DNA of 43,157 bases, taken from positions 151,042,082-151,085,238 of the forward strand of contig NC_068982.1 of NCBI RefSeq assembly GCF_001194135.2, in the 5' to 3' direction. Each line of letters starts with the position of its first letter. The stretch's first letter is position 1. The translations under genes and the position numbers were made by a program. Source of the DNA: Octopus bimaculoides (lineage: Eukaryota). This document shows, in pieces, positions 1-43,157 of the stretch. Under the pieces are notes generated by a model that was not told the DNA's origin, made no database searches, and was given only the letters and a program-made list of their open reading frames with translations.

Positions 1-160
1 CCGCCACCATTACCTCTGCCACCACCACCGGCACCGTCGCCGCCACCATTACCTCTGCCACTACTGTCACCACTAACATCACTCTCCACCCCAACAACAA
101 CAACAATACTACAACCACGAACACTAACACCATCCTATTAGCAGCAACAATAACAACACC
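1..160. repeat. Low-complexity (CCA/CAC/CAA)-rich degenerate trinucleotide repeat
   Basis: CCGCCACCATTACCTCTGCCA occurs twice, followed by CAC/CAA runs. Confidence 0.8.
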
Positions 161-364
161 AACGATTTCGGAAATACAGAATACGACGAAAATAGATGGA
201 AGATAAAAAGACAATGGAAATCCCGACGTTATTTTTAGTGAATCGAACATAAATAAGAGATGATTAAAATAAAAAAAGTAAGTTTACAGTTTGTAACAAA
301 ACCAGAACATGCCTTTGAAGGTCTTATTATCGATCTAAACCAATCAGTGTGTACCAGCCATGAT

Positions 365-420
365 ACCAACCAACCAACCAGCCAACCAACCAACAAGCCA
401 ACCAACCAACCAGCCAGCCA
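365..420. repeat. (ACCA)n tetranucleotide microsatellite
   Basis: Direct reading; explains the WLVG-repeat ORF 235..432. Confidence 0.9.
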
Positions 421-795
421 GTCAACAAACAAATAAACAGTAAAAAAATATATAGATAAACAGATAGGTTAACATACGAATAGATATGGTAGTGGGAACA
501 ATAATAGGTGTCTGGAAAATGAGAGGTATACACCAGGAAGTATAGAAAACGTAACGAAATTTCACTCTACCTAAAGGCAGTGCTCCAGATTCGCCTTTGT
601 CACGAAGGATAAAGCAAGCTATAGAACCAGTTTTCAAGACAAAAATTGCAAAGTTTTAGATCACTCATTGATTTTGTTTTCTTGATTTTTTTTCAGCTTA
701 TTTTTCATATTTTCTGTGATTTTGAAGAAAAACAAAACAGTTATTATAATCATGTCTGTCTCCTTGGAACGTCCGAGAGAATTTGGTTTTCTATT

Positions 796-798
<3 letters not shown>

Positions 799-870
<72 letters not shown>

Positions 871-877
871 CATCATG

Positions 878-915
<38 letters not shown>

Positions 916-919
916 AATA
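799..919. repeat. (AAT)n microsatellite, first of a chain of arrays spanning 799-2777
   Basis: Direct reading; further arrays at 1606-1665, 1886-1921, 2043-2112, 2746-2777. Confidence 0.95.
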
Positions 920-992
920 TTTAAAATTTTTGGTTAGAGTTAAAAAATGCTGATTTTATAGTTTCAAAGGGCCTAAAAAAGGCTGATTTCAT

Positions 993-1605
993 AGTTTTGG
1001 CTAAGAAGGAATATATTCACAGACATGACAGAGCTGGGACCTATATACACTGGAAGCTATGCCAACACTATGGAATAACAACAGAAAAAAGATGGTATAA
1101 ACACACGCCAGAAAAGGTCACAGAAAACGAGAAAGCAACCATACTCTGGGATATGCCAATACACACAGATAGAGAAATTAAGGCAAATAGACCAGATATA
1201 GTTGTCAAAGATCATGAAGGAAAAAAATGCTTTCTAATTGATGTATCAATGCCAGCAGATGACAACGTTTCTCTAAAAGAAATGGAAAAACTTTCAAAAT
1301 ACAAAGACCTGGAAATAGAGATAACTCGAATGTGGAATCTAAAAACAGAAACAATTCCTATCATAGTAAGTGCCTTAGGTATAACAAAAATATATTCAGA
1401 CAAATACATAACAAAAACACCAGGACTTACAAATATATATAACATACAGAAATTGCACTACTGGGCACTGCACACATCCTACGCAAAACACTTTCAATAC
1501 AGTAACCATAAGAGCATCACAACAAACCACAGCACATACCCAAGGCACACAGAGCTGCGCTCGGTAGTGAAGTGAAAGCACGTTATAAAAATAAAACTAC
1601 TGAAC
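993..1605 (+). mobile_element. 5'-truncated R4/Dong-like RLE non-LTR retrotransposon, family A, copy 1 (C-terminal RLE domain and 3' UTR)
   Basis: LAKKEYIHRHD...HWKLC...ILWD...NRPDIV...LIDVS...KLSKYKDL...IPIIVSALG matches the RHD / PD-(D/E)xK motifs; a -1 frameshift near 1450 restores IALLGTAHILRKTLSIQ*; 3' end runs directly into (AAT)n at 1606. Confidence 0.9.
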
Positions 1606-1665
<60 letters not shown>

Positions 1666-1666
<1 letters not shown>

Positions 1667-1870
1667 GTTTCAAATTTTGGCACAAGGCCAGCAGTTTCGG
1701 GGGGAAGGGATAAGTTGATTACGTTGACTCTAGTATTCAACTGGTAGTTTTTTTAATCGATCTCCGAAAGGAATGAAAGACAAAGTCGACCCCGGCGGAA
1801 TTTGAACTCAGAACGTAAAGACGGACGAAATGCCGCTAAACATTTTGCCGGGCGTGCTGACGGTTCTGCT
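1666..1870 (-). mobile_element. tRNA-derived SINE family A with (ATT)n tail
   Basis: Minus strand shows B box GAGTTCAAATTCC, body GTCGACTTTG..TTCAT.CCTTTCGG, and 3' end GGCCTTGTGCCAAAATTTGAAACC followed by (ATT)n; more than 15 related copies in the window. Confidence 0.9.
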
Positions 1871-1921
1871 CTAACCTTAACCCTATAATGATAATAATAA
1901 TAATAATAATGATAATAATGA

Positions 1922-2041
1922 TACCTGTGAATTTGCATGTGTAAACTGGGAATGCATACAATGAGTTTCTCTGCCCTAGGTGTACGGAAAACACTCGGCG
2001 AGAAATGGAAGAAAATTTGAAGAAAAGAAAAAAACAACAAC

Positions 2042-2043
<2 letters not shown>
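1922..2043 (+). mobile_element. 3' UTR-only fragment of R4/Dong-like family B inside (AAT)n
   Basis: Near-identical to 2624-2746 (TACCTGTGAATTTGC...GGAAAACACTC...AACAACAACAT); flanked by (AAT)n on both sides. Confidence 0.9.
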
Positions 2044-2099
<56 letters not shown>

Positions 2100-2111
2100 C
2101 AATAATAATAA

Positions 2112-2746
2112 TATTTACACTGGACAATATGTCAGCATTATAAAATCAAAACCGCTGACAAATGGTATAAACACCACCCTGAAGCTGTGACTGAGGGAGA
2201 AAATGTATCGATTCTCTGGGACCTCCCTGTACATACTGACAAGGCTATAAAAGCTAATAAACCGGATATTATTATAAAGGATCAGACAAAGAAGACGTGT
2301 TTATTAATTGACATGAGTATTCCCTCTGATCATAATATAGCGGCGAAAGAATTTGACAAGATCAGTAAATATAAAGATTTGCTAATAGAAATTGAAAAAA
2401 TGTGGCACCTCAAGGCGACTACCATACCAGTGATTGTAGGATCTCTAGGAATGATGAAAAAAGGTACTGAAACCTATTTGAAAATGATACCAGGCTTACC
2501 ATCCCTACAGGAAGTGCAAAAAATCGTGCTAACTGGAACGACTCATGTACTGAGAAGAGCATTATCGCTGTGAAAACAACATCCATTCATGATTTTTTTT
2601 GTTTGTTTCTTAAATACATGTTTTACCTGTGAATTTGCGTGTGTGAACTGGGAATGCATACAACGAGTTTCTCTGCCCTAGGTGTACGGAAAACACTCAG
2701 CGAGAAATGGAAGAAAATTTGAAGAAAGAAGAAAAGAACAACAACA
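2112..2746 (+). mobile_element. 5'-truncated R4/Dong-like RLE retrotransposon, family B
   Basis: In frame from 2112: YLHWTICQHYKIKTADKWYKHHPEAVTEGENVSILWD...NKPDIII...LIDMSIP...KISKYKDL...GTTHVLRRALSL*; (AAT)n directly at both ends. Confidence 0.92.
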
Positions 2747-4491
2747 TAATAATGATAATAATAATAATTATAATAATGCATGATAACTGACATACCATGC
2801 CCCGGTGACAACAAATTCTAGACTTCAAAGAGGTAAAAGATGATTTATATCGCACCCACCAAATATATAAAAAAAAAAACGTTAAAGTTTATAAAATAAG
2901 ATGAATAAGTATGTCGTAAGAAAAGATTAGTTCTGACATTTAGGGAGGGCAATTCTTTGAAACATTAGAACTCTTCTTACCTTACGCATCACTTATAAGA
3001 ATTGCATTAATGAAGTCATTAGCTTTTTGATTAAAACTTTATCCAGCAACAGCTGAAACGACCGATTAAACAAGTTTCTGAACGAATTCCCAGAGTATAA
3101 GACAGTCAGAGCATATGATGTAACAAGTTTGGACTGCCAGGATATGTTGTGTAGCAAGTTATTGGATTGCTAGAACATAGAGAACCACAAATTATCAAAC
3201 TGTTCGGTCGCATGTTGTAGCAAGTTTGTATTGCCAAGAAGTTGTGGTGCGCAAGTCTTGACAACTAGGAACTGTGAAGTTATTTATTAGATTGTTAAGA
3301 AATATGGAACAATATGTATGGATTGTGGTGTAGCAATTCAGCAGTACATGTGCGACAAGTTCAAATTGCTGTGTTCAAGGTGAAGGACACTTCATTTTAT
3401 ATCTCATTTCAAATAATTTTTTGTTTTGTTTAGTCCAGTGATTCTCAACTAAGGATAAAGTTTCTTCGAGATAAAAATTTCAGAAGAATTGGTAAATATC
3501 TCATACCAGACAATGCAATATTATATGATCTATAAAATTTGTTTAAAATATTAAAAAATTAGATGTCCTTTTTCCTGAGAAGCGTGGGTCTCAAACACGT
3601 ATTATGTAACAACAGATGTGGGTATAACAAATGATTGACAAATTGCGATGCTTGCTATATATACTGTTTATTCTAAATTTTTTTTCATGGAATGTAAGAG
3701 AGTAAATTGCGAAATGAGTCAACCTGAGGGATTAAATGACATGAGTTGCGAATCACTGGTTTAGTCAGGGGAGGAAGGGTAACGATCTTAACTTTTGCAG
3801 GGTTCCAATGACTAGTGACAAGAAAGGATGGAAGAATCTACAATCCGTGCATTACTGTGGTAAGAAGAAGCGCATCAAGGTATCGAATTCTCCTCGATCT
3901 GGAGAACTATTAGAGCTCAAATCTTTGCAACAGAGTCAACTTTGTAACAGTCTTTGCAATCTTTGCAACAAAGCCAACTTTGCTAAAGGAATCTAAGAAC
4001 CGGTTGGGAAGATGGTGTATCAGAACTGCTGTAAAACATCACTGCTATAATCTATCCTAAGATAGGTTTGACTTTCAAACTGTTAAGGCTATAGAAAATA
4101 ATATAAAATGTCGACATAATAAGTTGCGGCAGTTTGCAAAATGATAAAGAATATACATAATACAAATAAAACTAAATAATCACCAATAAATTTAATTATA
4201 TCTATTTGAATACACATGTAGGATATAAACTAGCAAGAAAGCCTTTATAAGGTCAGGCGACTTGTTTTGAAATAGCATCAAATTTTTAAAATCACACCAT
4301 ACTGTGCTAAAATAAAAGAACACGTTGGATAATGTAATCTTAAGTTTGCTGTGTCTGATAAAAATTGAGTGTTATTTTATCACATGTATTGAATGTTATT
4401 TTATCACATGTATTAATGGATCAGAGTTGATCTGAGGAGAAACAGTCACAAAAATTAGAAAACTACACGATGCAAGCATGGCTAATTGGTG

Positions 4492-4590
4492 CAAGCATGG
4501 TTGTGTAGTTTAGAAATTTACTTCGCAGCTATGTAGCTCGTGTTCAATCCCATTGCAGAGCTCTTTGGTCAGGTGTCTTCTATCAGAAGC
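4492..4590 (+). mobile_element. Degenerate 5' half of tRNA-derived SINE family B
   Basis: GCATGGTTGTGTAG...GTTCAATCCCATTGC...TTTGGTCAGGTGTCTTCTA aligns to the family B head at 11500-11606. Confidence 0.55.
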
Positions 4591-5462
4591 TCTTAACTCT
4601 ATTTATAAGAATCCATTTTGATGCAAGCATTCATGCCAGGACTACAGTCTCAAGTTAGCTTCTCACTAGTCCCTGCAACTCTGCAAACATTCATGTACAC
4701 TGTCCTTCCTCTGCTGATAATGACATGAAAAAGAATTTAATTTGTAATTTACAGTGAAACATAAACATTACCAATTTGAAGTATAAAGAATATATAGGTA
4801 CCTACTACATTCACTGATATGATAAAGATTCAAAGAACGGATGAATCACCAATACATAAAGAACAATTAAATTCTTCAATAAATATGATATTTCGTTTAA
4901 ATTGACTTGCTGCATTAACAATATTTGTAAGAGAATAAAGTATTAATACTTTCTTCACTGACTTTGAAAGGGTGGAAATAATACAGCAACATTATTTTGT
5001 ATGATTAGAAATACTAATACAAAATAATGTATACATGTAATTTTTAGAGCCATGCTCGTTGAAAAATAAGAGAGAAAGAAACATTATTTTAAAAACATGC
5101 TCGTTTATTGAATTAATACTGCTTGAAAGAATAATTTGTGACAAAAGACAGACATTAACAAACGCATGCATTGACACACTCATACACACAGATTATATTT
5201 TATATCACGTATAAACATACATACAGACATATGCATATGTGTGTAAGTGTGTATGCATATATATATATATATATATATATATANNNNNNNNNNNNNNNNN
5301 NNNNNNNNNNNNNNNNNNNNNNNNNNNNNNNNNNNNNNNNNNNNNNNNNNNNNNNNNNNNNNNNNNNNNNNNNNNNNNNNNNNNNNNNNNNNNNNNNNNN
5401 NNNNNNNNNNNNNNNNNNNNNNNNNATATATAGATCAAAATGAAAGGATTGTTAAGTATATT

Positions 5463-5672
5463 GGTTTCAAATTTTGGCACAACGCCAACAATTTCCGGAG
5501 AGGGGGCAAGTCGATTACATTAACCCCCTACCACTCACACTCAAATGGTACTTATTTTATCGACCCTTCAAAGATGAAAGGCAAAGTCGACCTCAGCGGA
5601 ATTTGAACTAAGAACATAAAGACAGATGAAGTGCCGCGAAGCATTTTGCCTGGTGTACTAACGATTCTGCCG
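5463..5672 (-). mobile_element. SINE family A copy
   Basis: Same consensus as 1666-1870. Confidence 0.9.
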
Positions 5673-5715
5673 ACCAACGCTCTTATTTTAGCTAAAGCTT
5701 AAACAAGGAACCGAG

Positions 5716-5860
5716 TTTCAGTCTACCACGTCCACTCACAACGTTTTGGTCGGCCCGAGGTTATAAGAAGACACTTGCCCACTGTGCCACGCAGTGGAAC
5801 TGAACCTGGAACCATATGGTTGGTAAACGAACTTCTTACAACACAGCCACGCTTGCGCCT
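5716..5860 (-). mobile_element. SINE family B, 5' half (tRNA head plus CORE-like segment)
   Basis: Minus strand GGCGCAAGCGTGGCTGTGTTGTAAG...GGTTCAGTTCCACTGCGTGGCACAGTGGGCAAGTGTCTTC, with A/B-box-like motifs. Confidence 0.85.
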
Positions 5861-6493
5861 GATAGGATTGTTAACTGTATTAAAATTTATTTTACATTGT
5901 GCAAACATTATCTGATATAGAACTCAATAAACTCAGTACGTTGGGTAGAGTGGACTGATATCTACAATGTATTAAAAGAAACAGTGGAGAGACTTCTCCG
6001 AGTTATGCCCAGGGCTGGACGTGTGTAAGCGTGAGGTTGTGTGCGTACACAGAGTCACACATACATATGCACACTCACACATGCTTTCATATGGATGGAT
6101 CTCCGTTGGTTTTGAGGATGAGTACACAATTGTTCGAACAAGTGAAGTACTTGCTCATTGAATGAGCGTGTAAGTAGGTGAGTATTTCAGAGACACGTGT
6201 CTTCAGCCGTAATTCTCACATAGAATCCTTCATGACACACTCTATGAAATGTGTACGTCTGAATTACAGACACAGTCCATCCTACAGGCTTCTCCATAGT
6301 TTTTTACTACCTAATTTCACTAATATATATTTACATACGTATACACATACAAACATACATACATACATACATACATACATACACACACATCTGCATATAT
6401 ATATATAAACCAAGAGAGAAGATGGAGATAAGATTAATAAAAATTTATTAATACATTGATAAGACCTACAATTGTTTCAATTCATCGCTCAAT

Positions 6494-6534
<41 letters not shown>

Positions 6535-7033
6535 NNNNNNNNNNNNNNNNNNNNNNNNNNNNNNNNNNNNNNNNNNNNNNNNNNNNNNNNNNNNNNNNNN
6601 NNNNNNNNNNNNNNNNNNNNNNNNNNNNNNNNNNNNNNNNNNNNNNNNNNNNNNNNNNNNNNNNNNNNNNNNNNNNNNNNNNNNNNNNNNNNNNNNNNNN
6701 NNNNNNNNNNNNNNNNNNNNNNNNNNNNNNNNNNNNNNNNNNNNNNNNNNNNNNNNNNNNNNNNNNNNNNNNNNNNNNNNNNNNNNNNNNNNNNNNNNNN
6801 NNNNNNNNNNNNNNNNNNNNNNNNNNNNNNNNNNNNNNNNNNNNNNNNNNNNNNNNNNNNNNNNNNNNNNNNNNNNNNNNNNNNNNNNNNNNNNNNNNNN
6901 NNNNNNNNNNNNNNNNNNNNNNNNNNNNNNNNNNNNNNNNNNNNNNNNNNNNNNNNNNNNNNNNNNNNNNNNNNNNNNNNNNNNNNNNNNNNNNNNNNNN
7001 NNNNNNNNNNNNNNNNNNNNNNNNNNNNNNNNN

Positions 7034-7067
<34 letters not shown>

Positions 7068-7939
7068 TGTATGTATGTATATATAATCGAAGAAATTGAA
7101 GAAATTGGAGTCAACAAGAAAGAGTATGGTTGGACAGTTATTTTTTAATCACTACAATTGTTTCCACCCAACGTAGTTCTCCAAAAGTACAGTATTGAGT
7201 AGTCGAATACATACACACATCCACACACAGAGAATTACGTATACCCTCCCACATACAAATACACCTATGTATATATGCCTATATGCATACAAATACGCTC
7301 ACACATAGATACTACACATACATTCGCGTACACGCGCATATATACAAACATATATTTAGGCATCCATATATACATATACATACATATACATGCGTATACA
7401 TATGTATACCCATATACATACACCGATCAACATATACACTTATTCAATTATGTATATACCTTCTCTCAAATGTGGGAATATAGACATGCTCACATACATA
7501 CACATCGATAAGTGAGCAAACGTACTCATTTTGACTTGTGCATACACATAGCGAAGCACGTGCGTATATATACACACTCGTATTTGCCAAAATATATGTA
7601 TGTATGTATGTATATATATGCATATATATANNNNNNNNNNNNNNNNNNNNNNNNNNNNNNNNNNNNNNNNNNNNNNNNNNNNNNNNNNNNNNNNNNNNNN
7701 NNNNNNNNNNNNNNNNNNNNNNNNNNNNNNNNNNNNNNNNNNNNNNNNNNNNNNNNNNNNNNNNNNNNNNNNNNNNNNNNNNNNNNNNNNNNNNNNNNNN
7801 NNNNNNNNNNNNNNNNNNNNNNNNNNNNNNNNNNNNNNNNNNNNNNNNNNNNNNNNNNNNNNNNNNNNNNNNNNNNNNNNNNNNNNNNNNNNNNNNNNNN
7901 NNNNNNNNNNNATATATATATATACATGTGTGTGTGTGT

Positions 7940-8123
7940 GTGTGTGTGTTTGTGCCCTCATCACCGCTTGACAACCGGTGTTGGTGTGTTTACGTCCCCG
8001 TAACTCAGTAGTTCGGCAAAGGACACCGATAGAATAAGTACTAGGCTTTAAAAAAATAAGTCCTGGGGTCCATTTCGACTAAAACCCTTCAAGGTGGTAC
8101 TCCAGCAGGCCCACAGTCAAAGG
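7940..8123 (+). mobile_element. SINE family B, 3' half (head probably in the preceding gap)
   Basis: CGCTTGACAACCGGTGTTGGTGTGTTTACGTCCCCGTAACT...AATAAGTCCTGGGGTC matches the reverse complement of 11270-11410. Confidence 0.85.
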
Positions 8124-8129
8124 ACAGCG

Positions 8130-8352
8130 TGGTGGTTGGTGTTAGGAAAGGTATTCAGCTGTAAAAACCATGCCAAAACAGATACAAAACTCTGGTGCAG
8201 GCTCCTGCCTGGCTAGCTCCTGCCTGGCTAGCTCCTGCCTGGCTAGCTCCTGCCTGGCTAGCTCCTGCCTGGCTAGCTCCTGCCTGGCTAGCTCCTGTCA
8301 TACCGTCCAACTTATGCCAGCATGGAAGGCAGACGTTAAACGATGATGATGA
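8130..8352 (+). mobile_element. 3' end of an RTE-type LINE or its partner SINE with (GAT)n tail
   Basis: TGGTGTTAGGAAAGGTATTCAGCTGTAAAAACC...ATGCCAGCATGGAAGGCAGACGTTAAACGATGATGATGAT; short-repeat tail typical of RTE-mobilised elements (family call from recall). Confidence 0.55.
8201..8297. repeat. Perfect 15-bp minisatellite (GCTCCTGCCTGGCTA) x6.5
   Basis: Direct reading; produces the AWLAP / GASQA repeat ORFs. Confidence 0.95.
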
Positions 8353-8623
8353 TGTATGTATGTATGTGCAAGCATCTTTGTGTGCATTTATTATGTTGAT
8401 CAGTACATTAATGTAAATAACTATCATTGCATCTATCTATATACGTTGATGCGTTCTTCAGTGAAGATCGATGAGCGCTCAGTAACAAACTTCAAAATAT
8501 AATCCTAAAAGCTGATAAAAGCTATACCAAATGCACGCTTACACACACATGCAGACAGACACACACATGCGCGCGCGCACACACATGTATATACATGTCT
8601 GTGTACACGTGTACATGCATGCA

Positions 8624-9742
8624 TCTACTACATATGTGGAAAATCGGTGTGTGTTTGTTTGTGGCGTTGTTAGCTAACTCCTTCTACATAGTTTTATTGA
8701 TTTTGATGAAACTTGACACGGGAGTAGAACTCATGTCTGGAAACCTTGTGACATACTTAGATTGTTGAAAAAAAATCAATAATACGACTTTTATATATAC
8801 CTCATATAACTATTTTTTAAACACCCAAGGGAAATTACTCACAGCATCTGTACAATATTTTTTTTAAACACTTAAGGGAAATAACCCATTTCATTGTTTA
8901 TGTTTGATTACTTTGAATTTTGATTTTTTGTGTGTCCTATTTAAAATTTTTGCAGACAATATCACTTTTCTACTTTATTTGAGACGTGAGTAGAACTCAT
9001 GTCTGGAAACCTCATGACATACTTAGATTGTTGTAAAAAAATCGATAATAGGACTCTTCCAATGGATCCTTCTATCTACCAAATATTACTAATATTTTAT
9101 TTAAACAACCCAAGGGAAATAATCCATACCACCTGCAGATTTTAGCGAAGCGATCAATATTTGATTCTCACGATCTGCATTTCACTACTCACAGTTTTGA
9201 ACTGTTAAACATTATTATTGCACTTCCTTAATTTGAATCTTAAACCTTAAAGGCTTCATTCATACATTTTTATACGTACATAATTTTTTGAATGCCCATT
9301 ACTCCGCTAATTTTGCATTTTTACAGTTACACTTTTTCAATGACAGTAGATAAACTTTTTATTCCACAACGTATTTGTAGTGGTTTCATGCAGGCATAGC
9401 GTGGATTCTATCATCGATTGCCAAAATTCACTTAACACTTCAACAGCGCTTTTCTCACGGTAAAACAATAGTTTTTCTGTGAATGACAGCAGTTATACAT
9501 CTCCCAGATGCCTTCGCTAAGCAGAATAATGTCTCTGCCTCTCGCCAACCTCCGACAACCTCTCTCACCAACCTCCAACAATCTCTCCCTCCTCCAGCTG
9601 ACAGTTTATTGTACTTTTTCGTGACGGAAAATACACCTTTTATGACAGTTATAACGAAATTGCTTTCTTATATCAGAGTAATAAGGCGTTTCAATAGAAC
9701 ATCTTTACCCCACCCCCGGGAATTACCGGGTACACCAGCTAG
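8624..9742 (+). mobile_element. Non-autonomous Helitron (about 1.1 kb)
   Basis: 5' A|TCTACTAC at 8623/8624; 3' hairpin CCCGG-GAATTA-CCGGG (9715-9730) 8 nt upstream of CTAG (9739-9742)|T; A-T insertion site, no TSD. Confidence 0.8.
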
Positions 9743-9804
9743 TATATACATATATTAAAAAATCCTACATGTATATATACATATACCGGCACACTTTTTC
9801 ACAT

Positions 9805-9886
9805 ATCTATCTATTTATCTATCTGTCTGTCTGTCTGCCTGCCTGCCTGCCTGCCCGTCTGTCTGTCTGACTGTCTGTCTGCCTGC

Positions 9887-9941
<55 letters not shown>
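9805..9941. repeat. Compound tetranucleotide microsatellite (ATCT/GTCT/GCCT)
   Basis: Direct reading. Confidence 0.9.
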
Positions 9942-9942
<1 letters not shown>

Positions 9943-10674
9943 AAAAGGAAGGACTCCTGTTTATGCTTGTGTAAGTATGTTAGTATGTCTAAGTGTACAT
10001 ATTTATATATGTGCATGTATGAGTGCGCGCGCACAAACGTGTATATCGTTGTAGATAATGTTAAAGAAACACACAGTTCATCACATATTGTAAAATCTAA
10101 ATCAGATAACATGAATGTCACCATGTACATTATTAATTGAAAATGGACAAACAGTTGTACAGAAATGAAACTTAATTTCAACATACACAGAAATCTTAAT
10201 TGAAACATAGAAAATAACAACGAAAAACAATCACAAACATTTTGTGTTATTTAAACAAAATTAATTTGATGTCATAAACTTGGAATAAATTTAATTACAA
10301 CAGAGAAACATACAAAACAAAGCAAAATAAAAATGTAACAATAGGCTGAATATTAACAATTAGTAAGCATGAAATGCCGCCGGAGTTGGACTTAAATTTT
10401 CATTGTTGGATCGGTAAAAATAATTACCAATTAAGTACTACGGAGGATATAAACGACTATGCCTAATCACGCCAAAGAATTGTGGTTGCGTGCCTATGTT
10501 AGAAATCAGTCTGAAATCTCAGAACATATGGTAAACAGCCTAAGGGATATATCTCACTCAAAAGCGGCGGACAGAGTATATGATCAAAAAGGTTGACGGT
10601 GATCCAGACGTTATGGGAATGCGAGTTAGCAGATGGATCGAGCGACTATGACTAAGAAATGTATGTATGTATGT

Positions 10675-11114
10675 GCAGATCTGCATGTTTTATATATGTA
10701 TTCTCATGCATATAGTTGCATATTTGGACATACTCATATATTTAAATGATAAACTTCTGAAAAGTTATACAGATTTTTACAGTTCCAGTAATGGACTGGA
10801 TCTGTAGTCTTCGAATTAGCTTCCTCCTTTCTGGTTTTTAAGAAGTCTAATTTCTCAAGATTGGTATTTAGGCACTGTGTTACTACATATCCTAGGGCCC
10901 CAATAATTACAGGTATAAGCCTGAACTTGTAATCTGGAGAGAGTAACTTCAGATTTCTCAATAGTTCAGCATAGGTGTTCTCTTTTTCACTGATCCTCAG
11001 CTTTATGTTAACATCCGCTGGGCAGCTAATTTCCACAGCTGTGCACAGTTTCTCTTCCCTATCCCCAATCATTATATCAGGTCTGTTGTGCTTACATTTT
11101 ATTGAGGTCTTCAC
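10675..11114 (-). mobile_element. 5'-truncated RLE non-LTR retrotransposon, family C, flanked by (CATA)n
   Basis: VKTSIKCKHNRPDIMIGDREEKLCTAVEISCPADVNI...EKENTYAELLRNL...IPVIIGALGYV; minus strand reads (CATA)n then element then (CATA)n. Confidence 0.85.
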
Positions 11115-11206
11115 TATGTATGTATGTATGTATGTCTGTATGTATGCATGCATGTATGTCTGTATATATTGTGTATGTATGGATTGATAGACAGATGAAT
11201 GTGTGT

Positions 11207-11606
11207 AGTATTCTTTTATTCTTTTACACTTTTCAGTCATTTGACTGCCGCCATGTTGAAGCACCCCTTTAAGGAGTTTTAGTCGAAGAAATCGATCCCA
11301 GGACTTATTCCTTATAAGCCTAACATTTATTCCATCGGTCTCTTTTGCCGAACCGCTAAGTTACGGGAACATAAACACACCAGCATCGGTTGTTAAGCGA
11401 TGGTGGGGGGATAAACAGGCACATAAATACACATAAACACGCGCCCCCCCCCTACACACGACGGTCTTCTTTCAGTTTCCATCTACCAAATCCACTCGGC
11501 TCGAGGCTATAGTAGAAGACACTTGCCCGAGGTGCCATGCAGAGGGACTGAACCTGGAAACATGTGGCTGGAAAGCAAGCTTCTTACCACACAGCCACGC
11601 CCGCGC
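11207..11606 (-). mobile_element. Near full-length SINE family B (about 400 bp)
   Basis: tRNA-like head GCGCGGGCGTGGCTGTGTGGTAAG...GGTTCAGTCCC, GCACCTCGGGCAAGTGTCTTC, internal GT-rich tract, and AAAAGAATAAAAGAAT tail. Confidence 0.88.
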
Positions 11607-12335
11607 ATGTTTGTATATTAAATGTGTATAATTGCCTGTATGTTCTAACTTTAATTAGTACACACACCCTCTCTCTCTCCTTCTGTATACACATTCTTCC
11701 AGTTTCAAACTAACCCTATGGGTTGGCTCATGATGAACATTTCCAAGAACACATCACATTTATATGGATACATATACATGGTTCTTGCTCTTACCTTCAC
11801 ATAGTTGCATACATACTTCTTAATTCTTCAGGAATACTCATAGACCGGTTCATCTATCCATGAAGACGCCAAGATAGATGCTAACATTTGAAAAGAAAAT
11901 TAACAGAAAAATCTGTTCACATTGTATAACCAGAAAACTGGGTAAGAAAGATACTTCTATTTGCAGAGCCTGTAGTTGCAGACAGGAAGACGTTAGGGAA
12001 ATATCAATTGTTCTGAATTTCTAATTGGTATCTAATAGCAGACTCATGTTGCCTGTCGTCTGCTTTGCCAGTCTTTCTTGCAGTCCTCTTTCTTATTCGA
12101 TTGGGACGATATAAGAATATTTTGGCTGGAGATTCTCCGACAAGTTAAATGATATTTTGGCAGCATATAAGCAGGAATTACGACAGAAATGTACTTTGAA
12201 AGATTAGCTAAGAAATCAGCTTTCAAATAATATCGATATTATCTGTTTTGCATATTTTTATTTTGCAAGTATTTATGAATTCTACACGAAATTGTGTGTG
12301 TGTGCGCGCGCGCGCACGCGCGTGTATATATATGT

Positions 12336-12590
12336 ATGATGGCCGCCAATCGTGACCGAGGAAGACCATTGCCGACCTTCAGGAACATTGTGCGCTCTAG
12401 GACTAACTTATATTTTGCATTTGCGACTCCGTTGGTGGCTAATGAGCCCTGCTCTTAACAAGCATATGCGACTGCAAAGATTGTAGACCAAGCTTTCCCC
12501 ATTCATTATACGAGCCGTGCGCTTTCGCGCAGCTCGCTTAAGTTCTTCATGCTGGATACGTGCTCTCAGCACGTATCCAGCATGAAGAAC
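12336..12590 (-). mobile_element. 5'-truncated RTE (BovB-like) LINE 3' end
   Basis: RIQHEELKRAARK...NLCSRICLLRAGLISHQRSRKC matches the C-terminal CxxC/GLxSH motif of RTE-BovB; 3' end ATGGTCTTCCTCG...GGCCATCAT; sits in TA/TG repeats. Confidence 0.75.
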
Positions 12591-12619
12591 GTATATATAT
12601 ATATATATAGACAGGTGTG

Positions 12620-14004
12620 TAAACAACAAACGGATGTATTTGTTTAACGCTCGATAAGTGAGAAAGTCTTTGACGTTTCGAGCCTACGCTCTTCAACACA
12701 AAGGAACACAGAAATAAACGGAGAGAGAAAATAAAACAGGTTTAGTGGCTAGCGATTTATTATGCCGAATGCCGGACAGAAGGGTCAGACAGGAGAGCTA
12801 AGAAATAGGGGAGATAATAAAGTAGTGGTGATCTCAAAACGAAGGTGCACGTGCGTGTGTATGTGAGACCGTGTATGTGCGTGTGGATGAGGGCTAGTGA
12901 CCTTGACGTGTGCGTGTGTGCATGTGTAGGTGTGTGGATGATGGTGTGGGTGCTGGGAAGTGGTCAGTGTTAGTGTGCGTGGGGTGGTGTGATATGGTGT
13001 GGTGTGGTGTGTAGTGTACGGTGTGGTGTGTGGTGTATGGTGTGGTGTGTGNNNNNNNNNNNNNNNNNNNNNNNNNNNNNNNNNNNNNNGTGGGGAAGTC
13101 GAGAGGGGGCATAATAAGGGTGGGGATGGGGTATGTGAGAGTGGAATGTATGGGATGGGGTGGGGTGGGATGGGATATATAGGGATGGTGGGGTTAGAAT
13201 GTGTAGGTAACGAGGGAGGTGTTGACGATGAAGGGAGAAGGGGAAGGGAGAAGATGGGTAGGAATAAAGAGAGGAAGTAAGTGTCAGAGCAAGAGAGGAG
13301 AGGTGGGTGGGAGGAAGTAGGTGTGATAGGAAGAGAGGAGAGAGTATTAGGGTTAGATGAAGAGGGGAGGAGAGTTGAGCTCATGTGGCGCAAAGGAGCG
13401 AAGATGCGAAGAGAGAAGATTAATTCCTGTTCATGGCGAAGACGGGAATCCGGATGGCCGCTGTGCGAAGACAATCCGAACACAGATAGGTGTTGTAAAG
13501 AATGACCGGTAGAGCGGAAATGGCGCAAAACCGGGGTGTCGTTGCCGAGCCTGATGTCTCGGAGGTGTTCCGCGAACCGGTCAGCCAAGCGGCGTCCCGT
13601 TTGACTGATGTACAGAGAAGGACAGCGAGAGCAGGAAATGCAGTAGATGACGTTGCTAGAAGTGCAGGTGAAGGAGTCAGTGACATGATAGGATCGATGA
13701 TGGGTGCCTGTGAGGAGGGTTGTGTTGGAGAGGTAAGGGCAAGTGCGGCAGCGTGGGCGGGAGCAGGGAAACGAGCCGGGTCGAGAGGTTGGGTTAGAGA
13801 AGAAGCTGTGGACCAAGAGGTCTCGTAAGTTGTGGGCTCGTTTGAAGGAGGGGAGGGGTCGTTTAGGGAAGTTGTGCGAAGTGGAGGGATCGGACTGGAG
13901 TTGCCGGAAGGCTCAGAGAATGGTGCACTGGAGAGGCAGGGTGGTGGGGTGGTAGGTGAGGGAACACGGGAGACGGCGGGGTGAATGCGGTGGGAGAGAG
14001 CAAA
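12620..14004 (-). mobile_element. 5'-truncated Penelope-like element (Neptune-like): RT-EN linker, GIY-YIG endonuclease, pyrimidine-rich 3' region and hammerhead
   Basis: SLTYHP...IL*AFRQ (CGA>TGA at 13913)...NLRDLLVHS...PCSRPRCRTC...CTSSNVIYCISCSRCPSLYISQTGRRLADRFAEH...HF...H...RLRHEQELIFSL; 5' junction abuts (TA)n. Confidence 0.92.
12668..12703 (-). ncRNA. Minimal type I hammerhead ribozyme motif with degenerate core, at the Penelope 3' end
   Basis: CTTT-GTGTTGA-A-GAGC(GTAG)GCTC-GAAA-CGTC-AAAG: stem I 4 bp, stem II 4 bp, palindromic ACGT stem III; core differs from CUGANGA at C3 and A6. Confidence 0.7.
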
Positions 14005-15359
14005 TGCATATATATATATATATATATATGCATGTATGTGTGTATGCATGCATGTGAGTAGGTATGTATGTATGTGTGTATGTATATATGTATGTATGTA
14101 TTAGTGTATGAGTGTGTATGAATGTGAGTGTATCCATGTATGTATATATATATGTTTTTCTTCGATATTTAGGTTCTTCTTCGCAGAATTAAACCTGTGA
14201 AGATAAATCAAATGACAATTTTTTTTCACTTGTGTCGAGTTTTTTTGACAAGATTTTTTTTACTTGTGTCAGGTATATTGTATTTGTGAATTCGTGAGTG
14301 CAAGGTAATATTTGCATGCGCATGGGTGCATATGTAGATGTACTGGCAATTATGTAATGGATGTACATGTGTCTTTAGTACTCGGGCGTGTTTGATTATG
14401 TTTTATGCGTGTGCTTGTAATGTATACTATTTGTGATTAGGAAATATGACACATGTCTTTGGTTGATAGCTTGCCAATTCCTTTTCAGGACAGCATGCTG
14501 GTTCTCGCTGGTAACAATTCCTTACAATGGCTCCACGAACTATTTGCTCACGACAATACACTATATGCTGGGCAGCGGCTCAACCAAGTGGAGGGCAGTC
14601 AATGAGATTTAAACTATCGGTTAAATGTCTTATGGGTTTTTTTCATCCTATGCATGTGATGACTTCATTCCCAGTGAACTGTGTGGAGGAACCAAAATCG
14701 TCAACTTTCAACTAGTCGATGTCTATGAGGACAATCCTTTATACAGATAGTATTGTATAGAGTTTTAGCAACAATATCATGTCTCACAAGAAAGTAGTAT
14801 CTTGCAGATAATTTTGAGCTGCTGATTCGCGTACAACTGCTCCATATCACTCGAGGACAGATGGATTGACCTATTCAGCAAAAGCTTGAGGAAGAAACAA
14901 CCATCATATTACGAGAAAATTTTGCAAGCTTACAAATACAGCAATATCTATTTCAGACTAATTTAGTTTGGGCATAATCGACATTTCTTGTTACAAAGTG
15001 GAAGTCTGGAAGCATTCCTTTAAATCTTTTAGTGAAAATGTTTTTAGAAACAGTTTTCTGAATAGCAAAAATGTATAATTTAAAGTGAGATAAAAGCCCA
15101 GTAGAAACAACTCTTACCGTCAATGTACTTAATATCTTCAAGTTCGCTGGATTTGAACTCATGCAAAACTTTCTCTTGATGTGATAGTGTTTCTTTTTCA
15201 AGTTATTGTTGAAGTAGGTGAATATAGTTACCCTTAGGCAACATGGAACAGTTGTACACTCAGAATATCTATTTAAGAAAACCTCACCCTTCTCAGAATA
15301 TTATCTTCATTTTTCTGTATGCATGTGATATACTAATTTCTTCTTTTATTCTTCAATAG

Positions 15360-15543
15360 AGATACTATGCGGTACTCAAGCGCCGTATGGACTGACCTTA
15401 TGACTCTGTCTCCTTCGCCCTATCTAATATTGGATCCTATTAGTGTCACTATAGATACAGAAAACAGTGGTGGTTAATACTTTCCTAATATTGATGTCCA
15501 AATTGTGGATATCTTCAAGTGTCCAGTCTAGCATTTCAAATAA

Positions 15544-15547
<4 letters not shown>
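15360..15547 (-). mobile_element. Internal fragment of an R4/Dong-like element (region C-terminal to the RT core)
   Basis: LFEMLDWTLEDIHNLDINIRKVLTTT...SDTNRIQY resembles the FGIxxWTxxEIxxLDxKTRKxLT...SDxDRLY segment; 5' junction at a (TG)n tract. Confidence 0.7.

Positions 15548-15611
<64 letters not shown>
15548..15611. repeat. (CA)n microsatellite; others at 16336-16438, 40684-40753 and 42000-42026
   Basis: Direct reading. Confidence 0.95.
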
Positions 15612-15616
<5 letters not shown>

Positions 15617-16333
15617 TATGTGTGTACGTATTTTTGTATGTATGAATATATACGTATATGTTATATGCATATATAACTGCATGTGTTTATGTGCGAGTCA
15701 GTGTAGTTTTATGTTTGCATTTATATATACGAATGTCTGTATGTCTATGCATGTGAATATATATGGATACAAACATGTATATATGTTTGTGTGATTATTA
15801 ATATATGTGTATGTATGTAATTATGCGTGAATTTTGCATGTAACTACATTCATAAACAAGCATATATATTTATATGTAATTGTGTATGTACGTATATAGA
15901 TTTATGTACGCAGTTGTATATGTATACGAGTATACATTATTGATAGGCATATATACAGATGCACACACACACACATATGTATAATATATGTGTGCGTGTG
16001 TATGTGCGCGCGTGTGCGCGTATATATATATATATATANNNNNNNNNNNNNNNNNNNNNNNNNNNNNNNNNNNNNNNNNNNNNNNNNNNNACATACATAT
16101 AGTACATATATACGTGTGTGAGAGTTTAGCTACCTATTTATAAATATACATATACAATGACACACACTCACACACGCACGCATACACACACACACACACA
16201 GATGAGTGTATGTGAAGGCAATGCACTTGGCAACTTCCTTCAGATCAAACTAATAAAACACACACAAACACGTTTGTGTGTTTGCGTATGTGAGTGTGTG
16301 CGTGTGCGCTTTCGCATGTGTCAGTGCACATCA

Positions 16334-16437
<104 letters not shown>

Positions 16438-16819
16438 ACATATATATAAACGTACGTTCTCATCCATATTTGGTAAAAGTCAAATCAATTCTCATCTGAG
16501 GTGAGAACTGTAGGTCATGTGATCAGAAGCTGTGTATCATGTGATATAGAATTTTGGAGAGAAGCTAAATAAGTGATTGAGTAAATAAATTAAGAAAAGG
16601 AGAGGGTGAGATAGGGAGGGAAGTAAGGGTTTGTGGGGAAGGAGGGGTAATGAGGAGCAGGAGGAAAAGTGGAATATCAAAATAATTTTTTGAGATAAAT
16701 GAAGAAAGAGCAAGGACTATGACCTGAAGAAGCGTTGCTTCAGAATCGAAGAGATTTTAGGTTAATAAGTCGCATTTCTTACAAGGAAGAAATCGGAAGT
16801 GAAAACAATTTCTAGTTGT

Positions 16820-17400
16820 AGGAAGGAGAGTTGTATAATGGCTGTCTAAAGAGAAATGGTAAGATGATTCGTGGAGTGTAGTAAAACTGTCTGTGAAAAG
16901 ATGGTATGGTGGTTGTGTCACGGAAAGTAATATAATGGCTCTTTGAGTAGAGACAGTATGGCGGTCCTGTGAAGGGAAATTGCATTATGGCTGTTTAAGA
17001 CGAGATGGTACGGTATTTGTGTGAAAGAATGCTAGACTTTTACTGCATGTAGCGATATGCTATGGTAATTGTATGGTAAAAAGTTGGCTCGTTCAATAAA
17101 AACGATGTGGTTGCTTGAAAGGAAGTTGAATAATAGGTTTGAAGAGATGGTACAGTGGTTGTATGAAGGAAGGATATATAACGGCTGTGTGAAAAGAGAT
17201 GGTATGACGGTTGTGTAAAGTAACATTGCATGGTAGCTGTTTGAAGAGAGGGTAATATGATGCCTATGTGAAAATTGTATAATAGCTGTGTCAAATAAGA
17301 TGGTATATTAATTGTGTGAAGGAAAGCTATGTAATAGCTGTGTGAACGAAGATGACATGTATAAACGAAGACGACATGTTGGAGAAGAAATGGTATGGTA
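16820..17400. repeat. Highly degenerate purine-rich minisatellite, unit about 45-55 bp
   Basis: Recurring TATAATGGCTGTGTGAA..GAGATGGTATGG.GGTTGTGTGAAGGAA pattern. Confidence 0.6.
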
Positions 17401-17481
17401 ACTAACGAAATCTGATGAAGCTGCTGAGGGTTTGCGTCTGCAATATTGGCAATAAAATTTAAGAGAGTCTCTATGTGAAAA

Positions 17482-17649
17482 CGCTCGACGTTTTGGACAC
17501 AAGTCCTTCGACTGAGTGTTCAAGTAATGGCTGGTGGAAGTGAGAAAAAAACTTAATAGATTAAAAAAACTGGGGCACAAAAAGAATGAGAGGGTAATTG
17601 TGATGAAAAAAGGATGGAAATCGTGAAGAGTAGTATGCGTAGGAGTTCA

Positions 17650-17712
<63 letters not shown>

Positions 17713-18430
17713 AAGAGAGGGAGAGAGAGAAAGAGAGGGAGAGAGGGGGAGAGAGGTGTGGTTGGGGTAATAGTTAGAAGGAATGGTTAGCAATGTATGG
17801 TAAGTTAACAAACAACGTTCATACAAACAATTATAAGGAAACAAAAGGGTGAGAAAAAGCATAACGAACCTAGAGTGAAGTGAGCGGCGATTTAAGAAAA
17901 TTGGACGCGAGTCATATTCAAACAACTTGTGATTACAGTTTGTACTTGGGAAATGAACCATTATTCGCCGAGTTAGTGGGGTATTAGAGTAAGGCCAAAA
18001 GTTTGAGGAGCTGGCAAACTAAAGGTTTTAGAATGCAAGGGAAGTTATTGTAGGGATTCAACAGATCTTCCCTATATTGTGCCTGCACAGATTACAATGA
18101 ATTAGATTATCGGAATGTAATCACAGTAGTCAAGAAGCATGAGGTCACCGAATTTAAGTATGGTGCAACTGTCGATAAAGAACATAAGAGATAAGAGTCT
18201 TTTATCATAAGGATTGACGATGAATAGTTTAGAGGGTCCGGGTGACAGACAAATTGCAAGTGAAGGTTGTCGCTGATCATTAATGTAGTATGTGAGGGCG
18301 GCAACCAAAGAGGAAATGAATTGTTCAAAAGTAGCTAGAACTAAACAGAGGGAGTGAGTTGCAAGTGCAGAGGATTGGGTAGCCAGGTCGTTAGGATTAT
18401 GAATCTTAAATAGAAAGTAATTTGTCGATA
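17482..18430 (-). pseudogene. Highly decayed Penelope-like element (RT remnants, EN tail, relic hammerhead)
   Basis: YFLFKIHNPN (cf. FYLLPKIHKP) near 18400; SSLVAALTYYIND (cf. LPSYIKD) near 18300; hammerhead-like GGAC(TTGT)GTCC-AAAACGTC at 17487-17506. Confidence 0.45.
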
Positions 18431-18641
18431 TGGAATTAAAGACTGCAAGAAAAAATAATGCAGAAGAGAAAGTTAATTGATTTTTTCAGTAGCAATAGAT
18501 ATGTTCGTTACGTAATTAGAAGAAGCAATTACTGAGTTTGCCGAGCACTTCCTATATGTAGAAGTAAAAACACCATAGCACGAAAGAAGGGCTGTTAGAC
18601 AGTTGTACGGTGGTGGGAATCTATATTATGTCTGGAGAGGA

Positions 18642-18685
<44 letters not shown>

Positions 18686-18757
18686 GAGGGAGAGCAAAAA
18701 AGCAAGAGAAAGTGAGAGAACGCGAAAGAAGGAGAGATAGATAGATAGATAGAGAGA

Positions 18758-18798
<41 letters not shown>

Positions 18799-19917
18799 AG
18801 AGGGGAGGGAGGTGGAGGATTTTTGCAATATGCCTAGAGAGAAAGAAATAGAGAGAAATAGATTGAAAATGAGGAGAATAAAGACTTTACGACTGGTTTT
18901 CTTTGTGCAGTGTCTTTTAATCTTGCTTCAATAAGCCTACCTGTAACAGGTGACTTTGCAAATTGAGATAAACATCTAAATTTTGTAGTTCTTGTAATGC
19001 TCTACGTTCAATCGCCGATGAATTTCCTCCCTGTCTGTAATGTCCATTGTCACCAGTGAATCCGTTAAATTATGTTATAACATCACGTCGTTTGTGTATC
19101 CATATTAAATGTGGCTTTGAAACGTATATTCGCTCTAATGTTTGTTCGTGGGCAATAAATACATCTCTTAAGTCTATCGGGTGTTCGGGTTAAATTTGAC
19201 AGTTTGCATAAAAGGAAAAGAAAAAACAATGCCCCATCCAAAAATAGAAGTATTTTAAAACATCAAAAAATATCAACTAGATTATGGCTAGGAGATAACG
19301 ATTTACTCAAAATAGCCGCCCTCAGCTTCCGCCATGAATTCAAGACGGCTCCAAAACCTGGCGCATGCATTCCTCACTGCGTTCCTGGGAAGACCTTCGA
19401 ATACCTTCTTGATCCTTGCTGCCATCTCGGCCTTAGTGTTGCAGGCAGAGCGGTGTGTCTTTCTCAAAAGTATCCCAACATAGTAATCCATGGGATTACA
19501 ACTGGGGGAATTATGAGGCCAGAAACTGATGCTGGTGAAATCGTAGAAATTCTCTGACAACCACTTCTGCTTCTTTCCGGAGGTATGGCAAAGAGCCGAA
19601 TTCCTCTGCCTCACATATGGCCTTCCAGCAGCAATACTTTCCAGCCACAGTTTGACTACAGTCTCCAGCAGCTTCACATAGCCGTCTGAATTTTGCCTAA
19701 GGCCCTGTTTAAAGATATGAGGATGACTTCCGGCATATGGACGCAGTTAGAACACCTGCTGTAACCCTTCCTGTTGGCCACAGCTTCATAGTCTTCTTTG
19801 TAGCTGTCCATGTCACGTCTTACAGCCTTTATAGTGTTCATAGAGCATAGAGCAGCAATGGTGATGTCGGCATTTTGATACCCGGCGCGAATCATCATGA
19901 TATAAGTAACTCTTTTC

Positions 19918-20490
19918 GGATCTTTTTTAAAACGGGGGCCACATTTTTCATTAACGAAACACTTTGAAACTTGGAACACTGGTAGAATGTGTCATATAAA
20001 ACATCTTTTTCTCTTAGTCTTCTTAAAAAAAAAAAGAAATCCATAAATTATTCCATGTTAAAGTTGTCGTATTTCTGTAATTTCAACCAATCACTGACGT
20101 CCATTCAGCCGATATACATTAAGTGCCGACTACATAAACAAACGATTCTGAAACAATTAACCCTAACCCTAACCCTAACTCTAACCCTAACCCTAACCCT
20201 ACGGTTAGGGTTAGGGTTAAAGCAAATTTAAAATGAAAAAAGCAAATAAAACGAAGAATCGTTTGTTTATGTAGTCGGCACTTAATGTATATCGGCTGAA
20301 TGGACGTCAGTGATTGGTTGAAATTATCGAAATAAGACAATTTTTTACATGAAATAAATTCGAATACAAAAATATTTTTCTGTTCTATAACACAAAATAG
20401 ATAAGTATACGAAGTTTGAAAGTCTTTCGGTACCAAAAACACTACGTAAAACATTAATGAAAAATGTGGCCCCCGTTTTAAAAAAGATCC
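19918..20490. mobile_element. Merlin-type MITE (573 bp), copy 1
   Basis: About 37-bp TIRs starting GGATCTTTTTTAAAACGGGGGCCACATTTTTCATTAA; 8-bp TSD CTCTTTTC (19910-17 and 20491-98); GG termini with 8-bp TSD are established Merlin/IS1016 features. Confidence 0.85.
20157..20220. repeat. Inverted telomere-type repeat (CCCTAA)~7-CGG-(TTAGGG)2 inside the MITE
   Basis: Direct reading. Confidence 0.95.
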
Positions 20491-21190
20491 CTCTTTTCTA
20501 ATATTCAGATGATTTCCTGTCTTCCATGTCAGCTAACTTTTTTAAAACTTCAACTTTAATCTTTATATTCTCTAACGTTGTTGACTTTTCGCCAATGCAT
20601 CAAGATATTCTTGAAAAAAGAGACAAAAAATCCCGTCAAATTTAGCTCGAACATTCTGTAGTTACTCAGTGATGCCATATACATGAAAAACAATATAACT
20701 AATTTAATGCAGCGAGAATAAAAAATATAATCTTAACACGTGGAAATGAATGTATGTCTCTTCCAAGCTGTTGGTCATAGTTCTGTTTCTATGTAACCAT
20801 AGTCTTTCATAGTGGGCATATCTCATTAAGAAGGTCATAGGCTAAGTAACTGTTTCTGATATTTTCTATAAACTTGGGGAAGACATGGTAGTGGGGTTAA
20901 TTATAAATAATTATGTGTTGACTAAAAGACGAGATTAGCTCAATGATAAATTTGGTTTAATCATTTTGGTAAGCACGGAGAACAACGCTCGACATGTTTT
21001 AATCTTATTTGACTTATGACTTCACTGTATCTGCTGAAATAGCAATCAGAGAATCACTGCGTTGGTGTTCAATACCGCACGTGAATAGAGATGAATAGTT
21101 AGAATATTAAAAAACAAAGCAAAACAAAAACACTAGGTTTAATTAATAGTATTGACACTAACTTGGCTATTATTTTCATGCAGAAAGCGT

Positions 21191-22514
21191 GGATCTTTTT
21201 TAAAACGGGGGCCACATTTTTCATTAACGAAACACTTTGAAACTTGGAACACTGGTAGAATGTGTCATATAAAACATCTTTTTTTCTTAGTCTTCTTAAA
21301 AAAAAAAGAAATCCATAAGTTATTCCATGTTAAAGCTGTCGTATTTCTGTAATTTCAACCAATCACTGACGTCCATTCAGCCGATNNNNNNNNNNNNNNN
21401 NNNNNNNNNNNNNNNNNNNNNNNNNNNNNNNNNNNNNNNNNNNNNNNNNNNNNNNNNNNNNNNNNNNNNNNNNNNNNNNNNNNNNNNNNNNNNNNNNNNN
21501 NNNNNNNNNNNNNNNNNNNNNNNNNNNNNNNNNNNNNNNNNNNNNNNNNNNNNNNNNNNNNNNNNNNNNNNNNNNNNNNNNNNNNNNNNNNNNNNNNNNN
21601 NNNNNNNNNNNNNNNNNNNNNNNNNNNNNNNNNNNNNNNNNNNNNNNNNNNNNNNNNNNNNNNNNNNNNNNNNNNNNNNNNNNNNNNNNNNNNNNNNNNN
21701 NNNNNNNNNNNNNNNNNNNNNNNNNNNNNNNNNNNNNNNNNNNNNNNNNNNNNNNNNNNNNNNNNNNNNNNNNNNNNNNNNNNNNNNNNNNNNNNNNNNN
21801 NNNNNNNNNNNNNNNNNNNNNNNNNNNNNNNNNNNNNNNNNNNNNNNNNNNNNNNNNNNNNNNNNNNNNNNNNNNNNNNNNNNNNNNNNNNNNNNNNNNN
21901 NNNNNNNNNNNNNNNNNNNNNNNNNNNNNNNNNNNNNNNNNNNNNNNNNNNNNNNNNNNNNNNNNNNNNNNNNNNNNNNNNNNNNNNNNNNNNNNNNNNN
22001 NNNNNNNNNNNNNNNNNNNNNNNNNNNNNNNNNNNNNNNNNNNNNNNNNNNNNNNNNNNNNNNNNNNNNNNNNNNNNNNNNNNNNNNNNNNNNNNNNNNN
22101 NNNNNNNNNNNNNNNNNNNNNNNNNNNNNNNNNNNNNNNNNNNNNNNNNNNNNNNNNNNNNNNNNNNNNNNNNNNNNNNNNNNNNNNNNNNNNNNNNNNN
22201 NNNNNNNNNNNNNNNNNNNNNNNNNNNNNNNNNNNNNNNNNNNNNNNNNNNNNNNNNNNNNNNNNNNNNNNNNNNNNNNNNNNNNNNNNNNNNNNNNNNN
22301 NNNNNNNNNNNNNNNNNNNNNNNNNNNNNNNNNNNNNNNNNNNNNNNNNNNNNNNNNNNNNNNNNNNNTACGTAAAACATTAATGAAAAATGTGGCCCCC
22401 GTTTTAAAAAAGATCCCAAAATAGATAAGTATACGAAGTTTGAAAGTCTTTCCGTACCAAAAACACTACGTAAAACATTAATGAAAAATGTGGCCCCCGT
22501 TTTAAAATAGATCC
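21191..22514. mobile_element. Merlin-type MITE copy 2 (centre in gap, right end duplicated)
   Basis: Same TIRs; 8-bp TSD GAAAGCGT (21183-90 and 22515-22); visible parts near-identical to copy 1. Confidence 0.88.
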
Positions 22515-22682
22515 GAAAGCGTTTCCGATGATTAAAAAATATGTTTATTTTTTTTACATCTACACATTTATAATATTGGTTTTAAATTTTGGTACAAGGC
22601 CAGTGAGTTTGGTGGAAGGGCTAAGTCTAACGTGCTGACGATTCTGTCGCCTTCTACTCATTCAAAATATTATACATTTATA

Positions 22683-22896
22683 AGACGGCGAGCTGACAAA
22701 ATAGTTAGCATGCCGCGCAAGATGCTTAGCGGCATTTCGTCCGTCTTTTCGTTTTGAGTTCAAATACCATCGACGTTGACTTTATCTTTTATCCTTTCGG
22801 GGTTGATAAAATAAGTACCAGTTGATCACTGGGGTCGATGTAATCAACTAACCCTCTCCCACAAGATTGCTGGCCTTGCACTAAAATTTGAAACCA
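22683..22896 (+). mobile_element. SINE family A copy (an internally deleted minus-strand copy lies at 22577-22654)
   Basis: GGCGAGCTGACAAAATAGTTAGC...GAGTTCAAAT...AAATTTGAAACC. Confidence 0.88.
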
Positions 22897-24529
22897 ATAT
22901 TTTACATTAACTTAATAATTCTAGTATTCAACAATGATTCTCTGACGCTTAAGCATGTCTAGATTTGTCTCCCACATTTTCTGAACTGATTTAAATATTA
23001 CTAGTAATTGAGTTAATTTTCCTTTTCTTTTCCACACCGCACAGTTCCTATATTTTTGGTGCTCATTACATTAAATAACTTGATTTATACAATTAGTTAA
23101 CAATCTAAATTTTTACATCTTTAACTATATTTCTTGCCTATTATGTTTGTAAGCACGCAAACTCCGAACACACACACACACACACACCCACCCACTCGCA
23201 CGCGCGCACACCCACCCACCCATACCCCACCCCCCACACGAACATGCAACTATTGTTGTTTCTGCGTCTATGTGTTCGCGTGTGTAAGAGCATTAAATAT
23301 CAAGTTAATGTGCTCTTCTTTAAGTACTGCTCTGTTAAATACTGAAGTAACATTATTCAAAGTTCCTCCTTACGTTTTATTTACAATGTAAAGCATTTTC
23401 CAATTGTCCTTCATGGGTATAAGTGCTGGTCTATTACTTCACTGCAGTTTTAACGTTTCCACCTCTTTCAAATTTTAATCATAATCTTTGCCACAAAAGA
23501 CCTTGGTACATAAAATATTTTTTGCCCATTTTAAAATCTCTTTTGTTTCTTTTTTTTTCTGCTAAAGTCAACTCTAAAATCTATCAATAGTCCGACCTGT
23601 ATAGCTGACATTCAAAATTTGTCAAAAATATTGAAAATCGTCTGTTTTTTGACATAGCAATATCCTGTTTCTCGATATTTTCAACTCCTCAACAATTGTT
23701 CCGGTGATTGTGACACTGACTGATGGTTGTTACATTTCTATTATCAACTTCTTTAGCGAAGCGACGTTTTAATTCATGATCACGTCATATATATTTCCAT
23801 AGATATTTCCATGTCACGTTATCGTATATTTAAAGTTATTGTATACGTGAAGCTATTGTCAGATTACTGTATATTTGAAGTTTACAGAATCAAATAACTT
23901 TTGTATTTTTTTTTGGGAAAAATATTGAATAAAGAAGTGTAAGATATTTGTGCTTATAGAAAAATTCTCGTAAAAAGTATAGCAAAACAAAATATTGTAT
24001 GAAGAATGGTTTTATAAAGAACAATTTTATGAATGTTGTTTGACAAAAGCTATACACAGAAAACTCGTTTAGGGAAGAGGGAGAATAAATGACTTTAATA
24101 AAAGTCGTAAAAACACTGTGCAAATAAATACTGTATAGTTGAATATTATATGAAATTTGTAATAGATTTAAACGTATTTTTATCATGATGAATACCTTGA
24201 TCTTTTATCCATTAGGTGGTAATCTTACCCACCCAAAACTTCGCCTCCTACATGGAGCAAATAAAGCTACTGGAGACGATCTTTTCCAACCTACAGACAC
24301 TTATTGTGAATCTTATGAATTTTTCTTTGATTATGTTACATATTTACGGTTAAATGGATTGCGTATCTTGAGATTTAAGCTCCTTAATCAGAGACAACAA
24401 TGTTCTACAGGCCATATGTTATTAAGCACTGATCCCACGATTCAGATTTCCATTTGGCTATTCCAGCTTTCCTTATTTATTTCTATGCAGCTGAAACATT
24501 ATTTAGATATTAATTTCCTACATTGACAC

Positions 24530-24586
24530 AAATCCACATATTTTGGGGAAAATCCACATATTTTGGGGAAAATCCACATATTTTGG
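24530..24586. repeat. 20-bp tandem repeat (AAATCCACATATTTTGGGGA) x~2.9
   Basis: Direct reading. Confidence 0.9.
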
Positions 24587-24991
24587 CTAAATCAAACTTG
24601 ATTAATACTTTATTTTATAGACACAAGAAAGATGAAAGGTAACTTCGACGGGATTTGAACTTCGAACGTAAAAGGCTGTAACTAAATACAGCAAAGCGTT
24701 TGGTCATATGTATTATTCTTATTGAGTGGTTTTATTGAATTACATCTCATATTTCTTAATTCAACGCTAACTTCCGGACAGAAACTTGTCAAAATGACTA
24801 TTCCATTTTTATTGAGGGTGGTTTGGATATTTACTCCATATTGCTATAATCTGCATTCACTTTAAGTCAATAAAATTCTATTCTTGTAAAATGTTTGCTT
24901 ATTGGCGTCCTTTCAATCAATAACATATCGGAGTTATATCAACTCCAACTCTTTCTTTCTACGTTCTGATATTTCCTAAGTACAAGTATAT

Positions 24992-25250
24992 AACAATCAA
25001 TCAAAAACCCCTCTAGGGAGGCTGTAGGTGCTCAGCAAAGTACACAACTCCTCCCCTCCACCATTTCTTGTCATTAACCGACCTCATGTTTACCACCATC
25101 TTCCTCCCTGTCCATACACTGATGTTGCTCAATCACAGCCTTTGTGGTCTTTCTATACCTCTTTTACCGAGACTTCATCCATGCATGACTATATTCACTT
25201 GAGGTAGAGTGTCATGGTGTTGTATTACATGACCAAACTACTTCATGTTC
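24992..25250 (-). mobile_element. Decayed RTE-clade LINE 3' end with (TTGA)n tail
   Basis: With stops and frameshifts the minus strand gives FGHV...GKRG..RP..W..NI..WTG...DKKWW, typical of the RTE C-terminus. Confidence 0.65.
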
Positions 25251-25471
25251 CACATTTTAGCAATTTAAAGAGGAGTTTCATGATTTGTAGTCTTTCCAAC
25301 AATTTCTCCATTAACACGTTCGCTGGATGTTCTGTATTTAGGAAACACACACACACACACACACACATACATGCACACACGTAGATGCATATATATATAT
25401 AGTTATATATATGCGTGTGTATGCATATAAACACAGAGAGACAGACGCACGTGAAAGAAGAGTTGTAAAGT

Positions 25472-26090
25472 AAAATTTGGCACAAGGCCCGCGATTTCGG
25501 GGAAGGGGTTTAAGTCGATTACATCGATCTCAGTGTTCAACTGGTACTTATTTTATCAAACGCCGAAAGGCTGAAAGGCAAATATCGACCTCAGCGGAAT
25601 TTGAACTCAGACGGACGAAATACCGCTAAGCATTTTGTCCGGCGCAGTAACGATTCTTATTTCTTTATTGCCCACAAGGGGCTAAACATAGAGGGGACAA
25701 ACAAGGACAGACAAAGGGATAAAATCGATTACATCAACCTCAGTGCGTAACTGGTACTTAATTTATCGACATCCGAAAGGATGAAAGGCAAAGTCGACCT
25801 CGGCGGAATTTGAACTCAGAACGTAACGGCAGATGAAATACCGCTAAGCATTTCGCCCGGCGTGCTAACGTTTCTGCCAGCTCGCCGCCTTAGTTGTAAC
25901 GTATATTTCATGAGAAGAATAAGTCGATTACATCAACCCTAGTGTTCAACTATACTTATTTATCGACCTCGAAAGGATGAAAGGCAAAGTCAACCCCAGG
26001 GAGGATTTGAAATCAGAACGTAAAGGCGAACGAAATGCCGCTAAGCATTTCGCCCAGCTTGCAAACGATTCTGCCAGCTCACCGCCTTAA
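25472..26090 (-). mobile_element. Cluster of three SINE family A copies (25472-25655, 25656-25890, 25915-26090)
   Basis: Repeated consensus; the middle copy has a different 3' segment ending CCCCTTGTGGGCAATAAAGAAATAAG. Confidence 0.88.
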
Positions 26091-26654
26091 TAATTGTAAA
26101 GTATATTGAAATGTATTTTACAATGGTTAAAAATCATTTGCTAAAAGAACTCAATACGTTGGGTAAAGTGGATAGAGATGCATATTATGTCGAAAGCTCA
26201 GTCTCATCAGACTTTCGTCCCAGAGTGGGTTGTTCATGAAGTGGAGAAGAGCCCAACTTGAGGCGAAACTGACTAGAATAACTTCTTACATACATAATAC
26301 ATGCATATAACGTGAGACATTTCAGAAATTCTCCATTCGAGTTTCTTAGAATGAACGAGTTTCTTAGAATGCACACGGTCGCAAATACACTGCTGTACAT
26401 ACAGGCAGGAACAGTGATGAAATATACACACTTATCTACAAAAATAACATGCACGCCCATTATACGAATGAAATATTTTCCACATACTAACTCATTTACC
26501 TACTCACAAATCCTAGTGAATTGTCGTGACTAAAACTAAAGAACCTTGGCACTGCGGTAGTATCCGACTTGAATTCTGCAAAGGAAAAAAAATAAATCCA
26601 AGAAAAATTGTACATAAGTATATTCCTACCTAGGATAAGGATAAAGAAGGCGTC

Positions 26655-26898
26655 CTTTCTGAGTCCTATACACTCATAAGGACCTGTTTTCCAGTTTCTG
26701 TAGTGTATACATATTTAACCGCCAGATGAGACGCCGGTCCATCACGGAGTTATTCAGTTTTGCCAGCTGAGTGAACTGGAGCAATGTGAAATGAAGTGCT
26801 TTGCTTAAGAACACAATGCGTCGTCCAGTCCAGGAATTGAAATCACCATCTTACGACCATGAGTCCAGCACCCTAAACATTAGGCCACACGCCTCCAC
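26655..26898 (-). mobile_element. tRNA-derived SINE family C
   Basis: Head GTGGAGGCGTGTGGCCTAATGTTTAGGGTGCTGG...TTTCAATTCCTGG; central TTGTGTTCTTAAGCAAAGCACTT resembles the CORE/Meta/V-type shared domain (inference). Confidence 0.75.
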
Positions 26899-27080
26899 TA
26901 CATACCTACCTACCTACCTACCTACATACATACATACATAAACATATTTACATATGATTAATTAAAATCTGCATGATGACAAAAGGGCCATTTGTTTCAT
27001 TTAAGTGTTTGTTAAACGAAAGAAAAGTTACAACGGTTGGTTGGATTAATGGCCAAGTCACATGTCAGTATTATTAAAAA

Positions 27081-27170
27081 CTAGCGTTACCCATCATATG
27101 ACGGGCAACTTTGAAAGTATACTTTTACGACTATGGGTAATTTCATAAAAGTTAAATTATAATTATCTTA
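27081..27170 (-). mobile_element. Helitron-type 3' terminus (5' end not found)
   Basis: Minus strand hairpin CCCGTCA-TA-TGATGGG (27090-27105) followed by TAACG-CTAG|T. Confidence 0.55.
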
Positions 27171-27172
27171 CG

Positions 27173-27464
27173 ACGGCGGCGAGCTGGCAGAATCGTCAGT
27201 ATACCGGGTAAAAAATACTTAGTGGCATTTTGTCCGTCTTCACATTATAAGTTCAAACTCCATCGATTCTATGATTCTCACTCTCTCACAGTGCGTAGCA
27301 TTTCTTTACTCATTGCCTGCCAGCAAGTTTAGTATATGTACTCATCCTGCACCTCATATGTTAATGCTTCTTGTATCTCTTTTTTTGCACACTCACTCCC
27401 CCCTCTCTCTAAACGTTTTAAAGCGCGGCAGGATAAGTCAATCATTGAACAAGCATTTACATCG

Positions 27465-27511
<47 letters not shown>

Positions 27512-28398
27512 GTGTTCTGCCGAGGTCGACTTTGCCTTTCATACTTTCAGGGTCGATAAATTAAGTACCAGTGAAACACTGGGGTCGATGAAATCGATTA
27601 GTCCCCGACCCTAAATTTCAAGTCTTGTGCCTATAGTAGAAAGGATTATTATTATTATTGAGTATTCCGCCGTGGTCGACTTTGCCTCTCATCCTTTTGT
27701 GGTCGATAAAACAAGCACCAGTGAAACACCGGGAGCAATGTAATCGATTAGTCCCCTCCCCACAGATTTCAGGCCTTGTGCCTTTAGTAAAAAGGATTAT
27801 TAAGGCGACGAGCTAGCAGATCGTTAGCACCCCAGGTAAATGCTTAGCGGCACTTCGTCCGTCTTTACGGTCTGAGTTCAAATTTCGCCGAGGTCGACTT
27901 TGCCTTTCATCCTTTCGAGGTCGATAAAATAAGTACCAGTTGAGGACTAGAGTCGATGTAATCGATTAGTCGCCTCCCCCAAAATGNNNNNNNNNNNNNN
28001 NNNNNNNNNNNNNNNNNNNNNNNNNNNNNNNNNNNNNNNNNNNNNNNNNNNNNNNNNNNTACGGTCTGAGTTCAAATTTCGCCGAGGTCGACTTTGCCTT
28101 TCATCCTTTCGAGGTCGATAAAATAAGTACCAGTTGAGGACTAGAGTCGATGTAATCGATTAGTCGCCTCCCCCAAAATGTCAGGCCTTGTGCCTTTAGC
28201 AGAAAGGATTATTATTAGTAGAAAGTAGAATTGTTAGCAGCATTTCGTCGCTCTTTAAGTTCTGGGTTCAAATTTCATCGAGTTCAATTTTACCTTTTGA
28301 AGTCGATAAAATAAGTACCAGTTGAGTAGTGGGGTCAATATAATCGACTTACTCCCTCTCTCGAAACTGCGGGCCTTGTGCCAAAATTTGAAATCATT
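27173..28398 (+). mobile_element. Head-to-tail cluster of SINE family A copies (27173-27262, 27510-27660, 27665-27800, 27802-27986, 28061-28215, 28225-28398)
   Basis: Each copy starts after an (ATT)n run; several end GGCCTTGTGCCTTTAG.A.AAAGGATTATT. Confidence 0.88.
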
Positions 28399-28453
28399 AA
28401 ATAAAAACAAATAAGCACGCCCGCGCGTGCGCGCGCACACACAGATACATAAT

Positions 28454-28661
28454 AAGGCAATCTCTATATCCAAATAACGTGGTTGTCATGTTAGAACACC
28501 GAATGCTGCGTTGTTTACCTTATGAGTGCTTCTATGCTCCATGTGCCTATACGAGTGTTTTTTTCTTTTCAAGGTAAATTATTCAGTATTCGGTGTTCTG
28601 ACACAACATCCACGTTTAAGTTGGATATTAATATTGGCTTTTAGTCTGAATACTGCTTCTG
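28454..28661. mobile_element. Old foldback MITE, copy 1 (shorter)
   Basis: Homologous to 28883-29213; arms such as GTTAGAACACCGAAT and ATTCGGTGTTCTGAC are reverse complements. Confidence 0.65.
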
Positions 28662-28882
28662 TTGCTAATAATAATTTTTTAATCAGCCTGCTAGCGATTT
28701 GCGACACCAGTACCTGAAATATCACCGAAATTCCATATATTACTGGCAATGAAATTCGACTGTGATGCCGCTAGCGGACGTTATTACAGTTTAAGTAGAA
28801 AACTAAATCTGACGGGTAGTTGGTAGGAGTAGTTAAAGAAATAGTAGGTTCACACACACACACACACACACTTAATAGCATC

Positions 28883-29213
28883 CAAAAGTAGTTTTAATAC
28901 CAAAAGGCAATCGTTATATCCAAATAACGTAGCTGTAGCGTTAGAATATCGAATAGTGCGTTATTTACATTGAAAGGACTTCTCATATAGACACAAAGTG
29001 TATAGATGCACTAGTGCCGTCTGCTACTGGCACCAGAACTGTCAATCACGTGATTATATCGTCTGCCAACGATATAAATATGAGTGCTTCTATGCACCAT
29101 ACGTCTATATGAGAGGTCGTTTCGAGGTAAATAACGCACTATTCGATGTTCTAACACAACATCCACGTTAAATTCGATGTAAAGACTGCCTTTTAGTATG
29201 AATACTGCTTCTG
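28883..29213. mobile_element. Old foldback MITE, copy 2, with about 85-90 bp imperfect TIRs
   Basis: GTTAGAATATCGAATAGTGCGTTATTTAC pairs with GTAAATAACGCACTATTCGATGTTCTAAC; pairing extends outward with mismatches. Confidence 0.7.
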
Positions 29214-29807
29214 TAAACTGATTTCTTTACCTACTCCTGCCAACTGCCTGTCAAATTTATCTTTCTACTTAAACGTAGTTACGTGTATATGCATGTCTAT
29301 ATGTGAATAAATGCACGTACGTGTCTGTTTTTGTATGTGTGCGTGACAGACTGAAATATGCGTGTATGAGCGAATGTGTTTAAACTTGTGTCATCACTTG
29401 CCGTCCATCGACTATATAACATTTATCATGTTTACTATCTGCTACCATTGCTTGGCTTTAACTTCTTATGTTATATCTCTCTCTCTCCACTCTCTCTCTG
29501 TCTCCGTCTCTGAAGACCATGTAAAGCATAACTGGAGAAATCAATCAACCAATCAATAGTTAGTTACATCGGCAATTACTTTAGAGAAGTAGAGGGAAAT
29601 AACTTCTGTATCAAAAGAGTAAAATATAATGATGTTAGAGCTGCTTGATTGATGAAATAGATACAGGTATAGAGTGAGTGAGGTAGTGGGAAGTAGAAAA
29701 ATGGTATGGGTAAATAAACTGAAGAAACCAGGAAGGTGAGGAAAGGAAAGAAATTGAGAAATAGAGTACCTGAGGCGGGAGGATAGCAAAATTATGTAGA
29801 TAATTGT

Positions 29808-29990
29808 TTTTGATTTAGGTACAAGGCCAGAAGTTATTTTAAGGAATGGGGTTAGCCAATGCCACCTACCTCAGCACTTTGACGGATACTTTATTCAATC
29901 AAGACAAAGTTGATCACGGCGGAATTTGAACCTAGACCGTAAAGAAATAACGTACTGCATTTTGTTCGAGACTCTAATGATTCTGGCTAT
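29808..29990 (-). mobile_element. Decayed SINE family A copy
   Basis: GGTACAAGGCCAG...GGCGGAATTTGAACC.AGACCGTAAAG. Confidence 0.7.
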
Positions 29991-30515
29991 CAATCGATCT
30001 GGAAAGCTATAGAGATAAGAGAAGACCCAGTGTAAGTAAATCTGTAAGTACAAGAAGTGAATTGCAAGTAGTATCCTGCACGAAACTGAAATAAGTAAAC
30101 TGACGGCAAATATTAAAGCAACCCCCCCCCAAAAGAACCCCCCCCACCCAAAAAGCAAAAAAGAAACAGCTTATAAAAATACTACAAAGGGATGTGAACT
30201 GGTTGAAGTATATAATTTGATAGAGATAGGTAAACAACTAAAAGGTAGTAAAATATATAAGGACTAAAACATTATAAAACAAGGTCAAAGTGAAATATAT
30301 AATATGAATATTTTATGTCAAAACGGGAAAGCGACAGCTCAGATTTTGGAAAGAATTAAACGTGCTAATTAGATTAAGTATGTAAATAAACGACTCTTAT
30401 ACATAGTCATACAGTAACGCAATACAGGCACGCACATACTTAACTTATACATGTACATACATACATATACAGTTCTATGTGTGTGTGTAAGTGTGTGTGT
30501 GTAAGTGTGTATGTG

Positions 30516-30564
<49 letters not shown>

Positions 30565-30608
30565 NNNNNNNNNNGTGTTACTGGACGCTCAGGAAGGAAA
30601 GAAAGAGA

Positions 30609-30643
30609 ATTTGACGTTTCGAGCGGAGCTCTTCGTCGGAAAT
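30609..30643 (-). ncRNA. Minimal hammerhead motif (CCGACGA core) in a solo Penelope-type terminal repeat (about 30575-30690)
   Basis: ATTT-CCGACGA-A-GAGC(TCC)GCTC-GAAA-CGTC-AAAT; all three helices can form. Confidence 0.8.
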
Positions 30644-30866
30644 ATAGGAAAGTCCAAAGAAGGGAAGACAGAGGAAGAAAAAAATCGCCAATACACATTT
30701 ATATATTCATTTTGCAAGATTCTTGACGTGAAATCATTTGTTGAAACAGATATTGTTGTATTTGGGGATGGTCATGTTGCCAGTTTAGCCAATAAAAACA
30801 CACGCACTATATATTTGGTGTTAATTTGCTTCAGCTTTATTTTACTTTTTACATTAATCGTATTTC

Positions 30867-30910
30867 AGCCAGAGTTCTTTCGTCACACTTCTGTGACCTC
30901 ATCAGTGGTC
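30867..30910 (-). ncRNA. Hammerhead motif with canonical CTGATGA core
   Basis: ACCA-CTGATGA-G-GTCACA(GAAG)TGTGAC-GAAA-GAAC-TC-TGG; 6-bp stem II, 3-bp stem I, 2-bp stem III. Confidence 0.65.
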
Positions 30911-32067
30911 TTTTGCTTTCTTCTTTCTTATTTGTGTGTCTTTCCTTACTAACGATCGGCCATTTTTCTGGCTGATCGCTAGTAAGACAAGCATCCCCAC
31001 CCAACCTAGTCTGCATCCAGGGACATGTTTCTGAGTCATTGCTCGTCATCAGCCTGAAGTAGCAAAACCAGCTGGCTGAAGATGTCTGTCAACCTCTCAC
31101 AAATATATATATATTTCTAGTGAAAACACATTCACTGATTACAAAAATTAGAAATGATCTAATTATAAATCTCACAGAGAGAATTAAGTTGACAGTATAC
31201 AACTGGTTTATCGTAACACTGCATCTTATAGCAGAAATAGGTGTAAGCTAATGAAGTTCATAAGACAATTATTTTTTTTCCTTTGTCATCTCTCTTTTCT
31301 TATTACCTCTCTATACTCAGCTAGGACTTTGTTCTGAAGCATGCGTATATTATATGTTGACTTCTATACTGGGTTAGTAGTCTCGCAATGCCTAAGCGAT
31401 ATATATANNNNNNNNNNNNNNNNNNNNNNNNNNNNNNNNNNNNNNNNNNNNNNNNNNNNNNNNNNNNNNNNNNNNNNNNNNNNNNNNNNNNNNNNNNNNN
31501 NNNNNNNNNNNNNNNNNNNNNNNNNNNNNNNNNNNNNNNNNNNNNNNNNNNNNNNNNNNNNNNNNNNNNNNNNNNNNNNNNNNNNNNNNNNNNNNNNNNN
31601 NNNNNNNNNNNNNNNNNNNNNNNNNNNNNNNNNNNNNNNNNNNNNNNNNNNNNNNNNNNNNNNNNNNNNNNNNNNNNNNNNNNNNNNNNNNNNNNNNNNN
31701 NNNNNNNNNNNNNNNNNNNNNNNNNNNNNNNNNNNNNNNNNNNNNNNNNNNNNNNNNNNNNNNNNNNNNNNNNNNNNNNNNNNNNNNNNNNNNNNNNNNN
31801 NNNNNNNNNNNNNNNNNNNNNNNNNNNNNNNNNNNNNNNNNNNNNNNNNNNNNNNNNNNNNNNNNNNNNNNNNNNNNNNNNNNNNNNNNNNNNNNNNNNN
31901 NNNNNNNNNNNNNNNNNNNNNNNNNNNNNNNNNNNNNAATTAAATAAATTCTAATTCTCTAAGGAGATGAAATAATGCTTCTAACAGTTAAATGGCGTGT
32001 AAGTAACACGTTATCTGCACAAATGTCTGGTGTATAAAAAATATCAGTCGTTGTTGTTGTTGCTGCC

Positions 32068-32121
<54 letters not shown>

Positions 32122-32520
32122 GTATTTGCACAGCTTCTAACGCTGGAGATGTACTATAGTGTCAGCTGTTCACTACCAGTGACTAAGGTAACACTTCTTA
32201 TTTTTCGAGCACCTTTCGGAGTATTCGAGCGGTTCCAAGCAGTGCTGTTTTCTGCAAGTGCTCCAATCTTATTGCAACCCCTATTTGCTACACGTACCTC
32301 TCAAGATTTTTGCTCACTATTCCCAGGGCTCCGACAATTATTGGTACTACTGCCACCTTTCTCATCGACTACAATTTCATAACTTCCCAAGCTAACCTGT
32401 CATATCTCTCGACTTTTCTTTCTTCCTTATCGCATACCTTGTTGTCAGCTGGGCATGCTATATCTATGATCCAGCATAATTTTCTTTCTCAATTAAGACT
32501 ATGTCTGGCTTTCTATTCTC
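32122..32520 (-). mobile_element. 5'-truncated R4/Dong-like RLE retrotransposon, family E (absent from the ORF track)
   Basis: IENRKPDIVLIEKE/LCWIIDIACPADNKVCDKEERKVERYDRL...VVPIIVGALG...LQKTALLGTARILRKVLEK* with one frameshift and two internal stops; (AAT)n directly at both ends on its sense strand. Confidence 0.88.
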
Positions 32521-32638
<118 letters not shown>

Positions 32639-33099
32639 GTTCAGTAGTTTTATTTTTATAACGTGCTTTCACTTCACTACCGAGCGCAGCTCTGTGCGCC
32701 TTGGGTATGTGCTGTGGTTTGCTGTGGTGCTCTTATGTTTACTTTATTGAAAGTGTTTNNNNNNNNNNNNNNNNNNNNNNNNNNNNNNNNNNNNNNNNNN
32801 NNNNNNNNNNNNNNNNNNNNNNNNNNNNNNNNNNNNNNNNNNNNNNNNNNNNNNNNNNNNNNNNNNNNNNNNNNNNNNNNNNNNNNNNNNNNNNNNNNNN
32901 NNNNNNNNNNNNNNNNNNNNNNNNNNNNNNNGCCTTAATTTCTCTATCTGTGTGTATTGGCATATCCCAGAGTATGGTTGCTTTCTCGTTTTCTGTGACC
33001 TTTTCTGGCGTGTGTTTATACCATCTTTTTCCTGTTGTTATTCCATAGTGTTGGCATAGCTTCCAGTGTATATAGGTCCCAGCTCTGTCGTGTCTGTGA

Positions 33100-33100
<1 letters not shown>
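32639..33100 (-). mobile_element. R4/Dong-like family A, copy 2 (gap inside)
   Basis: 5' part differs from 1018-1184 at only 2 positions by eye; same 3' terminus ...AAAACTACTGAAC then (AAT)n; 5' end joins (AAT)n at HRHD. Confidence 0.92.
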
Positions 33101-33155
<55 letters not shown>

Positions 33156-33160
33156 TATTA

Positions 33161-33206
<46 letters not shown>

Positions 33207-33208
33207 GA

Positions 33209-33373
33209 AGGTGGCGTACTGGCAGAAACGTTAGCATGCAGGGAAAAATGCTTAGTGGCATTTCGTCCATCTTTACGATCCGAGTTCAAATTCCACTGAG
33301 TTCGACTTCGCCTTTCATCCTTTCGACTCGATCCCGCCCCAAAGTTGCTGGCCTTGTGCTAAAATTTGAAACC
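33209..33373 (+). mobile_element. SINE family A copy with internal deletion
   Basis: GGTGGCGTACTGGCAGAAACG...GAGTTCAAATTCC...AAATTTGAAACCATTATT. Confidence 0.85.
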
Positions 33374-34551
33374 ATTATTATAATTGTTGTTGTAAGGTCC
33401 AGGATTTGGGCTATCATTCCTATGCCGACTATTATATAAAAATTGTTACTGCTTTTAATCTCCAAATTCTGGTTATCTCTGTTTCGAGATCTTTATATTT
33501 TGAGTGGCGTAGTTTTAAAATTCAGTCATTATTTTCTTTGTCTTTCTACTTAGTCGTGTTAATTTACTTAGAGTTCTGTTGAGAATATTATAGCTGTGTA
33601 GATTATTACTAGGACAGTAATGTCTTTTACCGTCTTTTATTTTCAGAAATTTGGCACTACTTTAAATCGCAATTTCATGCCTCGATGAAATATTTCTTCT
33701 TAATATTTTCTTTCATTTGTGTGCTTTTTACTCTGTCTAGTTCAAGCGACTGTGTAGAATAAAAAAAATCTATCGGCTTTTCCCAAGATTGATTATATAT
33801 TTTATATCCAGCATTTTGAAGACAATAGTTTGGTCGTAGTTTACCAAACTGATTAACCATAGGTTCTAAGCATTTTCGATATCGAGGTCAACAAAAATTA
33901 TGTGTACAAACTTGGGCAGTGTAAAGATATTTTTGTTCGACTGATCGTTTTATCGGTAATTTCCGTGTCATGCGTATCTTTCACTATTGGCACACTTACG
34001 TACACACACGCTCGACGGATTCCTGCATACACTCGGGAACAGGAGGTGCAGGGATGCAAGAGCGCCATATGAAATTACTTGGGATAATGAAAAAACTTTG
34101 AACATCCTCGGTTGAACTTGGGTTTGCATCCCCAAAGCAAATTTCGTTCCTGCGCTTATGGACTTCTGTCCTTTAAATTAAACTCATAAAGTATTCGTCA
34201 ACCAGAGTTTGTAGTATGAGACACTCAATGTGCGGCGTAGAGGGATGAAAGCTGAAATTACGTTGTTGTAAAGAGGTCTACTAAAAGACAAAGCAATGTT
34301 TTCTTCACATTATATGTTAAGGATGAATATGTACTGAATGTAAAATATATCTCAACTATTTTTGTTTCTCTGAAAAGTTACAATATACAGCAACAGAATA
34401 TGTTGGTTGAGAAGATAGAATGTGAATGAACCAGCAGAGTCAACTAGCAAATACAAGTATGATAAACTGTTTACCTACAAGAAATAGCAATCATATATAC
34501 CGCATATCATAATTTTCTGTTTAACCTGGGGTTAAAAGCATTGATATAGAC

Positions 34552-34770
34552 AACAACAGAATTAACATCACCACCAGCAGCAACAGCAGCAGTAGCAACA
34601 TCAACAGGAATAGGAGCAGCGACATCAACGTTATCATGATCATCACCGCTGCAACCACCACCACCACCACCACTGCCGCCGCCGCCACCGCCGCCACCAC
34701 CANNNNNNNNNNCCACCACCACTGCCGCCGCCGCCACCGCCAACAACAACAGTAACAATAACATGACCAC
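34552..34770. repeat. Compound trinucleotide repeat (CAA/GCA/CCA/CCG)
   Basis: Direct reading; explains the poly-G/A/V ORFs. Confidence 0.85.
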
Positions 34771-36085
34771 GTCATTCCGAACATTGCTCTTGCACGTGAT
34801 GGTAATTTACAATCCAAGAAAAAATGTGCGAAGTGTGTAAACAACTGAGAATCGTAACTCACACCAAAGATCGAGTGAGGACTTCAGTTTCTGCGGCAAC
34901 AGTCTAGAATCAGAGGAATAAATGATGATAATAAGAATCAGAAGAAAACCTACAAATTTGATGTTATCTTTGATCGATTTTGTTGCTAAAGTACACCTAG
35001 CACAGATCGAAACTTCTACTATTTGGACATTGAATGTGTTATTGTATTGTATTACAATTACCATTGGACAACAATTGGGTGCAGCCGAGATCGATCGGAA
35101 ATGACAGGAAATGATAGGAACACTACCAAAAATAGATCAACCTTTCTTCAAAATAACATCAACAGATTATGGGGAAACATCGGACAAATGGGGAGGGTAA
35201 TACCATTTGGTGCCAAATAAACAATAAATTTACAACCTTGCAGCTACAACTTAATGATAGGGTATTTTAAATATATATATATAGGAATCGACCATTGTAG
35301 ACAACAAGTCAACTTTATGGTTCTTAAACAAAAACTATATGAAGTAACTAAAAAATCTTTGCTTCCGTAAATTTGTATCGGGTATATTATTTACACTGTA
35401 GCATGAAAACCCAAAAACTGAGAATAGTAGGCATTCCGCTCTAGGATGGTTCGAAGAGATTTTGTGGGAAGAATCTGTAGTGTATCTAAACAGAACAATC
35501 ACAGTAACTAAACAAGTTACAGAGCGAATACTGTGGAGTGCTTGACCTAAAGTTTATGATGATTTCTTTGAAATAATTAAATTAAAAACTTGAGGGAGGG
35601 ACATAGTCGGATATTGGAATAGGATGGCACGTTCTATATGATTCTTGGCCACATGTTAAAAGAAAAATAATGAATGCCGAGTTTGGCATGCCAGACTATT
35701 TAGTAGTTAAACGGTCAACCCTCAGAGCTAAAGATAGGGAGATGTGTATCGCAAAAAGCTATCGATTTATAGCGTACTTGAACGTTACATATAAATTATA
35801 TATGTTGCTTAAATACGTTCCTCTAAGTCTACTGTGAAATAAACATAGTGATTAATGAGTAAGAAGTGAGCGAAATGAAAGTGGGTTTTGGTTAGTCCTA
35901 ACGAATCTACATAAACAAATCTGCCTTCAATAGACTAAGCAGGTATTTGTCCCTTAATTATGGCTACTTGAGTAACTCTGCCTTGTCAAAGCATCGAATA
36001 TGGCTAACATTGGTCTATCTATTTCCTTTGAGGATTACTAGAAATATTTTGTTTATAATTATCTAATGCTTTAGTTAAACAATAG

Positions 36086-36122
36086 TTTCAGGAACCCTGA
36101 AATAGTTTCAGGGTTCCTGAAA
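36086..36122. repeat. Perfect 17-bp inverted repeat with 3-nt spacer; each arm is itself a hairpin
   Basis: TTTCAGGAACCCTGAAA-TAG-TTTCAGGGTTCCTGAAA. Confidence 0.95.
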
Positions 36123-36291
36123 ACAAACTTTTGAAATTCAACAATTCTTTGTTATGAACAATCTAAGTAAGTCATTTTTTTTTGGCGACATAATTTAGTT
36201 AAAGGAGGGAGAAAATTGTTCATGACCTTATGAGGCCTCCTGACTGAAGGACAGTAGAAAGTTATCCTGAGACCGGAGACGTGGCCTTTAA

Positions 36292-36507
36292 TCATTTAGG
36301 ATTAAAACCGTTCATATCCAACCTGAATATTCTGTTTTATGTTGAAATCGGCTACATTTAACCTCTCACATCTATCCTACAATGTCATTCTAAAAACAAA
36401 CAATCACATCGTCAAAATCTTAAAACTACGAAATGATGCATGATTAATTCAAAACAATGTGAATAAATATGCCTTACATTTGATAGAGTAATCTGAATGC
36501 TAAATGG
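36292..36507. mobile_element. piggyBac-like MITE (216 bp) with TTAA TSD
   Basis: TTAA at 36288-91 and 36508-11; imperfect TIRs TCATTTAGGATT / AATGCTAAATGG. Confidence 0.7.
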
Positions 36508-39489
36508 TTAACACCTGTAACTGAATGAATTCCTATAAAAGAATGTAAGGGTCAAGTGATGGTGCTAAATTGGCCAACGGATTAAGTCAAAAATAAGGGC
36601 AGTCTCTTCACACACTTTCAAAGTGTCAAATTCAGCAAAAAAATAAATCTGAGGCTAAGATAGAAAACATTTGTTCAAATGAAACTGATCCTGAAATCAC
36701 GTACTTGTGAAGCGAATTTGTTAATTACACATTGCTTCCGCCCAATTGTAAGCCATCATTCATTAAGCCATGCATAAACTGTAATATAATAAGTCTATTT
36801 ATTTACAACATCCAATTCGCCATGTTATGGAAAAACAACTAATGGTCATCATTAAGACAATATACAAACATTAGAAAAAATTGTTATAAATAAAATAATT
36901 TTTTAGGGGTGGAGAATTGGTAGTATTTATGGCAGTTTTATAAACAAACGATAATTTATTCACGGGTGTTTGCCAGATTAATATTATTTTTATTCGTCTT
37001 TTGCAATGGTAATAATTTGTTGTTTCTTCCTAGGCAGTAAGTGTTATTTGCTAATAGCTTGTGTTGGAAATGCATATAAAATGGCTATCATCTCCTTCAA
37101 ACTTTGCTTGTGACCTAGATGATATTTTGTAATTTACGTATTTCTAATAGGAAAACGGTCGAGTTTGCACAATTTTATTCACATCAGGTCAGAAAAGAAC
37201 AATATAGGAATCAGGCTTAATATGTACTCATACTTTGTGAACACAAGTGAACAGGGTTGACGTGAGGAGAGTTTAAGATTTTTTATTCTAATTTAAATCA
37301 ATTTCAACGACATCCCACGCACCCCACCCGAAATAATCTTCCATCATATTTTCATTATGCGTTCTTTGGTAGCGGAGCTCAAAATCTAGTATATCTTGGC
37401 GAAAGCGCTTGCCTTGATCTGCGTAAGTTCCCATGTTGAATTTAACAATTTGGGCGTCTTGGATACAAAATTTCGAGTATCCTACATTTCATTTTCTTCA
37501 CCGGTCTCGCCACATAATTTTGCCCAGAAAACAGCGAATGACTGAAAAAAACCTCCAAAACCTCGTTGTTTCAAGTTGCATTCTCCTTTCTACTATTTAT
37601 CGAGGGGAATTTTGTGCACTCCTGGTTTTTTATTCTTTTGTTCTACAAAAACACCTACTTTATCTTTTGTTGCAATCTCCTTATCAAAAGCCGCGATAAT
37701 TGTTTCATAAGACTTAATTTTATGTACAGTGTCAGAAACAGCACTTTTCAGAAAGTCACCAAAGGTTCATACTTTTTAATCATATACGTAAGGCCTCTAG
37801 AAGGTGTTCACGCTGTTGTATTCTTCTCTGAGGCACATTGAGTAGTCGGGGAAGAGATGGATACTTTTCTCATTATGACACAGTATGGCGGAGAAGCTCT
37901 TTGATGAGCTGTCAATGAAGAGACGTCACTCATTTGGATTTCAAGCAATTCCGATTGTGCACAAACAAACATTTTAATATCATATTACAGTGAAAACATT
38001 GATTGAGCACCAACTGTCAAATCGTTGGTTTGTACACTATAATCAGTACATATTGTACTAGGCCAAATAACTTACAATAGCCTGTTCCACCTAGTTGTTA
38101 ATGGATACAGTGGAGCGGCATAAGGTTATCCGTTGCTGGAAGTGGAGGCATTTTATATTTCAAACATACTTTGTCCGTAAATTTATCGCTACTGGATTAA
38201 AAATTTTCCTTTGAACCTTCTGAAGACAAATGGGACAACTTCCTAGGACAATATTGTCTAAAAATTCTGCTAAAATGGTTTTATCTCTGGAAGCTGCAAT
38301 CGATTATAGAATCTGCGTAGAAGAATATTACAAATTATGCATAATAATCATTTCTAACTTTAATAAATAATGATTTCTCGCTTAGAATTGCTGTACATTA
38401 ATAGATTGACAAGTATTAATAGTTGATCACACATCAAATTAAATGATATTTTGTATGGAAGTAATAATCAATCATAGAATGGAACAAATCCATTTACAAT
38501 ATATGTTAGGGTAAAACACTTACCCTATAATATGATCTTGAGGAATATATTATTCATAGTACGGTGAAAGCTGTTGATTAAATCATGGATAATATTATCA
38601 AACGGCTGTTATTATCAAAAGTTATATCCTGCATTTATCAACTGGCTCTGTTTAAAACTGTTCAAATAAGCGGCTTCCACAGTGTATATTTCTCATATGT
38701 AAGTGTGGTTGGGTGAGAGGGGTGATTATTTGCACCATATGGCATATGAGGATAATATTACAGCCAAAGTTCTATCACATACATATCTCTCTATTGGTTG
38801 CATAGAAAATTAGATGGCGAGTATATTTATGATCAGGTATTTATTTCCGAAGACATATTTTCAGTGTTACATCTTTTACATTTCCTTACTTGAAATATAT
38901 ATATGCATGTAGTTTATAATTCTATTATCTAATGCATCATATGTTGCATACACTATACGAATGTCTCTCTCTCTCTATATATATATTACACAAACACTTG
39001 AATATATTCATAAACATATGCATATGTACGTATATGCAGATATATTTATATAACTGTCTAGTTGCTGTCGTTTAACTTTCCGTAAAGGCGATTTGTTTTT
39101 GGGTCTATCTCTTTATTGTCATGACAGGAAACTGAAAGCAGAACATACACACAAGAACACAGTAATCGCACTGGTCAGTTAATATTCAAATGTATATAAT
39201 TAGTACTTACATTAAGGTAACATACACTGCTATGAAAAAGTGAGTCATAGAATACAGATAGGATACTATACGAATATTTTTACATACTGTAATTCTAAAC
39301 GAATAAAGGTCTCTTTAAACACACTTTCAATGTGTGGCTTGATATTGATGATACAACAAATACAAGGCCTGCATTTGTGGGTGAGGGGCCTTGTCGATAA
39401 TTAATTGGATGTAATTATTGGGCGTTGTGAGGTATTGAGTGCTGGATTCTGAAATTTACAACGTTTAGACCAAAACAGTAATAAATAAT

Positions 39490-39703
39490 GGTTTCAAATT
39501 TTGGTATAGGGCCAGCAGTTTTTGATTGAAGGGAGTTAGTCGATTACATCGATCCCAGTGCTCGACTGATACTTATTTTATCGACCTCGAAAGGATGAAA
39601 GGCAAAGCAGACCTCGGGGGGAATTTGTATTCAGAACGTGAAGTCGAACTAAATGTCGCTAAGCATTTTGTGCGGCTTGCTTACGATTCTGCCAGCTCGC
39701 CGT
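39490..39703 (-). mobile_element. SINE family A copy, full length
   Basis: Same consensus, with a short (ATT) tail. Confidence 0.9.
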
Positions 39704-40683
39704 CGTCAAAACGGTAATAGATAATACAAATAATCATAAAATACCTAAAATATTCAAAATACATATACACGAAAGCACTCAGTTACAAAGTTCTACCACC
39801 ACCTGTAGCTGCTATTTAACATTTAACAAGACCTGGTTGCTCTGCCTTTCTTCGGTGAGAAGAAAGCAATTAAATCATTATCAAAGAAGACTCCTGCGGG
39901 ATGATTGTAGTCAGTACAGGTCTTTGTTCTCTCGTTAAACCTGTTAAAGCATCTGCTCAAAATATGGCGTTTAATGAAATAGATACCCTGAACCCAAATA
40001 TATCTTAATATATCTTTTCTTTGTAGATAACTTGAAACTGAATGAATCGAGCATTATCTACATCAATAAACAAGTGTATCTCATTACACAAAATCTCATA
40101 GAAATTGAAATGAAATTTCGCTAGATCTTCAATTGTGCACTTTAGTGATAAGATGAACCCCCCCCCCTGCTCTCTGTTAAATATTCTTAACATGAATGAA
40201 ATCACAACAATGCTTGTAAAGCTGGGTAAGAACAAGTGTCTTGAACAAAATGGCAGATAACTTAAGGCGAGAGAAAAATANNNNNNNNNNNNNNNNNNNN
40301 NNNNNNNNNNNNNNNNNNNNNNNNNNNNNNNNNNNNNNNNNNNNNNNNNNNNNNNNNNNNNNNNNNNNNNNNNNNNNNNNNNNNNNNNNNNNNNNNNNNN
40401 NNNNNNNNNNNNNNNNNNNNNNNNNNNNNNNNNNNNNNNNNNNNNNNNNNNNNNNNNNNNNNNNNNNNNNNNNNNNNNNNNNNNNNNNNNNNNNNNNNNN
40501 NNNNNNNNNNNNNNNNNNNNNNNNNNNNNNNNNNNNNNNNNNNNNNNNNNNNNNNNNNNNNNNNNNNNNNNNNNNNNNNNNNNNNNNNNNNNNNNNNNNN
40601 NNNNNNNNNNNNNNNNNNNNNNNNNNNNNNNNNNNNNNNNNNNNNNNNNNNNNNNNNNNNNNNNNNNNNNNNNNNNNNNNNNN

Positions 40684-40756
<73 letters not shown>

Positions 40757-41554
40757 TAATATTAAAAGAGTGTACTTCAAATGAAAAAGGCAAACCGTAG
40801 TGAGAATAAACCACATTAAAGCATAGCAGGATGCAACGGCAAATTTATAACATCTCACCTGGAAGGTTACATTTAAGCAATCCTGGTGCAAGAAATCCCC
40901 ACCAAATATTTTCCAAACAAAAAATTAAAGAACAATCAGTTGACAATTGAAAATATCAGCTACACAATTGCTGAATGTGAAAGAATGTCTGAAAAATACC
41001 AGTGCTGCATGAGGCATAATATGGTTGCAATAGTAATCTAGAATATAATCAGAATCAGAAATATAACAACAATCAATAAGGTGAGTTCACTGCAACAAAT
41101 GAATGAAAAGGATATTAGCAGAAACTAAAAGTAATTAAAAAAGCATCCAACCAAAATTGAAACAGAACTGATATATTCCATATTTTTGTTTGGGGCCACA
41201 ATGTAAAAATATGTGCTGCTGTGAAGTTCACGACAATGTAGGAAAAAGTACAGAGGAAAAGCATTAACGAATCACTAGTAAAGTAAGAGTCTTGAAAAAT
41301 AGTTCCGAAATTACTCTTTAAATTCATACTCTTTGTTATTAGGACGACAGGATATAAATCAAACTGCTCGGATCAATGTTAGAACTTCGAGATAGAAAGA
41401 GCTCTATACTTCATGCGCTATTATGTAATTTCAAATTGTGTTCACCATCAACTGTGGATAACTACAATCATTTGATAAGACTACACACGCACACACACGC
41501 GCGAGCGCATATATTCTAAAAACACCTATAAAAGCAGCAGTTTGACACATCATG

Positions 41555-41800
41555 TTACAGTCTGGAGTCACTGGGTGTTTCAGATCTTACATCATACACC
41601 TTTATCCAGGCAACCTGATCTACGTCGGTCATCTCTTTTCATCTTGACTCTTCTAGATGCTTTTTTCAGCAGCCTCTAGGATATTCTTGGTGCCTCCACT
41701 ACTCATTCCTCACATAGTAAGGCTTCATAAGCTTTACTGAGGGAACCACCTGCGAATCCTCGACTGCACACTTCCAGAGGTAATCAGGCAATTATGCAAG
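41555..41800 (-). mobile_element. Decayed 3' end of a HERO-like RLE non-LTR retrotransposon
   Basis: LPLEVCSRGFAGGSLSKAY...KNILEAAEK/ASR..KMKR resembles the HERO PIEVGCRGFAG...EAAEKASRWLWIKR tail; 3' UTR GGTGTATGATGT..GA.CTGAAACACCCAGTGAC. Confidence 0.65.
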
Positions 41801-41894
41801 TCTCCACCATTTCATGGTGCTTTGTTCACTTTCTCTTTTGCACTACACACACACGCGCGCATATGCACGCGTGCATGCGCACGCACACGCATTT

Positions 41895-41993
41895 TAAAGC
41901 CTGGTACTTATTCTCTCGGTCTTTTTATGCCGAACCGTTAAGTTACAGGGACATAAACACAGTCCTCAGCGCGCACGCGCGCACGCGCGCACG

Positions 41994-42029
<36 letters not shown>

Positions 42030-42145
42030 GCTTCTTTCAGTTTCCGTCTACGAAATCCGCTTACAAGGCGGATTTGGTAGACGAGGCTACAGCTGAAGAC
42101 ACTTACCCAAGTGGGACTGAATCTAGACCCATTTAGTTGAGAAGC
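41895..42145 (-). mobile_element. SINE family B copy, deleted and rearranged
   Basis: GCCGAACCGTTAAGTTACAGGGACATAAACAC and CTTCTTTCAGTTTCCGTCTAC match 11350-11490. Confidence 0.8.
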
Positions 42146-42659
42146 TTATATGCGTCTATATATGTGTGCGTGTGTGTGTGCATGTATATGAGTGTGTGTG
42201 TTCATGTGTTTGTGTGCACACACACATACATGCATAAACACACACACACACACACACTAACACACACACCATTTCTTACTTTACAGAAAGATATAAATGC
42301 CAAAGAATTAAAAAAAAAAAACGAGCTGTTTAACGAATAGAAGAAACTAAAATAGTACCACACTTAATAATTACGAGTCGATATAATGAACTAAATTGAT
42401 GAGACAGTGCTCCATCTCTGCCGCAATTTAATGACTGAAACTAGTAAATGTATTAAAAAATATATATGCTTATACATATACAAACATACATGAATACGTA
42501 ATGCACCCACACATAGATACATACAATCATATATAGATATATATAAGTGCAATCATCCATGTATATATGAATGCATATTCATACATACAAACATAATACT
42601 TCAGTACATATACATGCCTACGTACATGCATACATACATACATACACACATACATACAA

Positions 42660-42783
42660 ACAAAAATACCCTGATGTTGTTGTTGAAATTCCAATGAAGG
42701 TTCCAATGAAGAAACCTTGGGTCTAGGTTAGAAACCGGTTCTTTCTCTGTTGGCAAGAAATCTTGAAATAAACTGAATAATGA
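42660..42783 (+). mobile_element. Short retroposed 3'-end fragment embedded in (CATA)n
   Basis: Complex 120-bp segment (CCCTGATGTTGTTGTTGAAATTCCAATGAAG...AATAAACTGAATAATGA) with (CATA)n on both sides; contains a 12-bp tandem duplication TTCCAATGAAG(G). Confidence 0.5.
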
Positions 42784-43004
42784 CATACATACATACATAC
42801 ATAGATACATACATACATGTATGAGTAAATACATACCTACTAAGGCAATCGCCGGTGCAGGAATGCATATACACACATGTACGTGTAAATATATTCTAGC
42901 TAGTATCAAATCGTTTGCTTGAGGTGAATTATGACTACAGTGAGTTTAATTAATACTGAATGAATCGTCATAATTTGCATTATCATCATTTGATATCTTT
43001 ATCA

Positions 43005-43157
43005 GAGAGAGAGAGAGAGAGGGAGAGAGAGAGAGGGAGAGAGAGAGAGAGAGATAAAGAAAGAACGGGAGGAAGAAAGTGAAAGAGGGCGCAAGGCAGA
43101 GACGGAGGAGAGGGAAGGCAGAGAAATGGAGTGGGAGAACGAGAGGGGAGCTAAATG
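43005..43157. repeat. (GA)n / purine-rich microsatellite; others at 17652-17755 and 18645-18810
   Basis: Direct reading. Confidence 0.9.

What the first reader, a model, noticed from the sequence alone, without database searches (positions are those of the whole stretch)
799..2777. Stack of three RLE retrotransposon insertions from two families threaded through one (AAT)n chain
Seen: family A (993-1605), a family B 3' UTR (1922-2043) and family B (2112-2746) share one orientation, and each 3' end abuts (AAT)n. Established: Dong elements of the R4 clade target TAA repeats. Inference: several divergent lineages use the same microsatellite, and each insertion leaves target sequence on both sides, so one array becomes a growing landing pad.
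Basis: partly seen in the sequence, partly recalled or inferred. Interest (0 to 1): 0.75.

Follow-up and report, generated by a model that had tools for sequence, protein, structure and literature searches.

The report
Dong-type LINE pile-up in TAA microsatellite
This stretch is a pile-up of dead, front-truncated copies of a known kind of jumping gene (Dong/R4-type LINEs, which insert only into TAA repeats), plus one SINE on the other strand; it is a clear but ordinary example of documented behaviour.

Summary
Window 799-2777 has five (AAT)n tracts separating three co-oriented 3'-terminal fragments of LINEs that encode a restriction-like endonuclease (RLE). These are family A (about 993-1605), a family B 3'-UTR-only piece (1922-2041) and family B (2112-2745). 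A and B are 55% identical in protein.

A second stack of the same kind lies on the minus strand at 32069-33503.

Full-length relatives are RT + CCHC + RLE proteins with no AP endonuclease. They match solved R2 structures. Ten of 12 distinct relative 3' ends run into (TAA)n, including copies in shrimp and Octopus sinensis. Truncated copies and one full-length copy have TAA repeats on both sides. Similar stacks occur in long-read assemblies.

This is the published behaviour of Dong/R4 elements, which target (TAA)n in insects, molluscs and cnidarians, and Dong-R4 LINEs are already annotated in octopus genomes. "Growing landing pad" stays an inference, no empty site could be examined, and clade placement was not tested by an RT tree. 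Novelty and interest are low. Side leads: a covarying 3'-UTR hairpin, and a sister RLE lineage flanked by (CATA)n.

The parts
799..919 (+). (AAT)40 tract with CAT/GAT/ACT variants. It lies upstream of the first element, and no recognised element precedes it.
920..992 (+). Degenerate 5' junction of family A copy 1: about 27 nt of unexplained filler, then a short direct duplication (949-964 and 982-997).
993..1505 (+). Family A coding remnant, the C-terminal RLE domain (RPD..IDV..K.KY). One-base frameshift near 1449-1455; stop in the corrected frame at 1503-1505.
1506..1605 (+). Family A 3' UTR, containing the two-helix hairpin at 1537-1566 (one mismatch).
1606..1665 (+). (AAT)20 tract lying between the 3' end of family A and the inferred 3' end of the antisense SINE.
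1666..1884 (-). Its inferred sense strand is the minus strand, so its RNA would end ...CCAAAAUUUGAAACC(AUU)n.
1885..1923 (+). (ATA)13 tract with GAT variants.
1922..2041 (+). Family B 3'-UTR-only fragment, 94% identical to 2624-2745. It retains the hairpin at 1973-1999.
2042..2113 (+). (ATA)24 tract with an AACAACAAT interruption that resembles the last bases of the family B 3' UTR.
2112..2573 (+). Family B coding remnant: 153 intact codons plus stop, covering the RLE domain.
2574..2745 (+). Family B 3' UTR with the hairpin at 2675-2701 (outer helix weakened by a G-to-A change).
2746..2777 (+). (ATA)10 terminal tract, followed by unique sequence.
32069..33503 (-). Second stack on the minus strand, in order: family C fragment 33503-33423; SINE 33373-33222 (same relative orientation as in stack 1); (ATA)35 33206-33100; family A copy 2 33105-32639 (96-98% DNA identity to copy 1; N gap inside); (AAT)39 32638-32521; family D 32520-32122; (AAT)17 32121-32069.

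Best explanation
Window 799-2777 is a graveyard of four retroposon insertions in one TAA/TTA microsatellite. Three are 5'-truncated, inactive copies of (TAA)n-specific LINEs of the Dong/R4 type, from two families. These LINEs encode one ORF with RT, a CCHC knuckle and a restriction-like endonuclease. The fourth is a SINE that most likely entered on the opposite strand.

Likely mechanism:
1. The LINE protein binds its own RNA, probably through a conserved two-helix hairpin in the 3' UTR.
2. It nicks the TTA strand of a TAA/TTA tract.
3. The (UAA)n tail of the RNA pairs with the nicked strand, and reverse transcription starts there (target-primed reverse transcription).
4. Most cDNAs stop early. 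The truncated 5' end is then joined to the upstream TAA repeats, often at A/T-rich microhomology.

Each event leaves TAA repeats on both sides of the new copy. Later elements of any TAA-specific family can therefore land next to it in the same orientation, which builds a stack.

Shown here: the fragments and their homology, their shared orientation, TAA on both sides (including a full-length relative), recurrence in this window and in other genomes, and covariation in the hairpin.

Inferred: which strand is nicked, tail annealing, the role of the hairpin, the order and timing of insertions, and net growth of the tract.
For: - Anatomy and tracts.
- All RLE hits in the window are C-terminal, 5'-truncated fragments.
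- A second stack with families C, A, D and the SINE lies at 32069-33503.
- Full-length relatives carry only RVT_1 and zf-RVT. They align to R2 structures (9nl2_A, E = 9e-38) through the CCHC and RLE motifs.
- None of 108 full-length relatives has an N-terminal C2H2 finger.
- (TAA)n follows the 3' end in L001, L002 (O. sinensis), L003, L004, L005 (Penaeus chinensis), L008, the small L007 fragment, and three loci of family P0259.
- (TAA)n lies directly 5' of truncated copies in L007 and L008, and of a full-length copy in L010.
- Stacks occur in long-read assemblies (L002, L007, L008).
- Hairpin: the same fold in 8-9 of 10 UTRs. On 7 distinct sequences, 81% of cells pair against 64% when shuffled, and 6 of 10 pairs show compensatory change.
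- Literature: Dong targets (TAA)n in insects, molluscs and cnidarians (PMC7998251, PMC3812793); most RLE LINEs are target-specific (PMC4640811); Dong-R4 is abundant in Octopus (PMC13282606, PMC9115989, PMC8967140).
Against: - No orthologous empty site was obtained, so the state of the locus before the first insertion is unknown.
- Clade placement rests on architecture, target and literature, not on an RT tree.
- Two relatives lack a TAA tail (Clytia L006, and the main copy in L007).
- No HDV-like ribozyme was detected at relatives' 5' ends with Rfam.
- The covariance model finds the non-training A and B hairpins only weakly (E = 0.12 to 6.4).
- The window is a gapped draft scaffold.
- SINE orientation is inferred and lacks support from a tRNA model.
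Confidence: 0.8

Rival explanations
1. Part of the chain was made in one integration event. The reverse transcriptase jumped from the 5' end of one RNA onto the (UAA)n tail of another, as R2 RT does in vitro, giving head-to-tail units such as B-UTR plus B without separate insertions.
For: Two family B units lie next to each other, 72 bp apart and in the same orientation. The AACAACAAT interruption at about 2095-2103 looks like an aborted re-start on a family B 3' end. Template jumping by R2-type RT is established biochemistry (my own knowledge).
Against: B-UTR and B differ at 7 of 122 positions. The chain also mixes families A and B and an antisense SINE, which a single cDNA cannot produce. 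The same families occur singly with TAA on both sides elsewhere. Nothing here dates the units.
Confidence: 0.12
2. The stack is an assembly artefact: contigs ending in (AAT)n were joined wrongly in a short-read scaffold.
For: The window has 12 N gaps. The tracts at 799-919, 32521-32638 and 33100-33206 exceed 100 bp.
Against: There is no N inside 799-2777. Four of its five tracts are 32-72 bp, and the tracts carry distinguishing variant units. Equivalent stacks occur in a PacBio O. sinensis assembly (L002) and in contigs whose names suggest long-read metagenome assemblies (L007, L008).
Confidence: 0.05
3. There is no targeting. (AAT)n is only a tail that each element makes for itself, and the adjacency is chance or later recombination between tails.
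For: Every array that has an element upstream could formally be that element's tail. Non-LTR tails are known to seed microsatellites (PMC3812793).
Against: 5'-truncated ends, which carry no tail, abut (TAA)n directly in 4 of 4 clear window cases and in 3 external truncated copies, plus one full-length copy. Arrays at 799-919, in L007 and in L008 have no recognised element upstream. TAA arrays cover only 1.5% of the window, so five such junctions arising by chance is about 1e-9.
Confidence: 0.03

Closest known systems
Dong (Bombyx mori), with DongAg (Anopheles) and DongBg (the snail Biomphalaria glabrata); R4 clade
   Same: A single ORF with RT, a C-terminal CCHC knuckle and a restriction-like endonuclease. 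No AP endonuclease and no N-terminal zinc finger. Inserted in (TAA)n in a fixed orientation, with the repeat on both sides. Copies are mostly 5'-truncated.
   Different: The window holds only 3' fragments. Their families share about 40-55% protein identity with the full-length relatives I could retrieve, and no direct comparison with Dong itself or an RT tree was possible. No HDV-like 5' ribozyme was detected in relatives with Rfam.
Dong-R4 LINEs annotated in Octopus bimaculoides, O. vulgaris and O. sinensis (PMC9115989, PMC13282606, PMC8967140)
   Same: Same host group, judged from relatives in O. sinensis, O. vulgaris and O. bimaculoides. Same element class, and abundant.
   Different: In the passages I searched, those papers report abundance and activity. 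I found no mention there of insertion sites, stacks or the 3'-UTR hairpin. I could not check whether families A, B and D equal their library consensuses.
R2 (28S rDNA-specific RLE LINE; solved structures 9nl2, 9dou, 8gh6)
   Same: The RT, CCHC and RLE core aligns with R2 (E = 9e-38). Both integrate by target-primed reverse transcription, and R2 recognises its own 3' UTR.
   Different: R2 has N-terminal zinc-finger and Myb domains and a single rDNA target. These elements have no C2H2 finger, and their target is a microsatellite.
Other microsatellite-specific LINEs: Togen (TG)n in the NeSL group; some HERO families; the AP-endonuclease types Waldo (ACAY)n, Kibi (TC)n and Koshi (TTC)n
   Same: They use a simple repeat as a safe-harbour target, and the repeat flanks both ends.
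   Different: They belong to different clades, and some use a different endonuclease. The repeat is also different, although family E in this window (CATA/ACAT) uses a repeat that resembles Waldo's target.

Membership tests
R4/Dong clade of RLE-encoding LINEs | C-terminal CCHC knuckle followed by a PD-(D/E)XK restriction-like endonuclease | tested here: met
   Families A and B encode ..RPDIV..IDV..P.D..K..EK.SKYKDL... The full-length relative P0123 aligns to R2 protein 9nl2_A through the CCHC and RLE motifs. A CCHC motif is present in 103 of 108 relatives. Family A starts just after the knuckle, and family B starts further downstream.
R4/Dong clade of RLE-encoding LINEs | A single ORF with an RT domain and no AP endonuclease | tested here: met
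   Tested on full-length relatives only. P0118, P0123, P0142, P0146, P0191 and P0227 carry RVT_1 plus zf-RVT and no Exo_endo_phos domain. The window copies are too truncated to test.
R4/Dong clade of RLE-encoding LINEs | No N-terminal zinc finger, and instead a diverged Myb/SANT-like domain (PMC7998251) | tested here: inconclusive
   None of 108 relatives has a C2H2 pattern in the first 400 residues. A conserved motif KW(T/S)xE..W..(17-22)..W(R)..NP...L.NQRR.I is visible. Pfam hmmscan gives no Myb/SANT hit, and no profile-profile search was available.
R4/Dong clade of RLE-encoding LINEs | Dong subgroup: orientation-specific insertion in (TAA)n, with the repeat on both sides | tested here: met
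   Window: the 3' ends of A1, A2, B, B-UTR and D, and the 5' ends of A2, B, B-UTR and D. Elsewhere: 10 of 12 3' ends, 5' ends in L007 and L008, and a full-length copy in L010.
R4/Dong clade of RLE-encoding LINEs | RT-domain phylogeny grouping with R4, Dong and Rex6 rather than R2, NeSL, HERO or CRE | not tested
   No reference sequences of these clades could be fetched with the tools. Only R2 chains in the PDB were compared.
R4/Dong clade of RLE-encoding LINEs | HDV-like self-cleaving ribozyme at the 5' end (shown for Dong and R4 in PMC3774820) | tested here: inconclusive
   Rfam found no HDV-like match in the 5' regions of L003, L004 or L010. Rfam's models may not cover these ribozymes, and the window copies lack 5' ends.
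R2 clade | N-terminal zinc finger(s) plus Myb, and a 28S rDNA target | tested here: not met
   No C2H2 finger in any of 108 relatives, and the flanks are (TAA)n, not rDNA.
LINE-mobilised SINE (segment 1666-1884) | Multicopy short element with a fixed 3' end, 5' truncations, target-site duplications and a pol III-type head | tested here: inconclusive
   There are 17 hits in the window. Target-site duplications of 19 and 13 nt flank two copies. Truncated copies lack the CAGCTCGCC end. Runs of four or more T number 21 on one strand against 8 on the other. ARAGORN and Rfam find no tRNA-like head.

The most novel reading that the evidence does not exclude
In octopod genomes, TAA/TTA tracts may serve as two-stranded landing pads. 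Dong-type LINEs would enter reading TAA. The genome's dominant SINE would enter on the other strand, using an (AUU)n tail and giving 13-19-nt target-site duplications that point to a different, AP-endonuclease-type partner LINE. LINE tails would then seed sites for SINE expansion. The Dong-type LINEs would also share a covarying 3'-UTR hairpin as their RT recognition element, and a sister RLE lineage (family E) would have been retargeted to (ACAT)n.
Probability: 0.3. Interest if true: 0.4.

Novelty: already known. Interest (0 to 1): 0.2.

Why it matters
The main value is for annotation. In this genome, (AAT)n microsatellites are largely by-products and targets of retroposons, so markers or gene models built on them will hit multicopy flanks. 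The locus is a compact illustration of how a repeat-specific LINE confines itself to harmless DNA and how several lineages share that niche.

Three side observations could be worth a specialist's follow-up. None changes what is known about how these elements work:
- the 3'-UTR hairpin;
- SINE entry on the opposite strand;
- a (CATA)n-associated sister lineage.

Tried and rejected
- Pfam and PDB searches with the family A and B fragments alone gave nothing useful. Full-length relatives were needed.
- Rfam on 700-2900, on SINE-rich 25400-28450, and on the 5' ends of full-length relatives gave no credible family, no tRNA and no HDV ribozyme. ARAGORN found no tRNA.
- An exact look-up of ten flank and element ORFs found none in the protein collection. 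The route to an orthologous empty site was therefore closed.
- I first read the SINE as co-oriented with the LINEs and possibly mobilised by them. I dropped this after looking at target-site duplications, truncation polarity, the variable end module and T-run asymmetry.
- Covariance model R1 recovered the non-training family A and B hairpins only at chance-level E-values. The evidence for the hairpin therefore rests on folding and pair counts from a small set.
- Hmmscan of N-terminal segments did not detect the Myb/SANT-like domain reported in the literature.
Full report
**What is there**

The window is a gapped draft eukaryotic scaffold with 12 N runs. It is rich in microsatellites. The closest relatives of its repeats come from Octopus sinensis, O. 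vulgaris and O. bimaculoides, so the host is probably an octopod. That is an inference.

Between 799 and 2777 there are five (AAT)n tracts: 799-919, 1606-1665, 1885-1923, 2042-2113 and 2746-2777. Four inserts lie between them.

- **Family A (about 993-1605).** It encodes the C-terminal part of a LINE protein..HRHDRAGTYIHW..ILWD..RPDIVV..LIDVSMPAD..KEMEKLSKYKDLEIEI... It has a one-base frameshift near 1449-1455. The stop in the corrected frame is at 1503-1505, followed by a 100-nt 3' UTR.
- **Family B (2112-2745).** It keeps 153 intact codons of the same domain and a 172-nt 3' UTR. A and B are 55% identical in protein and about 66% in DNA, so they are different families.
- **B-UTR (1922-2041).** This is a 120-bp fragment of the family B 3' UTR, 94% identical to 2624-2745.
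- **SINE (1666-1884).** It is a copy of a SINE with 17 hits in the window.

All three LINE fragments are on the + strand, and each 3' end runs straight into (AAT)n. TAA arrays occupy 1.5% of the window, so this is far beyond chance.

**The same thing elsewhere in the window**

A second stack lies on the minus strand at 32069-33503. In order it holds:
1. a degenerate family C fragment;
2. the SINE;
3. (ATA)35;
4. a second family A copy (96-98% DNA identity to the first, with an N gap inside);
5. (AAT)39;
6. a fourth family, D;
7. (AAT)17, and then unique DNA.

Every RLE hit in the window is a C-terminal, 5'-truncated fragment. The truncated 5' ends of A2, B, B-UTR and D abut the upstream tract directly, often where the element sequence itself is AAT-like. 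That fits microhomology-assisted joining.

**What kind of element**

The fragments alone hit nothing in Pfam or the PDB. An exhaustive HMMER search with the family B remnant found 9473 relatives. They include proteins of 1050-1300 aa in which the match is always at the extreme C-terminus.

Six of these proteins carry RVT_1 and a zf-RVT knuckle and no AP endonuclease. P0123 aligns to solved R2 proteins (9nl2_A, E = 9e-38) from the RT domain through the CCHC knuckle and the RLE motifs.

None of 108 full-length relatives has an N-terminal C2H2 finger. They share a KW(T/S)xE..W...W..NP..L.NQRR.I motif. This may be the diverged Myb/SANT domain reported for R4/Dong (PMC7998251), but hmmscan does not confirm it.

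Architecture and target therefore fit R4/Dong. I could not build an RT tree with reference clades.

**Is (TAA)n a target or only a tail?**

I fetched DNA around relatives. (TAA)n follows the 3' UTR in:
- L001;
- L002 (O. sinensis PacBio assembly);
- L003 and L004;
- L005 (Penaeus chinensis);
- L008;
- a small fragment in L007;
- three different loci of one full-length family, L009-L018.

It does not follow the 3' UTR in Clytia L006, or in the main L007 copy within 2.5 kb. That is 10 of 12 distinct ends.

More telling are the 5' ends, which carry no tail. In L007, two LINE fragments and an unidentified element are threaded on (AAT)48, (AAT)26 and (AAT)38. In L008, (AAT)31 precedes a truncated copy, which is followed by (AAT)11 and then a fragment of a distant RLE family. 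The full-length copy in L010 reads ...TTAATAATAATAATAATAA|ACCGTGGG... at its 5' end and ...GAATGAA|(ATA)8|GGCATC at its 3' end.

So the repeat was already present on the upstream side when each element arrived. This is the definition of Dong-type target specificity. Whether a given upstream tract was a native microsatellite or the tail of an earlier insertion cannot be told. The tracts at 799-919 and at the left ends of the L007 and L008 chains have no recognised element before them.

L002, L007 and L008 appear to come from long-read assemblies. For L007 and L008 I infer this from the contig naming. The stacks are therefore unlikely to be a short-read artefact.

**The SINE**

I first read it as co-oriented with the LINEs. 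Four points argue for the opposite strand:
- Two copies outside tracts have target-site duplications of 19 and 13 nt, with the GGTTTC end abutting ..ATAAT or ..ATATT.
- Subfamilies differ at the GGTTTC end, as SINE 3' modules do.
- Short copies lack the other end, which is 5' truncation only if the minus strand is the sense strand.
- Runs of four or more T, which terminate pol III, number 21 on the GGTTTC strand and 8 on the other.

The RNA would then end ...GAAACC(AUU)n and would prime on the AAT strand. A head-to-tail SINE chain joined by (ATT)2-5 lies at 27466-28400. Its first member is preceded by (TTA)15.

About half of the SINE copies are not in tracts at all. This looks like a preference for AAT-like nick sites rather than strict specificity, and the long duplications suggest an AP-endonuclease-type partner LINE. 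No tRNA-like head is detected, so the orientation remains an inference.

**Mechanism**

The best-supported reading is repeated target-primed reverse transcription by TAA-specific RLE LINEs. The steps would be a nick in the TTA strand, pairing of the (UAA)n RNA tail, frequent early termination, and joining to the upstream repeat. None of these steps was shown directly here.

One new piece of support is a two-helix hairpin 40-90 nt upstream of the tail. It consists of an outer helix, a 3-nt bulge, an inner hairpin and a single C bulge. It is present in A, B, B-UTR, D and five external relatives. On seven distinct sequences:
- 81% of cells pair, against 64% when shuffled (0 of 500 shuffles reach it);
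- 6 of 10 pairs show compensatory change;
- slid controls fall to 47% or less.

The covariance model finds the non-training family A and B copies only weakly. The sample is small and the alignment is model-fitted, so this is a lead, not a result. The 120-bp B-UTR fragment still contains the hairpin.

**Rivals**

- *Template jumping in a single event* could explain the adjacent B-UTR and B units. It cannot explain a chain that mixes families and an antisense SINE. The two family B units differ at 7 of 122 positions.
- *Mis-assembly* is unlikely, for the reasons given above.
- *Tail-only without targeting* is contradicted by the 5' junctions.

**Comparison with what is known**

- Dong was found in Bombyx, and Dong elements in Anopheles and the snail Biomphalaria target (TAA)n (PMC3812793, citing Kojima and Fujiwara 2004).
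- Most RLE LINEs are target-specific for rDNA or microsatellites (PMC4640811).
- Dong-R4 LINEs are annotated as abundant, and possibly active, in octopus genomes (PMC13282606, PMC9115989, PMC8967140).

The finding is therefore a correct recognition of a known system. A stack is the expected outcome when every insertion recreates its own target. "Growing landing pad" is reasonable but was not measured.

**Verdict**

The kind of element is already known. Interest is 0.2.

Noticed in passing
window 10659-11181 (minus strand); also L019 3100-3450: Family E is a more distant RLE-LINE fragment (11135-10794, 37% identical to family A). It is preceded by (CATA)17, and its 3' UTR ends in (ACAT)4. A copy on an O. 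vulgaris chromosome (L019) is likewise preceded by ..CCATCCATCCATACATACATAC and ends ..AAAACATACATACATACATAC. A 52%-identical relative from another host (L020) shows no repeat. This may be a sister lineage retargeted to (ACAT)n.
   Followed up: partly
window 1537-1566, 1973-1999, 2675-2701, 32159-32194 (-), 32678-32707 (-); L001 3767-3804, L003 3731-3768, L004 3506-3543, L009 3874-3911: A conserved two-helix hairpin lies in the 3' UTR of the TAA-tailed RLE LINEs and shows compensatory changes across families and hosts. It is probably the RT recognition element.
   Followed up: partly
window 27466-28400: A head-to-tail chain of at least four SINE copies from two subfamilies, some 5'-truncated, joined by (ATT)2-5. 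The chain is preceded by (TTA)15 with no element upstream, and there is an N gap inside.
   Followed up: partly
window 32069-33503 (minus strand): A second stack: family C fragment, SINE, (ATA)35, family A copy 2, (AAT)39, family D, (AAT)17.
   Followed up: yes
L002 4070-4990 (O. sinensis): An unidentified element of about 460 bp ending ..CTCTCTCACTCAATG runs into about 270 bp of impure (ATA)n. An antisense SINE follows. This may be another TAA-tailed non-autonomous retroposon.
   Followed up: no
window 20128-20280: A telomere-like (TAACCC)7 is immediately followed by (GGTTAG)3. The pair sits inside a 25-nt inverted repeat (GCCGACTACATAAACAAACGATTCT and its complement), so this looks like a foldback or MITE-like element with internal head-to-head telomeric repeats.
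   Followed up: no
window 12785-13816 (-) and 19303-19677 (-): One ORF carries a GIY-YIG-like motif typical of Penelope-like elements, and there is a mariner-like transposase fragment. Both were identified by eye only.
   Followed up: no
window 42708-42745 and L019 about 3470-3520: A shared sequence (GAAGAAACCTTGGGTCTAGGTTAGAAACCGGTT in the window copy) lies next to (CATA)n/(ACAT)n tracts in both the window and the O. vulgaris locus. It may be another repeat-associated element.
   Followed up: no
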